In this document: positions 1 through 64,000 of the stretch, in pieces
How positions within the stretch are numbered: the stretch's first letter is position 1
Layout of the letters: every line of letters starts with the position of its first letter
Origin: a phage
Sequence record: PZ296772.1
Length of the DNA stretch: 64,000 nt
Reading direction: 5' to 3' (one strand)
Notes under the pieces: generated by a model
Database searches by the model: none
Told to the model about the DNA's origin: nothing
Seen by the model: only the letters and a program-made list of their open reading frames with translations
Program-made: the position numbers and the translations under genes

Positions 1-1373
1 CCTTGATAAACAGATGCGCCAAATGGAGCTTCATGTCTTTGGTATTCTCCCCAACCACCAGCGTGTTTATGGTATGACATCTGCTGTGCTTGAACACCAC
101 CAACGTGCATTCCATCACATCCTACACCAAGTCTATCCTTCCCATAACCATCTTGTCCTCGTTGATTTAAAATGTGACCACCAGTACCCGCTCCTCTGAC
201 GAAAAGACCTCGCATATCAGGAATACCAGGATTATTCCAATCGCCGCCAAATCTCGTTCCGACCGTGTTTCTATAATCGGGATATTGATCTCCTGACACG
301 GTTCCACCATGACATAAAACCCAACCCGGAGGAGCGCTATCACCTGCGAACATTTGAATTGTTCCAACAGGAACACGTTCAGATGCATATCTCTCTGTTG
401 CAACTGGCTGGTCACCGTTTTTCCACATTCCGCCACGCGACCAAATTCCATTTGCTGTGAGGTGATCTAAATTTAAAGAACCATTAATAGTTTGCCCACC
501 GCGTGTATTAATTACATCTGCGTTCCATGCTAATGCTCCAGAGCCATCGCCTTCGGGTGCAACACCGGCCTGCGTCGTTAATTTTACGACTCCACGCATA
601 GAACCGGTAGCTCCTCTACCATTTAGCGTTTCACCTGTTACAGCAACATCTCCCAAATTACTATTAATTTCCGATTGTGTTCCTAGACGTATAACACCTT
701 TATATTCTTGTGTTGCAACAGAATTCATAAAGGTATACGGGGAAATTGCATATCCTTCGCGAAGAGTTCCTTGACGTGTTTGAGCCACCGTAGCTAAACG
801 CACAACACCGGTAATAGATTCTGAAGCCGGGTCGTTATTAGGAGCTATTTGAGAAATTAATTTTATTGCTAATTGCTGTGTTTTAAGCGGAGTCATTGCT
901 GTGGTGTCATCAGACCCGGCAAGTGCAGCGGTTTGAGTTGCAATTTTAATAACACCATTAGTTGTTTCTGTTGAATAACGAGTAGAGAATGTGTTATCAA
1001 TAGTTTGGTTTAATTTAAGCGGAGTAATAGAAACAGTGTCTAAAGTGCCAGCAATGGCCTCCTCTTGTGTTGCATATTTAGTTACGCCGTACTGTGTTTC
1101 TGACGCGTTCGGATACTGAAGTCTTGCATTTAATGTGGCGGGTGTAACGGCTTTAGTACTATTAAATCCATCAAGAACTTCTTGTTCTGTCGCTAATTGA
1201 ATTACACCTTTTTCTGCTTCGCTTGCGTCCGGAACACCTTTAACACCATATGCGCTAATTGAGGCTAAGGCTGCCTGGACATTGGTTATTGAACTATCAA
1301 AATTTGACCCTACCGGGTCAAATTCAACATATACCGATTCGTTCGAAACGTGTTGATATGTATTGTTACTCAT
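1..1373 (-). CDS. 12: Short tail fibre protein gp12, 5' part (C-terminus lies beyond window start)
   Basis: Minus-strand ORF from ATG at 1373 running off the edge; product [13 protein letters not shown]... with fibre-like G/T/S-rich repeats; ATGA overlap with gene 11 stop; T4 order 11-12. Confidence 0.9.
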
Positions 1374-2029
1374 GCGGTTCTCACAAAATAATAAAAGGTT
1401 GTAGGTGAAGTATGGTTGTCAAGAGTAATGGTTTGCGCACCTAGTAAATTCCAAGTGCCGTACCCGGACTTAGCCTGAGACACTATTTCTTGAGAAACCG
1501 TGATACCATAAGCGGAATACGTTGGGAGTACGTGTCTTTGGTTATCTAAATATGTTATTTGTAATTTAGTCCCAACATTAGGGTCATCTTTATACTCTGC
1601 AATAGCCAATTGGTCGGAAATCGCATTCCGGAGAGTAGTACGTAATTGTACAACAAATTCGTCGGCTGTCATACCTACAGTAGCATTAACAGGAAGCCCA
1701 TAAACTTTTACAATAACAGGGCTTCCATCGGGCAAACTAGGGTCAGTTACACTTCCACTAAAGGACCAATAATCTACCTGTGAAGTTCCTTCAGGAGATA
1801 CACCTGAGGTGTTAATTGTAACTGTTCCTACATCTGCTCTAGCAATATTATGAACATCGTTTATTGCAGATTCTACGTTATCATCATAGAATCCTTTTGC
1901 CAATTGAGAAATGGTTACAGAACCTACGCCTTGGTTGTTTAAAATATCAATTTGAGTAGGATTTTTTCTAAATCCTAAAAAATCTGCTTCGCGGGATATT
2001 ACTCCCGCTTTAGTATTAAGTATGGTCAT
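1370..2029 (-). CDS. 11: Baseplate wedge protein gp11 (short tail fibre attachment)
   Basis: 219-aa ORF starting [13 protein letters not shown] (ATG at 2029, TAATG overlap with gene 10 stop); size and synteny as T4 gp11. Confidence 0.9.
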
Positions 2030-3843
2030 TATGCAATCCTTACCCAACGATATACGGTAATTGACGGTTGAATATTATTTACGGCTTGAGGCGGTATGTG
2101 TGTACTATTCGTTGTGGCGTGGCCTTCACGGTATTTGGTGTATATAGGACCTTCTGCATCAGGGTCGTATTGACAACCACCAATAATAATTGTACCGTTC
2201 TCATCGGAAATAAGAACTTTCTCGTCAGTTTGAGTAGGAGGTAAATCAGAATTAGTTAGTGTGTTAGACGTTGTTCCGAGTGTTCCACCGGCGGTATGTG
2301 TAGGATTCCCGCTAGAATCAAGGTCGTTATTATTTAATGCAAAATTAGGATCGCTAATATCGTCGTTCCATCCAACTAATACTTTTCCTTGTCCCCATAA
2401 TTTCCAAGAGCCAAATCCTAAATACGTGGCTGGGTTATTAGGGTTCACTGCATTTTCGTAAATAGTACCGACAGGGTAAATGGTGTTAAAAATATTTGCA
2501 ATAGACGAGAATTCCCTGCTATATGCAGGAACAGATTCTACATTAGGCCATCCGATATTATTGAAATCGGTCAAAGCCACATCGCCGGTCACATTTACGG
2601 TTGCACCTTGTGCGACATACCTTTCATCAGTTGTATCTAAAATGTCATCGATACTTAATAAAGTGCCTAAATCGTTATTAAACCATGTAATATCAATAAT
2701 GTCTTGGTCTTCAAACTTACGGTCAAAGACTAAAGCACGTGCAATAGTTGCATCGTTATCATCGTATTCAATAGAATAATCGGTGTTAGATGTAACCCAA
2801 GTCCCACCTAAAGCTGAACACTCGGTAGAAGTTTCTGCATCAGCACCTTCACATCTGAACATAGGTAAACCAACAGTACCAGCTAATTCTTGAAGAATAC
2901 CGTTAAAACGAACTTCTAAAGAATTGGTATTGACCGGTTCTGAAGGATTAACTCCAAATGCCGAAAAAGGAATAGATTTCAAAGTTGACAAATCCGCGAC
3001 ATATACACTTCCTTCTAAGGAAGGACGGGTTGTTAATTTCGAATCTAAAATACGTATTTGGCGGCGAGAATAAGAACTACGTAATTGTGTAATCCCATCT
3101 AAAAAGGTTTCAATTTGTACGGTGTCGCCGATATTACATGGTTGTCTTAAACGGATGCTTTTACCATCTAATGCAACGATTTCTCCAGGATTAGCTCCTG
3201 GAGAACCAAAGTCACTATTGTCACTGAACACGTCACCATAGTATAATTCGTTACCACGATGTTTTACACGGATATTATTCACATTATAAGAAACAGGCCC
3301 AAATACATCAAGAAAATCAGTTTGACCTTGAACTTCGACTAAAAATTCTTTACGAGCTACACTACTAATATCAGAACTAGTAATTTTGTCTATTTGTTTA
3401 TTTTTAACGTATTCCCAGCGCCCGGGAGAACAGTAAACTAATTCTAAGTCTGAAAACTGTACATTGATTTCTACTGGGCTAGAAGAACCTTTAATAGTAT
3501 CACCGCTGGCAGCAATTAATGTTACAGGGTTAATATTCCATGTGGCGAATACATCACGGGCTCTAATTACTTTATTATAATCTTCTACTGTTCCTTTAGG
3601 TAAATTTATAGAAACACGCCCTGTTGAAGTATCAATTGCGTATGATTTACCCCATTCAGCAGCTAAATTAAGTCCATCTGAAGAATGGTATGTTTTCCAG
3701 GCACCAGCGGAATACGGAACTTCGCCGTCGCCTAATTCATAATACAACTCATCAAAGTTTTCATTAATTTTTGCACCACCACGACGAAGGTAATCGCCTT
3801 GTCCGTCATCAACGACGTTCCCAATTTTAATATTTTGTTTCAT
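2029..3843 (-). CDS. 10: Baseplate wedge protein gp10
   Basis: 604-aa [23 protein letters not shown]...; T4 gp10 length about 602 aa; position between 9 and 11. Confidence 0.92.
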
Positions 3844-4706
3844 TATTGAGCGACCCTAATTTTCTGAGTTGAAATAACTTTAGCTGCCACTCGAAGACCA
3901 TTTATATGTGAAGAAACTGTCATAGTGGCAAAATTGTTAATTATCGAAAAACTAATATTCGCAATTTCATCTTCTTCGTTATCATTACCAACGCGCATCA
4001 CTGCGTATTCGGTTGAAATAACTCTTGAATTAATTGTATCTATTAGAATATTTATTTCACATGATTTAATTTTTCTACCGTTGGCAGATTGGCATGTAAC
4101 CAAAAGTTTAGCAGCGTTATATTCAGTTTTATAAAATAGAGGAATATTGACATAGTCTGAAATAATATTCCATGTCCCGTCTACAGGAATTTCGGTATGA
4201 CTAAACATACTTTCTGTAGAATAATCCCATATTGAACCGCCTGCACCAGAAGAAATACAACGAAGAGTAACTTTAGTATAAGGTGTGGTTATAACTAAAT
4301 TACCTGCAACACCTTTAATAGAATCTAATGCTTGGATACTTAATGGGTTATTTACAGAAATTGACCCGTTTGAATTTATAAATTCCACGGAATCGCCGAG
4401 TTCACCTCTAGCAACAGTAACAATAACACCACCGGTAGAAGCATCTATGTCGTGTCTACTTCCTACTGGAACAGGGGTGAAATAATCAGTAGGGCCTCCT
4501 TTTTGGTAGTATCCAGTGGCATGGATTATTTGTCCATTCGGTCCTGTCCCATTAGCAGTTGCCATTTTTCGTTGGTCACCAAACGCATTGTAAATAGCAT
4601 TTATATCATTGTTTATTTTAACACCGCCGTCAAAAAGGATATCGCCTGTAGAAGCGTTACCAATTTCGCCAACGTCAATCAATTGTTTTGGAGTTTGAAT
4701 ATACAT
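3843..4706 (-). CDS. 9: Baseplate wedge protein gp9 (long tail fibre socket)
   Basis: 287-aa ORF; T4 gp9 is 288 aa; lies between 8 and 10; own late promoter upstream. Confidence 0.88.
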   Translation of the reverse strand: MYIQTPKQLIDVGEIGNASTGDILFDGGVKINNDINAIYNAFGDQRKMATANGTGPNGQIIHATGYYQKGGPTDYFTPVPVGSRHDIDASTGGVIVTVARGELGDSVEFINSNGSISVNNPLSIQALDSIKGVAGNLVITTPYTKVTLRCISSGAGGSIWDYSTESMFSHTEIPVDGTWNIISDYVNIPLFYKTEYNAAKLLVTCQSANGRKIKSCEINILIDTINSRVISTEYAVMRVGNDNEEDEIANISFSIINNFATMTVSSHINGLRVAAKVISTQKIRVAQ

Positions 4707-4731
4707 GTGGCTAATCCTTAATAGTTTATAC

Positions 4732-4739
4732 TATTTATA
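4732..4739 (-). promoter_or_regulatory. T4-type late promoter (TATAAATA) for gene 9
   Basis: Plus-strand TATTTATA = TATAAATA on coding strand, about 26 nt upstream of gene 9 ATG. Confidence 0.6.
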
Positions 4740-4746
4740 CACGAAA

Positions 4747-4764
4747 GGGAGACCGAAGTCTCCC
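4747..4764 (-). terminator. Stem-loop 3' of gene 8 (7-bp stem, UUCG loop)
   Basis: GGGAGAC-cgaa-GTCTCCC perfect inverted repeat directly after gene 8 stop; only a weak U-tract follows. Confidence 0.45.
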
Positions 4765-4768
4765 TAAA

Positions 4769-5773
4769 TTAGAACATAAACAAAATATTGATCTCTTCGG
4801 TTTGGTCCATTGCCATAATAATAGGTGGACGGTTTTCCATATAAATCATTTCACCAGAATGACGCTGTAAATCTCCGGGGTCATAATAATCCTTTTCAGC
4901 CTTTATATTAGGGTCATTAGGACGGAGTTTAGCTTCTAAGGGATTTGTGATAATAGAAATTTGTCTAAATCCTTTATTACCAGGCAGTGCTGCATTAGGG
5001 AAATAAACTGAGTCTAAATAGGCTTTAAAACGAATTATGTTTGCTTTAACTCTATACACAAGGCCAAAATCATCTTGTTGCCAGGTTAGATTGTTTTCAT
5101 ATCCCCAACGAGCAGGGTCTTCTTTAACTTCTTCCGGCCATGGAACGACTATATATTCATTAGTACATCGGTTTATAGACACATCAGGTGGAATCTCATA
5201 AAGATACTCCCATATATATCCATCACCAACTTCGATAATCCCTTCAGCATCTCCACGACCTTCAGGAGGAGTCATTGACCTAACAGAAGGTGTCCATTTA
5301 CCACCTAATTTAAGACATTCTTCTTTGTTGTCGAGAGACTCAATAGAACACATCCCAACATCAGGAACATCTACGCAACGATATACTAACCATCCGGCCC
5401 CGACTTCAGTAGCATTATAAGGGGCTGTATTACATACGACTATATCATTTATTTTGAATGTATAAGGGTCCGGATAACGAATATCTCCCCAGTCACGTCT
5501 AGGAATAACCGAGTCTAACATAGATGGGATAACTTTAACTAAACCCATCATGTTAGTCCACATATCTGTTACACCTAAAACCGAGTCTGTTGGATACGGT
5601 GGGGCGAAGCCCACCTCATTTTCATTAGCAGCCCATGGTTCAGACCGACCAAACGTTATAAAGATGGTGTTTTTATTATCACCATCACCTATTGAATTGT
5701 AGAAATTCAACATTTTTTCAGTTCTAAATTTTGAAGTAACTATCGCACGATAGACAACACTTGAATCATTCAT
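4769..5773 (-). CDS. 8: Baseplate wedge protein gp8
   Basis: 334-aa ORF, same length as T4 gp8; 8-nt overlap with gene 7. Confidence 0.9.
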   Translation of the reverse strand: MNDSSVVYRAIVTSKFRTEKMLNFYNSIGDGDNKNTIFITFGRSEPWAANENEVGFAPPYPTDSVLGVTDMWTNMMGLVKVIPSMLDSVIPRRDWGDIRYPDPYTFKINDIVVCNTAPYNATEVGAGWLVYRCVDVPDVGMCSIESLDNKEECLKLGGKWTPSVRSMTPPEGRGDAEGIIEVGDGYIWEYLYEIPPDVSINRCTNEYIVVPWPEEVKEDPARWGYENNLTWQQDDFGLVYRVKANIIRFKAYLDSVYFPNAALPGNKGFRQISIITNPLEAKLRPNDPNIKAEKDYYDPGDLQRHSGEMIYMENRPPIIMAMDQTEEINILFMF

Positions 5774-8700
5774 CTAATTTAACCTGTGGTGGATTAATCG
5801 GGTCTCTAGGATTTCCCACGTTATCTAACAATCTTTCATTAACAAGCTCTCTAAATCTAGAGAACGTTGTACCTGATGCATCAAATAATGGGCTCATTGG
5901 CTTGCGTCGTTCGGACGGTAATTGTCCTTGGAAAATAGAGTTATCATTTTCTTCGTTATAATTTGCAGGTAAAGGGTATTCGATACCGGCATAAGGTCCA
6001 GCATCATAAATTACTTCACCTGTAACAGGATTGAATTCTACATTACCTTGAGGGTCTAAACGAGCGACGCGGTCTGCATATTCCGTAGGCAGTCCGGAAT
6101 CCCACTTATAATTTTTATATTTATTAATAATAGTTTCAACATGTTTAAGCGTTAATCCTGTATTAATAAACATTGTTAATAAGGTTATTGCAATAAATCC
6201 AAATCCTACCGGATGTACAAAACGTAGTACGTCAGATTTCCAACGAGAGGACGGAAGATTTGACTTTATTTTCATGACGTAATAAGCTCTACCACGATTA
6301 AAATAATCGATAGTGTTTTGGGCAAGTTCTTTACCTTTAATACCGCGAACTATTTCACCTTCAAAATCTGCTAGTCTTTCGGCTTTTACTTCTTGACCGA
6401 CTAAAAGCCTACCTAAAAGGTTATGAATAGTCACAGTCCATTGTAATTTACCTTTAGAATAGCTTCTTTCTAAATATGTAACATTACATCTACCTGTAGC
6501 GGTGTATATAGTTTGTCCAACCAAATCTTCACTTATAGAATCAGATTGAATTATGATATCGTACTCTGTTCCAGCAGATGACTCAATTTCCACTTCAACG
6601 TCTTCGTTATAAAGAACTTTAAACAAAAACTTATACGACGCTTCAGTTCCTTTAGTAGAATAAAAATCATAACTTCTAGACTCAAAGAACCTAGAAACTA
6701 AATCACGTTTCTCAGCATTCAAATAAATGTTCCGTTTATAAATTTCGGACCAAAGATATTCCCATGCGTGTTCTTCTCGTGGGTATTTATTTTTAATCAA
6801 ATTCAATAAGTTATTATAATGAGTCCCGTATCCATCAGAAAGATATTGAATATACGCTTCACAAAATGCTTCAAAGTTTGTATTATCCAACAGATAAGAC
6901 TCTGGCATCATTGTAGTGAGTAATGGGCGTAAATCCGGGTCAGCTAGACCTGTCTCTTCAACAGGAACCCAAGAAGTTTCTTTTTCTTGGTTTTGTAATG
7001 AGGCGGTCAAGAATACGTTAGTGGGCTTCCAAATTATAGAAACGTTATCTCTAACACGATAACTAAAATCGTAATATGAAATTATTTCACCTGATGATTT
7101 ATAAAACAACATACCAGATGCGTATTTTTTAAATCCAGTGAATTCTATATTCGGCATAACAATCTTACAATCGCCATCATTCCAGTATTCATGAACTTTA
7201 CGATCAGGTGAAGTGCTAGGGTGGCTTTCAACTACCTTTGTGTAAAGCAAATCAGAATAAATCACTACCGCTCTATCAGAGTTATTAATCCAAGAACGTG
7301 TGCCTGATTTTCTAGAATAACTAAAGAAAGGTTCTGCATAATACTGCATAGGAGTTGGTGAAAAAGTTTCCCAATTACTTTCTTCGTTTGATGCGAAAAT
7401 CATCATATGGTAATGTTTATCTGCGAGCCATTCTCTAGGATATTCATACTTAACTGCTCTTAAAAGTTCATACTTAGATTGCGTTTCTGGGTCGTCAACA
7501 ATATCAGATTCTAAAAATTTAAAATTACTAGAAGAGATATAAAGCTCAACACCATCAGTAGACATATTGGTGAAAGCCGGTTCTATACGACGGCGTTCTT
7601 CTTCGGTATTACCAAATATCCTTTTAAATGTTCCAGCGTCATGGTCTAAAACGTATACACCTTTATCAACGGAATCCAAAATAGGCTTTGTTCTTGGGTC
7701 GTCATTAACATTTTCGACTTCACCAATAATAAGAGCGAATATTCTTCCACCAACAGAATCCATTTTATAACAAACTGCTTTAGGGTTGCCTGTTATTGTA
7801 AACGTCTCGGGTTCAAACAACCGTTCGGAATAGGTCGGAGATAATGGATCTGAATCAATAGGAGCGTTACTGGTTTTAACGAAGCGAACTTTATCTCTGG
7901 CCGCAATATAAACATAGTCGTCATTACAAGTAATAGCTTCTGCAATACGTGATACGTTTCCTGGTAATGACGCGTATGTACCGAAAATCTCTACATCAAA
8001 ACCTAAATTTAATCGGTCCCCGATTTTAGCAAATGTTACATCTTGTGAACTGAAACGAACATCATCAGCAGACCAACGAATATCGGATGATTTACGCCCG
8101 TAAAAAATCTTATCATAGCCGAGCAAATACGTCGTATATTCTGATTGGTAATATACAGTTCGTGAAAGTGGATATCCTACACGGTCATTAAGCAATTTAA
8201 CCGCTTTCCATGTTTGGCCTTTATCATTAGACACTTTTACAATAGGTTGGAATCTTTCAAAAAGGTAAAGAATTCCTTCAGATTCCATTAGATATACTCG
8301 ATTTATATCTTTACATACGTCCTGGATATGCCCCTGGATTTCATGATACTGATTTTCACCAATTATAAAATTTCTAATCGATGACACATCGGTGTATGCA
8401 GGACTAAATTGGAACGACTCGCTCATCAGTGCTGCCATGATCGTGTCATTATTAAAATCAACGTAGTTTGTATTATTTTTTGTAAATTTTTCAGAAATAA
8501 ACTCGTTAGCTAATTGCATTTCAATCATATGTTGGAATGTGTAAGCGTTTATTTCAAATGTTTCAAACTCTTCGGTGTATCTCCAATCAGACTGCTCAAA
8601 TCCCTCCGCTGCTGTAGCCACACGCATCATATATGTTGTTAATGAATTTAAACCAGACTCAAAGAAATTGTTATCAGCGGTATATCCTAAATTAGTCCAT

Positions 8701-8864
8701 CTATAGCTATTACGGGGAATTGCTTCCCCATTAGCTGTTTTGGTCTCAGCTATTTCCACAAAATAGTAGAAATTAGCGCCAACCTCATCCCAGCGAATTT
8801 GAACTTGGTTTGCGGACAATTTAGATAATCTGAGACTCGTGACTGCTGGCGCTTTTACTGTCAT
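5766..8864 (-). CDS. 7: Baseplate wedge protein gp7
   Basis: 1032-aa ORF, same length as T4 gp7; ATGA overlap with gene 6 stop. Confidence 0.92.
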   Translation of the reverse strand: MTVKAPAVTSLRLSKLSANQVQIRWDEVGANFYYFVEIAETKTANGEAIPRNSYRWTNLGYTADNNFFESGLNSLTTYMMRVATAAEGFEQSDWRYTEEFETFEINAYTFQHMIEMQLANEFISEKFTKNNTNYVDFNNDTIMAALMSESFQFSPAYTDVSSIRNFIIGENQYHEIQGHIQDVCKDINRVYLMESEGILYLFERFQPIVKVSNDKGQTWKAVKLLNDRVGYPLSRTVYYQSEYTTYLLGYDKIFYGRKSSDIRWSADDVRFSSQDVTFAKIGDRLNLGFDVEIFGTYASLPGNVSRIAEAITCNDDYVYIAARDKVRFVKTSNAPIDSDPLSPTYSERLFEPETFTITGNPKAVCYKMDSVGGRIFALIIGEVENVNDDPRTKPILDSVDKGVYVLDHDAGTFKRIFGNTEEERRRIEPAFTNMSTDGVELYISSSNFKFLESDIVDDPETQSKYELLRAVKYEYPREWLADKHYHMMIFASNEESNWETFSPTPMQYYAEPFFSYSRKSGTRSWINNSDRAVVIYSDLLYTKVVESHPSTSPDRKVHEYWNDGDCKIVMPNIEFTGFKKYASGMLFYKSSGEIISYYDFSYRVRDNVSIIWKPTNVFLTASLQNQEKETSWVPVEETGLADPDLRPLLTTMMPESYLLDNTNFEAFCEAYIQYLSDGYGTHYNNLLNLIKNKYPREEHAWEYLWSEIYKRNIYLNAEKRDLVSRFFESRSYDFYSTKGTEASYKFLFKVLYNEDVEVEIESSAGTEYDIIIQSDSISEDLVGQTIYTATGRCNVTYLERSYSKGKLQWTVTIHNLLGRLLVGQEVKAERLADFEGEIVRGIKGKELAQNTIDYFNRGRAYYVMKIKSNLPSSRWKSDVLRFVHPVGFGFIAITLLTMFINTGLTLKHVETIINKYKNYKWDSGLPTEYADRVARLDPQGNVEFNPVTGEVIYDAGPYAGIEYPLPANYNEENDNSIFQGQLPSERRKPMSPLFDASGTTFSRFRELVNERLLDNVGNPRDPINPPQVKLDE

Positions 8865-10831
8865 TGTGAAATAGGCTCCAAATCTATGGTTAAATATTGC
8901 GGACGTAAGTCATTTTCAAATACAATTAACGACCCGTCTTTAGTAAAGATAACATCATCAGCTGGGTCCGAATAGAGTTCAATAGTTTGAACTTCAAACC
9001 TATCAGAAGTTAAATCAATTTTAGCTATATTCCAATAAATTGAATCAGCCGGATAATTTACTTCACCTATAGAGTAATATTTGTTTCTTCCGTCCGTAAC
9101 ATGAAGTTTATTAAAATCGTCACCAGTATATGGTTGAATATAAGCATTTTCTATAACGTCGCCATCTGCAAACGGGCCAATGATAACTTGTCCAATGCCA
9201 CGGTCATTTCTATCTGAACCTACAATGCGAACGTCATATTTAATAGTAGCTTCCGTTTCAGGGTCAACGCGTAAACTATCAAATGAAAACACGTTAGATT
9301 CTAATGTTCTATCTTTAATCTGGTTATTGTATTTAATACCTGTTTCAGGTGTTTTGTAGAAGTTCTGTACCTCGCGAACCATTTGAATAGTCGCAGACGA
9401 ACCAATGATAGAAATATCTGCGTCATCGACATACGTTAGCATTTTAGATTTTGCGAATGACGAGTTAAAAATTTCCACGTCTTCAATATAATACCGGTCG
9501 ATTTTATTAATAATTTGGCCTTCTAACCATTGTTCAGATTCCTGTAATTTGTTCAATGCATACGTAACGCGAATATTCATTTTAATAAACAAATAATCAG
9601 GAGAAATAACAACAGGAGTTATCGTCCCTAAGTTATACTCATTAAGATAATTTTTAATATCGTCTCGTTGGACGGAAGTCAAATATAGCCCAGACTTAGG
9701 TTTAGCAGCAATAAATGCGTACCCAGGCTTAGATGAATCCGTAAATGTCTGAACCGCTTGAATAATAGAACCAAATCGTTCAGAGACGAATGTGTCGTAA
9801 TCAGTAGCGGTCACACATCGTTGTTGAGTTTCGCGTTTAATTGTACCTAATTCACGGATACGTTCAATATCTTCAGGGTCGCCACCACCATCCGCACCAA
9901 CGAAGTCAGGGTTATTACTTGGGTTTTCATTAATTCCAATAACTGTGATATTAGCTAATGTATCAGCATAAGAGAATCCTACTGCACCATTTGCTTCAGC
10001 ACCATTAGTAGAAATATATTCAATTACGATTTTAGAACCCTGGACGGGTTTAAGGCCACCAATGTAGTTGGATGTTAAAGCACCTTCTGATGTGTTAATA
10101 GAGATTTCACCTTCACCAAAATAAAATTCAGTGTTCCCGTCAACAGTTTCTCGCATATAATAAATGGTTGAAGTAGAACCAGCATGAACCATCGATTTGC
10201 GGGTCCAGTTAATCCATTCTGCTCCGTCAACATACAATTTAACCAAATTACGGTCAATGTTCTTATCACGAATAATGATAGGTTTTAATTTATCAAATGT
10301 TAATTCAGTACGAACAATACGTCCCTGAGCTAACCTAAGACGTGGGAAATATTGATTATTTTTGTCTTTAACTACAATGACGTCTTCGGTGGAAACAAAG
10401 TTATATGGATTTACAGAAGTACCTTTAGCATACGCCAGGAAACGAGTACCACGTGGAATAGTGATATAGTTTCTATTTAATGCATCCGTACATGTGAGCA
10501 TAATTTCTGTTTGTGCTGCTGATTTAGATGCAGGCAGATATCCATTATCCTGCGCCGCTTGTACAACAGAACTGCGCAAGTTAGCAGTACGCATAAAGCT
10601 TTCATACACTGCACTATTACTGAACTGTTGGATATAAAGAGTGTTATATGCTAAAAGGTCGCACAATACATTTAAGCGTGAACCTTCAAAATCATAATCA
10701 AGAAATTCATTCTGCCCATTGAGCCATTCGATAATGTTTTGTTTGATTTCGGCAAATGTACCACCGATAAAAATCTCGGGAATAGCATTCGCTGTTCTGG
10801 CTAATTGATAATTTACAGGAGTGTTTGCCAT
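8861..10831 (-). CDS. 6: Baseplate wedge protein gp6
   Basis: ORF with start taken at MANTPVNYQLARTANAIPEIF (656 aa; ORF-track start 19 codons upstream is probably an over-extension); T4 gp6 about 660 aa. Confidence 0.9.
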   Translation of the reverse strand: MANTPVNYQLARTANAIPEIFIGGTFAEIKQNIIEWLNGQNEFLDYDFEGSRLNVLCDLLAYNTLYIQQFSNSAVYESFMRTANLRSSVVQAAQDNGYLPASKSAAQTEIMLTCTDALNRNYITIPRGTRFLAYAKGTSVNPYNFVSTEDVIVVKDKNNQYFPRLRLAQGRIVRTELTFDKLKPIIIRDKNIDRNLVKLYVDGAEWINWTRKSMVHAGSTSTIYYMRETVDGNTEFYFGEGEISINTSEGALTSNYIGGLKPVQGSKIVIEYISTNGAEANGAVGFSYADTLANITVIGINENPSNNPDFVGADGGGDPEDIERIRELGTIKRETQQRCVTATDYDTFVSERFGSIIQAVQTFTDSSKPGYAFIAAKPKSGLYLTSVQRDDIKNYLNEYNLGTITPVVISPDYLFIKMNIRVTYALNKLQESEQWLEGQIINKIDRYYIEDVEIFNSSFAKSKMLTYVDDADISIIGSSATIQMVREVQNFYKTPETGIKYNNQIKDRTLESNVFSFDSLRVDPETEATIKYDVRIVGSDRNDRGIGQVIIGPFADGDVIENAYIQPYTGDDFNKLHVTDGRNKYYSIGEVNYPADSIYWNIAKIDLTSDRFEVQTIELYSDPADDVIFTKDGSLIVFENDLRPQYLTIDLEPISQ

Positions 10832-10839
10832 TTTAATTC

Positions 10840-11133
10840 CTATTTTATAAAGACTTTTGACGAGGCCTGAGAAACAGTATCCCCGCATGAAATTGGATCA
10901 GCCATTTGAACGGCCTTTTTACCGGTGATGTATACTTTAGATGTACGAGGTTCAGTAACACCTCCATGAGTCTCGTATGGTTTTTTAATTTCTGTATGAG
11001 GTGTTATTTGGTCTCCTGCCACAAGAACAGGAATACCGCCGGTGAACACTTTAGATTGGGAAGCATTTATTACAGTAGGAGGCCATGCTTCATGACCTGT
11101 TGTAACGCACTTGTCATAACTTAAGCCAGACAT
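10840..11133 (-). CDS. 5.4: PAAR-repeat tail spike tip protein gp5.4
   Basis: 97-aa product from [19 protein letters not shown]... with CxxxH and CGD motifs; sits between 5.1 and 6 as in T4. Confidence 0.85.
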
Positions 11134-11135
11134 TT

Positions 11136-11651
11136 TCACGGCCTCACATAAACATAGTTTCGTAATTGATGAGCCCATTTGCTCCAATTTCCTACTATAG
11201 TTTTTGTATAAACCTTAGTAAGAGTTTTTTGTACTGGAGCCGGTGGAGGTTCTGTACCAGAGTCACTTCTAGAACCGCCTGATGAACTTTCTTCTTGGTG
11301 GTTATAAATCATTTCAACCGTATAACTAAACACTTTACGAAGATTCTGAGGAGCTCTCCACAAATATAACTGTGTTGACTCATCTTTTGGTAAATCATCC
11401 CATGAAGATGCGGTTTCAAAATCATCATTTAATCGGTATTTCAATGCATCAGAAGAAAAGCTAAACACACTTTCATATGTTCCATATAAACGATTACCAT
11501 CTACCGTAATGCCTTGTGTCGGTTCATAATCTGTTATATTTATTGACACTAAAGTTTCGGTTGTTTCTAACTGTGGAGTAAAAAGGACGTCAATAGACGC
11601 CCCTTCCATGTCTTCTCCTAAGTCGGTATTTAAAGGAAGTATTTGTGCCAT
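11136..11651 (-). CDS. 5.1: Conserved hypothetical protein in gene 5.1 position
   Basis: 171-aa ORF directly downstream of gene 5 and upstream of 5.4; synteny with T4 5.1. Confidence 0.7.
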
Positions 11652-11654
11652 ATA

Positions 11655-13388
11655 TTACCCAATATCAATACGAGATCCGTCAACAGTATATTGTCCTGAA
11701 GCTATTGAGCTCATTGTAGTCATTGTCTCCGACCAATTTCCAGCAACAGTCATATCAACATTACCATTGACGGTCCATTTAACATTACCATTAACAGTAT
11801 AGTCATGATTCCCTTCAACTTGAGTCTTAGCATCACCTTTAACAAGAATATCTGCATTCCCGTCAACGACTATTTTGATATTGCCCTTAACGTAAAGAGT
11901 TCCATCGCCTTCAACAGTTTTAACTTGGTTGCCACGAATAAAGATTGTGTCATTGCCGTCTATTTGATGGAGGCGGTCCGCCATGTTATAATATATTTCA
12001 TTAGCACCAACGTTAACAAGCTTATCGCCAGAAATCAAGAAGTTCCCATCACCATTAGTGATGTCATAAAGGTCTTCTACAGTTTTACGAGTACGACGCC
12101 CGGACGGAGAAACTTCCTCATATGACCCTGTTGGATGAACTAAGCGATAACGTTCATTACCTGGAGTATCGTCAAATTCTTGGATATGACCACTTTCTGT
12201 TTCCATAGCATGAACATACGGGTATTCACCGCGATAACTTGATTCTGGTTCTTTAAAAAGGATGCGTGAATCTAATGGAACAGGAGGACCAGCCGGGTCT
12301 TCTGAATCGGTATTTCTAGTAACTAAATCGGCGCCAACACCAGGCGAAGGCGGTGTTTTAACAGGAACGCCATATGATTCCATGTTACCTGTTAAAATAA
12401 TTGTTGTTACACGTGAAGCGCGTCCTTTAGTCTGTTGGAACCATAATGAATCGCGTCCAGATTTGTATGCAGTTTTCCAATCACCTTCGGCCATTGCTTT
12501 AAGCATAGTATTGAATTTTGCTACACCACCAACGCCCATTTGGAAGCACATGTTTTCTAATGCCATTTGGCGAGATCTGTTCATTTTAGCATAAACAGGA
12601 CCTACTTTAGAATTAGAACGAATGTCTTTCTGCATCTTAGCAAGGTCCTTCTCAAATAACGCTGTTGCTTCTTCTAATGTAATAGTTCCCGGATTTCCTG
12701 TTACTTCACGCCCTACTTGATCGGATAACAATTTATTAATTCGAGACATGTCTCGGGTCTTTTCCATTACGATAAGGTGTCCAATACCTACTGTAGGATA
12801 CCCGAGATGGTCCCAATACACTTTATCACGAAGACCTTCGTCACGACGTAGCATTTCTGTTATTGTAAAATTAGGGTCATCATCTTCTGGAATATTTGCT
12901 AAATCTGTATCATCCGGGTTTATACCATAATCCAAGTTGTTGTCTTGAATTACGTTAGAATTCGAATAATAACCAGCTTCACCACCTTGGTTTAATACGT
13001 TCGTATCATTACCTAAACGTCGTGGATATTGACCTGTAGGGTCGGAAAAACCTTCGAGTCTATTAGGCTTTTCACGTACAATTCCGCCGTATGTACCAAG
13101 TACAATTCCGTTTGTTTTCCATTTGTCTAAGAAATGACCATATACTCGAGTTCCTTCAACAGGACCTGTAACAGAACCACCGATACCTGACATTGACGCA
13201 GACGTAATAGGTTGAATAACAGTCATCCATGGAAGTTTTTCTGTAGGAATACCTTGTACATCACCTTGTGCTCTCTGTGCCGGATGAAGACCAACTACTC
13301 GCACTCGAACTCGCCCTTGTTTTAATGGGTCCATTCTGTCCTCGACAACACCCACGAACCAATTAAGGCTACTGCTAATCATTTCCAT
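11655..13388 (-). CDS. 5: Baseplate hub / tail-associated lysozyme gp5
   Basis: 577-aa ORF with N-terminal OB domain, central lysozyme domain (EGLRDKVYWDHLGYPTVGIGHLI) and C-terminal VxGxxxxx beta-helix repeats. Confidence 0.95.
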   Translation of the reverse strand: MEMISSSLNWFVGVVEDRMDPLKQGRVRVRVVGLHPAQRAQGDVQGIPTEKLPWMTVIQPITSASMSGIGGSVTGPVEGTRVYGHFLDKWKTNGIVLGTYGGIVREKPNRLEGFSDPTGQYPRRLGNDTNVLNQGGEAGYYSNSNVIQDNNLDYGINPDDTDLANIPEDDDPNFTITEMLRRDEGLRDKVYWDHLGYPTVGIGHLIVMEKTRDMSRINKLLSDQVGREVTGNPGTITLEEATALFEKDLAKMQKDIRSNSKVGPVYAKMNRSRQMALENMCFQMGVGGVAKFNTMLKAMAEGDWKTAYKSGRDSLWFQQTKGRASRVTTIILTGNMESYGVPVKTPPSPGVGADLVTRNTDSEDPAGPPVPLDSRILFKEPESSYRGEYPYVHAMETESGHIQEFDDTPGNERYRLVHPTGSYEEVSPSGRRTRKTVEDLYDITNGDGNFLISGDKLVNVGANEIYYNMADRLHQIDGNDTIFIRGNQVKTVEGDGTLYVKGNIKIVVDGNADILVKGDAKTQVEGNHDYTVNGNVKWTVNGNVDMTVAGNWSETMTTMSSIASGQYTVDGSRIDIG

Positions 13389-13963
13389 TATGCAATCTCC
13401 ATCTCACGAATCAAATCTGTGATAAACGAGTTTATATCTTCTTTTGCAACAATTTTTATTTTACGAAGTTTTTCATTATCTAATACTGCCGCTTCATAAG
13501 TATCTACTGCAGCTAAAGGTCCTTTATATTGCGGATACTTACGAGCTTCATCACCTTTATCGTACCACACTAAAGGCTCGTCCGGATATGAAACCAAATT
13601 GTAAAATTTCTCACGATTTTCATTAATATGATAAAGAACTTGGTCGCCGCCCGCATTAGCATATTTCTGAATAGAAGCTTGATAAGCTGCTTCCTGAGAT
13701 GTAATCCAACCATAATACGGATCATAGTTATCATTACACATCAAAAGGACCCAGTATAATTGAGGGTTGCCATAAATGATATTCGCTAGTTCTTCAGGAC
13801 GCGGAGAGCCTTTAATATAATAAGAACGTAATCTATAATTGGCAGCAACACGTTTAAAGTACTCTTTATAGTTACGAAATATGTCTGTCATAGGAATAGT
13901 AGGTGCATTCTTATTAACTGTTTTAGCACTATATCCTATTGGGTCGAAGAATGTAAATAACAA
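13388..13963 (-). CDS. 53: Baseplate wedge protein gp53
   Basis: 191-aa ORF upstream of gene 5 (T4 gp53 about 196 aa); preceded by late promoter. Confidence 0.85.
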   Translation of the reverse strand: MLFTFFDPIGYSAKTVNKNAPTIPMTDIFRNYKEYFKRVAANYRLRSYYIKGSPRPEELANIIYGNPQLYWVLLMCNDNYDPYYGWITSQEAAYQASIQKYANAGGDQVLYHINENREKFYNLVSYPDEPLVWYDKGDEARKYPQYKGPLAAVDTYEAAVLDNEKLRKIKIVAKEDINSFITDLIREMEIA

Positions 13964-13990
13964 GATAGTCTCCTTCCAATATGAAATTGG

Positions 13991-13998
13991 TATAAATA
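13991..13998 (+). promoter_or_regulatory. T4-type late promoter TATAAATA for gene 4
   Basis: Exact TATAAATA 27 nt upstream of gene 4 ATG, in the divergent 53/4 intergenic region. Confidence 0.65.
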
Positions 13999-14005
13999 AT
14001 AATAC

Positions 14006-14013
14006 TATTTATA
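14006..14013 (-). promoter_or_regulatory. T4-type late promoter TATAAATA for gene 53 operon
   Basis: Plus-strand TATTTATA = TATAAATA on minus strand, 43 nt upstream of gene 53 ATG. Confidence 0.6.
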
Positions 14014-14024
14014 AGGAGGACAAC

Positions 14025-14474
14025 ATGGCCTACTCTGGTAAATGGGTCCCAAAAAATTTAAAAAAATACCGTGGAGACCATACCAAAATAACGTATCGTT
14101 CAAACTGGGAAAAATTCTTTTTCGAATGGTTGGATAAAAATCCAGAAATTATTGCATGGGGTAGTGAAACAGCAGTAATTCCATATTTTTGTAATGCTGA
14201 AGGTAAGAAACGTCGATACTATATGGACATATGGATGAAAGATGCATCAGGTCAAGAGTTTTTTGTAGAAATAAAACCAAAGAAAGAAACTCAACCACCT
14301 ATTAAACCGGTGAATCTTACAACTGCGGCTAAGAAACGTTATATGAATGAAATATATACCTGGTCTGTGAACTGTGACAAATGGAAAGCTGCCTCAGCTG
14401 TTGCTGAAAAGAGAAATATAAAATTTCGAGTTCTAACCGAAGATGGTCTTAGAAAACTCGGATACAAGGGGTAA
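14025..14474 (+). CDS. 4: Head completion protein gp4
   Basis: 149-aa product from [14 protein letters not shown] (internal ATG with GGAGG RBS; ORF-track start upstream lacks RBS); size and position as T4 gp4. Confidence 0.8.
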
Positions 14475-14476
14475 TT

Positions 14477-15298
14477 ATGAGCATATTCCAAATTATATCT
14501 GAAGGCGTACAAGCCCCTAAGATTGCTCAGTCTATGAATGAAAGAAAATGGATTGAGATAGGATTAGAATACAAGAAAGCTAAAGAGAAAGGAATCACTG
14601 CAAAAGCATTTGCAGAATCAAAAGGAATAAAATACTCGTCGTTTACATCTGCAATGTCTAGATATGCATCATCTATTAAGACTGCACAGAAAATTGAAAC
14701 GCTTGAATCTAAACCTAAAAATAAACTCAATAAGCAAGAACGTCAACTTCTGATGATAAACTCGTTTCGCAGTTCAATACGAGAAAAGATTAGAAATGAA
14801 GGCGCAGCAGTAAACAACAAATCATCTAAGTGGTTTGTTGAAACAATTAAGAAAAGTGTAAAAGGTCATAAAGTAGTCAAGCCTACGCCAGGCAAAATTT
14901 ATACTTACGTTTATGATGCTAAACATAAAGATACTCTGCCATACTGGGACCGATATCCTTTGATTATTTATTTAGGATTAGGTAAACATAATTTGATGTA
15001 TGGGTTAAACTTGCACTATATCCCACCTAAAGCACGTCAACAGTTTCTTGAAGAATTGCTGAAGCAATATGCTAGCACAACTACTATTACTAATAACACA
15101 AAGTTGAAGATAGACTGGAGCAAGGTGAAAGGATTTCAAGGTGCTGACAAAATGATTAAAGCATACCTGCCAGGCCACATTAGAGGAACAATAACAGAAA
15201 TAGCTCCTAAAGACTGGGCTAACATAATCATGTTACCTACTCAACAGTTTATGTCAAAAGGAAAACGTTTCTCTGCGAATACTGTTTGGAAATCTTAA
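14477..15298 (+). CDS. 2: DNA end protector protein gp2
   Basis: 273-aa ORF (T4 gp2 about 274 aa) immediately after gene 4. Confidence 0.75.
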
Positions 15299-15400
15299 TT
15301 CTATTCTCTTCCGTTCGTCTGATATTCTGTTGAATCGGATTAATGGAAGAGACCTAAAACCATTATACTGCATTTTTATTAAAGCGTTTTTGAGGTGCTT

Positions 15401-15985
15401 ATGACTCGTCCAGCGAGACAGATTTTTAACCAAACAAATATAACAAACTTTGTTGTGGATATCCCGGATAGTACACGAACTTCAGGTTTTGTGCTCAATG
15501 CCCAAACGGCTCCATTGCCAGGTGTGAGAATTCCTGTTGTTGAAACTGTGACAGGCACAATGGGGCTAGGACGTGCAATGCGTGCAGGCACCACATTTGA
15601 ATATGACCCTTTTATTGTACGATTTATAGTTGATGAAGACATGACGTCCTGGATGAACATGTATAAATGGATGCTCAGCACTAATAACTATATAACCGGC
15701 CATAATACGGCCCACTCTGATGGTCCTGAGTTTGTTACTTTGCACATTTTAAACAACAATAAGACCGAAGTAGTTTTGACGGCAAATTTCTATAAACCAT
15801 GGATTTCCGATTTGAGTGAAATTGAATTTAGTTACACTGAAGACTCTGACCCTGCCGTTACTTGCGTAGCAACTATTCATTACGCGTATATGACGATAGA
15901 AAAAGATGGCGAAGTCATTGTATCTCAACAACCACGTCAAGCGGTCGAATCTAAATCCATTTCTAGACACCCTTCCTTGCGTTAA
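15401..15985 (+). CDS. 3: Tail completion protein gp3 (by synteny)
   Basis: 194-aa ORF MTRPARQIFNQ... with GAGG RBS 5 nt upstream; lies between gene 2 and gene 1. Confidence 0.6.
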   Translation: MTRPARQIFNQTNITNFVVDIPDSTRTSGFVLNAQTAPLPGVRIPVVETVTGTMGLGRAMRAGTTFEYDPFIVRFIVDEDMTSWMNMYKWMLSTNNYITGHNTAHSDGPEFVTLHILNNNKTEVVLTANFYKPWISDLSEIEFSYTEDSDPAVTCVATIHYAYMTIEKDGEVIVSQQPRQAVESKSISRHPSLR

Positions 15986-16030
15986 TCGCTTCTAGCTCCG
16001 TATGTTATAATCACTCATAAATTATATGAG
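15980..16030 (+). promoter_or_regulatory. Promoter-like -10 (TATAAT 16006-16011) with flanking inverted repeat upstream of gene 1
   Basis: TATAAT followed by CTCATA...TATGAG inverted repeat overlapping the RBS; no clear -35. Confidence 0.35.
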
Positions 16031-16038
16031 GAAAACCT

Positions 16039-16773
16039 ATGGAGCTAATCTTTTTAAGTGGCATCAAACGTAGTGGTAAAGACACTACTGCTGATTACAT
16101 CAATTCAAACTTTAAATCCGTAAAATACCAATTGGCATATCCGATTAAAGACGCTCTAGCAATAGCCTGGGGACGTAGGCATGCTGAAAACCCTGATGTA
16201 TTCACAGAGTTGAAATACGAATACTTTGAAGGCATTGGATACGACCGTGAAACACCATTAAATCTCAATAAGTTGGATGTTATTGAATTATTGGAAGAAG
16301 CGCTAATTTATTTGCAAAGTCAATATTTACCAATTAATAATGTTAAAGTATTATCATCGTTAGAAGGTGGATATTCGTATCTAGATATTAAACCATATGA
16401 AGCCCTGCGTGAAGCTATAAATAATATCAACGACACATGGTCAATCCGCCGTCTTATGCAAGCCCTCGGTACGGATGTTGTCGTTAATTTATTTGACCGT
16501 ATGTATTGGGTTAAACTTTTTGCATTAAACTATATGGATTATATTGGAAGTGATTTCGATTACTATGTCGTAACCGATACACGTCAAGTCCATGAAATGG
16601 AAACCGCTAGAGCGATGGGTGCTACAGTTATTCATGTGGTTCGCTCTGGTACGGAATCCACTGATAAACATATTACAGAAGCTGGGTTGCCTATTGAAGA
16701 AGGCGATTTAGTTATTACAAACGACGGCTCTTTAGAAGAGCTTTATTCTAAAATTGAAAAAATCTTAAGGTAA
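16039..16773 (+). CDS. 1: Deoxynucleoside monophosphate kinase gp1
   Basis: 244-aa ORF with P-loop GIKRSGKDTT and strong T4 gp1-like sequence throughout. Confidence 0.93.
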   Translation: MELIFLSGIKRSGKDTTADYINSNFKSVKYQLAYPIKDALAIAWGRRHAENPDVFTELKYEYFEGIGYDRETPLNLNKLDVIELLEEALIYLQSQYLPINNVKVLSSLEGGYSYLDIKPYEALREAINNINDTWSIRRLMQALGTDVVVNLFDRMYWVKLFALNYMDYIGSDFDYYVVTDTRQVHEMETARAMGATVIHVVRSGTESTDKHITEAGLPIEEGDLVITNDGSLEELYSKIEKILR

Positions 16774-16777
16774 TAAA

Positions 16778-17463
<686 letters not shown>

Positions 17464-17476
17464 TTTTCACAAAACA

Positions 17477-17512
17477 GTTTACATAAGGATGATGGTGTGT
17501 TACTATCATCCT
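17477..17512 (+). promoter_or_regulatory. Early promoter cassette (GTTTAC -35, TACTAT -10, GGATGAT/ATCATCC inverted repeat)
   Basis: -35 17477-17482, -10 17501-17506, 18-bp spacer, 7-bp inverted repeat flanking the -10. Confidence 0.6.
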
Positions 17513-17540
17513 ATCAAATAAACAGCCTCAAGGAAATAAA

Positions 17541-17828
17541 ATGAAAACCTATAAAGAATTTATATCACCTGTTGCTAACGTTTCTACTCTGACCGAAGCA
17601 TCCCTTACTTCTGAAGTTATTAAAACAAATAAAGGACGTGAGGGTAAACCAATGATTAGTCTGGTTGACGGCGAAGAAGTAAAAGGTACTGTTTACTTAG
17701 GGGATGGATGGTCTGCTAAGAAAGATGGCGCTACTATTGTTATCTCTCCGGCTGAAGAGACTGCACTGTTTAAAGCTAAGCATATTTCTGTAGCTCAGCT
17801 TAAAATTATTGCAAAAACTCTTCTGTAA
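17541..17828 (+). CDS. Capsid-targeted internal protein candidate (IPI-like)
   Basis: 95-aa ORF starting MKTYKEFISPVANVSTLTE: T4 capsid-targeting-sequence-like leader with [LI]xE protease motifs; in ipI position next to 57B. Confidence 0.7.
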   Translation: MKTYKEFISPVANVSTLTEASLTSEVIKTNKGREGKPMISLVDGEEVKGTVYLGDGWSAKKDGATIVISPAEETALFKAKHISVAQLKIIAKTLL

Positions 17829-17831
17829 GTA

Positions 17832-17870
17832 GTTTACATGTTGATAGGACTATGTTATAGTAGTCCTATC
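17832..17870 (+). promoter_or_regulatory. Early promoter cassette (GTTTAC, TATAGT, GATAGGACTA/TAGTCCTATC inverted repeat)
   Basis: -35 17832-17837, -10 17856-17861, perfect 10-bp inverted repeat 17843-17852 / 17861-17870. Confidence 0.65.
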
Positions 17871-17893
17871 AAAACAACCAAATGGAACCTAAA

Positions 17894-18157
17894 ATGAAAA
17901 CTTTCAACGAATTCATCTCAGAATCGTCTGGTGTGAAAATTAACAAAGCGGTCAATCAGGTTATTGTTGATATTCTTAATTTGTATAACATTGACTTAAC
18001 TCCGCATATCACGCTTGGTAACAAACGAAACTTTTTCATATTTGACACGTCTGAACTTGATGAAAATCAGTTCAATAACATTCAACGTTTTGCGAATGAT
18101 AAAGGTCTTCGACACGAGCCTGGTGGCTATAAAAAATACGCAATATATTTGAAATAA
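17894..18157 (+). CDS. Capsid-targeted internal protein candidate
   Basis: 87-aa product from MKTFNEFISESSG (CTS-like leader, ISE at residues 8-10). Confidence 0.6.
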   Translation: MKTFNEFISESSGVKINKAVNQVIVDILNLYNIDLTPHITLGNKRNFFIFDTSELDENQFNNIQRFANDKGLRHEPGGYKKYAIYLK

Positions 18158-18160
18158 AGG

Positions 18161-18198
18161 TATACAAGCCTATAGGGATATGATATAGTAGTCCTATC
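18161..18198 (+). promoter_or_regulatory. Early promoter cassette (TATACA -35, TATAGT -10, partial inverted repeat)
   Basis: -35 18161-18166, -10 18184-18189, 17-bp spacer; right arm TAGTCCTATC as in other copies. Confidence 0.5.
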
Positions 18199-18226
18199 AA
18201 AACAAATGAGTAAATGGAGAAATAAA

Positions 18227-18412
18227 ATGAAACGCGCTGAACTGATTCGTAATGTTGCTGTAGTAATTGCTTCAATGGCCTTTAGTTTTTCGATGTTTGT
18301 AGGATTCATTTGTGGACTACTGACAACAACAGAAAATTCTATCTCATTGGTAGTAGCATTTCTAATCGGTTTAATCGCTATTGTTATGGATAAAATTGCA
18401 AAAGGTGAGTAA
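18227..18412 (+). CDS. Small membrane protein (2 predicted TM helices)
   Basis: 61-aa product MKRAELIRNVAVVIASMAFSFSMFVGFICGLL...; GGAG RBS; hydrophobic segments. Confidence 0.5.
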   Translation: MKRAELIRNVAVVIASMAFSFSMFVGFICGLLTTTENSISLVVAFLIGLIAIVMDKIAKGE

Positions 18413-18775
18413 ATGAAATATCATGTATATGCAGATTTTGAAGCAAATCCTTCTAAAGACCCTGATTGTCGTTTGATACGCAGACCATTTGATTCAGCAG
18501 CTCAAGCATGGGCTTGGATTAAAACTTGTACTCCTTCTTACACTTTCTTTGAAGTGGTAGACGATAACGGTGTTCTGCATCCAGAACCTACAGAAACTAT
18601 TAATTTCCTTCTGTTTGCTGGATATGACTGTTATCCTCTTGGCGGTATTGACGACCTTGTTGCTACAGGAAAAACTGTTGAGGCTCTTCGCGAAATTTAT
18701 AAAAACGCAGAAGAAAATTTTGACTGGTATCATATTGTTGATGCTCATACCTTTGAAGTGGTGGAACACTCATGA
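18413..18775 (+). CDS. Hypothetical protein
   Basis: 120-aa ORF, translationally coupled to neighbours; no recognised motif. Confidence 0.5.
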   Translation: MKYHVYADFEANPSKDPDCRLIRRPFDSAAQAWAWIKTCTPSYTFFEVVDDNGVLHPEPTETINFLLFAGYDCYPLGGIDDLVATGKTVEALREIYKNAEENFDWYHIVDAHTFEVVEHS

Positions 18776-19062
18776 TTCTTTATGCTAAAGTAAAATCTGT
18801 CGAGAATGGATATGAAAGCGATCAACGTGCAGCTAAAGCACTAGTTAATGACTATGGTATTCTGACTAACTTTGAGGTTGAAAAGGTTTATATCGACCGT
18901 TCATCTTCGCAAGTTAAATTACTCTGTGAAGATGATAAATTTAACACAGTTAACTTTGATTTCTTTATTGAAACAGAAAAAGGCCCTCTTGAATATGATA
19001 TTTTCAAGAATCCTTTGAAATTACGTTGCATTGAATATAATTACATTAATATGGTACGGTGA
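18772..19062 (+). CDS. Hypothetical protein
   Basis: 96-aa ORF with ATGA overlap to upstream ORF. Confidence 0.5.
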   Translation: MILYAKVKSVENGYESDQRAAKALVNDYGILTNFEVEKVYIDRSSSQVKLLCEDDKFNTVNFDFFIETEKGPLEYDIFKNPLKLRCIEYNYINMVR

Positions 19063-19066
19063 GTAA

Positions 19067-19582
19067 ATGAATATTTGTTTAGGCAGTACAATTCCTAAGG
19101 GTTACGTAATTGATGTCACTACTTATGAAAATGATGGTGACAACTATAAAACCAAAACATTGTTTGAAGTGGAAGAGCATGAGCTCCAACAGTTTAAATA
19201 TCTTTTGAAGAAATTTAAGAGTCGTCATTCCAGCACTAAAGCTGAACGTTACTGTGGTAATACACCATTCAGTGATTGCTCGCTTTTAATCTACGAATAC
19301 TTGGTTGAAGGACTGTTCTCAGACCAGCTTTATCCAGAATTCATTAAAAAGGTCTTTGATATTGAAGTCGACCTTGGTAATAAATCTGAAGAAGACGAAT
19401 CGCGTGTATTCGACCTGTTCCGTGAGAATGGATATTTAGTATCAGAAGGTCTCGTTGGTATTCTTGGTCATGCTTCTGAATATTATGATTATGATTTCTT
19501 GCGTGTAGTTGAATGTGTTGAATTTGCTTATATTGAAGAAGAAATCGTTTTGCCAACTGTTAAAATGATTGATTTGCTTTAA
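19067..19582 (+). CDS. Hypothetical acidic protein
   Basis: 171-aa ORF; no recognised motif. Confidence 0.5.
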   Translation: MNICLGSTIPKGYVIDVTTYENDGDNYKTKTLFEVEEHELQQFKYLLKKFKSRHSSTKAERYCGNTPFSDCSLLIYEYLVEGLFSDQLYPEFIKKVFDIEVDLGNKSEEDESRVFDLFRENGYLVSEGLVGILGHASEYYDYDFLRVVECVEFAYIEEEIVLPTVKMIDLL

Positions 19583-19661
19583 GAATTATGTGTTATTATT
19601 AATTCATACCATCTATTACCAAAGGTGCTCTAAAGTGCCTTTCATAATAGAAAGTTATTTA

Positions 19662-19735
19662 GGCCCTGTAGCTCAACGGTTAGCAGCAGTCCCCTCATAA
19701 GGGAAAGGTTACCAGTTCGAATCTGGTCTGGGTCA
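19662..19735 (+). tRNA. tRNA with anticodon CAU (Met or Ile2/lysidine type)
   Basis: Hand-folded cloverleaf: acceptor GGCCCUG/CUGGGUC (1 mismatch), T-arm ACCAG-UUCGAAU-CUGGU, anticodon loop CUCAUAA; CCA not encoded. Confidence 0.65.
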
Positions 19736-19741
19736 TATATT

Positions 19742-19818
<77 letters not shown>

Positions 19819-19836
19819 ACTTTAAGTGAGGAAAAT

Positions 19837-20181
19837 ATGAAAGGCAATGTTTATCTGGTAGTTCATGATTTAACGTTTTATTTTAACGAATATGATACAG
19901 TTATTTCTCATCGATTGATTAATTCGCTGTATCAGCATGCCGATTACATCTATGTTCAAAATGAATTTGGACATTGGAAGTTCATTAAAAACCGTTCTGG
20001 GTTAACTAGTTTTGAATACTTTGACCGTAAAGACCTTTTAAACGAAATCCCGTTGCAACATCGGTTCCAGAAACGTGAATCATTATATTATTGCCGTCAT
20101 ATACCAAACGCCGAATGTGTTAATGAAGCGATTAATCTATGGCGTCGGCGTCGAGAGCAAATTGATGATATGCCAAAATAA
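19837..20181 (+). CDS. Hypothetical protein
   Basis: 114-aa product from MKGNVYLVVHDL (ATG with GAGG RBS just after tRNA-Arg; the ORF-track start overlaps the tRNA). Confidence 0.5.
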   Translation: MKGNVYLVVHDLTFYFNEYDTVISHRLINSLYQHADYIYVQNEFGHWKFIKNRSGLTSFEYFDRKDLLNEIPLQHRFQKRESLYYCRHIPNAECVNEAINLWRRRREQIDDMPK

Positions 20182-20494
20182 GAAGCCGGGTCGCTACCGG
20201 CAAGTCGTCGGACTGATGTTCCCTGAATAAGACCCGACTTTAAGGCGTACATGAGTTGACATCTTAAAGTCCCTTATCTCACAGCAGAAACGGCGCACAG
20301 AATTATCGATTCGAGGAAATATCTTTGCCGTAAGCCGAGTAGCGTTTTTGACGGAACGTTCGGATATGGTCGAGATATGGCCTTTTAAAAATATTGAGTA
20401 GCGTCAACTACTTAATAACCGGGTTCGAATCCCGGCGTTTCGTACAAACACTTGCCTTAGCAGGTGGAACCCCGACAAGGTTGCCGCAAGGCTT
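20182..20494 (+). ncRNA. Candidate structured small RNA / tRNA-like remnant region
   Basis: 313-nt non-coding stretch after the tRNA pair, containing tRNA T-arm-like CCGGG-UUCGAAU-CCCGG (20419-20435) and ending at an intrinsic terminator; no canonical tRNA could be folded. Confidence 0.25.
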
Positions 20495-20522
20495 AGCCCC
20501 TTCCGAAAGGTTGGGGCTTTTT
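20495..20522 (+). terminator. Intrinsic terminator (repeat family copy 1)
   Basis: AGCCCCUUCC-GAAA-GGUUGGGGCU hairpin followed by UUUUU. Confidence 0.7.
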
Positions 20523-20567
20523 GGTATAATAATAAATAGATAAGTTAATTAACTTAGGAAAAGCAAC

Positions 20568-21032
20568 ATGAAATCATACGCTGAATTTTTGACTGAACAA
20601 TCTAGTTCAGATGTAAAAGCCGCTGCGATTGCAGCAATTCAAGCAGGTAAATATTCTTACAAAGACGCCTCCGATGAAGAACGTTTCCGTTTTATTAGAG
20701 ATTTTAAAGCCGAAGGTTTTACTAATGCTAATACTGTTAGCCGAGTTTTTAAAAGCCTAGCTGCATCAGGTGAATTGTTCCAGAAAGCTACAGGTAAAGC
20801 ACCTGCGCCAAAAGCGGACCCTAAAACAGCTCAAGAAAAAAATATCGCCAAAGGAATTATTTCTAAGTATGAAGCAATTCTTAAAGAGCTTTTAGTAATC
20901 AAAACAGAAGGCCAGAAACTGGCACGAGCACATAGTTTCAAAGATAATCCTCACGCTCATAGCCTTGAGTATGTTGAAGATATCCAAAAACTTATTAAAG
21001 ACCGTATCTGGTCTGCTAAACAAATTAAATAA
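20568..21032 (+). CDS. Capsid-targeted internal protein candidate
   Basis: 154-aa ORF starting MKSYAEFLTEQ (CTS-like, LTE at 8-10); Ala/Lys-rich. Confidence 0.6.
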   Translation: MKSYAEFLTEQSSSDVKAAAIAAIQAGKYSYKDASDEERFRFIRDFKAEGFTNANTVSRVFKSLAASGELFQKATGKAPAPKADPKTAQEKNIAKGIISKYEAILKELLVIKTEGQKLARAHSFKDNPHAHSLEYVEDIQKLIKDRIWSAKQIK

Positions 21033-21038
21033 TAGAAT

Positions 21039-21065
21039 GCCCCTTCCTTACGGTTGGGGCTTTTT
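21039..21065 (+). terminator. Intrinsic terminator (repeat family copy 2)
   Basis: GCCCCUUCC-UUAC-GGUUGGGGC hairpin followed by UUUUU. Confidence 0.7.
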
Positions 21066-21098
21066 GGTATCTAGGGCATAAAAATATTTCATAAAGAT

Positions 21099-21140
21099 GT
21101 TTACTTCTTCTAAGGACATGATACTATAGACTTATCAACC
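21099..21140 (+). promoter_or_regulatory. Early promoter cassette (GTTTAC -35, TACTAT -10)
   Basis: -35 21099-21104, -10 21122-21127, 17-bp spacer, followed by CTTATCAAC leader. Confidence 0.5.
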
Positions 21141-21155
21141 GCAGAGGAAAATGTT

Positions 21156-21461
21156 ATGAGTCTTTATACTGAACTGAATAAAAAATCTGAAGAATCTGCT
21201 GAAACTATTTTTAAAAACGTGCAAAAGCGTATTCTAGAAAAGATGTATAACACTGCAGCTAAAGGTGAAAAATCTTGCCGGTTCCCGATGAGGTGTTCTT
21301 CTGATTTATGCGCAAATACTATTGAATGGCTGGAAAGTGAAGGTCTTACGGTAGAGAAAAACCCGGCGACTTCTATTGATAGCGAATCATATATTAGTAT
21401 TTCTTGGGATAAACCTCGTACGAATGAAGGACACTACAAGTTGTTAAGTTGGAAAAATTAA
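21156..21461 (+). CDS. Hypothetical protein
   Basis: 101-aa ORF; no recognised motif. Confidence 0.5.
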   Translation: MSLYTELNKKSEESAETIFKNVQKRILEKMYNTAAKGEKSCRFPMRCSSDLCANTIEWLESEGLTVEKNPATSIDSESYISISWDKPRTNEGHYKLLSWKN

Positions 21462-21470
21462 AAATAACGA

Positions 21471-21510
21471 TGTACAAGCACCAAGGATGGTGATACTATA
21501 GACTTATCAA
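21471..21510 (+). promoter_or_regulatory. Early promoter cassette (TGTACA -35, CACCA/TGGTG inverted repeat, TACTAT -10)
   Basis: -35 21471-21476, inverted repeat 21479-21492, -10 21494-21499. Confidence 0.5.
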
Positions 21511-21529
21511 CTACAGAGGAGTAAACAAA

Positions 21530-21694
21530 ATGACTACTTTAATTATTTGGTTCGATGAAAATGAAGAAACATACTGTGTGAATATCGGTGAAAGTCCAAT
21601 GCCTGAATTTGAATCCTCAGATAAAAACTCTGTTGTATCTTGGGCTGAAGGTTATAAAGCCGCTAAAGGTGACGTTGAAATAATTTACATCTAA
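21530..21694 (+). CDS. Small hypothetical protein (54 aa, below ORF-track cutoff)
   Basis: ATG 8 nt after GAGGAG RBS; MTTLIIWFDENEETYCVNIG...; shares leader and first codons (ATGACTACTTT) with ORF at 26139. Confidence 0.5.
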   Translation: MTTLIIWFDENEETYCVNIGESPMPEFESSDKNSVVSWAEGYKAAKGDVEIIYI

Positions 21695-21720
21695 GTAAGT
21701 TTATGTTATAGTAATCACAT
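21684..21720 (+). promoter_or_regulatory. Early promoter-like element (TTTACA -35, TATAGT -10)
   Basis: -35 21684-21689, -10 21707-21712, 17-bp spacer, upstream of ORF 21741. Confidence 0.45.
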
Positions 21721-21740
21721 CAAATCAAGAGGAAAACAAA

Positions 21741-21968
21741 ATGGCTAAAGTTAGTATTGATGTCGTTGATTATGAATATACCGAAGAAGTTATTCGCAAC
21801 CGTCACCCTGAAGTTCGTATCGATTCAGCCCAAGATTCCAAGTTCTGGACAACTGAGCTTAATCTGAGTGGTCCTTATGAAGCTGTTAAGAAGTTCATGG
21901 TTGAAGAATACTGCGAAGGCATGCACCCGGAAGACGCCAAGTTTTATGTCAATTTGATTAAAAAATAA
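21741..21968 (+). CDS. Hypothetical protein
   Basis: 75-aa ORF. Confidence 0.5.
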   Translation: MAKVSIDVVDYEYTEEVIRNRHPEVRIDSAQDSKFWTTELNLSGPYEAVKKFMVEEYCEGMHPEDAKFYVNLIKK

Positions 21969-22005
21969 TTTACAAACTCTTGAGAGCAGAGTATAATGCT
22001 CTCAT
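21969..22005 (+). promoter_or_regulatory. Early promoter cassette (TTTACA, TATAAT, TGAGAGCA/TGCTCTCA inverted repeat)
   Basis: -35 21969-21974, -10 21992-21997, 8-bp inverted repeat flanking the -10; near-duplicate of cassette at 53512. Confidence 0.55.
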
Positions 22006-22038
22006 TGGATAATAAACCACCAATTGAAAGGTAATAAT

Positions 22039-22632
22039 ATGAACACACTGAAGAAACTTGTTGAATTCATCCGCACTAAACTGGGTACTGCTATGGCTAA
22101 AAATCTGACTGTCGAAGAACAGTATAATGCAGCTGCAGATAAGTTGATTACCCAAATCAGAGAACTAAAAACGGCTTCTGTTAAATCTATTAATGAAGAA
22201 AAACGTATTCGCGAACTTGTTATTGAAAAGAATAAGCAAGCCGCTTCTAAGGAACGTGAAATTCGTAAGCTCCTGGCTGAAGGACAAGATGTTACCATGC
22301 ATGCTAAGCTTGGTCTTCTGTATCGTCGAACTGCCGAACAACTTAATACAAAAGCTGACGGGTATGCCGCTATGCGAATTGAAATTGCTCGTAAGGTGGT
22401 TGAACTTGACGATGCTCGTCAGAATCTGGCAATCAAACTCGAATACATTCGTGAAACTCGAGCAGCCAATGCCCTTGGTATCTCTACGGCTGATGATGTA
22501 ATTGAAATCGCTGCACTGACTAAGGTTGATATCGAAGACACTCTGACTCGTGTTGAAACGTTCAATGGCACTCCAGCTGGTGTCGAAACCACTTCTGCCG
22601 ATGTACAAGAATATATTAACTCTTTGAAATAA
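22039..22632 (+). CDS. Coiled-coil protein
   Basis: 197-aa product from [16 protein letters not shown]; long heptad-rich helices; any PspA-like resemblance is compositional only. Confidence 0.5.
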
Positions 22633-22640
22633 AATAATAC

Positions 22641-22662
22641 GGAGGACTCAGGTCCTCCTTTT
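22641..22662 (+). terminator. Intrinsic terminator
   Basis: GGAGGAC-UCAG-GUCCUCC hairpin followed by UUUU. Confidence 0.65.
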
Positions 22663-22681
22663 GGATAATAAAGGAGTTAAC

Positions 22682-23278
22682 ATGCGAAACCAAAATAATG
22701 ATATTGACTCAATGTTCGAAGAGTTCCGAAATAAGGTAAATCCACCTACGTCTTTAGTTGATTCATTACGATATGTTGCAACTGGACGTAAATGGTACTG
22801 GTCGTCTTCTTATGAGACAACTGAATATGCAAATAACCGAAAATCTTTATTAGCCCCAGGTATTATGATTCATGATATCGGAGCTATTGCTAAACTAGTT
22901 GCAGACCATGATATTAGATTCACTGATTTCATTGCTCCTACATGGTCTGTTTGTTGTTTAAACACTGAACGGGACTATATCAGCGAACGCTCTGAAGATT
23001 ATTATGGTTTTAGAGATAAGCTCTTAAGGTCTAACATGTTTTATATCGATACTGAAGTTCTAGTCGATAATAAAAAATATTACTTTACGTTAATCGTCGA
23101 TTCTGAAACTATGTATGAAGGCAAGCCTTTGCTTAAAAGAGTTGATGCTTTAAGTGCTATTGATGCGCTTTATGAAACCATGGTTGTTAGTCCTAATTTC
23201 ACTAACAATTTAATCCTTGAGCAATTTATTATGGAATGTAGAGAATATGTCAAAGCCAACCCTATACATGCCAAGTAA
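22682..23278 (+). CDS. Hypothetical protein ending in FIMECR tail motif
   Basis: 198-aa product from MRNQNNDID (AAGGAG RBS); C-terminus ...EQFIMECREYVKANPIHAK. Confidence 0.55.
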   Translation: MRNQNNDIDSMFEEFRNKVNPPTSLVDSLRYVATGRKWYWSSSYETTEYANNRKSLLAPGIMIHDIGAIAKLVADHDIRFTDFIAPTWSVCCLNTERDYISERSEDYYGFRDKLLRSNMFYIDTEVLVDNKKYYFTLIVDSETMYEGKPLLKRVDALSAIDALYETMVVSPNFTNNLILEQFIMECREYVKANPIHAK

Positions 23279-23642
23279 GCCCTGGGCGTATGAATACAAG
23301 CGTAAATTAATCCCAAATGAAGTACTATTTGGCCCTATTTTAGCTTTAGCATTTTTAATCTTTATGATTATAGGAGCTGTTTTAGATTCTAGTGAAGTTA
23401 TATCGTCTGATGCAGCATTTTCATTAATGTTCGTCGCACCACTTATTGTACCATTTTTATTAATGCCTATTAACTGGGTAGGATATTGGCACCAAGGCCG
23501 TCATCACAGAGCTCGAGTTCGTGAGTGGAAAGTTCAGTGCGCAAAAGCCCAAGCTCAGTATGATGAAGCTGTTAAAAAGTATGAATATGAAGAAGCTATG
23601 GAATTCGTTAAGGAAATAAGATGCAAAAGCCTCAACTCTTAA
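23247..23642 (+). CDS. Membrane protein (2 TM) with basic/helical C-terminal tail
   Basis: Start chosen at MSKPTLYMPSK (alternatives 23217 or 23268); hydrophobic helices; tail ...EFVKEIRCKSLNS. Confidence 0.45.
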   Translation: MSKPTLYMPSKPWAYEYKRKLIPNEVLFGPILALAFLIFMIIGAVLDSSEVISSDAAFSLMFVAPLIVPFLLMPINWVGYWHQGRHHRARVREWKVQCAKAQAQYDEAVKKYEYEEAMEFVKEIRCKSLNS

Positions 23643-23980
23643 CCGTATGGCCTTCTCTTGGTGAGAATATTTTAATTTTTATCACGAGCGCCGGCATGGG
23701 ATTTGCCTTTGGATTAGTTGGATTTCTTATTGACGGCGTTGTGTTAGGATTTATAGGGAACACTGGTGGGTTCACAGACCAATGGCAGGACTTACGGTAT
23801 ACCCAAGCCTTTGCATCCATCGCATCCTTTTGTACTGTAGTCTATTTTTACTACGATTTTATAAACCATAACAAGAAAAATAAAAAGGTTTACGCTTCTC
23901 AAATGATTAGTTATAATGAACTCCTAGCTAGACGTGAAAATGAAACAATCGAAAACTTTATTAAGGAATGTAGAAAATGA
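23621..23980 (+). CDS. Membrane protein with C-terminal ENFIKECRK tail
   Basis: 119-aa ORF; 2-3 hydrophobic helices then Lys-rich linker and ENFIKECRK terminus. Confidence 0.55.
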   Translation: MQKPQLLTVWPSLGENILIFITSAGMGFAFGLVGFLIDGVVLGFIGNTGGFTDQWQDLRYTQAFASIASFCTVVYFYYDFINHNKKNKKVYASQMISYNELLARRENETIENFIKECRK

Positions 23981-24282
23981 GTAAGATTATTGAAATTAAA
24001 GTACCAGAGTTTAATGATGCCAAATCCGCTTCAGATGCAATTTATAAACTTCTGAATCAAGCTGAACGTATCGAAGAAGAAGCAACAAAGATCGCAGACC
24101 AATATTCTGTATCATTTTCTGTAGGTGATTATGGTAGCGGTCGTACTTATTATCCTAAGGGTGAAATCGTATCCCAGTGGATGAAAAATGAAATTGAAAA
24201 TAATGGCGGCGATGTTAAGCGTGAAGGTAATGGTTACGTTATTACTGAAGGTGCTTGGGTTTCGTCTTCTGCGTTGTGCTAA
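23977..24282 (+). CDS. Tandem paralog 1 of GWVSSSxxC family
   Basis: 101-aa ORF ending GAWVSSSALC; followed by two paralogs with near-identical spacers (TGCTAAGGAA..ATG). Confidence 0.55.
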   Translation: MSKIIEIKVPEFNDAKSASDAIYKLLNQAERIEEEATKIADQYSVSFSVGDYGSGRTYYPKGEIVSQWMKNEIENNGGDVKREGNGYVITEGAWVSSSALC

Positions 24283-24291
24283 GGAATCATT

Positions 24292-24564
24292 ATGTCTAAA
24301 GAACAAACCGAACTGGCTGAAGCCGTAGCAAAAATATATGCAGCTATTGAGGCTGCCAAAGAAATTGCTGATAAACAAAACACAACATTCGACTTGTATC
24401 CAGCTTATGGTATGGGTGGAACCTATCATTCACCAGGACATCTTAAAGCCGATCTTGAACGTTGTACAAAAAACGGTTATGCTGAATGGGCTGATGTTTA
24501 TCAATACGACTACAACCTGAGCCTTGAAGATGGTGGTTGGGTTGCATCTTCACACACTTGCTAA
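24292..24564 (+). CDS. Tandem paralog 2 of GWVSSSxxC family
   Basis: 90-aa ORF ending GGWVASSHTC. Confidence 0.55.
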   Translation: MSKEQTELAEAVAKIYAAIEAAKEIADKQNTTFDLYPAYGMGGTYHSPGHLKADLERCTKNGYAEWADVYQYDYNLSLEDGGWVASSHTC

Positions 24565-24573
24565 GGAAACCAT

Positions 24574-24771
24574 ATGTCTCGTGAATTAGATTGTGCTGTA
24601 CGTACCGCGGTAGCTGCTCTAGAAAACCTGTTCCAAATTGCAACAGAAGAACGCGAAGAAGTTACATTATGGATTGAAGATAACGCAGGTCTGAATCTCC
24701 AGGACGCGATCTCATTATCTAATAATAGCATTACTGTTCAAGGCTGGGTATCGTCTAGTTATTCTTGCTAA
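24574..24771 (+). CDS. Tandem paralog 3 of GWVSSSxxC family
   Basis: 65-aa ORF ending QGWVSSSYSC. Confidence 0.55.
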   Translation: MSRELDCAVRTAVAALENLFQIATEEREEVTLWIEDNAGLNLQDAISLSNNSITVQGWVSSSYSC

Positions 24772-24775
24772 AACA

Positions 24776-24814
24776 GTTTACAATAAGATAGGACTATGTT
24801 ATAGTAGTCCTATC
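24776..24814 (+). promoter_or_regulatory. Early promoter cassette (GTTTAC, TATAGT, GATAGGACTA/TAGTCCTATC inverted repeat)
   Basis: -35 24776-24781, -10 24800-24805, perfect 10-bp inverted repeat 24787-24796 / 24805-24814. Confidence 0.65.
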
Positions 24815-24833
24815 AAATTAAATGGAGTCCGCA

Positions 24834-25073
24834 ATGATTTATTACGAAAGTATCGGAACCAAAGTGGTTGGTAAAACCATTACTCGTGAAAAGTTTGCAA
24901 AGATATTCGATATGCGTTATAAAAAATCTGAACACAAAGGCATCCGATTCGAAGATGCGCACTGTGCAATTTGCCCTTATAATGAAGACGTAAATGGTAC
25001 AATCGTTCCATTGGTAGAGGCTTCACATGATGACCTCTGGGATGAATATAATATCGCATGTCGTGAAATTTAA
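24834..25073 (+). CDS. Hypothetical protein
   Basis: 79-aa product from MIYYESIGTK (GGAG RBS); ends ...YNIACREI. Confidence 0.5.
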   Translation: MIYYESIGTKVVGKTITREKFAKIFDMRYKKSEHKGIRFEDAHCAICPYNEDVNGTIVPLVEASHDDLWDEYNIACREI

Positions 25074-25101
25074 GTTAATGAATTAATCCGAGGAAAATAT
25101 T

Positions 25102-26058
25102 ATGATGTTAGTTATTGGTTCTCGTGCACTTCACTATCATGGTCTTATTGATTCTAGCGCTATCAAAAATAGTGATTGGGACTTTATTGCAGACCAAGGT
25201 TCTTGGAATGCATTCAAAAATCAAATGATGGGTGTATATGTTCATCAAGATAACCCTGATGTCCAAGTTTTCAAATGCTTCCATAATGGACGCGAAACTC
25301 ATTTTGAAGCATATATTGTTCCGGCAATCACTAATGTCCGTGAATTAGTCGGTGAACTCACTCCTGAAGATTTCACGTCTTCTTATGACCTTTTAAAATA
25401 CGCCAAGAAAAATTTGACTAAAGACCGTTTGACCGGGTTTTACTGGGCAACTCCTGAGATATGTCTTGCAATTAAAATGTCTCATCGTTTCAAGAAAAAT
25501 AATCCATTCTTTTTAAAGACTATGAACCATATTCAGTATCTTCGCGGTAAAGGTGTTACACTGAACGATGAACTTACTGAAATTATGCTGAAACGCCAGA
25601 AAGAAACTTTGAACTATGCTCACCCGGTTCTTGACACTTCTAAAAGTGCGTTCTTTAAAGATGACATCTATACATATGACCATGATACTATTCATGAAGC
25701 CATTGCACTAACTGACCAGCCTGCTTATAAGTTTTATATGAAAGAAGGCTCAGAAGTTATGACATCACGCGAGAAGTTCGAATCATTACCAGAAATGGTT
25801 AAATTAGCCGGTGTATATGAAGAAGCTTGTGTATTAGCTCTTGAACGTTCACAGATTCCTAACGACTTTAAAATCCATCCGAGTGATAGTTTTATGATGG
25901 CCCTTGAAAAGGTCTGTACATCAATCACATCAGGATGGTTCCGTGAGTTCGCTTGGGAAAATTATAGCAAAGTAGTAAGTATGTACCAAAGCTTAGGACA
26001 TGACGATTACGTCAAGCGTTTCAAACAAAACTTTCATATGGTAAAACCTTTCAAATAA
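25102..26058 (+). CDS. Hypothetical protein, possible nucleotidyltransferase-like N-terminus (weak)
   Basis: 318-aa ORF; N-terminal VIGSRA...(17 aa)...SDWDFI loosely resembles hG[GS]...DxD of Pol-beta-type NTases but spacing is long. Confidence 0.5.
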   Translation: MMLVIGSRALHYHGLIDSSAIKNSDWDFIADQGSWNAFKNQMMGVYVHQDNPDVQVFKCFHNGRETHFEAYIVPAITNVRELVGELTPEDFTSSYDLLKYAKKNLTKDRLTGFYWATPEICLAIKMSHRFKKNNPFFLKTMNHIQYLRGKGVTLNDELTEIMLKRQKETLNYAHPVLDTSKSAFFKDDIYTYDHDTIHEAIALTDQPAYKFYMKEGSEVMTSREKFESLPEMVKLAGVYEEACVLALERSQIPNDFKIHPSDSFMMALEKVCTSITSGWFREFAWENYSKVVSMYQSLGHDDYVKRFKQNFHMVKPFK

Positions 26059-26070
26059 TTTCACAAAACA

Positions 26071-26106
26071 GTTTACAAGGTCTGTAGTTGTTGATACTAT
26101 AGACCT
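26071..26106 (+). promoter_or_regulatory. Early promoter cassette (GTTTAC, TACTAT, AGGTCTGTAG/CTATAGACCT inverted repeat)
   Basis: -35 26071-26076, -10 26095-26100, inverted repeat with one mismatch. Confidence 0.6.
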
Positions 26107-26138
26107 ATCAAAACAAATGAGTGAATGGAGATATAAAA

Positions 26139-26339
26139 ATGACTACTTTGAATAAACGTTTCGGTAAAGCTAAACCTGGTTGTGCAGCAGAACGTCGTTA
26201 TGTTTTCGCTCAGTTAGAAGATGTAGAGTATCAGATTAATCAAGTTCACATTACTGGTATCGAGCCTATGTGTGGCCTTGAAGCTCTTCGTGAAGTTCGT
26301 GATGGGTATCGTCGTGACATCGAAGAAATGTCAAAATAA
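26139..26339 (+). CDS. Hypothetical protein
   Basis: 66-aa product from MTTLNKRFGKAKPG (GGAG RBS). Confidence 0.5.
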   Translation: MTTLNKRFGKAKPGCAAERRYVFAQLEDVEYQINQVHITGIEPMCGLEALREVRDGYRRDIEEMSK

Positions 26340-26340
26340 G

Positions 26341-26378
26341 TGTACAAACTGATAGGGCTATGTTATAGTAGTCCTATC
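26341..26378 (+). promoter_or_regulatory. Early promoter cassette (TGTACA, TATAGT, GATAGGGCTA/TAGTCCTATC inverted repeat)
   Basis: -35 26341-26346, -10 26364-26369, imperfect 10-bp inverted repeat. Confidence 0.55.
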
Positions 26379-26395
26379 AACTTGAGGAGAATATT

Positions 26396-26701
26396 ATGAA
26401 ATTAACAGAAACCAACCGAATCGGTCTTTTTACAATATTTGCATCGCTTTTTTACGCAGCTCTTTCTGTTGCAGTATTACAAAAGGCTTACGATATGGAT
26501 GGTGTTCCTGGTTGTATATTTTTATCACCGTTTTTATTATTCGTCGGAGCTTTGATATTATATGCCACGTCCGGTTTAGACCATAATGTCTGGGTCAATT
26601 ATAAACGTAAATTGTCCGAAGAAGAACACGCAGAAGCTCGTAAAAAAGCTATTGAATCTACCAATCTAGAAAATTTCATTAAAGAATGTCGAGGAAAATA
26701 A
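26396..26701 (+). CDS. Membrane protein (2 TM) with C-terminal ENFIKECRGK tail
   Basis: 101-aa ORF; two hydrophobic helices, charged helical linker, ENFIKECRGK terminus. Confidence 0.6.
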   Translation: MKLTETNRIGLFTIFASLFYAALSVAVLQKAYDMDGVPGCIFLSPFLLFVGALILYATSGLDHNVWVNYKRKLSEEEHAEARKKAIESTNLENFIKECRGK

Positions 26702-26702
26702 T

Positions 26703-27389
26703 ATGAATAGTTCTAAAGTGTTTAATAGTCAAGCTCGTGCAGTAGGTGGTTTTGCCGGCGGTATTTCTAATGATAAAATCAAGAACGAGCCTATGTTCTT
26801 CAACTGTAGTTTAGAATTTGCTTATAATAACGGCGGTCCTATTACTCGCTCTTTCATTATGAACTTGCCGGATGATTGGAACACCGACCAGGTTGTATTT
26901 GATTCACGAGTCCACATGCTGATGCCTGGTTGGTATCCTGCAATCCCAGGCTATCACCATGATGACGTACCACGCCCAGATATTCCAGTTGGTCAACACT
27001 TTATTACTGCAGGACAACCTGACTATGACAACCCTCGTTACCATTCTGAACATATTCTTGGTCTTGTTAACGCTGATGTGTGTCCTACTCATTTTGCAAC
27101 AGGAACTGCGGAGTTCAGTCAGATTCCTGATGGCGAACTTATCTATCGCCAGTGGCACAAAGAAGTCCTCGAAAAAATTGAAAAAGGTGAACTAGAGAAA
27201 TGGGAAGCTCCGGACCGTACTCTTCTTCAGTTTGATTGGCAAACATGGCACACTGGTTCTCGTGCAATTAGTAATGGATGGCGTTGGTTCGGACGTGTAT
27301 CTCGTAATACAGACAGAGTTAAAAAGATTACCAATGAAATTCGTGTCAATGCCCAAGTTTATCTGGAATTCCCTATGGAAGGCTGGTAA
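26703..27389 (+). CDS. Hypothetical protein (His-rich, possible metal-binding)
   Basis: 228-aa ORF with YHHDD and HSEH clusters; function not assignable from sequence. Confidence 0.5.
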   Translation: MNSSKVFNSQARAVGGFAGGISNDKIKNEPMFFNCSLEFAYNNGGPITRSFIMNLPDDWNTDQVVFDSRVHMLMPGWYPAIPGYHHDDVPRPDIPVGQHFITAGQPDYDNPRYHSEHILGLVNADVCPTHFATGTAEFSQIPDGELIYRQWHKEVLEKIEKGELEKWEAPDRTLLQFDWQTWHTGSRAISNGWRWFGRVSRNTDRVKKITNEIRVNAQVYLEFPMEGW

Positions 27390-27880
27390 TGATACATAAA
27401 ATTCACTGGGCAAACATGGACGATGGCGATGAAGGTATTTCATATTATTCTATAGATTGGACAGGATGTCCATCCTACTTAGTGAAACATATTTGTCAAG
27501 AATTTAAAATCGACCAGCCAGCAGGTATTATCGTGAACAGATACATTAATGGATATCAACCTATCGATGAAGTAATACGAACAACTCAAGCTGAGCTTGA
27601 AAAGTTTTTCAATAAGTGCCAATGGATAACAGGATGGATTATATTTGTACCGTCTATATGGTTTTTCAGTACTAAGGTGAGTTCTTTCGGTTTTGTTGAT
27701 ACTATTGCTATCTTATTAGCATCTAGTATCATAAGTGTTGTTGGTGGCATCATTGGCGGCGGTACCGCCGCCATCATTATTAATCTTGTTAAAAGTAGTT
27801 TACAAGAACATAAAGACAAGATAAAAGCCAAGAATAATGAAGTTGAACGTTTTATTACCGAATGCAGGAATTTGAGATGA
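27389..27880 (+). CDS. Membrane protein with C-terminal ERFITECRNLR tail
   Basis: 163-aa ORF; soluble N-domain, two hydrophobic helices (res. about 85-135), Lys-rich linker and FITECR terminus. Confidence 0.6.
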   Translation: MIHKIHWANMDDGDEGISYYSIDWTGCPSYLVKHICQEFKIDQPAGIIVNRYINGYQPIDEVIRTTQAELEKFFNKCQWITGWIIFVPSIWFFSTKVSSFGFVDTIAILLASSIISVVGGIIGGGTAAIIINLVKSSLQEHKDKIKAKNNEVERFITECRNLR

Positions 27881-28113
27881 GTATAGCAATTTACATTAAA
27901 TCAGAATCATGTGATTCTTATCTGTATTCCTATGATACCGGAACGTCAGAAGAGAAAATCAAAGAAGATTTAGAAAGCGACTTGGATATGTTCCGACCTA
28001 TTTCTGATTATATGGTCCAAATATCTGATAGTGAAAGTCCGTCAACAGAAACATGTGTTGAAATTATTATACGAGATATCTTTAAACAATCACGGGACCG
28101 AGATGATGAGTAA
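27877..28113 (+). CDS. Hypothetical acidic protein
   Basis: 78-aa product from MSIAIYIKSES. Confidence 0.45.
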   Translation: MSIAIYIKSESCDSYLYSYDTGTSEEKIKEDLESDLDMFRPISDYMVQISDSESPSTETCVEIIIRDIFKQSRDRDDE

Positions 28114-28561
28114 GAAAAATAAAGTGAAAGAACTATCAGCCGGTATTATTTTCCTTACCGAAGATAAAGAATTATTCATGGGGCGTGTAACTGGTTCTCG
28201 TCCTAAAGGTTCTTTAGCTCATCGGTGGGATATTCCTAAAGGTCGTGTCGAGCCCGGTGAATCTCCTATCGAAGCCGCTATTCGTGAATGCGAAGAAGAA
28301 ACTGGGTTTACACAATATGACCCTGCCTTCCTGAAAGACCTAGGTGAACATCATTACTCAGACAATAAGAATATTCATCTGTTCCTATATACCATCCCTG
28401 TAGAGCACGAGCAATTCAGAAACAGTGTTTGTAATTCCTATCATACATTCCCAGATGGACGACAGATTCCTGAATTTGATGCATTCGCTTTAATTAAACC
28501 TTCTCAATGGGAATATGTAATGGGCAAATCATTATATAAGGTGCTCACTACCCTCTTATAA
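28103..28561 (+). CDS. nudE: Nudix hydrolase NudE
   Basis: Nudix box GRVEPGESPIEAAIRECEEETG; 152 aa; immediately upstream of lysozyme e as in T4. Confidence 0.9.
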   Translation: MMSKKNKVKELSAGIIFLTEDKELFMGRVTGSRPKGSLAHRWDIPKGRVEPGESPIEAAIRECEEETGFTQYDPAFLKDLGEHHYSDNKNIHLFLYTIPVEHEQFRNSVCNSYHTFPDGRQIPEFDAFALIKPSQWEYVMGKSLYKVLTTLL

Positions 28562-28569
28562 GTAATAAA

Positions 28570-28593
28570 TACCTCCTATAAACGTGGGAGGTA
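28570..28593 (+). promoter_or_regulatory. Stem-loop sequestering the Shine-Dalgarno of gene e
   Basis: TACCTCC-tataaacgtg-GGAGGTA: 3' arm contains GGAGG 5 nt before the e start codon; loop contains late-promoter-like TATAAACG. Confidence 0.6.
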
Positions 28594-28595
28594 TT

Positions 28596-29084
28596 ATGAA
28601 TATATTTGAAATGCTTCGTAATGACGAAGGTCTTAGACTGACTTTATACAAAGACACTGAAGGCTTTTGGACTATTGGCATAGGCCATTTAGTAACAAAG
28701 AACCCGTCTTTAGCCGTAGCTAAAGCTGAACTTGACAGAATGATCGGTCGTAAATGCAACGGTACAATTACACTTGATGAGGCTGAAAAGCTATTTAATG
28801 AAGACGTTGATAAAGCCGTTCGCGGAGTCTTGGGTAATGCTAAACTTAAACCGGTATATGATTCTTTAGATGCGGTTCGTCGATGTGCATTGGTCAATAT
28901 GGTCTTCCAAATGGGTGTAGCAGGCGTCGCCGGTTTTACTAATTCTCTTCGTATGCTTCAACAGAAACGTTGGGACGAGGCGGCAGTAAATCTAGCCCAA
29001 TCTAAATGGTATCGTCAGACACCTAATCGCGCGAAACGCGTAATCTCAACATTTAAAACAGGAACTTGGAAAGCGTATATATGA
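28596..29084 (+). CDS. e: Endolysin (T4 lysozyme e)
   Basis: 162-aa product [32 protein letters not shown]... about 80% identical to T4 lysozyme from memory; catalytic Glu/Asp/Thr context conserved. Confidence 0.97.
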
Positions 29085-29362
29085 AAACATATAGTGAATT
29101 TTTATCAGAATCTATTCTTAGCGAAGCTACTGACACATTTGCAACTAAGCTAGGTGCAGCTTTGGTTGAAGCTGAAAGTCTATTAGCACGTATTTCTGAA
29201 CTTGCTAGTAAGATAGATACTCGCAAATTTGAGCGCACCAGTGATATCGTTAAGCTTGAAGCATTGTTGCGCATGTGTGATAAACCAGAAGAAATCGCTA
29301 AGAACGGTTCGCTGATGAAACAACGTCTTGAAAAATATATTTCAGGCGCTTCAGAAAAATAG
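29081..29362 (+). CDS. Capsid-targeted internal protein candidate (IPIII/IPII position)
   Basis: 93-aa product from [15 protein letters not shown] (CTS-like, LSE at 8-10 and 13-15). Confidence 0.65.
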
Positions 29363-29363
29363 T

Positions 29364-29416
29364 GTTTACTTCCTCCAAGGTCTTTGATACTATACATTCA
29401 TCAACTACTTGGAGGA
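29364..29416 (+). promoter_or_regulatory. Early promoter cassette upstream of denV (GTTTAC, TACTAT, 9-bp inverted repeat containing the denV RBS)
   Basis: -35 29364-29369, -10 29388-29393, TCCTCCAAG (29371-29379) / CTTGGAGGA (29408-29416). Confidence 0.6.
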
Positions 29417-29420
29417 AATT

Positions 29421-29834
29421 ATGACTCGTATCAATTTAACACTTGTTTCTGAACTGGCCGACCAACATCTTATGGCTGAGTATCGTGAATTACCACGCGT
29501 ATTTGGTGCAGTCCGTAAACATGTCCAAAATGGTAAACGTGTAAAGGATTTTAAAATCTCTCCAACATTTATCTTAGGCACAGGTCACGTAACATTCTTT
29601 TACGACAAACTCGAATTTTTACGTTTACGTCAAATCGAGCTAATCGCTGAATGTTTGAAACGCGGTTTCAAAATAAAGGACACGACGGTCCAGGATATTT
29701 CCGACATACCTGCCGAATTTCGTAATAATTATGTCCCGTCCGAAGCGTCCATTGCGATAAGTCAAGCACGCTTAGATGAAAAAATTGCTCAACGTCCGAC
29801 TTGGTACAAATACTATGGTAAATCAATTTACTAA
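29421..29834 (+). CDS. denV: Endonuclease V (pyrimidine dimer DNA glycosylase)
   Basis: 137-aa product [34 protein letters not shown]..., very close to T4 endo V from memory. Confidence 0.95.
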
Positions 29835-29840
29835 GGAAAA

Positions 29841-30101
29841 ATGAAAATGTATCAAGAATTTATCTTTGAAGCAGATGCCAAAGGTCCTAAATTTAAAGTT
29901 AAAGCTTTCATTGGTGATGCGGAAGACTTTGGCTCGTTAAAACGTAATGGATATTCTTTCTTAGGTGGCGATGGTAAAGAAATCAACACCTATGCAAAAC
30001 GTAGTGAAATTGCTTATGTTGTAGCAAGCCCTAAAGTAGACGTTGGCGATATTGGATATGATTTTAACAACTTCGGAATTATTTCTGGCGGTAAAGCTTA
30101 A
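29841..30101 (+). CDS. Capsid-targeted internal protein candidate
   Basis: 86-aa ORF starting MKMYQEFIFEADAKG (CTS-like, IFE at 8-10). Confidence 0.65.
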   Translation: MKMYQEFIFEADAKGPKFKVKAFIGDAEDFGSLKRNGYSFLGGDGKEINTYAKRSEIAYVVASPKVDVGDIGYDFNNFGIISGGKA

Positions 30102-30104
30102 ACG

Positions 30105-30145
30105 GTTTACGCTTAAGTATTAATATGGTATAATTGCTCTATCAA
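30105..30145 (+). promoter_or_regulatory. Early promoter cassette (GTTTAC -35, TATAAT -10)
   Basis: -35 30105-30110, -10 30129-30134, 18-bp spacer, CTATCAAAAC leader. Confidence 0.5.
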
Positions 30146-30164
30146 AACAAACAAGGAAACAAAA

Positions 30165-30494
30165 ATGAAAACGTATAAAGAATTTATCACTGAAGTTACA
30201 TTATCTGCGGAACAGAAAGCTGCTATCGAAGAAGGTAAAAATCCCAAAGTAACATATAAAGTAAATAGTAAAGGCGTTTTTGATGGTTTGGTTCAAGACC
30301 CTGAATTGAAAAAAGCTCTTTCTAAAACTAATGCGTACTTTGCTCCTAAATTTAACACAGCCGGTGTACTTATTGGATTGGATGTATTCAACTCTAAAGG
30401 TGTTCTATCTAATGCCTTTGGTTATGCCGCTAACAAAATTACCAAAGCTGCATGGGAATCCAATACCAAACAAGCTCAAAAGCCTAGAGTATAA
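30165..30494 (+). CDS. Capsid-targeted internal protein candidate
   Basis: 109-aa ORF starting MKTYKEFITEVTLSAEQ (CTS-like, ITE at 8-10). Confidence 0.65.
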   Translation: MKTYKEFITEVTLSAEQKAAIEEGKNPKVTYKVNSKGVFDGLVQDPELKKALSKTNAYFAPKFNTAGVLIGLDVFNSKGVLSNAFGYAANKITKAAWESNTKQAQKPRV

Positions 30495-30666
30495 TTCTTG
30501 CCTAATAAAGGGAAACGCAACCTCTCCTCATGAACGTCGAGTCCTCTGAGTGATGTACCTTTTCCAACCTGTAATAAGGCCGAGCGCAATGCGGTAATGG
30601 GTTTACATAGCGAGTCGAAGGACCTAACATGTGCCACGGAACGGCCCCAACCTTAAGAGAAACTAA

Positions 30667-31206
30667 ATGAGAACATTTTTAACCGGACCTTATCTATCCC
30701 TGATGAATGCTTTTACACACCATTCTGATGCTAGAGTAGAAGAAATTTGTAAGAACGGTTATGTCCCACCATTTGAAGACGTACTCAAGCAGTACTGTAC
30801 ACTTCGTTTAGACGGCGGCAGACAATCAGGTAAATCAATTGCTGTGACTAACTTTGCTGCTAATTGGCTGTATGATGGCGGAACAGTTATTGTTCTTTCT
30901 AATACTTCAGCTTATGCTAAAATTTCTGCCGGCAACATTGAAAAAGAATTTTCTCGTTATTCTAGCGACGATATTCGATTCCGTTTATTTACTGATTCTG
31001 TTCGTAGTTTTATTGGCAATGAAGGTTCTAAATTCCGTGGATTAACGCTTTCTCGTATTCTGTATATAATTGACGAGCCTATTAAAGCTCCTGATATGGA
31101 TAAGATTTACAATGTCCATATTAAAACAGTCCAACACTGTTGCAAAAGCAAATATTGCATCGGCGGTAATGCTCGTCCTCAATTTTTTGTGATTGGAATG
31201 CAATGA
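30667..31206 (+). CDS. Small P-loop NTPase
   Basis: 179-aa ORF with Walker A GGRQSGKS and Walker B-like ILYIIDEP. Confidence 0.6.
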   Translation: MRTFLTGPYLSLMNAFTHHSDARVEEICKNGYVPPFEDVLKQYCTLRLDGGRQSGKSIAVTNFAANWLYDGGTVIVLSNTSAYAKISAGNIEKEFSRYSSDDIRFRLFTDSVRSFIGNEGSKFRGLTLSRILYIIDEPIKAPDMDKIYNVHIKTVQHCCKSKYCIGGNARPQFFVIGMQ

Positions 31207-31511
31207 TGACCACTATTGAAGTTTTTGAATATTGTTATAACAGTCCAGTATGCAATAAAAGGGCTCTTGTAGAAAATTACGAGATTTACCATTTTAAACC
31301 TAAACGATACCGTTTGACTAAAGGACTGTTTGCAGGGCAGCAGGTTCTTTGTACTGCTCCTAATGCACGGTTGATGACTAGTATTCCGCATTTCAAAATG
31401 GAATTTATTGATGGGCCATTTAAGGGATTAATCACTCAAAGTTTAATGGCGTTTAATTCCGACCCGTTTTTGATTAAAGAAAAAACTTGGATAAATTTAT
31501 TTTCTAATTGA
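31203..31511 (+). CDS. Hypothetical protein (coupled to P-loop NTPase)
   Basis: 102-aa ORF overlapping upstream stop (ATGATG). Confidence 0.5.
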   Translation: MMTTIEVFEYCYNSPVCNKRALVENYEIYHFKPKRYRLTKGLFAGQQVLCTAPNARLMTSIPHFKMEFIDGPFKGLITQSLMAFNSDPFLIKEKTWINLFSN

Positions 31512-31517
31512 GGTTAT

Positions 31518-31880
31518 ATGAAAGCATATCAAATTCTTGAAGGTGCACATAAAGGCACTATTTATTTTGAAGACGGCACTCAAGCCCGGATTATTGTCTC
31601 TAAGACTTTTAAAGAAGACGCTATTGTAGACCCGGAAATTTTCTACGGTTTGATTGCCCGTGAAATTGAAATTGAACATCAACCTAAAGTTAAAATTGAA
31701 GGTGGTCAACACCTGAACGTTAATGTTCTGCGTCGTGAAACTCTGGAAGATGCAGTTAAGCATCCAGAAAAATATCCGCAGTTGACCATCCGTGTATCCG
31801 GTTATGCAGTTCGCTTTAACTCTCTGACTCCGGAACAGCAGCGCGACGTTATCGCTCGTACCTTTACTGAGAGTCTATAA
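31518..31880 (+). CDS. grcA: Autonomous glycyl radical cofactor (GrcA/YfiD-like)
   Basis: 120-aa ORF whose C-terminal 60 aa carry the glycyl-radical motif [25 protein letters not shown], near-identical to the enterobacterial GrcA/PFL C-terminus. Confidence 0.9.
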
Positions 31881-31888
31881 TAGCTAAA

Positions 31889-32104
31889 TTGATTATAGAA
31901 GGGTCTGAAGATGTTTTAAAATGTTTTGCCGCCTGGTTTAGTTGCTCAGGCGAGCAATCATTCATTGAAGCATTTAGAATGGGTGATATTACTGGAAACT
32001 ATCCGGCAACTGATATCACTGTACGTGGATATGGTATTAATGAGCCTATCCAATTGGTCGAATATGACCTTGCCACCGATGAGGAAATTCCTTATGTCGA
32101 TTGA
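31889..32104 (+). CDS. Hypothetical protein
   Basis: 71-aa ORF. Confidence 0.45.
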   Translation: MIIEGSEDVLKCFAAWFSCSGEQSFIEAFRMGDITGNYPATDITVRGYGINEPIQLVEYDLATDEEIPYVD

Positions 32105-32360
32105 AGATATTAAAGGCTACAAGCCGCATACCGACGATAAAATCGGTAAAGTGAACGCTATTAAAGATGCAGAAGTCCGTCTTGGATTGTTGTTTGATGC
32201 TCTGATTGAAGAAGCATATATCTTGAAAGAAAATGAAACAGAGCAACAAACCAAAGAAGATATGGATGCAGTACAGGCTCTTAAGTATGCTAAGCAACAT
32301 CTAAAAGAAGCCAGCATGTGGGCCTGTCGTGCAGTATTTCGACCTGAGGAAAAATACTAA
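32094..32360 (+). CDS. Hypothetical protein
   Basis: 88-aa product from MSIEDIKGYKPHTDDK (GAGGA RBS); the longer ORF-track start overlaps upstream gene out of frame. Confidence 0.5.
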   Translation: MSIEDIKGYKPHTDDKIGKVNAIKDAEVRLGLLFDALIEEAYILKENETEQQTKEDMDAVQALKYAKQHLKEASMWACRAVFRPEEKY

Positions 32361-32575
32361 TGGCTTCTACTATTACCGGGTTATTGGACTTTCAAGAAAA
32401 AGTCAACAAAATTTGTAGTGAATACTTAAAGTATCTTGAAGAAGACCTTGAAGATTGTAAGGAAGAAGGCGAAGAAGACTATGCTGACCAACGTCGTCGC
32501 CAAATCGAAGAGATGAGGCATTTCGCCAATATGGTATCTAAAGAATCTTGGGCTTTAACTCCATTTTATCAATAA
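32360..32575 (+). CDS. Hypothetical acidic protein
   Basis: 71-aa ORF. Confidence 0.45.
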   Translation: MASTITGLLDFQEKVNKICSEYLKYLEEDLEDCKEEGEEDYADQRRRQIEEMRHFANMVSKESWALTPFYQ

Positions 32576-32579
32576 AGTA

Positions 32580-32630
32580 GTTTACTTCTCCTCTAGTTGT
32601 GTTACTATAGACATGTCAACTAGAGGAGAA
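32580..32630 (+). promoter_or_regulatory. Early promoter cassette with 14-bp perfect inverted repeat
   Basis: -35 GTTTAC 32580-32585, -10 TACTAT 32603-32608, TTCTCCTCTAGTTG (32586-32599) / CAACTAGAGGAGAA (32617-32630); right arm contains the RBS. Confidence 0.65.
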
Positions 32631-32636
32631 ATCAAA

Positions 32637-33095
32637 ATGACTATCAATTCAGACGTTTTTATCCGCCGTAATAAACTCCGTCGAATCTTTGAAACGGAGT
32701 TCCGCAAAATAAATGCCGGTATAAAAGATGCTGCAAAGTCTCTTGGGCTACCCGGCTTTCATATCAAGTATTCTCAACATCTCTTAGATCGTGCCATCCA
32801 GAGAGAAATAGATGAGAATTACGTTTTTGAATTATTTCGTAAAGTAAAAAATCATGTTAAAGAAGTTGCAGAATTTTTATCAATGCCGGCACGTCCAGAT
32901 GTTGATGAAGATTTTGTCGAAGGTGTCGAATATCGCCCGGGCCGTTTAGAAATAACTGATGGAAATCTTTGGTTAGGACTTACAGTTTGTCGCGAAAATC
33001 CAGCGTTCAAAATGAAGACTCTTCAATGCAGAATGGCTATTATTAACAGTAAACGACTACCAGGAAAAGCTTCTAAAGCAGTGATTAAAATCTAG
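32637..33095 (+). CDS. Hypothetical protein
   Basis: 152-aa product from MTINSDVFIRRNK. Confidence 0.5.
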   Translation: MTINSDVFIRRNKLRRIFETEFRKINAGIKDAAKSLGLPGFHIKYSQHLLDRAIQREIDENYVFELFRKVKNHVKEVAEFLSMPARPDVDEDFVEGVEYRPGRLEITDGNLWLGLTVCRENPAFKMKTLQCRMAIINSKRLPGKASKAVIKI

Positions 33096-33103
33096 AGGTA
33101 AAC

Positions 33104-33646
33104 ATGAGAAAAGCACTACTCGCTGGTCTATTTGCTCTTTCATTATCAGCACATAGCTCCGAGCATACTTTTAGTAATGTCCAACTCGATAACTTGAATT
33201 ATGCTTATCAGTTTGGGGAGCAGTTTTCTAAGGATGGAAAATTTAAAACGCATGAAAATATGCATAAGAAAGGACTTGGATACATAATGGCCGCAATACT
33301 ATGGCAGGAATCATCTGCTGGTATTAATCTTAAAGATAAGAAAGGTCACCATGCGTATGGAATGTTCCAAAACTATCTACCAACAATGAGGGCAAGAATT
33401 AACCAGCTTGGTTATAATATGACTGATGCCCAAATTAAGAAAATGCTATCTAAGCGGTCTAATTCAACCAGATGGGCTTATATCGAATTTTCTTATTGGT
33501 TAAATATACATAACGGGGATATAAGAAAAGCTATATCCTCATACAATGCGGGATGGAAGACAAGTGCTGGAAGTAAATATGCTTCTGAAGTCCTAGAAAA
33601 GGCTAATTACCTTAAATCAAATAAACTACTGGAAATAAAAGAATGA
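33104..33646 (+). CDS. Secreted lytic transglycosylase-like protein (SLT domain)
   Basis: 180-aa ORF with N-terminal signal peptide (MRKALLAGLFALSLSAHS), catalytic-type WQESS and SYNAG motifs. Confidence 0.6.
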   Translation: MRKALLAGLFALSLSAHSSEHTFSNVQLDNLNYAYQFGEQFSKDGKFKTHENMHKKGLGYIMAAILWQESSAGINLKDKKGHHAYGMFQNYLPTMRARINQLGYNMTDAQIKKMLSKRSNSTRWAYIEFSYWLNIHNGDIRKAISSYNAGWKTSAGSKYASEVLEKANYLKSNKLLEIKE

Positions 33647-33990
33647 CCAAAATGTTGGCTTTAATAGTTGGCTTGGTTTCATTTAACGCTCTTGCTAATA
33701 CTACATATACTGATGTAACGGAGTATACAAACAGAACGGCGTCTGATTATTGTGGTAAAAGTCAAGAGTGTAAAGTAGATTTTTCACAAAAATTGTTATA
33801 TGCGTATAAAGACGGAGAAAAAGATGGGGCGTCTAGTAGGTTCAAGGCGTCTACCTTAATTAAACGATATCATAAAAAATGGCAAATATTAGAATGCTCG
33901 GTGGCGGAACCTAAAGATAAGGCAGCATGCAATTCTATGGTAGACCGCCTAGTTGACTCTTATACTAGAGGACTTGCAGCAAGTGATTAA
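33643..33990 (+). CDS. Secreted/periplasmic small protein
   Basis: 115-aa ORF with signal peptide MTKMLALIVGLVSFNALA and 4 Cys. Confidence 0.5.
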   Translation: MTKMLALIVGLVSFNALANTTYTDVTEYTNRTASDYCGKSQECKVDFSQKLLYAYKDGEKDGASSRFKASTLIKRYHKKWQILECSVAEPKDKAACNSMVDRLVDSYTRGLAASD

Positions 33991-34450
33991 AAACTATATC
34001 AAGGGCGATATTGTCGCCCTGTTTTCTAAAGGTAATAATATTGCTCATGGGTGTAATTGTTTTCATACAATGGGCGCCGGTGTAGCAGGACAATTAGCAA
34101 AGGCTTATCCAAAAATTCTGGAAGCCGATAAACTTCAAACTGTATATGGAGATGAGTCTAAACTCGGGACTTATTCAGTTTATGAAAAATATTTTAAGAC
34201 CCATAAAGCTTATTGCTTTAATCTTTATACACAGTTTGAGCCGGGACCTAATTTTGAGTGCTCTGCTTTAATGAATTGTATAATAGAATTAAATGAATTC
34301 GGAAAGAATAAGATAACAAAGCCTGTAATTTATATGCCAAGAATTGGTGCAGGTATCGGTGGTGGAAACTGGGATGTCATCGAAGAGATTTTAGATACAT
34401 ATTCCACTAAACTAGAAATTGTGATTGTTGATTGGGAACCATTGTTATGA
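33983..34450 (+). CDS. Macro-domain-like protein (ADP-ribose binding/hydrolase fold); start uncertain, no in-frame ATG
   Basis: Motifs NNIAHGCNCFHTMGAGVAGQL and PRIGAGIGGGNW resemble macro-domain signatures; first in-frame starts are TTG 33953 or GTG 33983 (GAGGA 11 nt upstream of GTG). Confidence 0.5.
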   Translation: MIKNYIKGDIVALFSKGNNIAHGCNCFHTMGAGVAGQLAKAYPKILEADKLQTVYGDESKLGTYSVYEKYFKTHKAYCFNLYTQFEPGPNFECSALMNCIIELNEFGKNKITKPVIYMPRIGAGIGGGNWDVIEEILDTYSTKLEIVIVDWEPLL

Positions 34451-34659
34451 ATATACACTATCCACATCCATATGACCCAAAGAATAAGACAGTAATTATT
34501 CGTCAATGGGAACGCATTTGTCGTACTAAATGTCCAATTAATAGTCCACATGATGTAGATAAAGACTACATCGGAACATTCGTTGAATATACCTTTATTG
34601 ATAAGAAAGGCCGTAAACAACATGTAGAAGAATATTGCTTAAAGGTGACATGGCTATGA
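34447..34659 (+). CDS. Hypothetical protein
   Basis: 70-aa product from MNIHYPHPYDPK. Confidence 0.45.
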   Translation: MNIHYPHPYDPKNKTVIIRQWERICRTKCPINSPHDVDKDYIGTFVEYTFIDKKGRKQHVEEYCLKVTWL

Positions 34660-34862
34660 GTCAAACAAAAATTCTTACAGGTGCTAAATGCGAAAAATGC
34701 GAATGGCCTGTAGTTTTTGCTTTATGCAATGACGAAATGGCTTGTGATTTTGATTATTGGTGTTACTGTTCGAACAAAGGTTGTAGCAATCATAAAGGTG
34801 AAGGGTTTTACTCAGGATTTTACCCTTACCCGGATTTCGTTAAAGAAGGTGAACCTAAATGA
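34656..34862 (+). CDS. Cys-rich small protein (possible zinc ribbon)
   Basis: 68-aa product with CEKCEW...CNDEMACD...CYCSNKGC. Confidence 0.45.
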   Translation: MSQTKILTGAKCEKCEWPVVFALCNDEMACDFDYWCYCSNKGCSNHKGEGFYSGFYPYPDFVKEGEPK

Positions 34863-35041
34863 AATTGACTAAAGAAGAGAAAACTAAACTGTTCGAACTT
34901 ATCCATGACCTATTGGATGAACAAGCAGCCACCAGTGCGTATGATGAATACGCTCCTTTGACAGACGAAGAATATCAAGCATTGATGGAATCATTTGACA
35001 GGAAAGAACAAGAACTCATTGACTATGTGAATTCACTATAA
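34859..35041 (+). CDS. Hypothetical acidic protein
   Basis: 60-aa ORF. Confidence 0.4.
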   Translation: MKLTKEEKTKLFELIHDLLDEQAATSAYDEYAPLTDEEYQALMESFDRKEQELIDYVNSL

Positions 35042-35050
35042 GGGACTCTT

Positions 35051-35632
35051 ATGGCTAGTTTAATTTTTACATATGCAGCAATGAACGCAGGTAAGTCTGC
35101 TTCATTACTTACTGCCGCACATAACTATAAAGAACGTGGCATGGGTGTATTAGTTCTTAAACCGGCTATTGATACTCGTGATTCAAAAGGTGAAATAGTC
35201 TCTCGCATTGGTATTCGTCAGGATGCCAATATAATTACAAAAGACATGGATATCTTTGAATTTTATAAATGGGCTGCAGCACAAAAGGATATTCACTGTG
35301 TATTTGTTGACGAAGCTCAGTTCTTAACTACTGAAAAGGTGTATCAACTTAGTCGTATTGTTGACGTATACAATGTGCCGGTAATGGCATATGGACTACG
35401 AACAGATTTTAAAGGTAATCTATTTGAAGGTTCTCAAGCATTAATGGCTATCGCCGATAAGCTTGTTGAACTTAAAGGTGTCTGTCATTGCGGTAAAAAG
35501 GCCACAATGGTAGCTAGAGTCGCGGAAGACGGACTTCCAATTACAGATGGCAGTCAAATTGAAATTGGTGATACTGATAGATATGTGTCATTATGCCGGA
35601 AGCATTGGAATGATTTGACAGGGTTGTTATAA
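35051..35632 (+). CDS. tk: Thymidine kinase
   Basis: 193-aa ORF with P-loop AAMNAGKSASLLT and C-terminal Zn-binding CHCGKKA...C motif; T4 tk is 193 aa. Confidence 0.93.
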   Translation: MASLIFTYAAMNAGKSASLLTAAHNYKERGMGVLVLKPAIDTRDSKGEIVSRIGIRQDANIITKDMDIFEFYKWAAAQKDIHCVFVDEAQFLTTEKVYQLSRIVDVYNVPVMAYGLRTDFKGNLFEGSQALMAIADKLVELKGVCHCGKKATMVARVAEDGLPITDGSQIEIGDTDRYVSLCRKHWNDLTGLL

Positions 35633-35659
35633 ATACTAATATCTAACCAAGAGGTATAT

Positions 35660-35872
35660 ATGCAGCAATTAAACGAAAGACAACTTCGTAATCTTACTGT
35701 AACCCAATTGGATGAAATCCGAAGAGAATTAGGACATTCTATTTCTCATTTAAACGAGGATATCCGTCAAACTGGTTCTAAAGCTGATTATACACGCAAG
35801 CGCAAGCTGGAAAAATACCTCGCAGATGTTAAGGCCGTCCAAAGGCGAAAAATAAATACTGGCCAAAATTAA
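35660..35872 (+). CDS. Hypothetical protein
   Basis: 70-aa basic ORF. Confidence 0.45.
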
Positions 35873-35884
35873 CAGGAGGCCTAT

Positions 35885-36187
35885 ATGGCCTTAAGAGCGA
35901 TAGCCATTGTGGCGATGCTGGGGTTTTTTGCAGCAACGACTCCTATTGTTGGCACTGCATATGTTGACCCGTACTTTGATAACTTTATGGAATCAGGGAT
36001 TAAAAACGTATATACTTTGTTCGAAATTCAAAATGTCGAGAATTCTGAAAAATTCTATAAGTATATGGCAAAGCATTACAAAAATAGCCCCTGTGATGAT
36101 GCATTTGAATGCCAGGAACAAGGCATAAAAACTGCCAGACAATTTGCCGAGTTCATGAAAATAAAATTAGAGCCTACATCTATCTAA
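35885..36187 (+). CDS. Hypothetical protein with N-terminal hydrophobic segment
   Basis: 100-aa ORF; possible signal anchor MALRAIAIVAMLGFFAATTPIVG. Confidence 0.5.
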   Translation: MALRAIAIVAMLGFFAATTPIVGTAYVDPYFDNFMESGIKNVYTLFEIQNVENSEKFYKYMAKHYKNSPCDDAFECQEQGIKTARQFAEFMKIKLEPTSI

Positions 36188-36191
36188 TCAA

Positions 36192-36219
36192 AGCCCCTTC
36201 CGAAAGGTTGGGGCTTTTT
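36192..36219 (+). terminator. Intrinsic terminator (repeat family copy 3; part of 36-bp direct repeat)
   Basis: AGCCCCUUCC-GAAA-GGUUGGGGCU + UUUUU; 36184-36219 is identical to 36807-36842. Confidence 0.7.
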
Positions 36220-36220
36220 G

Positions 36221-36228
36221 TATAAATA
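36221..36228 (+). promoter_or_regulatory. T4-type late promoter TATAAATA
   Basis: Exact TATAAATA immediately after the terminator, 25 nt upstream of ORF 36253. Confidence 0.55.
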
Positions 36229-36252
36229 TCCTTGTAAACTAAGAGAGGATAT

Positions 36253-36810
36253 ATGAAATTTTTAAAATACATAAGTTGGGTTGTTCTTGTTCCTATAGAT
36301 TGGATCGCAGCGATTTTAGCAATTATTCTAGCACCATTTGTAGTTCCATTCCATAGTGAAAAAACAGGTAAACTACCTTATGGCTTTGACTGGATGATGA
36401 CTTACGATAATCCTATCGATGGTGACCGTGGTCATGTTGAACGTTGGTCTAAAATACGTAAAATTCCTGTTATAGGTAAATATGCTCAACGCGTAGCTTG
36501 GTTATGGCGCAACAAAGCATATAATTTTTCGTATCATGTTTTAGGTCGCGAAGCTTCATCAGAATGGCACTATAAAGGCAACGCTGAAACTAAATCTGGA
36601 TCTCCTGATCCGGCACATCATGGATATCTTTTAGTTTGGAACGAGTCTGCATGGGGATTATTCGCTGCTATACCTTATCTTAAGGTTGGTGGTATTACAT
36701 TTTATCTGCGTGTTTACTGTGGTTGGAAACTTAAGAGTCTTTTGAGTCGTCCTATTCCACGCGCAATGCTTTCATTCCATATCAACCCTTTACGATATTA
36801 CAAAAACTAA
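36253..36810 (+). CDS. Membrane-anchored protein expressed from a late promoter
   Basis: 185-aa ORF with N-terminal TM segment; bracketed by identical terminator repeats; preceded by TATAAATA. Confidence 0.6.
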   Translation: MKFLKYISWVVLVPIDWIAAILAIILAPFVVPFHSEKTGKLPYGFDWMMTYDNPIDGDRGHVERWSKIRKIPVIGKYAQRVAWLWRNKAYNFSYHVLGREASSEWHYKGNAETKSGSPDPAHHGYLLVWNESAWGLFAAIPYLKVGGITFYLRVYCGWKLKSLLSRPIPRAMLSFHINPLRYYKN

Positions 36811-36814
36811 TCAA

Positions 36815-36843
36815 AGCCCCTTCCGAAAGGTTGGGGCTTTTTT
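36815..36843 (+). terminator. Intrinsic terminator (repeat family copy 4; part of 36-bp direct repeat)
   Basis: AGCCCCUUCC-GAAA-GGUUGGGGCU + UUUUUU. Confidence 0.7.
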
Positions 36844-36853
36844 GCATTTAACA

Positions 36854-36905
36854 GTTTACTTCTCCTCAGGTTGTGTTATAGTAGACCTTACTTACTAGAG
36901 GAGAA
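36854..36905 (+). promoter_or_regulatory. Early promoter cassette (GTTTAC, TATAGT, TTCTCCTC/GAGGAGAA inverted repeat)
   Basis: -35 36854-36859, -10 36877-36882, 8-bp inverted repeat 36860-36867 / 36898-36905 including the RBS. Confidence 0.6.
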
Positions 36906-36909
36906 CGTT

Positions 36910-37089
36910 ATGTCACGTAAAGAAAAAATTTCTAAGTTAATGTTTTTGATTGAAGAGTATGCTAACGCTGTATCTGATTGGGAAAATGCCCATGGGTGTG
37001 AAGACGGTGATATCGACATTAACAGAGCTATGAAAAAGATGGCTGATACGCACACCGAATTGCAAATGTATGTTAACGAGATTATGTGA
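36910..37089 (+). CDS. Hypothetical protein
   Basis: 59-aa product from MSRKEKISKLMFLIEEY. Confidence 0.45.
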   Translation: MSRKEKISKLMFLIEEYANAVSDWENAHGCEDGDIDINRAMKKMADTHTELQMYVNEIM

Positions 37090-37096
37090 GGATATT

Positions 37097-37303
37097 ATGC
37101 TTTACGATTATACTGGAAAATCTGAAGACGGTGTACTTGAACTTTTACCTGAAAGCGCTGAAGATGATGATACGGTGGTGATGTTTTGTAAAAATGGTCC
37201 TGGGGATAAGGGATGGATTTATCTTCGTCAAGAAAATGACTTAATTGTTTTGGACCCTAAACAAGTTGAAGAACTTTATCAACATTTAAAACACAATCGG
37301 TAG
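37097..37303 (+). CDS. Hypothetical protein
   Basis: 68-aa product from MLYDYTGKSEDGVLE (GAGGA RBS). Confidence 0.45.
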   Translation: MLYDYTGKSEDGVLELLPESAEDDDTVVMFCKNGPGDKGWIYLRQENDLIVLDPKQVEELYQHLKHNR

Positions 37304-37341
37304 TTTACATCTTGGTAGGACTGTGTTATAGTAGTCCTACC
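37303..37341 (+). promoter_or_regulatory. Early promoter cassette (GTTTAC, TATAGT, GGTAGGACT/AGTCCTACC inverted repeat)
   Basis: -35 37303-37308, -10 37327-37332, 9-bp perfect inverted repeat. Confidence 0.65.
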
Positions 37342-37361
37342 AAAAACAAATGGAGAACAAA

Positions 37362-37472
37362 ATGAAACTTTTGCTTATCGCTTATGTTGTAGTACAATAC
37401 AATTATCCAATGTTTACTTATAACATGGTAAACGGCATAGTGAATCTTATTGAAGCGAGTATGGTAAAATGA
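37362..37472 (+). CDS. Small hydrophobic peptide (36 aa)
   Basis: MKLLLIAYVVVQYNYPMFTYNMVNGIVNLIEASMVK; GGAG RBS 8 nt upstream; stop overlaps next start (ATGA). Confidence 0.3.
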   Translation: MKLLLIAYVVVQYNYPMFTYNMVNGIVNLIEASMVK

Positions 37473-37648
37473 CCCGTGAACAAGCTAATAAATTGATGGA
37501 CCTTATCCGTGACTTACGTGAAGCCGATTCAGATTTGAATGATGTAGCTTATCACGCGGTAAATGATAACGTAGACTTTTATGAAAATCAGGTTGATGCT
37601 TGTCAGAATGATTTGGTGAATTTTGTTGAAACTTTAATTGGTGAATAA
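37469..37648 (+). CDS. Small acidic protein (59 aa)
   Basis: MTREQANKLMDLIRDLREADSDLNDV...; coupled to up- and downstream ORFs. Confidence 0.45.
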   Translation: MTREQANKLMDLIRDLREADSDLNDVAYHAVNDNVDFYENQVDACQNDLVNFVETLIGE

Positions 37649-37649
37649 T

Positions 37650-38180
37650 ATGAAAACTGTAATTGAAACGACTGAGTTGTTTGGTGATTTATGTATTGAA
37701 AAACGCGGGTATGCTTACGTTCTGACACAAGAAGATGATGCGGTTACTATTCTTCCTATGGAACTGGACAAGATTTTGAAACTCAATCCACCAGGCCATG
37801 CATCTGTAATTAACATTAACGAAGACCTTCAAGTTAGTTTTTATCATGGACTTTATAGTGGGGTTAATATCGAAACAGAAGACGAATGTTTTTCTATTAA
37901 TAATTGGAAAACATTCGTCACTAAAGTGAAAGAATTCATGGAATCTGAAACAGCCAAAAAGGCCAAACTTCAATGGGCTAAATGCCGTAATGCTTTTATT
38001 ACAAATCCGGACAACCCTGACTATACAACAGTCCTGAGTGTTAATCCTTCTTATGAAGATGGTGATGTTGTAGTTATTCGCCAAATTGATGACCTTCGTC
38101 AACATATCGTTGCATTAGACAAAGATGAAGCAGTTGCTCTTAAAGCTTATCTTGATTCTATTATCCCAACTTTGAAATAA
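37650..38180 (+). CDS. Hypothetical protein
   Basis: 176-aa product from MKTVIETTELFGD. Confidence 0.5.
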   Translation: MKTVIETTELFGDLCIEKRGYAYVLTQEDDAVTILPMELDKILKLNPPGHASVININEDLQVSFYHGLYSGVNIETEDECFSINNWKTFVTKVKEFMESETAKKAKLQWAKCRNAFITNPDNPDYTTVLSVNPSYEDGDVVVIRQIDDLRQHIVALDKDEAVALKAYLDSIIPTLK

Positions 38181-38189
38181 GGAATTATT

Positions 38190-38663
38190 ATGATTATCAA
38201 TGAAAACTCTTGGCACTATAAAATTTATGCCGCATTCAATAGTACATGGAATCGTCCGAAAACATTATGTGCTTATTTTTGGAAAACGTTTATTCCGGTA
38301 TTAGCTGTTTCGATTATTGGATTTGCGATTTTAGCAGCAGCCACAATCATTGGCCAGGAAATTTTAACTAAATTCTTTGTTTTTAGCAGTCTATGGACAT
38401 TAGTTCCAGCCTCAATTGGTATAGGCATTTTAACAATATCAGTAATGGTTCTTATTGCTGTCGGGGCGGTAATTGGTCCATCTTGGTTGTTAGACAAATA
38501 TAACGACAGAAAATATTATAAAGAAATTGAGCTCATTGCACAAAACCAAGAACGAATTAAAAATGGACTTGGGCCTATTGAACGTAAGAAATCATTAATA
38601 GGTGAATACCTTAAAGCTCGTAAAGAAAAAGTCTGTCCTACCCTTGAATATAAGGCTAAATGA
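38190..38663 (+). CDS. Membrane protein (3 predicted TM)
   Basis: 157-aa ORF with hydrophobic helices and charged C-terminal tail. Confidence 0.55.
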   Translation: MIINENSWHYKIYAAFNSTWNRPKTLCAYFWKTFIPVLAVSIIGFAILAAATIIGQEILTKFFVFSSLWTLVPASIGIGILTISVMVLIAVGAVIGPSWLLDKYNDRKYYKEIELIAQNQERIKNGLGPIERKKSLIGEYLKARKEKVCPTLEYKAK

Positions 38664-39649
38664 TGAAAACAATTATGAAAGGCTACTTTGGTAGCCACCT
38701 TTATGGAACGTCTACTCCTGAATCTGACGTCGATTTTAAAGAAATTTATGTCCCTCACGCTCGTGATATCTTGACCGGTAATGTTAAAGAACACATGAGC
38801 AAGAACACGAATAACACATCATCTAAAAACACTAAAGATGATATTGACCACGAGTTGTATAGTCTCAAATATTTCTTTAAACTAGCTGCAGATGGTGAAA
38901 CCGTCGCATTAGATATGCTTCACACTCCACCAAGTCTAGTAGTTAAATCTGATTTGCCTGATGTATGGAAGTATATTCAAGATAACAGGTCTCGTTTCTA
39001 TACCACTAACATGAAATCTTATTTAGGGTACGTCCGTAAGCAAGCTTCTAAATACGGTGTCAAGGGTTCTCGTCTGGCTGTTCTCCGCCAAGCCCTTAAA
39101 CGTTCTAATGAATGGGGACAATACTTTGATAATGGTGCAGTAATTCGTTTATCACATATGAAGAATGTTCTGCCTGTAGGTGAATTTGCTTCATGGGTTG
39201 AAACTGAAAACGAGAAAACAGGTAAGCAAACATTCTATAGTCTGTTGGACCGTAAATTCCAAGATACGTTAACCAATAAAGAGTTCAATGCCATCCTGGT
39301 TAAACTTGAAGAGAACTACGGTGAACGTGCTCGTAAGGCAGAAGCCAATGAAGGTATTGATTGGAAAGCATTGAGTCATGCATGCCGTGGTGGACTTCAG
39401 CTCTTAGAAATTTACAAAACCGGCGACCTGGTTTACCCGCTTAAGGATGCTCCATTTATTCTCGATGTTAAGCTTGGTAAACATACATTTAAAACTGTAC
39501 AAGAATTCCTAGAAGATATCGTTGACCAAGTTGAACATGCGGCAGAACAAGCTGCTAAGAACGGTATGCAGCAAAAAGTAGATATGAGTTTCTGGGATGA
39601 CTTCCTTGAGCAAGTCTACTTAGAAAACCACAATTCATACTATAAATGA
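38660..39649 (+). CDS. Nucleotidyltransferase-fold protein (Pol-beta superfamily)
   Basis: 329-aa ORF; N-terminal FGSHLYGTSTPESDVDF fits hG[GS]x(9-13)Dh[DE]h, third acidic residue candidate in VALDMLH. Confidence 0.6.
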   Translation: MMKTIMKGYFGSHLYGTSTPESDVDFKEIYVPHARDILTGNVKEHMSKNTNNTSSKNTKDDIDHELYSLKYFFKLAADGETVALDMLHTPPSLVVKSDLPDVWKYIQDNRSRFYTTNMKSYLGYVRKQASKYGVKGSRLAVLRQALKRSNEWGQYFDNGAVIRLSHMKNVLPVGEFASWVETENEKTGKQTFYSLLDRKFQDTLTNKEFNAILVKLEENYGERARKAEANEGIDWKALSHACRGGLQLLEIYKTGDLVYPLKDAPFILDVKLGKHTFKTVQEFLEDIVDQVEHAAEQAAKNGMQQKVDMSFWDDFLEQVYLENHNSYYK

Positions 39650-39650
39650 T

Positions 39651-39669
39651 AAGGGCCTTCGGGCCCTTT
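39651..39669 (+). terminator. Stem-loop after NTase gene
   Basis: AAGGGCC-UUCG-GGCCCUU hairpin; weak U-tract. Confidence 0.4.
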
Positions 39670-39696
39670 AGGGGGTCAAAATATTTTTAAAAAGTA

Positions 39697-39733
39697 GTGT
39701 ACATGCTTTTAGGATATGTTATTATAGACCTAT
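39697..39733 (+). promoter_or_regulatory. Early promoter cassette (GTGTAC -35, TATTAT -10)
   Basis: -35 39697-39702, -10 39720-39725, CTATCGAAAC leader. Confidence 0.5.
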
Positions 39734-39763
39734 CGAAACGAAATGAGTAAATTGGAGAATAAA

Positions 39764-40744
39764 ATGTTCAACGTTCAAATCAAAAAAGGTATCTATCGTA
39801 ATAACGAAATCTCCGGTTCTTATGTTGCCACAAAGACCTGGTTCCCGGCAAAGCTTAATCCTGAATGTTCCCACTTAGGTGACGGTAAAATTTTCGTTAT
39901 GATTGATGGTTCTGAACGTGGAGTATGGGTCTTCAAATCAGATATCGTAATGGAAGGAGCTGAGACATCACCAGTTGCAGTTGTTGAAAGCACTGAAGAT
40001 ATGAAAACTCGTATCAACAAACGCTTTAAAGTAATGAACATGATGACGAATGGCATTATCGATGGCAAAATTCGTTCACTCATTATTTCAGGTGCAGCCG
40101 GTATTGGTAAGACGTATTCTCTGGATAGAGCGCTTAATAATGCTAATGATAACGGTTTCATCAAATACAAAAGCATTAATGGTAAAATCTCAGGTATTGG
40201 CCTTTACGAACAACTTTGGCTCAACCGTGATGCAGACAGCGTTCTCTTAATCGACGACGTTGACGTATTCTCGGATATGGATATCTTGAACCTTCTTAAA
40301 GCAGCATTAGATACTGGTGATAAACGCAAAGTTTGCTGGAGCACTGCATCATCTTATCTTGATGATAAGGGTATTGATAAAGAATTTGAGTTTGAAGGTA
40401 CTATCGTTTTCATTACAAACGTTGATATCGATAAAGAGTTAGAACGTGGTTCGAAACTTGCTCCACACCTTCAAGCTTTAGTATCTCGTTCAGTGTATCT
40501 TGACCTTGGAGTACACTCTAATGAAGAGATTATGGTTCGAGTTGAAGATGTAATATTATCTACTGACATGATGCAGAAACGTGGTCTGACGGATGCAGAA
40601 ACGTATAAAGCATTGTCCTGGATGAAGGCTAACATATCTCGTCTTCGCAATGTGTCATTACGTACGGCTCTTTATGTAGCAGATTTTATTTCAACTGATA
40701 AAGATGGTTGGGAGGAAATCTCTGAAGTAACTTTACTGAAATAA
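39764..40744 (+). CDS. AAA+/P-loop ATPase
   Basis: 326-aa product from MFNVQIKKGIY; Walker A ISGAAGIGKTY, Walker B LLIDDVDVF; about 110-aa N-terminal domain. Confidence 0.6.
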   Translation: MFNVQIKKGIYRNNEISGSYVATKTWFPAKLNPECSHLGDGKIFVMIDGSERGVWVFKSDIVMEGAETSPVAVVESTEDMKTRINKRFKVMNMMTNGIIDGKIRSLIISGAAGIGKTYSLDRALNNANDNGFIKYKSINGKISGIGLYEQLWLNRDADSVLLIDDVDVFSDMDILNLLKAALDTGDKRKVCWSTASSYLDDKGIDKEFEFEGTIVFITNVDIDKELERGSKLAPHLQALVSRSVYLDLGVHSNEEIMVRVEDVILSTDMMQKRGLTDAETYKALSWMKANISRLRNVSLRTALYVADFISTDKDGWEEISEVTLLK

Positions 40745-40882
40745 GCTTATAGGAAGTTCTGAGGTAACAAAAGCCATAAAGATGAATAATCATATGGCTT
40801 ACCTCAAAGAAGGACACCAGGAACCTACTGAGGGCATAGAAATATTTAAAAATAATGATGTACAAATCAAAGAGGATATGTT

Positions 40883-41170
40883 ATGGATTTTATGCAAAAA
40901 ATTAAAGCCGCAGTCGAACTCTATGCTCATCGTATGGTTAGTTCTACAATGCAATATAGCGAGGAGGTTCGCCAGGACTCTTCCTTGAAAGGAAAAACTA
41001 AAGCCTTAATTACCTTAGATCGTTTGCAAAAGAATGCCATAGAGATGCTCCAGTACGATAAGGATGTGTATAAGAAAGAACAGGAAGAGAAACTTAAATC
41101 TGAAAAATTACAAAAAATCCCGAAGTCGGTTTGGTTCAGTGGAAAAAATACCGAAAAAAGTTTCTTTTAG
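40883..41170 (+). CDS. Hypothetical protein
   Basis: 95-aa ORF with AGAGGA RBS. Confidence 0.5.
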   Translation: MDFMQKIKAAVELYAHRMVSSTMQYSEEVRQDSSLKGKTKALITLDRLQKNAIEMLQYDKDVYKKEQEEKLKSEKLQKIPKSVWFSGKNTEKSFF

Positions 41171-41172
41171 TT

Positions 41173-41207
41173 GTTTACAAGGTCTATGATTATGTTATTA
41201 TAGACCT
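41173..41207 (+). promoter_or_regulatory. Early promoter cassette (GTTTAC, TATTAT, AGGTCTAT/ATAGACCT inverted repeat)
   Basis: -35 41173-41178, -10 41196-41201, 8-bp inverted repeat. Confidence 0.6.
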
Positions 41208-41228
41208 ATCAACTACTGGAGGTAAAAC

Positions 41229-41756
41229 ATGAACGCTAAAGATATTTTCAACCTGGTAAATTATAACGACGGTAAATTTAAATCTGAAGCACAAAGCAAG
41301 TTCTTTAATGACGTTGCTTATGGTAACGAGATTACCGTGGACGGAGGTCAGATTTTCAAATCTCGCTGGAATTGGATTGTTATCATCGATTCGGTTGGAA
41401 TTGTGGAAGTCTACAAAAACACTAACAAAAAACGTACATTATTCTGGTCTCGTGAAACTAACGAGCAGTACAAAAAGGATAAAGCATCTCGTTTATCCAA
41501 AGTAACCCAGGAAGATATCGAGTTTATCAAGAAAGATATCGAGATGTACGAAAATTTAATCGCTGAAGACCAGGCAGTACTCGATAAGTTTGATGAAATT
41601 AAAGCTTCTCGTGAAATCCCTGACTTCATGAAAGAAACAGTAAACGAACGATACGCTCTCACTTCAGAACGTATTGCAAACTATACAAAACAGAAAGCAG
41701 AACGTATTAGTACTCTTCGGAAATTTGAAGAACGTTTAAAGTCGGTTCACGCATAA
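41229..41756 (+). CDS. Hypothetical protein
   Basis: 175-aa ORF. Confidence 0.5.
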   Translation: MNAKDIFNLVNYNDGKFKSEAQSKFFNDVAYGNEITVDGGQIFKSRWNWIVIIDSVGIVEVYKNTNKKRTLFWSRETNEQYKKDKASRLSKVTQEDIEFIKKDIEMYENLIAEDQAVLDKFDEIKASREIPDFMKETVNERYALTSERIANYTKQKAERISTLRKFEERLKSVHA

Positions 41757-41758
41757 AC

Positions 41759-41790
41759 GCTTTACCCAAGGACGGGTTATAATGGTTTTG
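41759..41790 (+). promoter_or_regulatory. Middle-promoter-like element (MotA-box-like CGCTTTA + TATAAT)
   Basis: aaaCGCTTTAc about 12 bp upstream of TATAAT 41778-41783; resembles cassette at 59204. Confidence 0.4.
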
Positions 41791-41818
41791 AGTTCCAATT
41801 CAATCTGAGGAAATAGTT

Positions 41819-42814
41819 ATGAGCATTACATCTGATGCGGTAAAACATGAAATTAACGGTTTATGTGCTTCACAGATTAAAGTGTGGTTTAAAGACCATA
41901 ACGATCGCAGAGCACTTAATTATGAGCAAATTGCTATCCAAGTTCATCAATTACTGACAAGTAAATTTGATTTTCATATGCCGTCTGAAATCTATACTAA
42001 TCTGCCGCGAGCACTTATTAAAGCGTGTAAAGGTTATGGAAAATCAATGGCTGACGGAATATTCAGCGCGCTGAATAAACTTAACGTTCTGTCGATGATT
42101 AACTCTAACAACATCCTGCGTAATCTAGGACGTACTGATTTGTTCGGTCGTGAACAGTGTAAAATGCCTTTGAAATGGATTGTTGCCCATCTTAACGAGA
42201 ACCAAACACGTTTTATGGCTGTAACAGCACGTTTACAAATGGGCCTAGATCGTCAGATGAACTTTAAAACTCATCCACGTTATTCAGGTTCAACAAACTT
42301 TTATAAATGTGAGCTTCAAAAGGTTGGTGGCAAAACTGTCTTAGTAGTTCGTGTAACGTTTGAAGGACGTCGTCAAGGATATTTTGACATAATCGGCTCT
42401 GGACTTAAACATTGTGGATTTATCGACGAAGTTGATATCAAGCGAGACGGCATTGGATACCGTATTGGGTATGTTTGTACTCTTAAAGAAGAGATTTCAG
42501 GACCAGCACCAGGACTAAAAGACGTTAGATATAAAGACGAGCTCGTTGAAGAAATAAAAGAAGTTGAATATGATATCAACCAAGAAGATGCTCTTAAAGA
42601 CCTTATTGATGAACTGAACCAAGACGTTATTCCGGTTCAGAAATTTGAATCAAAACATGCTGAGCAAATCAAATACTTTGAAGCTTTGATTAACGAACTT
42701 AATGTAACTATTCAACAGACTGATGATGAAATCTCACGATTAGCGGGCTTAAACGGTAAAAATAAAACAGAACGAGCTAATCTTATTCAAGTAGTAAAAC
42801 TTCTTAAGGAATGA
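41819..42814 (+). CDS. Hypothetical protein with C-terminal coiled coil (1 of 3 tandem)
   Basis: 331-aa ORF; about 230-aa N-domain then heptad-rich C-terminus. Confidence 0.5.
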   Translation: MSITSDAVKHEINGLCASQIKVWFKDHNDRRALNYEQIAIQVHQLLTSKFDFHMPSEIYTNLPRALIKACKGYGKSMADGIFSALNKLNVLSMINSNNILRNLGRTDLFGREQCKMPLKWIVAHLNENQTRFMAVTARLQMGLDRQMNFKTHPRYSGSTNFYKCELQKVGGKTVLVVRVTFEGRRQGYFDIIGSGLKHCGFIDEVDIKRDGIGYRIGYVCTLKEEISGPAPGLKDVRYKDELVEEIKEVEYDINQEDALKDLIDELNQDVIPVQKFESKHAEQIKYFEALINELNVTIQQTDDEISRLAGLNGKNKTERANLIQVVKLLKE

Positions 42815-42845
42815 TGTACAACCAAGGATGGTTGGAGTATAATAA
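42815..42845 (+). promoter_or_regulatory. Early promoter cassette (TGTACA, CAACCA/TGGTTG inverted repeat, TATAAT)
   Basis: -35 42815-42820, -10 42838-42843, inverted repeat 42819-42834. Confidence 0.55.
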
Positions 42846-42869
42846 ATTTTTCAACATGAGGAATATAAA

Positions 42870-43829
42870 ATGGCTTTTATTACACGTAGAGAACTTATCA
42901 AAGAATTTACCTCGAACGCATATACTCCAGGACCTAATCCTATCCGTATGCCTGTAAAGACTCCTGAAGAGATTGAGGAAATCTGTTCATATTATGGGAT
43001 TAATTCTCGTATGTTTACTCAATTTGAATGCGTTACTAACACACCCGTTAAAGAGTTCATTAAAAATGGTGAGTTCAGCCGTTTATTAGCCAAACAGAAA
43101 CTTCGTAATTTTTGTATCGGCGGCTGCGGACAATATTTTGCTAAACAGTTCCGAAATAACCTTAACAATCTGATGGCCATTGCTTCTCGTATTCGTCCTC
43201 AAGCAATTAACATGAAACATTTGAAATATACTTACGATAAGTTAGAAATCATGGTTATCAGTGAGAATGAGTTCACTCTTACATATAAACCTAAGAATGA
43301 TAACGTTGCTCGTGTATTCCACCAAGCGCTAGAAGTGTTAGGCGATAATATCCATGAGATTAAAGCAATTTATTCTCGTGAGCTTAATATTATCGACCCT
43401 ATCAAGAATAAGGGCCATATCGCTATCCAGGCTCGTGTATCTATTGGTAAAAAGGTTCCTGCGCCATGGTGGCACAAAGACTCTGAATACTATCAAAATC
43501 TTAAAAAGGAAAATGCATTGTTTGAAGGCAATATTACAGCAACACCAGTCGGTAATGCAGAGGTTCTAGGCGCATATTCTCCAGCACAATCTGGTATGTT
43601 TAAAGGTTTGCCAAATGTGTGCAAACTGTCGGCAGTAAAACTAAATGTTTCTAATGACCTTCTTCCGGCAGAAGATTATCATTACAACCAAATCAAGGCT
43701 ACTGTAGACCAACTGTCCGTTGAACTTGACAAAGCACAAGCTAAGCTTCGTGATGCTCAAAGTGTTGTAACGAATCTCCAGTTGCAGTATTCTAAACTTT
43801 TTAATGCAATGAATGCATTAAAATCATAA
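42870..43829 (+). CDS. Hypothetical protein with C-terminal coiled coil (2 of 3 tandem)
   Basis: 319-aa ORF. Confidence 0.5.
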   Translation: MAFITRRELIKEFTSNAYTPGPNPIRMPVKTPEEIEEICSYYGINSRMFTQFECVTNTPVKEFIKNGEFSRLLAKQKLRNFCIGGCGQYFAKQFRNNLNNLMAIASRIRPQAINMKHLKYTYDKLEIMVISENEFTLTYKPKNDNVARVFHQALEVLGDNIHEIKAIYSRELNIIDPIKNKGHIAIQARVSIGKKVPAPWWHKDSEYYQNLKKENALFEGNITATPVGNAEVLGAYSPAQSGMFKGLPNVCKLSAVKLNVSNDLLPAEDYHYNQIKATVDQLSVELDKAQAKLRDAQSVVTNLQLQYSKLFNAMNALKS

Positions 43830-43833
43830 AACG

Positions 43834-43865
43834 GTTTACAACCAAGGATGGTTGGAATATAATGA
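43834..43865 (+). promoter_or_regulatory. Early promoter cassette (GTTTAC, CAACCA/TGGTTG, TATAAT)
   Basis: -35 43834-43839, -10 43858-43863; near-identical core to cassette at 42815. Confidence 0.6.
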
Positions 43866-43891
43866 ATCTATCTTAACGAGAGGAAAATATT

Positions 43892-44842
43892 ATGACACGT
43901 TCACATTACATTGAATACTTTGCCGGGCTTATCGCTAACGTTCATGCCCAGCGCGCTTCTGGTGCACTAGGATTTGATGTTCCACACCGAGATGTAGTAA
44001 GTGGTATTCTTCGTGATTTTGGTACATACACAGGTCAAGAAAATCATATCTGTAAAGATACTCAAAATGCATATTCTCATTCATTAGGGACACTGCTTCA
44101 ATGGTTCAAACGTTCTCGTTTATTATCTTCTACTGTAGCTCGTGATAACATCAAAAACTTTATGAAGCCGAGCTTTATTAAATCTGTGACATCTAAAACC
44201 GATTTGGTTGAATTCACTATTGTTAATGATGTTAAAAAGACTCATTTGGCTGATTGGTTATCTACCATTCCTGAAACTAAATTTGCTGATAAATTTGCTT
44301 GTGAATTCAATAACCAAGTGAATATGCTTTTTAAACATTCTCGTAAATTATTCACGGGCGGTGATGGTCGTACAAATAAAGTTCATGTTAAAGATTGGGT
44401 TACTGCAGTATTCAAACCAACCGGTAATGGTAACGCATCATTATCAATTGATATCCAGGTTCCTTATTACTACTCACGTAATCTCGGTACCATGAAAGCT
44501 GAAGAAATTAATAAGCATAACAAAACCGTTCGTTCGTTGTCTTATAAACTTATTACATTGTTAGAGACTATGGATGTTGTTGAAACGTTCGACGAGTCCG
44601 AAGATAACGGTTCAATGTTATACAGTTCTCGCACCCGAATTAAGCTGAGGAACCCTAACGAGTATAAACTTAAGACTATTAAAGAACCTAAAGTAGAAAA
44701 AGTTGACAACTTGAGCGAAGAACGTGAGTACCTCAAATCTCGTCTGAAAGAAGTCGAAGCCCAGATTAAAGAACAGACTAAATCGTTAAAAGCTCTGAAT
44801 GCGAAAGCGGATGGTTTACGAAATGCCATTGAGGTGTTATAA
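43892..44842 (+). CDS. Hypothetical protein with C-terminal coiled coil (3 of 3 tandem)
   Basis: 316-aa ORF. Confidence 0.5.
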   Translation: MTRSHYIEYFAGLIANVHAQRASGALGFDVPHRDVVSGILRDFGTYTGQENHICKDTQNAYSHSLGTLLQWFKRSRLLSSTVARDNIKNFMKPSFIKSVTSKTDLVEFTIVNDVKKTHLADWLSTIPETKFADKFACEFNNQVNMLFKHSRKLFTGGDGRTNKVHVKDWVTAVFKPTGNGNASLSIDIQVPYYYSRNLGTMKAEEINKHNKTVRSLSYKLITLLETMDVVETFDESEDNGSMLYSSRTRIKLRNPNEYKLKTIKEPKVEKVDNLSEEREYLKSRLKEVEAQIKEQTKSLKALNAKADGLRNAIEVL

Positions 44843-45147
44843 TGAATCTACGTCTTCTAGAGGATATTGATATGAGCACTAATCATGGCTTAGTTAAGTT
44901 TATTGATGATAGTTCAAAGATTGAATTTGTTCAGCGAGATAAAATCCTCGGTGAAGAAGAGTTCGTTCCTCCGGCATGGAACGAAATAATGAAAATGGTT
45001 GAACGACGTGAAAATGCTGCCAAATCGGCAGCAAAACATCCATGCCCAGAATGTGGAACTATCCAGGTCCAACTGGTTAACTGGACCACTGATAACTTGA
45101 AATTGAAATGCCGTAAATGCTTCCACAAATTTGAGAGAACAATATAA
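44842..45147 (+). CDS. Zinc-ribbon protein
   Basis: 101-aa ORF with CPECG...(16)...CRKC. Confidence 0.5.
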   Translation: MNLRLLEDIDMSTNHGLVKFIDDSSKIEFVQRDKILGEEEFVPPAWNEIMKMVERRENAAKSAAKHPCPECGTIQVQLVNWTTDNLKLKCRKCFHKFERTI

Positions 45148-45560
45148 TGAGATATAGCCTTCGTTGTTTTATCGCAGCTTTAGTTTTTGCCATTATTCCA
45201 TTCATTTGGAACAGCCAGAATACTTACATGGAAACTAAAGTAATTCCTGTGGAGGTAGTGGAATTAATCTCAGGCCAATCTACAGGAAAATATTCTAAAT
45301 TAGAATTTATTGCAGTCTATAAAGATGAGCAAGGACGAGTTTTTGACAGGCATGTATCACCATCGTTTTATACGCTTCTGAATAAAGGTGATACGATAGC
45401 TATAGAAATTCGTGAGATGGATATTCAGCAAAATACTCGAGATAACATCATTTGGTTCTTTGGTACAGTGCTGATGTTTTCTATCGGTATCACAGGTTTT
45501 ATTACATGTATTGTATTTGGCATTGCATATTTAATCGATGAAAGGAAAAATAATGTTTAA
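45147..45560 (+). CDS. Membrane protein (N- and C-terminal TM helices)
   Basis: 137-aa ORF. Confidence 0.5.
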   Translation: MRYSLRCFIAALVFAIIPFIWNSQNTYMETKVIPVEVVELISGQSTGKYSKLEFIAVYKDEQGRVFDRHVSPSFYTLLNKGDTIAIEIREMDIQQNTRDNIIWFFGTVLMFSIGITGFITCIVFGIAYLIDERKNNV

Positions 45561-45816
45561 AGTGTACGGGTATGACTCTACTATTCATAAATGCATTTAT
45601 TGTGATAATGCGAAACGATTGCTGACTGTTAAGAAACAGCCATTCGAATTCATTAATGTTATGCCAGAAAAAGGTGTGTTCGATGATGAGAAAATTGCTG
45701 AGCTTCTGGTTAAGCTTGGACGTGAATCACAAGTCGGATTGACTATGCCACAGATATTTGCTCCTGATGGAAGTCATATTGGTGGATTTGACCAACTGCG
45801 AGAATATTTTAAATGA
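45553..45816 (+). CDS. nrdC: Glutaredoxin/thioredoxin NrdC
   Basis: 87-aa product MFKVYGYDSTIHKCIYCDNAKRLL... with CxxC active site; close to T4 NrdC from memory. Confidence 0.9.
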   Translation: MFKVYGYDSTIHKCIYCDNAKRLLTVKKQPFEFINVMPEKGVFDDEKIAELLVKLGRESQVGLTMPQIFAPDGSHIGGFDQLREYFK

Positions 45817-46109
45817 GTATTGATTTAACTTTCCCGGGCTCTTATGACCAGGGTAAATTAGAAGCTTTGTTATATCAAGAAATGTGTTCTCGTGCTAAGA
45901 ACGATATCCAATATGCTATCGATAATCCATGGGGTGAATTTCGTATATTAATGGGTAATCGAATCATAGGTGTTCAATGGCGATTCGTTGGTCTTGAACC
46001 TGAAGACTACGAAGAAAACGAGCACGGTGACTGGATTCCTGTTGGTGAATATCACTGGGAATACGGTGGTCCTGATTTCGAAGTTTCCTGTGCCTGGGTA
46101 GAACAATAA
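45813..46109 (+). CDS. Hypothetical protein
   Basis: 98-aa ORF. Confidence 0.5.
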   Translation: MSIDLTFPGSYDQGKLEALLYQEMCSRAKNDIQYAIDNPWGEFRILMGNRIIGVQWRFVGLEPEDYEENEHGDWIPVGEYHWEYGGPDFEVSCAWVEQ

Positions 46110-46127
46110 ACTGCGAGAATATTTTAA

Positions 46128-46484
46128 ATGACATATTCATTAAATCTTAAAGATTTCCAAGATGCATACGAAGTTTGTGTATCAGAGCTTGGTCCTGAAT
46201 CTCCATCTATTATTGAAGTTTTAAATGTGCTCCCTTCATCATTAGCGTATGAAGCCAAATCATGGGGATGGAATGATACTATTGTTCGTGATGACTTGTA
46301 TGTCCTGATGAATGACATGATGGTTAAAAAGGCAGAACCGGTTGCACCAATGGTTACCATTACCGTTGAAGAATATAATCGCCTGCAAGCCATTGAAGAG
46401 CTTCTGTGGAACATTGAATGTGACCTGCCGTCAGGGCTAGAATCCTGGATTGATTATGAAGAGCTCAATAAACTCCGGGGTTAA
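46128..46484 (+). CDS. Hypothetical protein
   Basis: 118-aa ORF. Confidence 0.5.
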   Translation: MTYSLNLKDFQDAYEVCVSELGPESPSIIEVLNVLPSSLAYEAKSWGWNDTIVRDDLYVLMNDMMVKKAEPVAPMVTITVEEYNRLQAIEELLWNIECDLPSGLESWIDYEELNKLRG

Positions 46485-46612
46485 ACCGTGGTATTCTGCT
46501 CGATGGGAGACTGTCGAGCCAGACGTCGAAACGGTTTACAACGACGAAGAACCATGTTATGATGAACCTTCAATAAATGAATTAATTGATATGGAAATGG
46601 GAAGAGATTATT

Positions 46613-46783
46613 ATGCAAGTTAAATTATTGTACCGTTTATTAAAAAACGGCAAGCATGATTGGTATTTGCTTATTAAAACCGATCCGAATTTTTTCTCTG
46701 GACAACCATTTACAGTTCGTCCTACTAAACGTCAGCTTCGCAAAGCTAAACGTTCTCATCGTAACTTTTATAGAGAATATTGA
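46613..46783 (+). CDS. Small basic protein
   Basis: 56-aa product from MQVKLLYRLLKNGKHDWY. Confidence 0.4.
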   Translation: MQVKLLYRLLKNGKHDWYLLIKTDPNFFSGQPFTVRPTKRQLRKAKRSHRNFYREY

Positions 46784-46784
46784 T

Positions 46785-47198
46785 ATGAATATTTCTGAAA
46801 CTCGCGGTAAATGGTTCAAGATTGTTAAAGAAGACGAAGAACTACAAGACAAGTTTCCTGAATTAAAGAAAGGAACAATCCTCAAGGTAATTGGTACTAC
46901 TACCGAAGATGGTTATGGCGACCATGGCATTATCGAAGTGATGTTGAACACAGGTGAGAAACTTTGCATCTATGACCGTGATACTTCTCTTTGGTGCTTC
47001 TGGGAATCCCATTCAATAGATGAACTCGAAGAAATTGACCAAGTAGTTTGTGATGGTGGACTTGGCGAATTCGAAGGTGAACGTATTTCTTATGCTTTAG
47101 CTAAATTAGCTGGTCAAGAAAATAATGACGGTTATGAAGGTAATCTGATGCAAGCCGCAGCGGAATACATTGAATATTTAGAAAGACGTTTAAGTTAA
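46785..47198 (+). CDS. Hypothetical acidic protein
   Basis: 137-aa product from MNISETRGKWFKIVKEDEE; ATG abuts upstream stop. Confidence 0.5.
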   Translation: MNISETRGKWFKIVKEDEELQDKFPELKKGTILKVIGTTTEDGYGDHGIIEVMLNTGEKLCIYDRDTSLWCFWESHSIDELEEIDQVVCDGGLGEFEGERISYALAKLAGQENNDGYEGNLMQAAAEYIEYLERRLS

Positions 47199-47203
47199 TA
47201 AAT

Positions 47204-47228
47204 ACCCTTATCTATTTAAGGTAAGGGT
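47204..47228 (+). promoter_or_regulatory. Stem-loop sequestering the gene 49 Shine-Dalgarno
   Basis: ACCCTTA-(11 nt loop)-TAAGGGT; 3' arm contains AAGGG 6 nt before the gene 49 ATG. Confidence 0.5.
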
Positions 47229-47233
47229 TTATC

Positions 47234-47707
47234 ATGTTATTATCAGGCGCAAAATATAAAGAAGAAAAACAAAAATTTTATGATGCACAGAATGGTAAGT
47301 GTCCTATTTGCCACCGTGAATTAGACCCTGATGTTCAAGGTAACCATCTTGACCACGACCATGAATTAAACGGGCCAAAAGCTGGTAAGGTTCGTGGTTT
47401 ACTATGTAACCTGTGCAATGCAGCAGAAGGTCAAATGAAGCATAAGTTCAACCGTTCTGGTCTTAAAGGTCAAAACGTTGATTACCTCGAATGGCTTGAA
47501 GCTCTTCTTGCTTATTTGAAACAAGATTATTCTGATAATAATATCCATCCTAATTTTGTTCCAGACAAAACTAAAGAGTTCTCAAGACTAGGTAAAGAGG
47601 AAATGATGACTGAGATGCTTCAAAGAGGATTTGAATATAATGAATCTGATACTAAAACACAATTAATAGCTTCATTCAAAAAGCAGCTTAGAAAGAGTTT
47701 AAAATGA
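47234..47707 (+). CDS. 49: Recombination endonuclease VII (Holliday junction resolvase)
   Basis: 157-aa ORF with Zn-binding CPICHRELD...CNLCN; size as T4 gp49. Confidence 0.93.
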   Translation: MLLSGAKYKEEKQKFYDAQNGKCPICHRELDPDVQGNHLDHDHELNGPKAGKVRGLLCNLCNAAEGQMKHKFNRSGLKGQNVDYLEWLEALLAYLKQDYSDNNIHPNFVPDKTKEFSRLGKEEMMTEMLQRGFEYNESDTKTQLIASFKKQLRKSLK

Positions 47708-48241
47708 CGATTGAAAAAGAAATTGAAGGACTAATTCATAAAACTAATAAAGACCTTTTAAACGAGAATGCTAATAAAGATTCTCGTGTTTTTCCAACTC
47801 AACGGGACCTTATGGCTGGTATTGTGTCTAAACACATTGCCAAAAATATGGTCCCGTCTTTTATTATGAAAGCGCATGAAAGCGGAATTATCCATTTCCA
47901 CGATATTGATTATTCCCCTGCTCTTCCATTTACTAATTGCTGTTTAGTAGATTTAAAAGGAATGCTTGAGAACGGATTTAAGCTCGGTAATGCACAGATT
48001 GAAACTCCTAAATCAATCGGCGTTGCTACTGCAATTATGGCGCAAATTACTGCACAGGTTGCTTCCCACCAATATGGCGGAACGACTTTTGCGAATGTAG
48101 ATAAAGTACTTTCTCCTTATGTTAAACGCACCTATGCAAAACATATTGAGGATGCAGAAAAATGGCAAATCGCTGATGCGTTGAATTATGCTCAATCTAA
48201 AACAGAAAAAGATGTATATGACGCGTTTCAGGCGTATGAGT
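47704..48241 (+). CDS. nrdD: Anaerobic ribonucleotide reductase NrdD, exon 1 (3' boundary approximate)
   Basis: Reading frame MTIEKEIEGLIHKTNKDLL... stops 3 codons after ...DAFQAYE; the NrdD frame resumes about 1 kb downstream. Confidence 0.85.
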
Positions 48242-48452
48242 TAATTTAATTCAGGCTCATGTAAAACCGGTCTAAACGGGGAACCTCTCTAGTAGACAAT
48301 CCCGTGCTAAATGTTCTTTTGAACTAAATGCCTAACGACTAACCGTGATGAATGTAGCGGTGTAGAATAGAAGCTAATGCTATTCGAAACGGCCGGCATC
48401 GAAAGATGAAGATATAGTCTAATCTGCATGGCGACATGCAGCAGTCATCTTG

Positions 48453-48460
48453 TATAAATA
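48453..48460 (+). promoter_or_regulatory. T4-type late promoter TATAAATA inside intron, upstream of endonuclease ORF
   Basis: Exact TATAAATA 30 nt upstream of ATG 48490. Confidence 0.5.
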
Positions 48461-48489
48461 AGATTATCTTATGAATACGAGGTGAAACA

Positions 48490-49260
48490 ATGAAATGGAT
48501 AAAAAGACGTTGTACTAAAATAAAAGATAAAGACGCATTTACATACTTAGTTAAGTTTTCTAATGGCGACATTTATATCGGTTATAAAAAATTTAGAACA
48601 ATTAAAAACAAGCCCACAAACTGGAAAACTTACACAACGTCATCTAAGTATATAAATGAACGCTTAAAAACTGATACACCTACTAAATGGATAATTTTAA
48701 AAACATTTGATAGTTATAAAGATGCATTAAAACATGAAGAAGAGGTCATACGTAAATATTTTTATAGCAAAAAATGTTTAAATAAATCCATAGGCGGTAA
48801 AAAGTTTTATAAGCATCCGGATACTGAAGAACATATTCAAAAATTAAGAGATGCTCATAAGGGTAAAGTGTTATCCGAATCTCATAAAAACAATATAAAA
48901 TCTTCTGTGGCTGAATATTATGCTAAAAACAGAAGATCTAAGGAACATGTGCAAAATAATATCAATAGTCGAAAAAGTAAAAAACAAGTATCGATAAAGC
49001 TTAAAAATAAAACTTTTAGAAGTTTTAAAAAAGCAGCGGAATATTTAAATTGCACTGAAAGTGAAGTCGAAACTCATCCTCTTGTTTTGAGTATTAAGAC
49101 TACTATTCATAAAGTTCCTGAATATGTGGTTGTTGACGGTATTAAGTATACGTCTTATATAGAAGCAGCTAAAGCGCTAAATTTTCATCCTAGCACTATA
49201 AAAGAACGTTGCATATCTATGGACTATCCAAATTTTGTTGTTTCATATAAACGGGCATGA
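48490..49260 (+). CDS. Intron-encoded homing endonuclease (GIY-YIG-like N-terminus)
   Basis: 256-aa basic ORF; N-terminal TYLVKFSNGDIYIGY resembles GIY-(x9-11)-YIG; C-terminal repeated helix-turn-helix-like segments (AAEYLNCTESEV, AAKALNFHPSTI). Confidence 0.7.
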   Translation: MKWIKRRCTKIKDKDAFTYLVKFSNGDIYIGYKKFRTIKNKPTNWKTYTTSSKYINERLKTDTPTKWIILKTFDSYKDALKHEEEVIRKYFYSKKCLNKSIGGKKFYKHPDTEEHIQKLRDAHKGKVLSESHKNNIKSSVAEYYAKNRRSKEHVQNNINSRKSKKQVSIKLKNKTFRSFKKAAEYLNCTESEVETHPLVLSIKTTIHKVPEYVVVDGIKYTSYIEAAKALNFHPSTIKERCISMDYPNFVVSYKRA

Positions 49261-49274
49261 ATTTGCGACTCATG

Positions 49275-50566
49275 CTGAATATAATGATGAAGTAAATACA
49301 CTTTTCAGCTCTAATGGTCAAACGCCTTTTGTAACAATTACATTTGGTACGGGAACTGACTGGACTGAACGAATGATTCAGAAAGCAATTCTGAAAAATC
49401 GTATTAAAGGTCTTGGTCGTGATGGGATAACTCCTATTTTCCCTAAGCTTGTTATGTTCGTTGAAGAAGGTGTTAATCTTTATAAAGATGATCCGAACTA
49501 TGATATTAAGCAGCTTGCTTTAGAGTGTGCAAGCAAAAGGATGTATCCTGATATTATTTCAGCTAAGAACAATAAAGCTATCACTGGTTCATCTGTTCCT
49601 GTTTCTCCAATGGGTTGCCGTAGTTTCTTGAGCGTATGGAAAGATTCGACTGGTAATGAAATTCTTGATGGACGTAATAATCTTGGTGTTGTAACACTGA
49701 ATCTTCCTCGCATCGCGTTAGATTCTTATATTGGAACACAGTTCAATGAACAGAAATTTATCGAATTGTTCAATGAACGAATGGATTTATGTTTTGAAGC
49801 TTTGATGTGTAGAATTAGTTCCTTAAAAGGAATTAAAGCTACTGTTGCTCCTATTCTTTACCAAGAAGGTGCATTCGGGGTTCGTCTTAAACCCGATGAC
49901 GATATAATTGAGTTATTTAAAAACGGTAGAAGTTCAGTGTCTTTAGGATACATTGGTATTCACGAATTGAATATTCTTATCGGTCGTGATATTGGACAAG
50001 AAATTTTAACTAAAATGAATGCTCATCTTAAACAGTGGACTGAAAGAACTGGGTTTGCTTTTAGTTTGTATTCTACTCCTGCTGAAAACCTTTGCTATCG
50101 CTTCTGTAAACTTGATACAGAAAAATATGGAAGTGTAAAGGATGTTACTGATAAAGGTTGGTACACTAACAGTTTCCATGTTTCAGTAGAAGAAAATGTT
50201 ACTCCGTTTGAAAAGATTTCTCGTGAAGCGCCATATCATTTCATTGCGACAGGTGGTCACATTTCTTATGTTGAACTTCCTGATATGAAAAATAACTTAA
50301 AAGGTCTTGAGGCTGTATGGGATTATGCCGCACAACATTTAGATTATTTTGGTGTTAATATGCCAGTAGATAAATGTTTTACATGTGGAAGTACCCATGA
50401 AATGACTCCTACTGAAAACGGATTTGTTTGTTCTATTTGCGGAGAAACTGATCCTAAAAAGATGAATACCATAAGAAGAACATGTGGTTATTTGGGAAAT
50501 CCGAACGAACGCGGATTTAATCTCGGTAAAAATAAAGAAATCATGCATAGGGTTAAACACCAATGA
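49275..50566 (+). CDS. nrdD: Anaerobic ribonucleotide reductase NrdD, exon 2 (5' boundary approximate)
   Basis: Frame ...EYNDEVNTLFSSNGQ... to C-terminal glycyl-radical region with Zn-binding CFTCGSTHEM...CSICGE and RRTCGYLG. Confidence 0.85.
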
Positions 50567-51033
50567 ATTATGATAGATTTTATCCCTGTGATTTTGTGAA
50601 TGGCCCTGGATGCAGGGTCGTTCTTTTCGTCACAGGTTGTTTGCATAAATGCGAAGGGTGTTATAATAAATCAACATGGAATGCTAGAAATGGTATTCCA
50701 TTCACTGGTGAAACACTGGAACAATTAATTGAATGTTTGAATAATGATTATACAGAAGGATTAACTATAACTGGGGGAGACCCTCTTTATCCTGATAACA
50801 GAGATGTGATTCATTGCATTGTTCAAACAGTAAAAAATCTTTATCCCAGTAAAAGCATTTGGTTGTGGACAGGATATAAGTTTGAAGATATTAAACAACT
50901 AGAAATGCTTAAATATGTTGATGTTATTATTGATGGGAAGTATGAGAAAAATCTTCCGACCAAAAAGCTGTGGCGAGGATCAGATAATCAGCGACTTTGG
51001 TCAAATACCGATGGGGTGTGGAAACATGATTAA
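50563..51033 (+). CDS. nrdG: Anaerobic RNR activating enzyme NrdG (radical SAM)
   Basis: 156-aa ORF with CLHKCEGCYN radical-SAM cluster motif; ATGA overlap with nrdD. Confidence 0.92.
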   Translation: MNYDRFYPCDFVNGPGCRVVLFVTGCLHKCEGCYNKSTWNARNGIPFTGETLEQLIECLNNDYTEGLTITGGDPLYPDNRDVIHCIVQTVKNLYPSKSIWLWTGYKFEDIKQLEMLKYVDVIIDGKYEKNLPTKKLWRGSDNQRLWSNTDGVWKHD

Positions 51034-51148
51034 ATTGAATTACATTATGGATACTATAAATGATATGATTTTTCATTTTGGTCCAGAATTTTATTCCCAA
51101 TATAGTTTAGTGCTTATCAATGCTTGGTTAATTAATTAAGGATAAAAT

Positions 51149-51364
51149 ATGTATAAATTTCGTAAAGGTTTAGCTGATTTTCTTACAACTGTAACATTCT
51201 TTCTGTTTATGGCAGTTGGAGCTATTTTTCTTATTCCTTTTACTGGTGTATTTTTCGTGATTAGTTTAATTTCTCCAGAAAAGGGCTTATCTTCTAATGA
51301 GTTCAATGAGCGTCTGGATAAAATTACTAACAAACTGAATTCTGTTCTTGATAAAAAGGCTTAA
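51149..51364 (+). CDS. Small membrane protein
   Basis: 71-aa ORF with two hydrophobic helices. Confidence 0.5.
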   Translation: MYKFRKGLADFLTTVTFFLFMAVGAIFLIPFTGVFFVISLISPEKGLSSNEFNERLDKITNKLNSVLDKKA

Positions 51365-51366
51365 TT

Positions 51367-51684
51367 ATGATTAGTTTTGAGCGGTACGTGGTAGAGAGTT
51401 GGAATGGGTTTGATATGTTCGGTAATGACTATTATTTTTACGAATGTAATCTAAATCCTAGTTTTTGGGCTGGACGTGAACGAGATCTCGAAGAAATTAA
51501 TGCTCGTGCCGAATTGTTAGGTGAACTGCCTACAGTTTATTTTACATTTGATGAATCCGGCTTCGTTATCCAGGTTTATTTTCCTGAAGAAAACTCGGGT
51601 GAGGATTCTGTTAATCCTCCTTATTGGGCTTACCAAGGAATTATTTCTCGTGGAACAAAACTCGAACTTAAAGAACAAGATTGA
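51367..51684 (+). CDS. Hypothetical protein
   Basis: 105-aa ORF MISFERYVVESWNGFDMF... Confidence 0.5.
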   Translation: MISFERYVVESWNGFDMFGNDYYFYECNLNPSFWAGRERDLEEINARAELLGELPTVYFTFDESGFVIQVYFPEENSGEDSVNPPYWAYQGIISRGTKLELKEQD

Positions 51685-51973
51685 AATTTATGGCATCCCT
51701 GAAGAAGTTGGACGTTGTCCAGGATGTTATACTGTTACAAAACTTTTAAAGGAGCTCAATGTTCCTTATACATTTTATAAAGTCCTCACTAATAATGGTA
51801 AGATTGAATACGACCGTCCTTTAATCGTATCTCTTGCTAAACGTGCAGGATTCACTTCACTTAATATTCGTTATCCTGTCATATTTTTAAATGATAAGAA
51901 ACAAAAGAATATTGCAGAGTTTAAAAAGTCCTTGATTTCATTAGGATACGACTCTGATATCATAGAAGATTGA
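51680..51973 (+). CDS. Glutaredoxin-like protein (CPGC) lacking an in-frame ATG near its N-terminus
   Basis: Thioredoxin-fold-like frame IEIYGIPEEVGRCPGCYTVTKLL... in +1 frame relative to upstream ORF; only ATGs in frame are more than 40 codons upstream inside the other gene. Confidence 0.45.
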   Translation: MEIYGIPEEVGRCPGCYTVTKLLKELNVPYTFYKVLTNNGKIEYDRPLIVSLAKRAGFTSLNIRYPVIFLNDKKQKNIAEFKKSLISLGYDSDIIED

Positions 51974-51996
51974 CCAGGTGCCGCCTGGTCTTCTTT
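51972..51996 (+). terminator. Intrinsic terminator
   Basis: GACCAGG-UGCCG-CCUGGUC hairpin followed by UUCUUU. Confidence 0.55.
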
Positions 51997-52082
51997 ATCC
52001 TATTTCTAATATAATCCATTGGAATCTTCACTTCACTATCTCCTTGTGCCCCTCTCAAATCAAAAATATTTTTCATAAAACA

Positions 52083-52131
52083 GTTTACATCCTCGATAGA
52101 TGTGTTAAGATTAAACCAACTGCTATAGAGG
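52083..52131 (+). promoter_or_regulatory. Early promoter-like cassette (GTTTAC -35, weak -10, imperfect inverted repeat)
   Basis: -35 52083-52088; CCTCGATAG / CTATAGAGG arms. Confidence 0.4.
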
Positions 52132-52139
52132 AAAACAAA

Positions 52140-52322
52140 ATGACAATTGAAGATAAAGAAATTAAGGTTGACCAGTACTATTCTGTCAACGGTAACGCAG
52201 TACAGATAACCGGAGTTTCAAGCCTGGATGTTTGGTACCGTTCAATCAAATATCCAGAAATTGGTGAAATGCTTTGTGACCGTAGTATCTTCTGTTCAAT
52301 TGCGAAGGAAATTAAGCCATGA
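52140..52322 (+). CDS. Hypothetical protein
   Basis: 60-aa product from MTIEDKEIKVDQYY (GAGG RBS). Confidence 0.45.
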   Translation: MTIEDKEIKVDQYYSVNGNAVQITGVSSLDVWYRSIKYPEIGEMLCDRSIFCSIAKEIKP

Positions 52323-52567
52323 TTAGTTTAGATTCAAAGAAGGTTGTTCTAACCCTTAAAGTTAATGACGAGCATCCGGTATTCATTACCATTTCCGATT
52401 TGCATGTTGAAATTGCTAATGGCGTTCGTACTTATCAAGCAAATAAAACTCATTGGGACTATATCCCAATGTTGACGCTTACTCAGCGTTTAGAATCAAT
52501 CGGTCTTAAAGACCTTTCAGTAAGTGAAGTGAATTTTATCAAACGCATTGTATCAATCAACCTCTGA
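52319..52567 (+). CDS. Hypothetical protein
   Basis: 82-aa ORF with ATGA overlap. Confidence 0.5.
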   Translation: MISLDSKKVVLTLKVNDEHPVFITISDLHVEIANGVRTYQANKTHWDYIPMLTLTQRLESIGLKDLSVSEVNFIKRIVSINL

Positions 52568-52574
52568 GGTACTT

Positions 52575-52868
52575 ATGGGTAAAACATATCGTCGTAAAGA
52601 TTTGAAAGTTCGCGATTACGACTATTTTGGTAAGCGTAAAGCTCCTGACGGTGTTAGCCACAAAGACATGGTTGAAAACATCTTCCGCTCAGATAAATGG
52701 AAACGTATGAAAGGTGTTGATTCTGAAGTCAAGAACGAAATGAATCGACAACTCCGCAAAGAAGTTCGTAAGTTGAAAAAAGATGTTTACAGTAAAGAAG
52801 ATTATGATTATAATACTTCTCATACTGAAGCCAAACGTAAAGCTAACGAATGTTATCGTTACAGTTGA
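52575..52868 (+). CDS. Hypothetical basic protein
   Basis: 97-aa product from MGKTYRRKDLKVRDYDYFGKRK. Confidence 0.5.
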   Translation: MGKTYRRKDLKVRDYDYFGKRKAPDGVSHKDMVENIFRSDKWKRMKGVDSEVKNEMNRQLRKEVRKLKKDVYSKEDYDYNTSHTEAKRKANECYRYS

Positions 52869-52875
52869 GGAAATT

Positions 52876-53007
52876 ATGAATATCAAACGCTGGCTTTTTA
52901 AGCAAGGGTTCTACACTTTAAATTCTGCTCCAAAAGGCGATACAACTAAGTGGTCAGTAAATGACTGGATTAAATTTATTGATGAAAACGGTAACTGGAA
53001 AATTTAA
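52876..53007 (+). CDS. Small protein (43 aa)
   Basis: MNIKRWLFKQGFYTLNSAPKGD...; GAGG RBS; abuts next start. Confidence 0.35.
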   Translation: MNIKRWLFKQGFYTLNSAPKGDTTKWSVNDWIKFIDENGNWKI

Positions 53008-53208
53008 ATGAATCCTGAAAATATTGTGTCATGGCAACTTCGTGAAGAACGTGCAGAATTCTTTGCCAATATGAAACTCAACGGCGTTGAGGATGAAGAC
53101 TTCTTACGTTGGTTCTGGATTTACAAATACAAAGAATGCCAGCACGCTGTACTACTGACTTGTGCAGTTATGTACGAAGGCTGGAAAGGCGCTAAAAAGT
53201 TCGGTTAA
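53008..53208 (+). CDS. Hypothetical protein
   Basis: 66-aa ORF. Confidence 0.45.
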   Translation: MNPENIVSWQLREERAEFFANMKLNGVEDEDFLRWFWIYKYKECQHAVLLTCAVMYEGWKGAKKFG

Positions 53209-53211
53209 TAA

Positions 53212-53248
53212 TGTACAACGATAGGAAGACATGTTATTATCTTCCTAT
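53212..53248 (+). promoter_or_regulatory. Early promoter cassette (TGTACA, TATTAT, ATAGGAAGA/TCTTCCTAT inverted repeat)
   Basis: -35 53212-53217, -10 53235-53240, 9-bp perfect inverted repeat. Confidence 0.55.
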
Positions 53249-53271
53249 CGTCTTAAAATGAGGAAAATATC

Positions 53272-53511
53272 ATGGCCCAAGAATTAGATTTTATCAAATT
53301 CAAAAAACACCTCGACGTTAAAATTGGGGATTCAATTGTTAGGATTGAGTATGACATTTTAACAGATGCTATTACTGTTAGTTGTGATGGAAATAGTTTC
53401 AGCTTCGATACAACCGAAAACAAATACCCAATCTATAAAGGCATCTTTGATATGGGTGTTGATATCACTCCACGTGATACAAATTACTTACTTTTCATGC
53501 TTAAAAAATAA
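53272..53511 (+). CDS. Hypothetical protein
   Basis: 79-aa ORF. Confidence 0.5.
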   Translation: MAQELDFIKFKKHLDVKIGDSIVRIEYDILTDAITVSCDGNSFSFDTTENKYPIYKGIFDMGVDITPRDTNYLLFMLKK

Positions 53512-53545
53512 TATACAACTCTTGAGAGATGAGTATAATTCTCTA
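53512..53545 (+). promoter_or_regulatory. Early promoter cassette (TATACA, TATAAT, AGAGA/TCTCT inverted repeat)
   Basis: -35 53512-53517, -10 53534-53539; near-duplicate of cassette at 21969 including downstream TTGGATAATAAA. Confidence 0.55.
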
Positions 53546-53576
53546 GTTGGATAATAAAATAACCGAGGAAAATAAT

Positions 53577-53909
53577 ATGTCTACTAAAATCAAAAACGTA
53601 GTTAATTCTTTCGCTTTCGATAAAGTTGTTGCTCTTCTGGAATCCGGCAATATTGTTACTCCTCAAGTTCTTGACGCGTGGGAATTCCGTCTTTATGAAA
53701 TCATGCAAAAACATGGCCAGAAAATTGGACGTAATTCTATTCGCGAAATTCTAGTACAATATATTCTTTCTGAATTTGACGTTGCTGCATTTGGTGTTGA
53801 ATCTAAAGCTTATCAGAAACATGAAATCTCTGAAAAGACTATCCGTCGTATGAAAAATCAACGTAAGAAAAAATTCGTTGACCTGAAAATTGTTAAGGCG
53901 GTAAAATGA
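53577..53909 (+). CDS. Hypothetical protein
   Basis: 110-aa product from MSTKIKNVVNSFAFDK. Confidence 0.5.
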   Translation: MSTKIKNVVNSFAFDKVVALLESGNIVTPQVLDAWEFRLYEIMQKHGQKIGRNSIREILVQYILSEFDVAAFGVESKAYQKHEISEKTIRRMKNQRKKKFVDLKIVKAVK

Positions 53910-54133
53910 GCGTATTAACAGAAACTTTGATTAATGACCTGCGTCTAGCTGGTTACGAAGTTGGTACAAATAGCCTAGGTCTTCCTCAGATTGAAGGTCC
54001 TGGATTTATTCTAGAATATGAATTCAAACAATGGTGGTTATATGCTACGGTTGACGATGCGTTGAATATTGATTTCGTTGACCAATTTGATTCGCTGGAT
54101 GCTGCTCTTGAAGCAGCAAAGGAACTAGAATGA
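53906..54133 (+). CDS. Hypothetical protein
   Basis: 75-aa ORF, ATGA-coupled. Confidence 0.5.
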   Translation: MSVLTETLINDLRLAGYEVGTNSLGLPQIEGPGFILEYEFKQWWLYATVDDALNIDFVDQFDSLDAALEAAKELE

Positions 54134-54399
54134 AATTAACTCGAATCAGTATAACTGAAGAAAAGCTTGGCGAATTTTATGTTGACGAATACATGAAAGT
54201 CACGTATTTTCCATTCGTTAAAGGTGTTGGTTTTTGGGAAACTCATGTATCTCAATTAAACGAAGGCGACTATAACGAAACACATGAGAACTTTTTAGAT
54301 TTTCTTTATAATGCCGGTCTTACTGAGCTTTATATCGATATCCATGAGTTCAAACGTTTAATGGAAAAAGTGTTTCAGGCTTATTGTTTGCTCCGATAG
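54130..54399 (+). CDS. Hypothetical protein
   Basis: 89-aa ORF, ATGA-coupled. Confidence 0.5.
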   Translation: MKLTRISITEEKLGEFYVDEYMKVTYFPFVKGVGFWETHVSQLNEGDYNETHENFLDFLYNAGLTELYIDIHEFKRLMEKVFQAYCLLR

Positions 54400-54406
54400 T
54401 ATCTCG

Positions 54407-54450
54407 TGCTTTAAGATAGGTCTCTAAATATTATGATATAATAGACCTAT
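54407..54450 (+). promoter_or_regulatory. Promoter-like element upstream of gene 55 (TGCTTTA box, -10-like TATTAT/TATAAT, inverted repeat)
   Basis: TGCTTTA 54407-54413; TATAAT 54437-54442; GATAGGTCTC / ATAGACCTAT arms. Confidence 0.4.
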
Positions 54451-54471
54451 GAATTGAGCCAAGAGGTACTT

Positions 54472-55029
54472 ATGACTGAACAAAAACCTAAAAATAACTA
54501 TGTGAATAATAAAGAGCTTCTCGCCGCTATAATCGAGTGGAAAAAGGAGCTCTTAAATAATAAAGACCCAAACAAAATTATTCGTCAGAATGATACCATC
54601 GGTTTAGCAATTATGCTTATCGCCGAAGGCCTGTCCAAACGTTTCAACTTTTCAGGATATACCCAGTCTTGGAAGCAGGAGATGATTGCAGATGGGATTG
54701 AAGCCTCTATTAAGGGACTTCATAATTTCGACGAAACTAAGTACAATAACCCACATGCATACATAACTCGAGCTTGTTTTAATGCTTTTGTCCAACGTAT
54801 CAAAAAAGAACGTAAGGAAGTTGCAAAGAAATATAGTTACTTCGTTCATAATGTCTACGACAGTCATGACGATGATATGGTAGCGTTGGTAGATGAAACG
54901 TTTATTCAAGACATCTACGATAAAATGACGCATTATGAAGAATCCGCTTATAAAGCTCCTGGGGCTGAAAAGAAGGAAGTTGTTAGCGATTCGCCTAGTT
55001 TGGATTTTTTATATGAGGATGACAATTGA
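54472..55029 (+). CDS. 55: Late transcription sigma factor gp55
   Basis: 185-aa product [27 protein letters not shown]...; close to T4 gp55 from memory. Confidence 0.93.
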
Positions 55030-55228
55030 CATCTCTAACTACTTAGAAGAACCTTTTGACGAAGCAATCCCTTATTTGGTAAAACTGTTGGGTCGTGAAT
55101 TTAAAATTAATTTTGACATCGACCCTTTGAACCCACATGACGTGTCATTTTCGATAAATGGGACTCCGGTTGAGTATGAGTTCTGTATTGAAGAGGATGG
55201 ACGTTTTTATTTTAATTTAATGAGATAA
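55019..55228 (+). CDS. Hypothetical protein
   Basis: 69-aa product from [15 protein letters not shown], start overlapping gene 55 stop. Confidence 0.45.
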
Positions 55229-55229
55229 T

Positions 55230-55553
55230 ATGACTACCGAGATTATTGAAAATAAAGAAGCAGAAGATGCAGTAGCTAAAATGCTACAAGAAATCCAAAA
55301 GAAAAATGAAGCTGAAGCACGTAAAAAATCCGAAAAGATTCTTAAAAAGAATCGTTTTGAACTAAACCGTCTTTATGCTCATGCTCAAGAAGCAGCAATT
55401 CAAAACAACTTCGAAGCTTACGAATATGCTATTAAGAAATCTCGGGATATTCTACGACAACCATATAATGACAAGTTAATTAAAATCCAGTGGGTTACTA
55501 CTCGTCAGGCTATTGAGGACATCATTAATGGCGCTAGTTCAAACAAAGTTTAA
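55230..55553 (+). CDS. Hypothetical coiled-coil protein
   Basis: 107-aa ORF. Confidence 0.5.
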   Translation: MTTEIIENKEAEDAVAKMLQEIQKKNEAEARKKSEKILKKNRFELNRLYAHAQEAAIQNNFEAYEYAIKKSRDILRQPYNDKLIKIQWVTTRQAIEDIINGASSNKV

Positions 55554-55945
55554 ACGATTGAAGCTGAACGCAGGGTTCACCCTTAAATTGGGAGGTCCTC
55601 TTTGTGTTAAAATCTCTGAAAAGGAATATCACGACAGTTCTATTACAGAAATTTGTCCACCTATTGTAAAGGCAGACCCAAAACAACTCGTGTGGGTTGA
55701 TTCATTTCAAGTTAAGAAATGGTGGAAACGATGAGAGAAATCGATTTAGGCATTTTCTGAGAGGTGATTATGCATGACGAACATCCCGACTTCTGAAAAT
55801 TTCGATAAAATCCGTAAAGGCAAAGCAGAAAGAATGAGACGTTTTAAAGAGTCTTATGATAAAGCTAAAGCCGAAGGAACTATTACGTACAAGCCCATTC
55901 GATTTAAAAGTTCAAATGAGCCTCTGTACGGTGTACTATGTGGAT

Positions 55946-55970
55946 AGGAACTCTTCGGAGTTCCTTTTTT
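55946..55970 (+). terminator. Intrinsic terminator
   Basis: AGGAACUC-UUCG-GAGUUCCU hairpin followed by UUUUU. Confidence 0.7.
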
Positions 55971-56016
55971 GCTTTATAAACGGATGATAGAATGAATTAA
56001 CTAATGAGGAAATAAT

Positions 56017-57036
56017 ATGAAAATTTTGCACTTAGGCGACTTCCATATCGGAGTCAAACAAGACGACCCATGGGTTCAAGATATTCAACGTGATGGTATT
56101 CGTCAAGCAATTGAATACTCTAAGAAACACGGGATTAAAACTTGGATTCAGTACGGCGATTGGTTTGACGTCCGTAAAGCAATAACACATCGTACAATGG
56201 AATTCAATCGTGAAATCGTTGATATGATTTCTAAAGCAGGCATTCACGTTCATGTCACGATAGGAAACCATGACATGGCGTTTAAGAATACAATAACACC
56301 TAACACTGTTTCTGAATTGTTAACTCAATTTGAAAACTTTACTATTTACGAGCGTCCGACTACTGTAGATTTTGACGGATGTCTGATTGATATCGTTCCA
56401 TGGATGTGTGAAGAAAATACAGGTGAAATCTTAGAGCACATCAAGACTTCTTCCGCAGCGTATTGTGTTGGGCACTGGGAACTGAACGGCTTTTATTTCT
56501 ATAAAGGAATGAAGTCTCATGGGCTTGAACCTGATTTCTTAAAGACCTATAAACAAGTCTGGTCCGGCCACTTCCACACAATCTCTGAAGCTGCTAACGT
56601 CAAATATATTGGGACACCATGGACCCTTACTGCAGGCGATGAGAACGACCCACGCGGATTCTGGGTATTTGACACTGATGTTGAACGTATGGAATTTATT
56701 CCTAATGAAACAACATGGCATCGACGAATCACTTATCCGTTTAAAGGCAAAATCAATTATTCTGATTATACTAATCTAGCCGTACGTGTTATAGTATCAG
56801 AAATTGATTCAGAGTTGACTAAGTTTGAATCTGAACTTGAAAAAGTAGTTCACTCTCTTCGTATGGTTTCTAAAGTTGATAACAGTGTTGAATCTGATGA
56901 TGACCAGGAAATCGAGATTAAATCACTTCAAGATATCATTAAAGAATATATTGACGCGATTCCAGATATCTCAGACGAAGACAGAGAAGCGCTGGTCAAA
57001 TATTCCAACGAACTTTATATTGAGGCAACACAATGA
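56017..57036 (+). CDS. 47: Recombination endonuclease subunit gp47 (Mre11-like)
   Basis: 339-aa ORF with phosphoesterase motifs LHLGDFH, GDWFD, GNHD; same length as T4 gp47. Confidence 0.93.
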   Translation: MKILHLGDFHIGVKQDDPWVQDIQRDGIRQAIEYSKKHGIKTWIQYGDWFDVRKAITHRTMEFNREIVDMISKAGIHVHVTIGNHDMAFKNTITPNTVSELLTQFENFTIYERPTTVDFDGCLIDIVPWMCEENTGEILEHIKTSSAAYCVGHWELNGFYFYKGMKSHGLEPDFLKTYKQVWSGHFHTISEAANVKYIGTPWTLTAGDENDPRGFWVFDTDVERMEFIPNETTWHRRITYPFKGKINYSDYTNLAVRVIVSEIDSELTKFESELEKVVHSLRMVSKVDNSVESDDDQEIEIKSLQDIIKEYIDAIPDISDEDREALVKYSNELYIEATQ

Positions 57037-57290
57037 CTTTAGATGAATTTAACAATGCTGGGCTCGGGCTTGAAGTTGAAATAGACGTTAAAGATGATGA
57101 TGGATTCGAGAACACCATCAAGTATTGGATTGAGCCATTACGCGTTGAAGGCAATGAAGTTAAAGCAGTTCATGTCTGCACCGACTGGGCTATTGAATTT
57201 AGCTTTAATATAATGGACAACGATACTCCCGGCTCTATTCTTAAAATGGCTGAAGCGTGTATCGAGGATGCGTATAATGACGAAGACTGA
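57033..57290 (+). CDS. Hypothetical acidic protein
   Basis: 85-aa ORF, ATGA-coupled to gene 47. Confidence 0.5.
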   Translation: MTLDEFNNAGLGLEVEIDVKDDDGFENTIKYWIEPLRVEGNEVKAVHVCTDWAIEFSFNIMDNDTPGSILKMAEACIEDAYNDED

Positions 57291-57516
57291 TTATAAAATC
57301 CATCGTCATGAATTTAGTATTGGTGACGGTTATATTGGTATCGTTGAATGGACTGAGAATTACGAGGAATCAACTCCTCGTTTCTTTGGAACAATGTATG
57401 TTACCTGTGAGTACGCACCAGGTGTTGTTATGTATGCAGAACTAGATGAATATTTTGCTGATAGAGATGACATGTTAAAATATGTAGAGGACTTCATTCG
57501 AAGAGAATACATATGA
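57277..57516 (+). CDS. Hypothetical protein
   Basis: 79-aa product from MTKTDYKIHRHEF. Confidence 0.5.
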   Translation: MTKTDYKIHRHEFSIGDGYIGIVEWTENYEESTPRFFGTMYVTCEYAPGVVMYAELDEYFADRDDMLKYVEDFIRREYI

Positions 57517-59201
57517 AATCATTTAAATTAAATCGTGTTCGTTATCAAAACATCATGTCGGTAGGTGGGAATCCTATTGATATCCAATTAGATAAAGTCC
57601 AAAAGACATTAATCACCGGTAAAAACGGCGGTGGTAAATCTACGATGTTAGAAGCCATTACTTTCGGACTTTTCGGTAAACCATTTCGTGATGTTAAGAA
57701 AGGACAAATCATTAACAGCACGAATAAGAAAGAGCTCTTAGTTGAGCTTTGGATGGAATTCGATGATAAAAAATACTTCATTAAACGCGGCCAAAAGCCC
57801 AATATTTTCGAAATCTCCGTTGACGGTGTTCGTCTTGATGAATCTGCCAGCAGTCGGGACTTCCAAGAAGAATTTGAACGTAGCATCGGAATGTCATACG
57901 CGTCTTTTAAACAAATCGTTGTGCTTGGGACGGCAGGGTATACCCCTTTCATGGCTCTTAGCACCCCTGCTCGTAGAAAACTTGTCGAAGACCTTTTAGA
58001 AGTCGGCACACTCGCTGAAATGGATAAAATCAATAAGTCTCAAGTTCGAGAACTTAATTCCCAGGGACAAGTTCTAGATGCCAAGAAAGATGGTATTATC
58101 CAACAAATTAAGATTTATAACGAGAATATTGAACGTCAAAAGAAATTATCTGGTGATAATGTAGCGCGTCTACAGAATATGTATGACGATCTAGCCAAAG
58201 AAGCTCGTTCATTAAAAGCAGAAATCGAAGAAGCTAATGAGCGACTACTTAATATCGTTCTTGATGAAGACCCTACTGAGGCATTCAACAAGATCGGACA
58301 AGAAGCATTCTTGATTAAATCTAAAATTGACTCATATAACAAAGTTATTAAGATGTATCATGATGGCGGTACATGTCCTACTTGTGCATCACAGTTGCAC
58401 CAGGGTGATCCTATTGTCTCTAAGATTACCGATAAGCTTCACGAATGTAATCACTCATTCGAGCAACTTACATGTCACAGAGATAATCTGAGTGTCCTAG
58501 TGGACGAATATAGAGCTAATGTTAAGACTAAACAGGACCTTGCATCTGATATTCGTACCAAGAAACAAGCAATGATTGCCACTATTGATAAAGCTAAGAA
58601 AGTTAAAGCTGCAATAGAGCAAGCCTCAGCAGAATTTATCGACCATGCTGATGAGATAGCTTTGCTTCAAAAAGAACTTGATAAAATCATTAAAACAAAA
58701 TCAGACATCGTTCTTGAAAAATACCATCGTGGTATTATCACAGATATGTTAAAAGATTCTGGTATTAAAGGTGCTATCATTAAAAAATATGTGCCTTTGT
58801 TCAACAAGCAGATTAACCATTATCTTAAAATCATGGAAGCTGATTACGTGTTTTCTATTGACGAAGAATTCAATGAATCTATAAAATCACGTGGTCGTGA
58901 AGACTTTAGTTATGCTTCATTTAGTCAAGGTGAAAAGGCCCGTATCGATATCGCACTGTTGTTTACATGGCGAGATATTGCTGAAAAGGTCTCTGGTGTT
59001 AAAATCAACACTCTGATTCTTGATGAGGTTTTTGATGGTGCTGTCGATTCTGAGGCTGTTAAGGCTATAGATACCATCCTTGGTAGTTTACAAAATACTA
59101 ATGTGTTCATTATCTCTCATCGAGATCATGACCCTCAACGTTATGGACAACATCTTCAAATGAGCAAAGTTGGACGATTTACTGTAATGACTGTTTCATA
59201 A
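57513..59201 (+). CDS. 46: Recombination endonuclease subunit gp46 (Rad50-like ATPase)
   Basis: 562-aa ORF: Walker A GKNGGGKST, central coiled coil with zinc hook CPTC, signature FSQGEKARIDIALL, Walker B LILDEVFDG. Confidence 0.95.
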   Translation: MKSFKLNRVRYQNIMSVGGNPIDIQLDKVQKTLITGKNGGGKSTMLEAITFGLFGKPFRDVKKGQIINSTNKKELLVELWMEFDDKKYFIKRGQKPNIFEISVDGVRLDESASSRDFQEEFERSIGMSYASFKQIVVLGTAGYTPFMALSTPARRKLVEDLLEVGTLAEMDKINKSQVRELNSQGQVLDAKKDGIIQQIKIYNENIERQKKLSGDNVARLQNMYDDLAKEARSLKAEIEEANERLLNIVLDEDPTEAFNKIGQEAFLIKSKIDSYNKVIKMYHDGGTCPTCASQLHQGDPIVSKITDKLHECNHSFEQLTCHRDNLSVLVDEYRANVKTKQDLASDIRTKKQAMIATIDKAKKVKAAIEQASAEFIDHADEIALLQKELDKIIKTKSDIVLEKYHRGIITDMLKDSGIKGAIIKKYVPLFNKQINHYLKIMEADYVFSIDEEFNESIKSRGREDFSYASFSQGEKARIDIALLFTWRDIAEKVSGVKINTLILDEVFDGAVDSEAVKAIDTILGSLQNTNVFIISHRDHDPQRYGQHLQMSKVGRFTVMTVS

Positions 59202-59203
59202 AC

Positions 59204-59236
59204 GCTTTAACACGATGTGGTTATAATGACCACATC
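59204..59236 (+). promoter_or_regulatory. Middle-promoter-like element (CGCTTTA box + TATAAT with GATGTGGT/ACCACATC inverted repeat)
   Basis: Box 59204-59210, -10 59222-59227, 8-bp inverted repeat flanking the -10. Confidence 0.45.
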
Positions 59237-59255
59237 AAATTAAATGGAGAACAAC

Positions 59256-59444
59256 ATGGAGTATTCAACTGGCCAACATCTTCTCGTTGTCCCTGAAATT
59301 AAAAAATATGTTTTGACCAATACGTTTTCAGGTGAAGAACATATTGTTACTGAACAAATGCTCAAATCTGCTTTTAAAGATGAGTATAATAAAATAATGT
59401 CTAATCGCAATTCCGCCTGGACAGTTACCGACTTCTACGAATAA
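59256..59444 (+). CDS. Small protein in gene 45.2 position
   Basis: 62-aa product from MEYSTGQHLLVVPEIKK; position between 46 and rpbA. Confidence 0.5.
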   Translation: MEYSTGQHLLVVPEIKKYVLTNTFSGEEHIVTEQMLKSAFKDEYNKIMSNRNSAWTVTDFYE

Positions 59445-59456
59445 GAGAGAAATAAT

Positions 59457-59873
59457 ATGTTTACTACTGCTAAAGGTTTCACTGCTGCTGATCTGAAAGT
59501 TACTTCTATCCGTACTGACGTTAACCCACATAACCATAATCGTGTTCGTAAAGCATGGGTCCTGCATTGTGATGACGCAAGTGCTAAAAAACTTCAATCT
59601 TTGCCACAAGAAACTCGTTTTATGATTTATGGTTTTATTGATAACGATGTATCTGATATGTGGATTCATCTGATGCGTAAGCACTATAAAGATTCTATTG
59701 AAGCTGGCGGAAAAATCGTTCTTGATAAAGACGGTTCTGAGCGTCTGGAAGATTTATATTGTGTTGATGCAGACGAACAACTAATTGCAGCTGGCGAAAT
59801 TGTTGCTTCTAAAATTCCAGAATATATTGAATCATTGCCTGAAGCTATTAAAAAGCAGATGGTTGCTGCATAA
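59457..59873 (+). CDS. rpbA: RNA polymerase binding protein RpbA (by synteny)
   Basis: 138-aa ORF immediately upstream of gene 45. Confidence 0.65.
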   Translation: MFTTAKGFTAADLKVTSIRTDVNPHNHNRVRKAWVLHCDDASAKKLQSLPQETRFMIYGFIDNDVSDMWIHLMRKHYKDSIEAGGKIVLDKDGSERLEDLYCVDADEQLIAAGEIVASKIPEYIESLPEAIKKQMVAA

Positions 59874-59915
59874 TAAATTTGTTATAAACTTTGAATTGTC
59901 TTGAAAGGAAATAAA

Positions 59916-60602
59916 ATGAAACTGTCTAAAGATACTATTGCTATTCTGAAAAACTTTGCCTCTATTAACTCCGGTATTCTGCTGAGTCAAGGTAAATTTA
60001 TTATGACTCGTGCAGTTAATGGCACTACTTATGCGGAAGCAAATATCTCTGATGAAATTGATTTTGACGTAGCACTTTATGATTTGAATAGCTTCTTAAG
60101 CATTTTGAGTCTAGTGTCTGATGATGCTGAAATTTCAATGCACACTGATGGTAATATTAAAATTGCAGATACACGTTCCACAGTTTATTGGCCTGCCGCT
60201 GACAAGAGCACTATTGTTTTTCCTAATAAGCCAATTCAATTCCCAGTGGCTTCTGTGATTACTGAAATTAAAGCCGAAGACCTTCAACAATTGCTTCGAG
60301 TTTCACGTGGTCTTCAGATTGATACAATTGCTATTACAAATAAAGATGGTAAAATTGTTATCAATGGCTATAATAAAGTTGAAGATTCAGGACTAACTCG
60401 TCCTAAGTATTCTTTGACTCTTACCGATTATGATGGTTCTAACAACTTTAACTTCGTAATCAATATGGCTAATATGAAAATCCAGCCAGGTAACTATAAA
60501 GTAATGCTGTGGGGAGCCGGTGATAAAGTTGCAGCCAAGTTTGAAAGCTCTCAAGTAAGTTATATTATTGCGATGGAAGCCGATTCTACCCACGACTTCT
60601 AA
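59916..60602 (+). CDS. 45: Sliding clamp gp45
   Basis: 228-aa product MKLSKDTIAILKNFASINSGILL...; same length as T4 gp45. Confidence 0.95.
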   Translation: MKLSKDTIAILKNFASINSGILLSQGKFIMTRAVNGTTYAEANISDEIDFDVALYDLNSFLSILSLVSDDAEISMHTDGNIKIADTRSTVYWPAADKSTIVFPNKPIQFPVASVITEIKAEDLQQLLRVSRGLQIDTIAITNKDGKIVINGYNKVEDSGLTRPKYSLTLTDYDGSNNFNFVINMANMKIQPGNYKVMLWGAGDKVAAKFESSQVSYIIAMEADSTHDF

Positions 60603-60677
60603 GTCAAAGCTTTACGTTTAATGTAGTACGATTATGGAGGAGAAATCCTCCAGTTTAATGATAATGAGGAAAATTAC

Positions 60678-61640
60678 ATGATTACTATCAATTCCAAAGA
60701 ACACATTCTAGAACAGAAATATCGTCCTTCTTCCATTGACGAATGTATTCTGCCTGCGTATGACCATGAAACATTCAAGTCTTTAGTATCTAAAGGAAAA
60801 CTTCCTCATATTATTTTGCACTCTCCTTCTCCTGGTACAGGTAAAACAACTGTAGCAAAAGCATTATGTAATGATATCAATGCCGAAATGATGTTCGTCA
60901 ACGGTTCTGATTGTAAGATTGATTTTGTGCGTGGCCCGTTAACTGCATTCGCTCGTTCAGTCTCAATGGAAGGCAAGCCTAAAGTTATTGTTATTGATGA
61001 ATTCGACCGTAGTGGTCTCGCCGAATCACAACGTCACCTTCGTACGTTTATGGAAGAATTCTCTAGTAACTGCTCTATTGTTATTACTGCTAACAACATC
61101 GATGGAATTATTGAACCATTACGTAGTCGTTGTCGAGTTATCGAATTCGGACGTCCAACCGAAGAAGATAAAATCTCGATGATGAAGAAAATGATTCATC
61201 GTATGGTTGAAATCTGTAAGAATGAAAATATCGAAATCGCTGATATGAAAGTTGTTGCAGCTCTGGTTAAAAAGAACTTCCCGGACTTTCGTCGTACAAT
61301 TGGTCAATTAGACCAGTACTCGTCTAAAGGTGTTCTTGATGCAGGTATTCTGTCTATCGTAACTAATGACCGTGGCACAGTCTCTGACGTTATCGAAGCA
61401 ATGAAGAATAAAGATATCAAACAGCTTCGTGCATTAGCTCCAAAATATGCTGCAGATTATTCATGGTTCATCGATAAATTAGTTTCAGAATGTTATGACC
61501 AAGTTGCACCTGGTAAAAGTATTATTTCGCTTTACGAAATTGCAGGCGAAAATAATAAGTTTCATGGACTAGCAAGTAATATTGAATTACATGTTATGTA
61601 TATGCTTCTTCAACTGACCTGCGAACTGACTTGGAAATAA
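60678..61640 (+). CDS. 44: Clamp loader large subunit gp44
   Basis: 320-aa ORF with Walker [11 protein letters not shown], Walker [12 protein letters not shown] motif. Confidence 0.95.
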
Positions 61641-61641
61641 T

Positions 61642-62205
61642 ATGAACTTATTTGATGATGACGTCCAGCTTAACGAGCACCAAATTGCATGGAAGTCTAA
61701 TGACGCTGATGCGATCCAAAAATGTGCTGATATGTTTAAAGAAAAACCTGAGAATGAATTCTTTAAAATCATTAATGCTATTAATGAAAAGAAACCTATG
61801 TCAATTGCTCAGGTCGACTACTCAAAATTTATGGTTGAGAACTCATTATCCCAGTTCCCAGAATGTATGCCAGCTGTTTACATGATGAACTTAGTCGGTT
61901 CTGAATTAAGTGATGAAGCGCACTTCAACTATATGATGGCGGCAATTCCGCGTGGTCGACGATTCTCTAAATGGGCTAAACTAGTAGAAGACACTTCAGA
62001 GTTACTAGTTATCAAACTGTTGATGAAACATTACACAATCAACATGAATGATGCTACCGAGTATAAGCGGCTCCTTGAAAAAAATAACAAGTTGCCAATA
62101 GTCCTTAAAGAACTGAAGGCCATGGTCACTGATGAATTTCTCAAAGAAGTTACCAAAAACGTGAAAGAACAAAAACAATTTAAAAAATTAGCATTGGAAT
62201 GGTAA
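61642..62205 (+). CDS. 62: Clamp loader small subunit gp62
   Basis: 187-aa ORF following gene 44 with 1-nt gap; same length as T4 gp62. Confidence 0.9.
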
Positions 62206-62207
62206 AA

Positions 62208-62576
62208 ATGATTGAAATTAAATTGAAGAACCCCGAAGATTTTCTGAAAGTCAAAGAGACTTTGACCCGTATGGGCATCGCTAATAACAAGGATAAAGTT
62301 CTTTATCAGTCCTGTCATATCCTCCAAAAGCAAGGTAAGTACTATATCGTCCACTTTAAAGAAATGTTGCGTATGGATGGACGTCAGGTTGATATCGACG
62401 GTGAAGACTATCAGCGACGTGATTCGATTGCCCAGTTGCTTGAAGACTGGGGATTGATTATTATTGAAGACTCTGCTCGTGAAGATCTATTTAGTCTGAC
62501 TAATAACTTCCGAGTTATCTCTTTTAAACAGAAAGATGACTGGACTTTGAAAGCAAAATATACAATTGGTAATTAA
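62208..62576 (+). CDS. regA: Translational repressor RegA
   Basis: 122-aa product MIEIKLKNPEDFLKVKETLTRMGIANNKDKVLYQSCHIL... Confidence 0.93.
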   Translation: MIEIKLKNPEDFLKVKETLTRMGIANNKDKVLYQSCHILQKQGKYYIVHFKEMLRMDGRQVDIDGEDYQRRDSIAQLLEDWGLIIIEDSAREDLFSLTNNFRVISFKQKDDWTLKAKYTIGN

Positions 62577-62580
62577 AGCA

Positions 62581-62600
62581 ATGGGACTTCGGTCCCATTT
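62581..62600 (+). terminator. Stem-loop after regA
   Basis: AUGGGAC-UUCG-GUCCCAU hairpin; followed by UUGG and a TATAAT (62605-62610). Confidence 0.45.
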
Positions 62601-62657
62601 GGAGTATAATAAGTTCATCAACAAACAAAAGACAATAACTCGTCTAAAGGAAATTAA

Positions 62658-64000
62658 ATGAAAGAATTTTACTTAACGGTTGAACAGATTGGTGATTCAA
62701 TTTTTGAACGTTACATCGATTCTAATGGCCGTGAACGTACTCGTGAAGTAGAATATAAACCATCACTGTTTGCTCATTGTCCAGAAAGTCAGGCTACGAA
62801 ATATTTCGATATCTACGGTAAGCCGTGTACTCGTAAGTTGTTCGCTAATATGCGTGATGCCTCCCAATGGATTAAACGCATGGAAGATATCGGACTTGAA
62901 GCACTTGGCATGGACGATTTCAAATTGGCGTATTTGTCTGACACTTATAACTATGAAATCAAATACGACCATACAAAAATTCGTGTGGCTAACTTCGACA
63001 TCGAAGTAACATCTCCGGATGGGTTCCCTGAGCCGTCACAAGCAAAACATCCAATTGATGCTATCACCCATTATGACTCAATTGATGACAGGTTTTATGT
63101 ATTTGACCTTTTGAATTCTCCATACGGTAATGTGGAAGAATGGTCTATCGAAATTGCGGCTAAGCTTCAAGAACAAGGTGGTGATGAAGTTCCATCCGAA
63201 ATTATCGATAAAATCATTTATATGCCGTTCGATAACGAAAAAGAATTGTTGATGGAATATCTCAACTTCTGGCAACAGAAAACTCCTGTCATTTTGACTG
63301 GATGGAACGTTGAGTCATTTGATATTCCATATGTGTATAACCGAATCAAGAATATTTTTGGCGAATCAACTGCGAAACGTTTATCACCACATCGTAAAAC
63401 TCGTGTTAAAGTTATCGAAAACATGTATGGTTCTCGTGAAATCATTACATTGTTCGGTATCTCTGTTCTTGATTACATTGACCTTTACAAAAAATTCTCT
63501 TTTACCAATCAACCGTCATATTCTCTGGATTACATTTCAGAATTTGAATTGAACGTTGGTAAACTGAAATACGACGGCCCTATTTCTAAGCTTCGTGAAA
63601 GCAATCACCAACGATATATTTCTTATAACATTATCGACGTGTATCGTGTATTGCAAATTGATGCTAAGCGTCAGTTCATCAACTTGAGCTTGGACATGGG
63701 TTATTATGCTAAAATTCAGATTCAATCCGTGTTCAGTCCAATTAAAACTTGGGACGCTATTATTTTTAATAGCCTTAAAGAACAAAACAAGGTGATTCCA
63801 CAAGGTCGTTCGCATCCAGTTCAACCTTACCCAGGTGCTTTTGTTAAGGAACCTATTCCAAATCGATACAAATATGTTATGAGCTTCGACCTCACATCTC
63901 TGTATCCAAGTATTATTCGCCAAGTGAATATTAGTCCGGAAACAATAGCAGGAACGTTTAAAGTAGCTCCATTGCATGATTATATTAACGCTGTTGCTGA
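62658..64000 (+). CDS. 43: DNA polymerase gp43, N-terminal part (continues beyond window end)
   Basis: Open frame from ATG 62658 to window edge (not in ORF track because no stop); MKEFYLTVEQIGDSIFERYID... with exonuclease motifs FDIEV and YNIIDV. Confidence 0.93.
   Translation, partial: MKEFYLTVEQIGDSIFERYIDSNGRERTREVEYKPSLFAHCPESQATKYFDIYGKPCTRKLFANMRDASQWIKRMEDIGLEALGMDDFKLAYLSDTYNYEIKYDHTKIRVANFDIEVTSPDGFPEPSQAKHPIDAITHYDSIDDRFYVFDLLNSPYGNVEEWSIEIAAKLQEQGGDEVPSEIIDKIIYMPFDNEKELLMEYLNFWQQKTPVILTGWNVESFDIPYVYNRIKNIFGESTAKRLSPHRKTRVKVIENMYGSREIITLFGISVLDYIDLYKKFSFTNQPSYSLDYISEFELNVGKLKYDGPISKLRESNHQRYISYNIIDVYRVLQIDAKRQFINLSLDMGYYAKIQIQSVFSPIKTWDAIIFNSLKEQNKVIPQGRSHPVQPYPGAFVKEPIPNRYKYVMSFDLTSLYPSIIRQVNISPETIAGTFKVAPLHDYINAVA

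Follow-up and report, generated by a model that had tools for sequence, protein, structure and literature searches.

A conserved C-terminal tail on otherwise unrelated early proteins encoded between e.6 and nudE in T4-type phages

Proteins of about 14–16 otherwise unrelated families, encoded in one early-gene block of T4-type phages, end in the same short peptide with the core F-[IV]-x-x-C-R. We give about an even chance to the reading that this tail is a common cytoplasmic, amphipathic C-terminal interaction or docking motif for one putative shared partner. An earlier note had described the tail on five ORFs of the DNA analyzed here (PZ296772.1; the whole stretch of 64 kb is called the window); the coordinates of all five ORFs and their tails were verified, and the observation is real and was understated. 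The window belongs to a Mosigvirus, an RB69-like T4-type phage. Its tail-gene block spans e.6 to nudE, with the conserved e.6 as upstream edge and nudE, followed by lysozyme e (28584-29084) and then denV, on the downstream side; the T4 equivalent is e.5, e.4, e.3 and e.2. Judged by sequence and gene order, ORFs A, B, C and E are the orthologs of T4 e.5, e.4, e.3 and e.2, respectively, and the fifth, ORF D, appears to be a Mosigvirus-only paralog without a T4 counterpart. The block members are early accessory proteins of T4-type phages, and the first tail-bearing gene begins at most ~60 nt 3′ of e.6 in all e.6-anchored loci.

22039..22632, + strand: e.6 homolog, 197 aa, without the tail motif; 88% identity to T4 e.6
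22682..23278, + strand: ORF A, 198 aa, soluble; T4 e.5 ortholog (48% identity), phrog_2607; tail ...LILEQFIMECREYVKANPIHAK
23225..23242, + strand: ORF A tail motif F-I-M-E-C-R (TTT ATT ATG GAA TGT AGA)
23247..23642, + strand: ORF B, 131 aa, 2-TM hairpin; T4 e.4 ortholog (55% identity), phrog_2604; degenerate tail ...MEFVKEIRCKSLNS
23604..23621, + strand: ORF B variant motif F-V-K-E-I-R
23621..23980, + strand: ORF C, 119 aa, 2-TM hairpin; T4 e.3 ortholog (35% identity), phrog_2330; tail ...IENFIKECRK
23957..23974, + strand: ORF C tail motif F-I-K-E-C-R
26396..26701, + strand: ORF D, 101 aa, 2-TM hairpin; phrog_9798; tail ...LENFIKECRGK
26675..26692, + strand: ORF D tail motif F-I-K-E-C-R (TTC ATT AAA GAA TGT CGA)
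27389..27880, + strand: ORF E, 163 aa, with a cytoplasmic N-terminal domain and a 2-TM hairpin; phrog_2203; tail ...VERFITECRNLR
27851..27868, + strand: ORF E tail motif F-I-T-E-C-R (TTT ATT ACC GAA TGC AGG)
28103..28561, + strand: nudE (Nudix hydrolase), which bounds the tail-bearing block downstream

ORF A, in which no hydrophobic segment was found, ends in ...LEQFIMECREYVKANPIHAK before its stop codon, and T4 e.5 in ...EKFVKECREYVKAITIPSK. It continues for 11 residues beyond the motif and overlaps ORF B. ORF B has two hydrophobic segments and ends in ...EFVKEIRCKSLNS before its stop codon. Its Cys lies off the canonical position, and the TG of this TGC codon is at the same time part of the start codon ATG of ORF C (AGA-TGC). 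Since this codon is forced by the overlapping start, ORF B is a degenerate variant, F-V-K-E-I-R. The same variant occurs in T4 e.4 (FVKESRC; C-terminal end ...KFVKESRCKSQS), and the e.4 proteins of T4 and Mosigvirus thus have no Cys at +4. In ORF C, AAGGAA within the K-E codons forms the Shine-Dalgarno (SD) sequence of the next gene (ATG 23977); T4 e.3 ends in ...KEFVIDCRKIK. An internal deletion in phage G2469 took most of gene C and retained its last 30 codons before the next gene.

ORF D, present in only 4 loci, all Mosigvirus, is probably a distant paralog of the C-terminal half of ORF E: its residues 14-99 weakly match phrog_2203, the family of ORF E, and BLASTP of ORF D against ORF E gives E=0.006. 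The SD of the gene that follows it is GAGGA, within the Arg-Gly codons. ENFIKECR is identical in ORFs C and D, yet the two copies differ at 5 synonymous sites per 24 nt, indicating that there was no recent gene conversion. ORF E, whose C-terminal end is ...ERFITECRNLR followed by the stop codon, is the full-length form of T4 e.2 (39% identity across residues 1-46); its tail contains AGGAA, the SD of the gene that starts with ATG 27877. In the T4 reference, a frameshift interrupts e.2 5′ of the tail, so that the annotated e.2 ends before it.

Six-frame translation of the 64 kb window yielded 4 matches to F-[IV]-x-E-C-R, all of them C-terminal, compared to a mean of 0.06 and a maximum of 1 in 300 residue shuffles; the motif is therefore not at background frequency. 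Even a much looser pattern has C-terminal matches in real ORFs of the window only in A–E. One additional match, on the minus strand at 15796, is antisense within a real gene. In six frames, the complete T4 genome has exactly 3 matches to F[IV]xxCR. They form the C-terminal ends of e.5, of e.3 and of the e.2 remnant and were also the top matches of a tail HMM among 1408 T4 ORFs; such a tail-only HMM is too short for detecting mimicry of a host motif. Among the databases and literature searched, no database family and no paper describes the tail, in agreement with the earlier note, whose author knew of no such motif family.

Across relatives, the longer consensus is [LIFV]-[EDN]-x-F-[IV]-x-x-C-R-[KRNG], at a distance of 0-15 residues from the C-terminus. 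The note's FI(K/M/T)ECR is thus a real, C-terminal shared motif, but its Glu, found in 47 of 109 tails, lies outside the conserved core. Conservation is limited to positions -3 to +5; the residues upstream are charged and variable, with mostly Lys, Glu or Asn at -7 and -10. The hydrophobic positions -3, 0, +1 and +4 share one face of a helix, with the Arg alongside.

In 40 related loci we found 113 gene-strand C-terminal instances of the motif, all located 0.5-6.6 kb downstream of e.6, and only 3 non-gene-strand C-terminal matches, which are copies of one spurious antisense ORF. Each genome encodes 2-5 carriers, always a mixture of soluble and membrane types. Tail-masked BLAST separated the carriers into 16 real components, of which HHalign joins only a few, which bears out the view that the tail sits on otherwise different proteins. 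Soluble proteins make up at least 4 of the carrier families, and 2-TM proteins at least 9. The soluble e.5 family is the most widespread carrier (39 loci), and a 2-TM gene always lies directly 3′ of the soluble e.5-type gene. With e.5 and at least three other families soluble, the tail does not define a family of small membrane proteins, as had been suggested; the TM hairpins exist, but they number four (B, C, D and E) rather than three, and ORF A is soluble. By the positive-inside rule (K/R counts), the C-termini are predicted to be cytoplasmic, in line with the proposed common cytoplasmic tail. The motif occurs in Mosigvirus, Tequatrovirus, Dhakavirus, Gaprivervirus and Kanagawavirus as well as in Citrobacter phage Merlin and Erwinia phage Cronus; Serratia phage Muldoon has it as F[IL]xxCK, and lineage variants are FIKNVR in Kanagawavirus and FIKECK in Dhakavirus. 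Some lineages thus tolerate loss or decay of the tail (e.4, T4 e.2, Kanagawavirus and Dhakavirus), which weighs against a docking motif.

Within families, the tail stands out against divergent bodies. N94, F182, C186 and R187 are the only invariant residues of the e.5 family (13-sequence alignment, 13-48% identity), and of the 5 residues that are invariant in the e.2 family (18-sequence alignment, minimum 18% identity), three are the F, C and R of the tail. The tail is likewise the best-conserved feature of two further families.

The codons of the tail vary freely, indicating that selection targets the peptide, i.e., that amino-acid-level purifying selection acts on it. In 109 distinct DNA contexts, Phe is encoded by TTT (75) or TTC (34), Cys by TGT (53) or TGC (56), and Arg by both codon families (CGN 58, AGR 51; CGT 38, AGA 28, AGG 23, CGA 11, CGC 8, CGG 1). 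The codon differences among the copies in the window are as originally reported, and the wider set confirms the conclusion that conservation is at the protein level and not that of a shared DNA junction. Due to the end-to-start packing of the genes, the tail codons double as ribosome-binding site of the next gene, whose SD is encoded within them. This dual coding explains the “ends at next start” pattern, the K/E/G bias (the x-x pair is often K-E, E-E or K-G) and whether Arg is encoded by AGR or CGN. If the next ATG is at most 4 nt from the motif, the SD lies in the x-x codons (31/34); at 5-12 nt it lies in the C-R codons (29/39; AGR 29 vs CGN 10), and beyond 12 nt it follows the motif (CGN 27 vs AGR 6). 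In A–E, the next start codon is positioned -1 to +10 nt from the Arg codon. The spacing, originally reported as 0-15 nt, varies from 1 to 31 nt across the 109 contexts, with three cases at 65; the nearness of the next start is not a special coupling. The five junctions fold no better than shuffles (z +1.5 to -1.5) and have neither a shared RNA structure nor an SD-sequestering hairpin.

In the reading we favor, the tail would be a peptide-level short linear motif that makes up the final two to three turns of an α-helix in the cytoplasm, and a common protein-protein interaction handle for the whole e.6–nudE early module. Soluble and membrane-hairpin carriers would show the same handle on the cytoplasmic side, and it would most likely dock into one putative partner, of host or phage origin; we infer both the docking mode and the single partner. 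The anatomy resembles that of short linear motifs, with a short conserved core, variable upstream residues and a terminal helix in the AF2 models of ORFs A and E. In the model of ORF A (pLDDT 65, pTM 0.71), the tail lies inside helix 177-192, which is part of the folded body (pLDDT about 73), so that in soluble carriers the tail may pack in cis instead of being free. An invariant Cys would be unusual if the peptide did no more than dock; it hints at metal, disulfide or modification chemistry, which docking as such does not need.

Alternatively, the motif could be a by-product of nucleotide constraint, arising from a conserved ribosome-binding region, an RNA element or a junction at which gene cassettes are shuffled by recombination. 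The overlap of tail codons with the next SD, which visibly skews both the residues at x-x and the choice of Arg codon family, and the sparing of the last 30 codons of gene C in G2469 would fit this; however, F, I/V, C and R are fixed in spite of free variation at third codon positions, Arg switches between CGN and AGR, the SD occurs in three different registers relative to the motif, and Cys (UGY) is no product of an A/U- or purine-rich initiation region. Together with the lack of a shared RNA fold at the junctions and the synonymous differences between the tails of C and D, this makes the explanation extremely improbable, and the codon data largely refute it. Very unlikely, too, is a nascent-peptide arrest or coupling element that sets translation of the next gene, with the stall relieved by insertion or folding of the body. 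Such an element would suit a C-terminal peptide that stays conserved while the bodies evolve fast and that always has a start codon 1-31 nt 3′ of it. It would also suit the position of TM2, which in B, C, D and E precedes the motif by 22-41 residues, since insertion force acts on a nascent chain across about this range. Yet the spacing is not fixed: the stop of the same gene comes 0-15 codons after the motif and the next ATG 1-31 nt after it, or 65 nt in three cases. Moreover, the genes that follow are all of different kinds, with no secretion or insertion factor among them, no hairpin sequesters the SD (junction folding z +1.5 to -1.5), the bodies are themselves conserved within families, and the tail is without the Pro/Gly/Trp features typical of known arrest peptides.

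Among readings that act on the finished protein, it is possible, though rather doubtful, that the tails bind each other and tether the soluble carriers, of the e.5 type and of small soluble families, to the membrane-hairpin carriers in one membrane-bound complex, in which the Cys at a heptad “a”-like position may bridge helices via a metal ion or disulfide. The constant mixing of soluble and membrane types among the 2-5 carriers of every genome, the 2-TM gene directly after the e.5-type gene and the -3/0/+1/+4 hydrophobic spacing, which suits helix-helix packing, all point this way, and metal or disulfide chemistry would explain the invariant Cys more easily; against it, only about 9 residues are conserved, no heptad pattern extends upstream, the tail is short for a stable coiled coil, and the cytoplasm is reducing. 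A degradation or sorting signal, i.e., a C-terminal degron or targeting tag through which all early proteins of the module would share one fate, such as being removed at a set time by FtsH, ClpXP or Lon, is unlikely. It would agree with a cytoplasmic, strictly C-terminal tail (0-15 residues from the end) common to unrelated proteins of one co-expressed block, but known bacterial C-terminal degrons are hydrophobic or degenerate and tolerate substitutions, whereas F, C and R are invariant here and acidic residues common; moreover, tail-specific recognition usually needs the extreme C-terminus, and up to 15 variable residues follow the motif. We consider it equally improbable that the hairpin carriers are holin/antiholin-like or superinfection-exclusion proteins with the tail as regulatory cytoplasmic domain. 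Their N-in/C-in arrangement of two TM segments, their charged C-terminal tail and the position of their genes, at most a few kb before endolysin gene e, would fit, and in Serratia phage Muldoon they are annotated as “putative holin or antiholin”. Still, Pfam and PHROGs searches detected no similarity to holin, antiholin, Imm, Sp or RI families, and the superinfection-exclusion or lysis-inhibition role suggested earlier is unsupported beyond size and membrane location. The same tail occurs on at least 4 soluble families, the genes run in early-gene direction inside an early block, T4 lysis depends on genes at other sites of the genome (t, rI and rIII), and the motif itself would stay unexplained.

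T4 e.5, e.4, e.3 and e.2 are listed as uncharacterized “conserved hypothetical” or “predicted membrane” ORFs between nudE and the tRNA cluster, and no function, motif or shared feature of them is recorded in the annotation or papers searched. Small size, two TM segments in N-in/C-in topology, a charged cytoplasmic C-terminus and a location near the endolysin gene are traits that the hairpin carriers have in common with class II holins and antiholins and small membrane proteins of the T4 Imm/Sp type, but the carriers differ in sequence, early-gene context and the presence of the tail on soluble proteins. In SecM, MifM and VemP, too, a membrane-bound or secreted leader protein has a conserved peptide at its C-terminus, and another gene lies directly 3′. 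The tails differ from these force-sensing arrest peptides in their variable spacing, the absence of a regulatory hairpin, the unrelated genes downstream and the conservation of the bodies. The T4 capsid targeting sequence (CTS; MKTYQEFIAE) is another short peptide common to unrelated (internal) proteins, with a local likeness of E-F-I-x-E to x-F-I-x-E-C-R. CTS-bearing ORFs lie at 20568, about 29081, 29841 and 30165 in the window. The CTS is N-terminal, acts in the prohead and is cleaved by gp21 after I/L-x-E, whereas the tail is C-terminal, has the Glu required for cleavage in just 47/109 cases, carries an invariant Cys-Arg without counterpart in the CTS and belongs to early, often integral membrane proteins. 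The clamp-binding tails of T4/RB69 gp43, gp33 and gp55 and the C-terminal tail of SSB follow the same logic as proposed here, in which a short C-terminal peptide common to unrelated proteins of one phage docks into one partner. Sliding-clamp-binding tails are L-D-F-L-F-like, without Cys-Arg, and in contrast to the proteins that bear them, the carriers of the F-[IV]-x-x-C-R tail belong to an early accessory module, and half of these carriers are anchored in the membrane.

A new C-terminal peptide motif, F-[IV]-x-x-C-R, defines the T4 e.2-e.5 accessory module. The window derives from an RB69-like Mosigvirus, a T4-type phage genus. Many Escherichia and Shigella genomes of this genus share 95-97% identity with region 20500-28600, and the plus strand is the early-gene direction. 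The T4 counterpart of this region is the interval tRNA - e.8...e.2 - nudE - e, and the window has the gene order of T4 (tRNA cluster - e.6 - e.5 - e.4 - e.3 - ... - e.2 - nudE - e - denV), with the tRNAs followed by small ORFs including e.6 (22039), ORFs A, B and C and, further downstream, E, nudE, e and denV:

19662-19818, tRNA-Met and tRNA-Arg
22039-22632, plus strand, e.6 homolog, upstream edge of the tail-bearing block
22682-23278, plus strand, ORF A
23247-23642, plus strand, ORF B
23621-23980, plus strand, ORF C
26396-26701, plus strand, ORF D
27389-27880, plus strand, ORF E
28103-28561, plus strand, nudE, downstream edge of the block
28584-29084, plus strand, lysozyme gene e
29409-29834, plus strand, denV

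Judged by similarity and gene order, A, B, C and E are orthologs of T4 e.5 (48% identity, E=2e-67), e.4 (55%, E=9e-58), e.3 (35%, E=2e-23) and e.2 (39% across the first 46 residues, E=8e-11; all BLASTP). For D, BLASTP revealed no T4 match; its TM hairpin and tail show a weak match to the PHROG of E. Close relatives often carry gene E (e.2-type) in pieces or with a shortened N-terminus, e.g., as two CDS in phage mobillu (fetched locus L001, 7586-8078) or as a 115-133 aa form in G2469 (L003, 8368-8715) and Shigella phage JK45 (L082, 7167-7565), and the piece with TM hairpin and tail is always retained as an ORF. Some Mosigviruses have lost nearly all of gene C, and its last 27-30 codons including ENFIKECRK stay directly before the next gene (Escherichia phage vB_EcoM_G2469, L003 5001-5090; L008, about 10680).

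The five ORFs and their tails lie where the earlier note had placed them, and the motif is real, strongly non-random and broader than that note saw. Translation of the 64 kb in six frames gives four matches to F-[IV]-x-E-C-R, compared to a mean of 0.06 and a maximum of 1 after residue shuffling. All four matches fall within the last 17 residues of an ORF, and even a far looser pattern detects only the same five ORF ends. A minus-strand match at 15796 was rejected as spurious, since it is antisense within a real gene. ORF A extends 11 residues beyond the motif, and in B the Cys is displaced, its TG being supplied by the overlapping ATG of C.

Distribution of the motif was analyzed in 34 loci around e.6 homologs (55-99% identity), 41 loci around nudE homologs and annotated Dhakavirus, Gaprivervirus and Kanagawavirus regions, counting as C-terminal any motif at most 15 residues from the stop of an ORF of more than 45 codons. 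The core that survives in all sampled loci is F-[IV]-x-x-C-R (F at position 0, C at +4, R at +5); the Glu that had been read as part of the motif is not included. All 113 gene-strand C-terminal instances are located 0.5-6.6 kb downstream of e.6, with 2-5 carriers per genome. Five opposite-strand matches correspond to two T4 genes in reversed orientation and three copies of a spurious antisense ORF, and about 25 scattered further matches are non-C-terminal or within short ORFs. No motif carriers were found in loci with only 31-37% NudE identity. The motif persists in more distant phages: tails of Erwinia phage Cronus end in RFIEDCRK and DFIAMCRESVKV, and those of Serratia phage Muldoon carry Lys in place of the Arg (EFIKYCKDKY and KFLKSCKEKY).

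In the complete T4 genome (NC_000866), assembled from five fetched pieces and translated in six frames, there are exactly three occurrences of the strict motif, which form the ends of e.5 (...EKFVKECREYV...), e.3 (...KEFVIDCRKIK) and the e.2 remnant; e.4 ends in ...KFVKESRCKSQS. An HMM of the tails ranked these same three ends as the best matches among 1408 T4 ORFs. A word-indexed protein search was insensitive here (three matches for query C, four for a 35-tail profile). When the tail-only profile was compared to 1.84 billion representatives, six of the seven matches at E<=1e-3 were T4-type phage proteins. The seventh, P0029 (534 aa, metagenome-derived), is a tandem repeat with nine copies of ...GSFISYCRDRAQIRH... 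(SFISYCRD) and was rejected as almost certainly a translated satellite repeat rather than a relative. The profile thus showed no carriers beyond T4-type phages, but with only 9 residues the motif is not long enough to exclude them.

Clustering of the carriers by BLAST with masked tails gave 18 components, two of which are spurious ORFs. The 16 real ones comprise the soluble e.5 family (39 loci), the e.2 family (23), the e.3 family (8), D, at least six further two-TM families and four small soluble families. Comparison of the masked alignments by HHalign linked only few components (e.2 with two ORFs of locus L029 and, weakly, with one other family), leaving about 14-16 families that are unrelated outside the tail. 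Paralogy of all membrane carriers gained no support from these few links, but the alignments of the TM hairpins are shallow and an old paralogy is possible.

Within families, the alignments indicate that the tail is the most conserved feature. Among 13 e.5-type proteins with 13-48% identity, only N94, F182, C186 and R187 are invariant; the five residues invariant in 18 e.2-type proteins include F, C and R of the tail, and two further families show a pattern like that of e.2. The logo of 35 non-redundant tails reads [LIFV](-3)-[EDN](-2)-x-F(0)-[IV](+1)-x-x-C(+4)-R(+5)-[KRNG]. Only positions -3 to +5 form the conserved core, preceded by charged sequence that varies and is often rich in Lys. The hydrophobic residues at -3, 0, +1 and +4 fall on one helix face. 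AF2 places the motif of A in a terminal helix (177-192; local pLDDT about 73, model pLDDT 65) and that of E, modeled from a single sequence, also in a terminal helix (127-162), which has the highest confidence within a model that is poor overall (pLDDT 44).

The earlier note had proposed a membrane-protein family with three TM hairpins. Membrane carriers are indeed present, but number four, as two hydrophobic segments are found in each of B, C, D and E; A is soluble with no hydrophobic segment. As it had recommended, topology was evaluated from hydrophobicity and Lys/Arg counts, which give two-TM N-in/C-in hairpins for all four. Because the C-terminal segments (8-11 Lys/Arg) and not the inter-TM loops (0-1) are Lys/Arg-rich, the tail, located 22-41 residues beyond TM2 in hairpin carriers, is predicted to be cytoplasmic. 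None of the carriers matches a functional family in Pfam, NCBIfam or PHROGs; PF26876, a precomputed entry for the e.5 family, lies outside the Pfam set searched. The e.6 and e.5 profiles had no match below E=0.2 in a PDB sequence search, and structure searches of BFVD returned uncharacterised T4-type phage proteins only. A literature search with a scope outside the T4 genome review found nothing on e.2-e.5 or the motif.

Selection acts on the peptide and not on the nucleotide sequence, as the earlier note had concluded from the copies in the window. Over 109 distinct DNA contexts, Phe is encoded by TTT (75) or TTC (34), Cys by TGT (53) or TGC (56) and Arg by CGT (38), AGA (28), AGG (23), CGA (11), CGC (8) or CGG (1), and the Ile/Val position uses six different codons. 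The tails of C and D are both ENFIKECR, yet differ by five synonymous changes. A nucleic-acid signal would not tolerate such codon variation, which indicates selection on the amino acids. No common RNA structure was found at the five junctions (fold z-scores +1.08, +0.08, +1.54, -0.54 and -1.52), and the idea of an RNA element was rejected on this basis. An explanation by the Shine-Dalgarno (SD) sequence of the next gene alone was also rejected, based on the codon tables and the variable SD register, and a nucleotide-level by-product is essentially refuted as the origin of the motif.

That the motif is followed by the next start codon holds in nearly all cases, with the ATG 1-31 nt past the Arg codon and the SD inside the tail in different registers. 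If this distance is at most 4 nt, the SD lies in the two x codons (31 of 34; K-E=AAGGAA, E-E=GAGGAA, K-G=AAAGGA), and Arg is CGN in 21 and AGR in 13 cases. At 5-12 nt, it lies in the Cys-Arg codons (29 of 39; AGR 29, CGN 10), and beyond 12 nt after the motif (CGN 27, AGR 6). Since the SD falls inside the tail, the Glu and the following basic or Gly residues are partly shaped by the ribosome-binding site of the neighbor; F, I/V, C and R are maintained whatever the register. Tails that end at the next start thus reflect dual coding in a tightly packed operon and not a special coupling device, and represent a clean case in which a selected peptide motif and a ribosome-binding site share codons in three registers.

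Several annotations can be revised. Compared to locus L010 (10952-11440), the T4 reference e.2 (NC_000866 67,490-67,960) has lost one nucleotide (-1) in an A-run and gained one (+1) 78 nt farther on, and a stop codon lies between the two sites, whereas other Tequatroviruses encode an intact 162-aa e.2 ending in ...NNFITECRKLK. Because of these frameshifts and the stop, the annotated 102-aa T4 e.2 is a truncated, tail-less form of this protein, either a lab-strain pseudogene or the result of an old sequencing error. T4 still encodes the e.2 tail in frame, directly before nudE. The annotated nudE start (record position 67,490; MQEIKMKTLSAG...) is an ATG in the Glu-Cys codons (GA-ATG-C) of this tail, and a second ATG 15 nt downstream, with a properly spaced AGGAA, is more likely the T4 nudE start. 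A similar ambiguity (27862 vs 27877) affects the ORF after E in the window. In several GenBank records, e.g., JK45 (L082 2943-3338), e.4 homologs are labeled 'sulfurtransferase'. B has no Pfam or NCBIfam match at all, and hence none to rhodanese, TusE/DsrC or any other sulfurtransferase family, and its PHROG is of unknown function; the label is probably a propagated annotation error.

The block contains further features. Right after C, three small tandem paralogs (23977-24282, 24292-24564 and 24574-24771) end in a second C-terminal motif, W-V-[SA]-S-S-x-x-C-stop (GAWVSSSALC, GGWVASSHTC and QGWVSSSYSC). Dhakavirus and Kanagawavirus have 4-6 such ORFs (WVSSSAMC, WVSSSSEC, WFSSSMSC, WYPSSC, WYSSSMQNC). 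None has a significant Pfam match, and only 23977-24282 shows sub-threshold ones. Mid-block, a 318-aa protein (25102-26058) with DUF7277 (E=9e-28) and DUF7275 (E=1e-78) is conserved in Dhakavirus, Kanagawavirus and locus L059 and absent in T4. Between D and E, a 228-aa protein (26703-27389; phrog_1843, unknown function; no Pfam or NCBIfam family) is unusually conserved: its counterpart in Erwinia phage Cronus is 82% identical, and Dhakavirus and Kanagawavirus have homologs over the full length (228 and 237 aa); it is also absent in T4. Its GYHHDDVP and HSEHILG stretches might bind metal. Four ORFs with capsid-targeting-sequence-like N-termini (20568-21032, about 29081-29362, 29841-30101 and 30165-30494) probably encode internal head proteins; one is located upstream of the e.6 block, at a distance from the ipII/ipIII position.

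Although no phage has been studied more than T4, its e.2-e.5 block is still without an assigned function. One invariant C-terminal peptide is common to the members of this block despite unrelated bodies, and is kept in no fewer than eight T4-type lineages, whose hosts are Escherichia, Enterobacter, Citrobacter, Erwinia and Serratia. A short conserved core with variable flanks on unrelated bodies characterizes a short linear motif (SLiM), and the evidence fits a C-terminal SLiM acting as common interaction handle for the whole accessory module. Such a handle would dock into one third-party partner or let the carriers bind each other. An invariant Cys would be unusual in a peptide that only docks, and this residue may have a chemical role. 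It is conceivable, if rather improbable, that Cys-Arg serves as a reactive or metal-binding handle wiring unrelated soluble and membrane-anchored early proteins into one membrane-bound machine. Candidates would be a Cys-bridged metal site, a disulfide or a covalent-modification site, the latter used, for example, by ADP-ribosyltransferases of the phage that target Arg or Cys, with the neighboring Nudix hydrolase in the same pathway. If true, such an organization of an accessory-gene module would be new among phages. With the motif, a dozen orphan families become a single module that can be tested through one handle, the partner of which could point to the targeted pathway.

Other roles of the tail are rated lower than an interaction handle. 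A degron would be expected to be less invariant and to occupy the very end of the protein. A holin or antiholin function would agree with the two TM segments, N-in/C-in topology and charged C-terminal tail of B, C, D and E, but A and other carriers are soluble, and no holin, antiholin, RI or T family was detected in Pfam, PHROGs or NCBIfam, the PHROG matches being 'unknown function' or 'membrane protein'; a 'holin/antiholin' label has no family support of its own. Superinfection exclusion, to whose T4 proteins the earlier note had pointed for their size and membrane location, is ranked similarly low: the tail also occurs on soluble proteins, and T4 imm and sp map to other genome regions, in which no F[IV]xxCR occurs. 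Nascent-chain arrest would require other junctions than those observed, where motif-to-start spacing varies and the downstream genes are unrelated small ORFs, the 228-aa conserved protein or nudE, and not a secretion or insertion factor.

In contrast to the SecM, MifM and VemP peptides, which have a fixed spacing, an SD-sequestering hairpin and the gene of the monitored factor downstream, the tails have none of these features. With class II holins and antiholins, B, C, D and E share the topology but not the sequence family, and for Imm and Sp there is no homology, as judged by Pfam and PHROGs. The T4 capsid targeting sequence is N-terminal and carries a gp21 cleavage site (I/L-x-E), whereas the motif described here is C-terminal and has Glu at +3 in only 47 of 109 tails.

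Follow-up and report, generated by a model that had tools for sequence, protein, structure and literature searches.

We propose that three small consecutive genes of an RB69-like phage, whose protein products all end in the same kind of cysteine-terminated tail, encode partners of a nucleotidyltransferase whose gene lies a short distance downstream. Tail proteins and nucleotidyltransferase are very probably functionally coupled, as judged from three facts taken together: the small proteins belong to a family defined by its tail, this family displays near-obligate and oriented synteny with the transferase gene, and its paralog types are old and conserved. More tentatively, we regard the triplet as cognate partners that dock to the enzyme via the tail, and favour clients or substrates over inhibitors of the MenA1 kind.

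The window (the whole stretch of DNA that was analysed, 64,000 nucleotides) comes from a Mosigvirus, an RB69-like phage of the T4 type, and is 96-99% identical to many deposited genomes. The triplet is located between e.3 and e.2 and is preceded by homologues of e.6, e.5, e.4 and e.3. Since e.3 directly abuts e.2 in T4 itself, with no gene between them, the triplet is part of an accessory block. The features of this region are as follows.

23889..23917, plus strand: promoter-like site of the sigma-70/T4 early type (TTTACG-17-TATAAT, consensus match only), inside e.3 and 60 nt upstream of ORF1
23977..24282, plus strand: ORF1, type A tail protein, 101 aa, corresponding to RB69ORF139c+138c
24277..24297, plus strand: ORF1/ORF2 junction, TGC TAA GGAATCATT ATG TCT, repeat family D3
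24292..24564, plus strand: ORF2, type B tail protein, 90 aa, corresponding to RB69ORF137c
24559..24579, plus strand: ORF2/ORF3 junction, TGC TAA GGAAACCAT ATG TCT, repeat family D3, 86%
24574..24771, plus strand: ORF3, type C tail protein, 65 aa, corresponding to RB69ORF136c
24777..24819, plus strand: promoter-like site (TTTACA-17-TATAGT with TG) overlapping a hairpin with a 10-bp stem (inverted repeat I5), between the triplet and the downstream genes
24834..25073, plus strand: 79-aa protein (83 aa if translation starts at the ATG further upstream, 24822), phrog_3723, not a tail protein
25102..26058, plus strand: 318-aa DUF7277+DUF7275 protein, corresponding to RB69ORF134c, a predicted Pol-beta-type nucleotidyltransferase with a MenT/AbiEii/ANT(2'')-like fold

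In the annotation of phage SA79RD, a middle promoter is placed close to the first promoter-like site (about 23.89-23.92 kb in window coordinates) and a terminator at the equivalent of 24777..24819. The start codon of ORF1 overlaps the stop codon of the preceding gene (ATGA), and 330 nt separate the stop of ORF3 at 24771 from the start of the enzyme gene at 25102.

The original prediction described the triplet as consecutive ORFs of 101, 90 and 65 aa with similar Cys tails, and the endings are exactly those it gave: GAWVSSSALC in ORF1, GGWVASSHTC in ORF2 and QGWVSSSYSC in ORF3. Of the window's 297 ORFs with 45 aa or more, only these three end in the tail motif, and pairwise BLASTP comparison within the triplet returned E-values of 1e-4, 2e-3 and 5e-4; the similarity is therefore real and not due to chance. 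The three proteins are assembled somewhat differently. ORF1 consists of an N-terminal helix, the loop GDYGSGRTYYP and the tail, ORF2 carries the loop AYGMGGTYH before its tail, and ORF3 has an N-terminal helix and the tail without any YGxG loop. A search for repeats at the DNA level found YG(S/M)G(R/G)TY common to ORF1 and ORF2, and recovered G-x-W-V-x-S-S as well. The Gly/Tyr-rich middle that had been ascribed to all three proteins is thus present in ORF1 and ORF2 (YGSGRTYY and YGMGGTYH, respectively) but absent from ORF3. The AF2 model of ORF1 (pLDDT 92.2) shows a helix at residues 15-43 and a small sheet, with W94-S96 lying in a beta strand of a well-folded domain; according to this model, the tail of type A proteins may in part be a structural element instead of a free peptide.

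The two junctions within the triplet (24277-24297 and 24559-24579), taken from the Cys codon through the stop to the second codon of the following gene, agree in 18 of 21 positions. The spacers proper, GGAATCATT and GGAAACCAT, share 6 of their 9 bases. They are indeed alike, as had been claimed, but both are 9 nt long rather than 9-10, and the earlier consensus was one base short. At both junctions stop codon and Shine-Dalgarno sequence are fused in TAAGGA, so that the identity of the junctions stems in part from an arrangement for translational coupling. Such coupling is suggested for ORF1 and ORF2 by the overlap of the stop with the Shine-Dalgarno sequence and by the 9-nt spacer. The tail as a mere by-product of this stop/Shine-Dalgarno cassette was ruled out, as the last gene of the array and the distant homologues keep the tail without the cassette.

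ORF1 and ORF2 match phrog_899 (E 1.4e-22 and 4.8e-19), while ORF3 falls into a different group, phrog_4882; both PHROGs are of unknown function. The family HMM that we built recovers all three, with E-values of 1.5e-26 for ORF1, 4.6e-23 for ORF2 and 2.4e-5 for ORF3. Searches of Pfam, NCBIfam, PADLOC and PDB sequences with the three ORFs gave no meaningful match. An exhaustive profile search through 1.84 billion representative proteins yielded 241 clusters at E<=1e-3, and the tail-bearing family is restricted to phages. Its tail reads W-x(1-2)-S-S-x(0-2)-C, with Cys nearly always the last residue and 0 to 2 residues between SS and C, the typical form being G-x-W-(V/L/I)-S-S-S-x-x-C-COOH; all three ORFs of the window fit this pattern and have the terminal Cys. 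In 210 family sequences, Cys is final in 194, most of the others having a single residue after it, and three further tail positions, W-7, S-4 and S-3, are conserved in more than 98% each. The terminal Cys might, as the original prediction suggested, form a disulfide, a lipidation site or a metal ligand.

Apart from the tail, family members are acidic (median net charge -8) and small (median about 90 aa, typically 75-120 aa). A typical member begins with an amphipathic N-terminal helix ending in ...AE.IADE, continues with a strand and the loop (D/A)YG(S/M)G(R/G)TYYP, and passes through an acidic, aromatic and variable stretch into the tail G-x-W-(V/L/I)-S-S-S-x-x-C. Some members contain internal copies of W-x-S-S-G-C. 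A capsid-targeting or secretion signal was set aside as an explanation of the motif: it is C-terminal, and neither a signal peptide nor a lipobox was seen on inspection by eye.

How far the three genes are related by descent differs within the triplet. ORF1 and ORF2 have the helix, the YGxGxTY motif and the tail in common, and because both match phrog_899 and share two motifs besides the tail, they are, as far as their sequences tell, clearly true paralogs. When a profile of ORF3-type proteins, aligned from nine phages, was compared by hhalign with the profile of ORF1/2-type proteins, the match covered only the last 14 columns (probability 85.6%, E 5.6e-6). The proposed triplet of tandem paralogs therefore holds for ORF1 and ORF2, while the similarity of ORF3 is detectable in the tail only. 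Resemblance limited to the tail, which the original prediction regarded as a sign of convergence or chance, is very nearly what ORF3 displays, and not what ORF1 and ORF2 display.

T4-like relatives encode up to five types of tail proteins: A (ORF1-like), B (ORF2-like), C (ORF3-like), D and E. Type D contains ...EEYIPASS... and ends in GFWYSSSMSC; type E contains an internal DWLNSSCYGE and ends in W-x-P-S-S-C. Types C and E are recognisable solely by the tail. Because the similarity of the ORF3 type is limited to it, the tail appears to be a portable element, and it seems to behave as such on at least five types of protein. Each paralog type stays recognisable across relatives whose enzymes are 64-75% identical, and this persistence indicates that the duplication is old and its copies conserved. 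We therefore read the triplet as old paralogs, or at least as relatives sharing a tail.

The pattern of substitutions accords with conservation of the copies. Synonymous sites are saturated between the paralogs (about 30% identity), so dN/dS was calculated by the Nei-Gojobori method among Mosigvirus orthologs. The values were 0.06-0.40 for ORF1 (few substitutions), 0.04-0.05 for ORF2, with 0.37 for a swapped allele of 80% identity in phage LF82-3, and 0-0.03 for ORF3; the enzyme gene (25102-26058) gave 0.06-0.08. The orthologs of the triplet are under purifying selection. The diversifying selection originally invoked for these genes is not borne out by ortholog dN/dS values of 0-0.4.

The gene at 25102-26058 encodes the proposed partner enzyme. 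In 55 diverse sequences of this enzyme G6, S7, D25, D27 and E69 are invariant; by sequence they constitute the Pol-beta nucleotidyltransferase signature GS...DxD...E, with the catalytic residues apparently intact. Equally invariant are K125, H128, H174, H194, D195, H198, E248, R249 and the stretch KVC(T)SITSG(W)FRE except for its T273 and W279, which at least 90% of the sequences retain. The invariant residues of the C-terminal domain thus include H128, H174, H194, D195, H198 and C272, the last of which is not retained in the wider enzyme family. Comparison of the modelled structure with known ones gave 10.0 for MenT1, 8.6 for ANT(2''), 8.5 for TglT/MenT3, 7.7 for MenT4, 7.6 for TM1012, 7.4 for 4ok0 (a putative H. 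pylori nucleotidyltransferase) and 7.2 for LnuA. From this model, the 318-aa protein is confidently predicted to be a Pol-beta nucleotidyltransferase standing nearest to MenT/AbiEii toxins and to ANT(2'')/LnuA.

At the level of sequence, Pfam returned only DUF7275 and DUF7277 at E<=1, DUF1814 not being among the Pfam matches, and neither PADLOC nor a PDB profile search matched the enzyme to any transferase. The RlaP RNA-repair transferase family, mentioned in PMC7824862, was rejected as a candidate, as it belongs to a different Pfam family and does not match the enzyme. With more than 2400 clusters at 90% identity and 734 deposited phage records, this is a large family of enzymes, and among its carriers are T4-like phages of Escherichia, Klebsiella, Enterobacter, Acinetobacter, Aeromonas and Pseudomonas. 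Among 185,579 genomes of bacterial and archaeal species the enzyme was found on six contigs only, all of them from metagenome-assembled genomes.

Next to genes for this enzyme, tail proteins are nearly always present. We retrieved 82 viral loci by two invariant enzyme motifs and scanned them with the family HMM and the tail pattern. In 81 of them, one to six tail proteins are encoded upstream of the enzyme on the same strand, and three loci carry one extra copy just downstream of it. None of the 2366 minus-strand ORFs of these loci ends in the tail motif. The loci come from T4-like phages, from jumbo phages of 350-390 kb and from contigs of 40-100 kb. After clustering of the enzymes at 70% identity the association is kept in 32 of 33 clusters, which argues against an artefact of sampling closely related genomes. 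Copy-number variation in related phages, which the original prediction proposed to look for, is extensive, ranging from 0 to 6: one locus has no tail protein, 12 have one, 30 have two, 14 have three, 5 have four, 16 have five and 4 have six.

The distance from the last tail gene to the enzyme gene has a median of 352 nt and ranges from 12 to 1702 nt; in many loci outside the T4-like group, the final gene of the array lies directly against the enzyme gene (gaps of 12-60 nt) or overlaps it. The 79-aa phrog_3723 protein encoded between array and enzyme in the window is conserved, among the loci examined, in T4-like relatives only. When the loci were clustered all against all, tail proteins and the enzyme were the only two families common to all of them. 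No third gene was conserved across the 82 loci; a metallophosphatase and a PNK-like protein occur in just 10-14 of them. Genes for tRNA lie within 5 kb in 14 of the 82 loci, and RNA-repair genes are found nearby in some phages.

The association also holds in the reverse direction. A degenerate DNA pattern encoding YGMGGTYYP retrieved 13 loci, of which 10 include the downstream DNA, and in all ten the enzyme is encoded immediately downstream. Likewise, the contigs of three distant homologues (370 kb, 87 kb and 40 kb) each contain a DUF7275 gene 0.2-1.4 kb downstream, and each contains more tail proteins beside the first one. The sole locus devoid of tail proteins, L035, is a T4-like viral contig of 165,540 bp with an intact enzyme and no array within 5 kb; seven tRNA genes occupy the place where the array would stand. 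More distant DUF7275 enzymes, found in Vibrio, Streptomyces, Gordonia, Brevibacillus and Roseobacter-type phages, are not accompanied by tail proteins, and some of them have another kind of small acidic neighbour. An earlier reading had overlooked the tail proteins as an obligate neighbour of the nucleotidyltransferase gene.

What might such coupling consist of? In the reading that we tentatively favour, the small tail proteins and the nucleotidyltransferase would form a two-component module. All small proteins would expose one common tail to the transferase, and the variable body would give each of them an individual role. The transferase would use an NTP and most likely modify the tail, either through O-nucleotidylylation of an invariant Ser residue or through a reaction in which the Cys thiol takes part. 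One enzyme could thereby serve several client proteins. The module appears to be expressed early in infection, and its likely role would be in host takeover or counter-defence, possibly tied to tRNA or RNA ends. Tail docking, tail modification and this biological role are all three things that we infer. Clients are favoured because the copy number varies from 1 to 6, because unrelated bodies have only the tail in common, and because some members have further copies of the motif in their interior. The same preference follows from the fact that transcription signals or whole genes can part the array from the enzyme, and from L035, where the enzyme stands without an array.

Several facts speak against clients. 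The closest structural relatives of the enzyme have tRNA 3´ ends (MenT) or small molecules (ANT, Lnu) as their substrates rather than proteins. The placement of W94-S96 in a beta strand by AF2 raises the chance that the tail is partly structural in type A, and the variable spacing of 0-2 residues between SS and C is more easily reconciled with recognition than with one fixed chemistry. For an inhibitor there is a direct precedent in MenA1, whose gene lies upstream of that of MenT1 (PMC10435456). Finally, distant DUF7275 enzymes of Vibrio, Streptomyces, Gordonia and Brevibacillus phages do without tail proteins altogether.

A bolder form of the client model, which we consider possible though rather doubtful, is a phage system for protein tagging. 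In it, a portable W-x-SS-x-x-C tag at the C-terminus would mark up to six different small effectors as clients of one dedicated Pol-beta nucleotidyltransferase, the tag would be covalently modified, and the effectors would thereby be switched on or targeted in early infection. The modification might be Ser O-nucleotidylylation, a Cys-linked nucleotidylylation, or activation of Ser followed by formation of a thioether.

In the main rival reading, the small proteins might be antitoxin-like inhibitors or regulators, whose acidic body and tail would fill the positively charged cleft of the enzyme and restrain a tRNA-directed or nucleotide-directed activity until it is needed. We hold this to be rather unlikely, yet it has a known model. 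MenA1, a helical protein of 68 aa with one long helix, has its gene upstream of that of MenT1 and blocks the active site of MenT1 (PMC10435456). The phage proteins resemble it in gene position, small size and a long N-terminal helix; their acidity (net charge -8) and the tight overlaps or gaps of 12-60 nt before the enzyme in many non-T4 loci fit such a pair. A single inhibitor would suffice, however, whereas loci usually have two to six diverged paralogs, every type being kept across genera. Moreover, what is conserved is a short tail on otherwise unrelated bodies, at times repeated internally. Array and enzyme are parted in T4-like phages by a hairpin, a promoter-like site and other genes, and L035 retains the enzyme without any array.

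Far less probable is a maturation of the kind known from RiPPs, in which nucleotidylylation would activate a Ser of the tail, elimination would yield dehydroalanine, and addition of the Cys thiol would close a thioether (lanthionine-like) ring, perhaps with assistance of the His/Cys-rich DUF7275 domain. Its appeal lies in the several tandem "precursors" with a C-terminal S...C core beside one conserved two-domain enzyme, in the invariance of two Ser and the Cys of the tail, in the internal SSGC repeats of some members and in the invariant H128, H174, H194, D195, H198 and C272 of the C-terminal enzyme domain. Yet the type A protein is modelled as a confidently folded domain that includes the tail strand (pLDDT 92.2), not as a peptide of leader plus core. 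The spacing from Ser to Cys varies from 0 to 2 residues, C272 is lost in the wider enzyme family, and Pfam, NCBIfam and the clustering of loci disclosed no protease, transporter or known RiPP enzyme conserved nearby. We know of no Ser-activation chemistry of this kind for a Pol-beta transferase.

That there is no functional link at all, the genes being fast-evolving accessory paralogs under diversifying selection in a plastic region and their common C-terminus a nucleotide-level TGC-TAA-GGA coupling cassette, is scarcely credible: the block does lie in the hyperplastic region from e to the tRNA genes and is absent from T4, and the two junctions are 86% identical in DNA and include a Shine-Dalgarno sequence, but against this stand the synteny seen among unrelated types of phages in 32 of 33 enzyme clusters and its counterpart in the reverse direction, which the clustering at 70% identity shields from the charge of sampling closely related genomes, the tail that is kept where no gene follows (ORF3 ends TGCTAAAAC), its preservation as protein across very distant sequences, and dN/dS values of 0-0.4.

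The enzyme was previously known merely as two DUFs, and therapeutic phages are often drawn from the phage groups that carry it. Its pairing with partners defined by a tail of four invariant residues turns two sets of "hypothetical proteins" into a two-component system that can be tested. Should the tail prove to be modified, viruses would have a new route of protein modification and MenT-like transferases a new class of substrates; if the small proteins are inhibitors, virulent phages would carry a pair resembling toxin-antitoxin systems. Either outcome touches on host takeover by large phages or on their response to tRNA-directed defences.

Among known systems, the module most resembles MenT/AbiEii (DUF1814), MenAT1 in particular: the phage enzyme has GS...DxD...E and a conserved Lys downstream of it, and, as in MenAT1 (PMC10435456), its gene is preceded on the same strand by that of a small protein with a helix. 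In contrast to MenT/AbiEii, the phage enzyme shows no relation at the level of sequence (no DUF1814, no PDB profile match), is larger, has a strongly conserved C-terminal domain of its own, DUF7275, and resides in virulent phages. Unlike MenA1, its partners number one to six, carry a Cys-terminal tail and bear no resemblance to MenA1 in sequence or structure. ANT(2'')-Ia and LnuA act on small molecules and have no partner proteins; they share no sequence similarity with the phage enzyme and lack DUF7275.

GlnD-PII and MntA-HepT may serve as analogues: in both, the transferase is of the Pol-beta type and modifies a side-chain hydroxyl of its small protein partner. The phage enzyme, with its His/Asp-rich second domain, loosely recalls the HD domain of GlnD. 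The acceptor in PII and HepT is a Tyr in a loop or helix, as against a C-terminal Ser/Cys tail here, and multiple paralogous clients are not known from either.

With RiPP clusters (lanthipeptides, AviCys peptides) the phage loci share tandem small genes with diverged bodies, a C-terminal Ser/Cys motif and one enzyme. They differ from them in that the products are folded and of about 90 aa, that the enzyme is of another class, and that LanB, LanC, LanM, LanD, a radical SAM enzyme, a protease or an exporter do not occur at the phage loci. A search of the literature found no description of DUF7275/DUF7277, of the RB69 ORFs, of a phage MenT-like enzyme or of a module with a C-terminal cysteine tag. 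What is new, as far as we can tell, is the family of partners with its tail and its pairing with the enzyme, whose fold is of a known kind.

Two phage loci are of note for one gene of the triplet each. The segments concerned are the following:

1816-2088 of the phage LF82-3 locus: equivalent of ORF2 (window 24292-24564, plus strand)
1501-1807 of the RB69 reference locus (AY303349): equivalent of ORF1 (window 23977-24282, plus strand)

In LF82-3, nucleotide identity to the window copy is only 80% for ORF2; the genes on either side of it match at 98.4% (ORF1) and 95.5% (ORF3). Judged from these sequences, the LF82-3 ORF2 looks like a mosaic allele replacement confined to the single middle gene of the triplet. 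In RB69, ORF1 is broken into ORF139c (71 aa) and ORF138c owing to a 1-nt length difference (796 nt versus 795 nt), while all other Mosigvirus loci examined carry an intact 101-aa ORF1. Either a genuine frameshift or an error from early sequencing accounts for the split.

The tail-protein family also includes a metagenomic member of 134 aa (P0066). Beyond its Cys tail (GWAASSQSC), the chain continues into another helix-strand unit, which ends in CVWDHSGCAF; two units appear to have been fused in this protein.

Besides the Cys tail, another C-terminal peptide motif, (N)FI(K/M)ECR, recurs in the window, with three matches found where 0.1 was expected:

23225-23241, 23957-23973 and 26675-26691: (N)FI(K/M)ECR copies, close to the termini of the e.5 homologue, the e.3 homologue and a 101-aa membrane ORF (26396-26701)

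Since the copies are encoded by differing codons, the motif is conserved at the protein level. Comparable endings (FIRMCRK, FIKYCRGK, FIQMCRG, FITECRGK) occur in ORFs nearby in three related loci (L025, L029, L035). The e.4 homologue (5648-6043 in the phage JK45 locus, window ~23217-23642) is named 'sulfurtransferase' in several deposited genomes, a label that Pfam does not support for the window's copy.

Next, we consider the neighbourhood of the enzyme. In a T4-like viral contig of 165,540 bp (L035, 3615-4567), seven tRNA genes occupy the place where the tail-protein array would be, and the enzyme gene that follows them directly is intact. Of the 82 loci, 14 have tRNA genes no more than 5 kb away from the enzyme, and RNA-repair genes are found near it in unrelated phages (Rnl1 and PNKP in L003, PNK in L109, Rnl2 in L112). 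These neighbourhoods hint, if weakly, at some connection to tRNA or RNA ends.

Beside the distant DUF7275 enzymes of Vibrio phage ValKK3, Streptomyces phage BillNye and Gordonia phage Cucurbita, Cys-tailed neighbours are absent; the adjoining protein is acidic, about 100 aa long and apparently of another family. In Brevibacillus phage Sundance, the neighbouring protein has repeated EEEEYSSSYY at its end. The segments in question are:

L111, 2860-3153
L109, 4246-4581
L110, 4100-4390
L113, 2758-3039

Immediately after ORF3, the window contains one further element:

24777-24819: early-type promoter-like site (TTTACA-17-TATAGT) with an overlapping hairpin of 10-bp stem

This arrangement is similar to the promoter-stem-loop cassettes located between modules in T4-type genomes.

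Follow-up and report, generated by a model that had tools for sequence, protein, structure and literature searches.

Identity and organization of the locus

The window (the whole 64,000-nucleotide stretch of sequence record PZ296772.1) comes from a T4-like, RB69-like phage that has 99.9% DNA identity with Escherichia phage vB-Eco-KMB38 (Tevenvirinae). In a nucleotide comparison, 151 records cover the 3.1-kb query taken from this locus to 80% or more. The three ORFs described in an earlier note on this DNA are all present where that note placed them, and can be named from the annotation of LR027383, MK962757 and T4 (NC_000866) as vs.1 (33104-33646, 180 aa), vs (33643-33990, 115 aa) and tk.4 (33983-34450, 155 aa). 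All lie on the plus strand, as do their neighbours. Upstream is regB (32637-33095), which encodes a site-specific endoribonuclease with the Pfam domain REGB_T4 (E-value: 1.1e-68) and 75.8% identity to T4 RegB; it is the upstream synteny anchor, and regB is annotated at the equivalent position in LR027383. Downstream are tk.3 (34447-34659; Pfam DUF7202, E-value: 7e-38; 98.6% identity to T4 Tk.3), an ORF for a zinc-binding protein (34656-34862; Pfam Phage_zn_bind, E-value: 3.7e-29), tk.2 (34859-35041; named from LR027383) and the thymidine kinase gene tk (35051-35632; annotated in LR027383, with 81.3% identity to T4 tk).

The block is the RB69-type copy of the T4 early genes vs.1, vs and tk.4 (NC_000866 positions 61726-62271, 61386-61733 and 60922-61389, respectively). 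Order, orientation and neighbours are the same in both phages, with regB upstream and tk.3 through tk downstream, and this order (regB, vs.1, vs, tk.4, tk.3 ... tk) is a conserved synteny. The three proteins have 66-83% identity to their T4 counterparts (Vs.1 81%, Vs 66%, Tk.4 83%), with lengths equal to within one residue. The earlier note knew of no described T4-type module combining such genes, but the combination is that of T4 itself. As submitted, the finding thus rediscovers three catalogued T4 genes and is largely known already; the exception is the export signal on Vs, which is so far without explanation.

The vs.1 stop codon (TGA) and the vs start codon (ATG) overlap in the sequence ATGA at 33643-33646, a 4-nt overlap where T4 has one of 8 nt. 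The tk.4 gene, read from GTG at 33983, overlaps the end of vs by 8 nt, whereas T4 tk.4 starts at an ATG within an ATGA overlap. The two starts are exactly homologous codons (MIVKYIKGD in T4, V/MIKNYIKGD here) and public records place the start there too, in agreement with the suggestion that a GTG or TTG start would be needed. The accompanying statement that the macro-domain ORF has no in-frame ATG holds only for the region upstream of the conserved HGCNC motif; internal ATG codons exist, such as that of Met30 in HTMGAG. Translational coupling of vs.1 and vs, stated in the earlier note, can be inferred from the overlapping stop and start codons. The same arrangement runs on through tk.3 (whose start overlaps the tk.4 stop, again as ATGA), the zinc-binding ORF and tk.2. 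Genes packed head-to-tail in this overlapping manner are the norm in T4 early regions.

Vs.1, a predicted exported protein similar to lytic transglycosylases

Vs.1 contains the sequences W67-Q-E69-S-S71 and S146-Y-N-A-G150. Its N-terminus, MRKALLAGLFALSLSAHS followed by SE, combines two basic residues with a hydrophobic core (maximum of 2.42 over 10 residues on the Kyte-Doolittle scale) and an A-x-S site, and is predicted to be a signal peptide (residues 1-18, encoded by 33104-33157). Signal peptides were scored with a simple heuristic that gave negative results for the controls regB, tk.4, tk.3 and tk and a positive result for rI; the pattern is kept in almost all of 34 diverse Vs.1 homologs. 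Both features reported from the sequence by the earlier note, a signal peptide and a soluble lytic transglycosylase (SLT) signature, were therefore found again, the first by heuristic prediction.

Vs.1 scores below the Pfam SLT (PF01464) gathering cut-off (19.4 bits versus 21.3, E-value: 7.8e-4), and a precomputed PF01464 match is present on approximately 25 of the 120 Vs.1 homologs listed. A search of the PDB with the single sequence gave no match, and one with the family profile recovered no SLT protein, its results being chance-level matches to metacaspase (E-value: 0.065) and goose lysozyme (E-value: 0.54). Because these searches were fruitless, the fold was established from a predicted model, which has the all-helical catalytic fold of goose-type lysozyme and family-1 lytic transglycosylases and bears out the proposal of an SLT-like exported enzyme. 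Glu69 (codon 33308-33310), the putative catalytic residue, does not vary among homologs, and conservation extends to S70/S71, G86-M-F-Q89 and S146-Y-N-A-G150, corresponding to the catalytic Glu-Ser, GLMQ-like and AYNAG-like motifs. Glu69 is matched to E64, the catalytic residue of MltE, in a weak alignment (hhalign of the family against the single MltE sequence, E-value: 0.083) that is useful for residue register only.

Relative to the family-1 lytic transglycosylases (Slt70, MltC, MltE and MltF; Pfam SLT, GH23) and goose-type lysozyme, Vs.1 differs in being a single domain of approximately 160 residues that has one more helix at its N-terminus, in falling below the Pfam cut-off by sequence (for this copy) and in being phage-encoded from an early-gene region, as neither a virion protein nor an endolysin. 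Such a gene was considered unusual for an early region in the earlier note; however, vs.1 homologs are found in 2061 phage records and the SLT similarity of Vs.1 was published in 2006. The precursor of Vs.1 would carry a Sec signal peptide for export to the periplasm of the infected cell, where the protein most likely binds and cleaves the glycan strands of peptidoglycan. Its similarity to SLT proteins by sequence is marginal and no report of a biochemical activity of Vs.1 was found in the literature, both of which would also fit a catalytically dead protein that binds peptidoglycan. This is improbable, as homologs down to 40% identity keep the Glu, the Ser/Thr-Ser after it, G-x-F/Y-Q-N and Y-N-x-G with little or no variation, the pattern expected from selection on an active site.

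Vs, a four-cysteine protein annotated as a valyl-tRNA synthetase modifier

The product of the second gene belongs to PHROG 1256 (E-value: 1.8e-35), has 66.1% identity to T4 Vs and lies, like T4 vs, between vs.1 and tk.4. Its C-terminus reads AASD where that of T4 reads STR. The gene is annotated "valyl-tRNA synthetase modifier"; in the earlier note the 115-aa protein was left unnamed and was not recognized as Vs. That note did describe it as a second secreted protein with four Cys, and these features are present: the N-terminus, MTKMLALIVGLVSFNALA followed by NT, is predicted to be a signal peptide (residues 1-18), and the conserved cysteines are at positions 37, 43, 85 and 96. The AF2 model is a four-helix bundle (pLDDT 84.6). 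Searches of the PDB, Pfam and NCBIfam gave no match. A word-indexed protein search recovered 4 clusters of homologs and an exhaustive HMMER scan 7; distant homologs were recovered only when loci around vs.1 were scanned with an HMM built to include the copy from an Acinetobacter phage.

Among 56 distinct and otherwise highly divergent homologs, 54 have both a signal peptide (by the same heuristic) and exactly four Cys, and four have the lipobox LSGC. Vs would thus be exported as well, with its cysteines placed to staple two helix hairpins. Classical genetics and biochemistry link vs to valyl-tRNA synthetase (ValRS), a cytoplasmic enzyme that the vs product is reported to bind. The heuristic prediction for Vs (signal, Cys, lipobox) is not that of the cytoplasmic location which such binding needs, and an exported Vs is poorly reconciled with it. 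A gene annotated for fifty years as the modifier of a cytoplasmic enzyme has every sequence hallmark of export and adjoins a gene for an exported wall enzyme. No literature on export of Vs.1 or Vs was found.

Because of these sequence features and its near-constant position directly after vs.1, Vs is suggested to act in the periplasm, probably together with Vs.1. A Vs homolog is found in 64 of the 70 IMG/VR loci that carry vs.1, and for 47 of the 56 distinct homologs the distance from the vs.1 stop to the vs start is between -8 and +3 nt. The pair also persists in Acinetobacter phages, away from regB, tk.4 and tk. Tentatively, Vs may not be, or not only be, a cytoplasmic synthetase modifier and may instead be a periplasmic partner of Vs.1, for example an inhibitor or regulator that restrains the exported transglycosylase. 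The earlier note had likewise named the 115-aa protein a candidate partner or inhibitor, and this is the most interesting part of that note still to be pursued. The C-terminal helix, invariant within the T4-type subgroup, is what would be expected of a binding surface, and the insolubility of N-terminally His-tagged T4 Vs on recombinant expression in E. coli is in keeping with such a role. Knockout of T4 vs causes a plating defect in minimal medium only, which an unrestrained wall enzyme might also produce. Against a partnership, besides the classical link to ValRS, this phage family tends to keep its gene order, so that adjacency alone is weak evidence; vs.1 and vs are 0.5-1.2 kb apart in one phage group; and Vs.1 is found in 2061 phage records and Vs in 796 (tblastn, with a Vs search that misses distant homologs), which indicates that Vs.1 can exist without a recognizable Vs.

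Stated in full, and as a reading that is less likely than not, Vs would be a four-helix protein of the periplasm, stapled by disulfides and in some phages a lipoprotein, that works with or restrains Vs.1. In that case the ValRS label would stem from a mis-assignment, an artefact after lysis or a second function, and the minimal-medium defect would reflect envelope damage and not translation. The T4 Spackle (gp61.3)-gp5 lysozyme pair and type VI muramidase-immunity pairs such as Tse3-Tsi3 offer an analogy only; a search for fold similarity between Vs and inhibitors gave none. If Vs is periplasmic, a widespread annotation is mistaken, and T4 expresses an uncharacterized periplasmic pair of enzyme and partner early in infection.

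Tk.4 (AdfM), a stand-alone macro domain

Tk.4 is orthologous to T4 Tk.4 (83.2% identity, same length, same position between vs and tk.3; PHROG 335, E-value: 2.6e-65). It passes the cut-off for Pfam Macro (PF01661; 28.5 bits versus 22), with residues 22-136 matching positions 2-117 of the 118 in the profile. A family profile matches 28 macro domains in the PDB at E-values of 0.01 or below, including BT1257 (7e-18), TARG1 (9e-16) and DarG of M. tuberculosis (2e-13), and hhalign against DarG of Thermus aquaticus agrees (98.2%, E-value: 5.5e-14). The macro-domain assignment made from the sequence alone is thus borne out. At 155 aa, Tk.4 is a macro domain only, and it scores below the cut-off of the DarG family NF048014 of NCBIfam (30 bits versus 250). 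It has no signal peptide by the heuristic, and would be a cytoplasmic stand-alone macro domain of the TARG1/DarG/Poa1p/BT1257 group.

The DarG macrodomains of T. aquaticus (5M31/5M3E) and M. tuberculosis (5M3I) share with Tk.4 the macro fold group, the Asn of the ADP-ribose site (N25, aligned with DarG N22) and the conserved G-x-G and P-x-x-G-x-G loops. Tk.4 differs in lacking the C-terminal DarT-binding domain and in its Gln84, which is invariant in 39 homologs and aligns with the catalytic Lys of T. aquaticus DarG (K80) and TARG1 (K84). In addition, G126 is found at the position of TARG1 D125. Because Gln replaces the Lys and Gly replaces this Asp, a DarG-like catalytic mechanism is not established for Tk.4; judged by the alignment, it cannot use the catalytic lysine of DarG and TARG1. 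The best matches of solved structure (E-values from 7e-18 to 4.5e-13) are human TARG1/OARD1, Bacteroides BT1257 (2FG1), yeast Poa1p and Streptomyces SCO6735 (5E3B), and BT1257 shares the Gln at the position of TARG1 Lys84. The substrates of these four proteins are, to our knowledge, protein-linked or free ADP-ribose derivatives and not DNA.

T4 Tk.4 was renamed AdfM in a 2025 preprint (bioRxiv 10.1101/2025.11.20.689424). According to its available part, a transposon screen with a DarTG2 host gave T4 tk.4 as the single significant match, and T4 with a clean tk.4 knockout became sensitive to DarTG2; the evidence given there is genetic and for T4 only, with no enzymology of the T4-type protein reported. 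All Tevenvirinae phages tested in another study were DarTG2-resistant. The protein described here resembles T4 AdfM in having both N25 and Q84, 83% identity and the same synteny, and its anti-DarTG2 function is drawn from the T4 genetics only. A PhiKZ-type protein also called AdfM (Cell Rep 2026, PMC13309987) is of the same macro fold group and differs from Tk.4 in keeping the lysine (K78, in place of Gln84). Tk.4 most likely shields the phage DNA from the DarT2 toxin by taking ADP-ribose off its thymidines, a step for which the genetics come from the T4 preprint and the enzymology is presumed. Reversal of DarT-like modification had been guessed in the earlier note; it matches these genetics and had already been described for T4.

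Tk.4 might instead have a main function other than countering DarT2, as a Poa1p-like ADP-ribose-1''-phosphate phosphatase, an O-acetyl-ADP-ribose deacetylase or an eraser of the protein or RNA ADP-ribosylation made by the phage's own Alt, ModA and ModB. The closest solved relatives by sequence include Poa1p (E-value: 2e-8 with the single sequence, 4.5e-13 with the profile) and BT1257, the RefSeq name is "phosphatase" because of an A1pp motif, and the catalytic Lys of DarG and TARG1 is missing. The outcome of the DarTG2 screen and the sensitivity of the T4 knockout nevertheless make this unlikely, and nothing shows that the phage needs the small-molecule activities. If protection from DarT2 is the function, as preferred here, a T4-type anti-DarTG2 macro domain lacks the Lys regarded as catalytic in DarG and TARG1, and would have another route for the hydrolysis of ADP-ribosyl-thymidine or work differently. 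The missing Lys is relevant to the mechanism by which macro domains cleave base-linked ADP-ribose.

Relationship among the three genes

The earlier note placed the three genes in one module, which as a functional unit would combine cleavage of the wall by Vs.1, its inhibition by Vs and removal of ADP-ribose by Tk.4. Overlapping stop and start codons do link all three genes, and the order vs.1-vs-tk.4 is found in most T4-like loci. The same overlaps, however, continue as far as tk.2 and so are not specific to the three. Their distributions also differ, the numbers of phage records varying approximately 3.5-fold (Vs 796, Vs.1 2061, Tk.4 2814). The Acinetobacter phages, like several other groups, have no tk.4 in the vicinity of vs.1-vs, and in 19 more of the 70 loci the distance from the vs match to the tk.4 start is about 400-650 nt. 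For tk.4 homologs listed from other phage groups, the matched stretches bear no vs annotation. Tk.4 is without a signal peptide and, going by the T4 genetics, acts on DNA in the cytoplasm. A single three-gene module is therefore hardly credible, and tk.4 is not functionally tied to vs.1 and vs.

The reading favoured here (probability about 0.85) is that of a block of T4 genes in which Vs.1 is an exported GH23-like protein, Vs is exported as well and Tk.4 is a macro domain that acts against DarT2, with no three-part machine.

A promoter scan gave no enrichment (17 sites versus 19.9 expected). A terminator-like RNA hairpin is found within tk.4 codons 7-13 (34002-34020, plus strand), with an 8-bp stem and a 3-nt loop followed by GUUUUCU (fold energy -13 kcal/mol, z = -2.99). 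T4 and many relatives keep the stem, and two loci (L036 and L040) carry a synonymous compensatory pair.

Identity and organization of the vs.1, vs and tk.4 genes

The three ORFs proposed in the earlier note were confirmed, and they are known T4 genes: vs.1 (33104-33646), vs (33643-33990) and tk.4 (33983-34450), all on the + strand. A megablast search with 32600-35700 matched 674 phage records, at least 80% of the query being covered in 151; the top match was Escherichia phage vB-Eco-KMB38 (99.9% identity). In annotated relatives the genes are called regB, vs.1, vs, tk.4, tk.3, an RB32ORF111c-like ORF, tk.2 and tk, and gene order in T4 is the same as in the window. Identities to the T4 proteins are 75.8% (RegB), 81.2% (Vs.1), 66.1% (Vs), 83.2% (Tk.4), 98.6% (Tk.3) and 81.3% (Tk); RB69 Vs is 99.1% identical to Vs of the window.

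The vs.1 TGA stop is shared with the vs ATG (ATGA), and tk.4 ends in a second ATGA overlap with the next ATG (34447-34450). The macro-domain ORF had been described as lacking any in-frame ATG. This holds for the stretch 5' of the conserved HGCNC motif, which makes a non-ATG start necessary, but ATGs do occur internally (e.g. Met30). The frame from GTG 33983, approximately 10 nt 3' of AGAGGA, overlaps the end of vs by 8 nt. Because the ATG of T4 Tk.4 is the homologous codon (MIVKYIKGD versus V/MIKNYIKGD here), the tk.4 start can be set by homology; public records use the same codon.

Tk.4 macro domain

Tk.4 has the Pfam domain Macro (28.5 bits; cut-off 22). A family profile of 39 homologs, compared with solved macro domains, matches BT1257 (E-value: 7e-18), TARG1/OARD1 (9e-16), SCO6735 (4.5e-15), Mycobacterium tuberculosis DarG (2e-13), Poa1p (4.5e-13) and Thermus aquaticus DarG (2.4e-11). 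With a DarG sequence verified against the PDB beforehand, hhalign gave probabilities of 98.2% to T. aquaticus DarG and 98.0% to TARG1, and aligned Tk.4 N25 with DarG N22. The position of the catalytic lysine in DarG (K80) and TARG1 (K84) is occupied by Q84, which is invariant in the 39 homologs, and that of TARG1 D125 by glycine. BT1257 likewise has glutamine at the position of TARG1 Lys84. As Tk.4 consists of the macro domain alone and scores 30 bits against an NCBIfam DarG cut-off of 250, it is not a DarG.

The suggestion that a phage macro domain could counter DarT was right, but genetic evidence for T4 tk.4 has already been published in a preprint. In that preprint (bioRxiv 10.1101/2025.11.20.689424, November 2025), tk.4 was the single significant hit of a T4 transposon library on a DarTG2 host, and a clean tk.4 knockout was DarTG2-sensitive; the gene was renamed adfM. 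An earlier study had found all Tevenvirinae tested to be DarTG2-resistant, the cause being unknown at the time. A PhiKZ-type macro protein, described in a 2026 paper (PMC13309987) as stripping ADP-ribose from DarT2-modified DNA in vitro, is also named AdfM; it belongs to a different macro lineage from T4-type Tk.4 and keeps the lysine (K78). No discussion of the glutamine-for-lysine change in T4-type Tk.4 was found in the available text of these papers. The replacement of this lysine by glutamine in a T4-type anti-DarTG2 macro domain is one of two points that remain beyond what is known.

Vs.1, an exported GH23-fold protein

Vs.1 (180 aa) contains the motifs W-Q-E69-S-S and S-Y-N-A-G150. It scores 19.4 bits against Pfam SLT, below the cut-off of 21.3, such that support for this domain from sequence is marginal. 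Marginal similarity of this kind was on record by 2006 at the latest: Nolan et al. (2006) reported Pfam SLT E-values of 0.012-0.74 for Vs.1 in all six of six T4-like genomes, and also cited earlier PSI-BLAST matches. Vs.1 belongs to PHROG 600 ("unknown function"), and PDB searches with its single sequence and family profile gave no matches. The relatives tabulated for Vs.1 (values in parentheses) are MltF (12.3), Pseudomonas aeruginosa Slt (12.0), a GH23 chitinase (11.7), Slt70 (11.2), g-type lysozyme (11.1), MltC (11.0), EtgA (10.1) and MltE (9.9); Foldseek returned the same families with weak E-values. E69 aligns with catalytic E64 of MltE in a weak local alignment. Among 34 aligned homologs (down to 40% identity), E69, S71, G86, Q89, N90, Y147, N148 and G150 are invariant, and in almost all of them basic N-terminal residues precede a hydrophobic core and an A-x-A type site at approximately residues 18-21. 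This pattern is absent from the cytoplasmic neighbours regB, tk.4, tk.3 and tk and present in rI. We take Vs.1 to be an exported protein of GH23 fold whose active site looks intact; its activity and role are inferred.

Vs.1 carries the name "endoribonuclease" or "site-specific RNA endonuclease" in several public records (MK962757, 61781-62323; UniRef names of several homologs), which looks like an annotation slip from adjacent regB. In Shigella phage Ag3 (1801-2313), the Vs.1 tblastn match begins 123 nt 5' of the annotated CDS start (1801 versus 1924), and the annotated Ackermannviridae protein is probably N-terminally truncated, without the catalytic-Glu region.

Vs, the annotated valyl-tRNA synthetase modifier

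Vs (115 aa, four cysteines) falls in PHROG 1256 ("valyl tRNA synthetase modifier"), and the gene is annotated vs in relatives and in T4. Standard searches found few relatives (four clusters in one, seven proteins in another); these keep the four cysteines and a C-terminal C-x-SMVDRLVDSY-x-RGL motif, and every full-length relative, T4 Vs included, has a signal-peptide-like N-terminus. AF2 predicts a four-helix bundle (pLDDT 84.6) in which C37/C43 lie at the turn between helices 1 and 2, and C85/C96 at that between helices 3 and 4; a search for structural relatives of this model gave no informative match. A strongly divergent Vs-like gene lies directly 3' of vs.1 in an Acinetobacter phage. Using an HMM that incorporates it, 70 IMG/VR loci encoding Vs.1 were scanned, and 64 carry a Vs homolog downstream of vs.1. 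A hydrophobic N-terminus and exactly four cysteines in the mature part are found in 54 of 56 distinct Vs proteins, and 47 of the 56 start -8 to +3 nt from the vs.1 stop; four homologs (loci L037, L038, L039 and L062) have the lipobox LSGC.

These are hallmarks of a predicted extracytoplasmic protein, and such predicted export features do not fit a protein that binds a synthetase in the cytoplasm. Mature T4 Vs has a predicted mass of 11.0 kDa, and the reported size of the classical ValRS-modifying factor is close to this. T4 Vs with an N-terminal His tag was insoluble on recombinant expression in E. coli. A T4 vs knockout plated poorly on minimal medium only (bioRxiv 10.1101/2025.11.20.689424). 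The second point that remains is this export signature of Vs, beside Vs.1.

Relationship between the three genes

The genes vs.1 and vs, retained together in Acinetobacter-phage loci with no regB, tk.4 or tk nearby, may form a pair. The earlier note had joined both genes to tk.4 in one module. Stop-start overlaps continue downstream into tk.3, the zinc-binding ORF and tk.2, and are therefore a regional property, not one specific to these three genes. The distributions also differ: tblastn found Vs in 796 phage records (an underestimate), Vs.1 in 2061 and Tk.4 in 2814, and the Tk.4 homologs listed include groups, among them rV5-like and Felix O1-like phages, whose matches carry no vs annotation. 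Among the 70 loci, tk.4 starts approximately 400-650 nt past the vs match in 19, and in 14 is upstream only or not within approximately 3.5 kb downstream of vs.1. These data give no support to a link of the macro domain with the vs.1-vs pair; the earlier interpretation is partly supported, in its exported SLT-like protein, its second exported protein and its anti-DarT macro domain, and not in its three-gene link.

In Aeromonas Biquartavirus phages without Vs, the gene immediately 5' of tk.4, which overlaps the tk.4 start, encodes an unrelated 146-aa lipoprotein in two of three loci examined (L065, 4356-4796; L074, 4531-4971). The related GenBank phage SW69-9 has such a lipoprotein at this position as well.

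Other features

A terminator-like hairpin (34002-34020, + strand) lies inside codons 7-13 of tk.4, with the sequence AGGGCGAU-AUU-GUCGCCCU followed by GUUUUCU (-13 kcal/mol, z -2.99). Its stem is conserved in the DNA of T4 and many relatives. Two phage loci (L036 and L040) have AAGGCGAC...GUCGCCUU in the stem, a synonymous compensatory G>A and C>U pair, and in a third (L051) the stem is kept and the loop differs. Between vs and tk.4, the hairpin could act as an attenuator, or as an element for transcript ends or stability.

The vs.6 homolog (31518-31880, + strand) encodes a stand-alone glycyl-radical protein that resembles GrcA/YfiD and contains the motif RVSGYAVRF. T4 vs.6 is annotated as "autonomous glycyl radical cofactor GrcA", and its Pfam match was recorded by Nolan et al. 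(2006).
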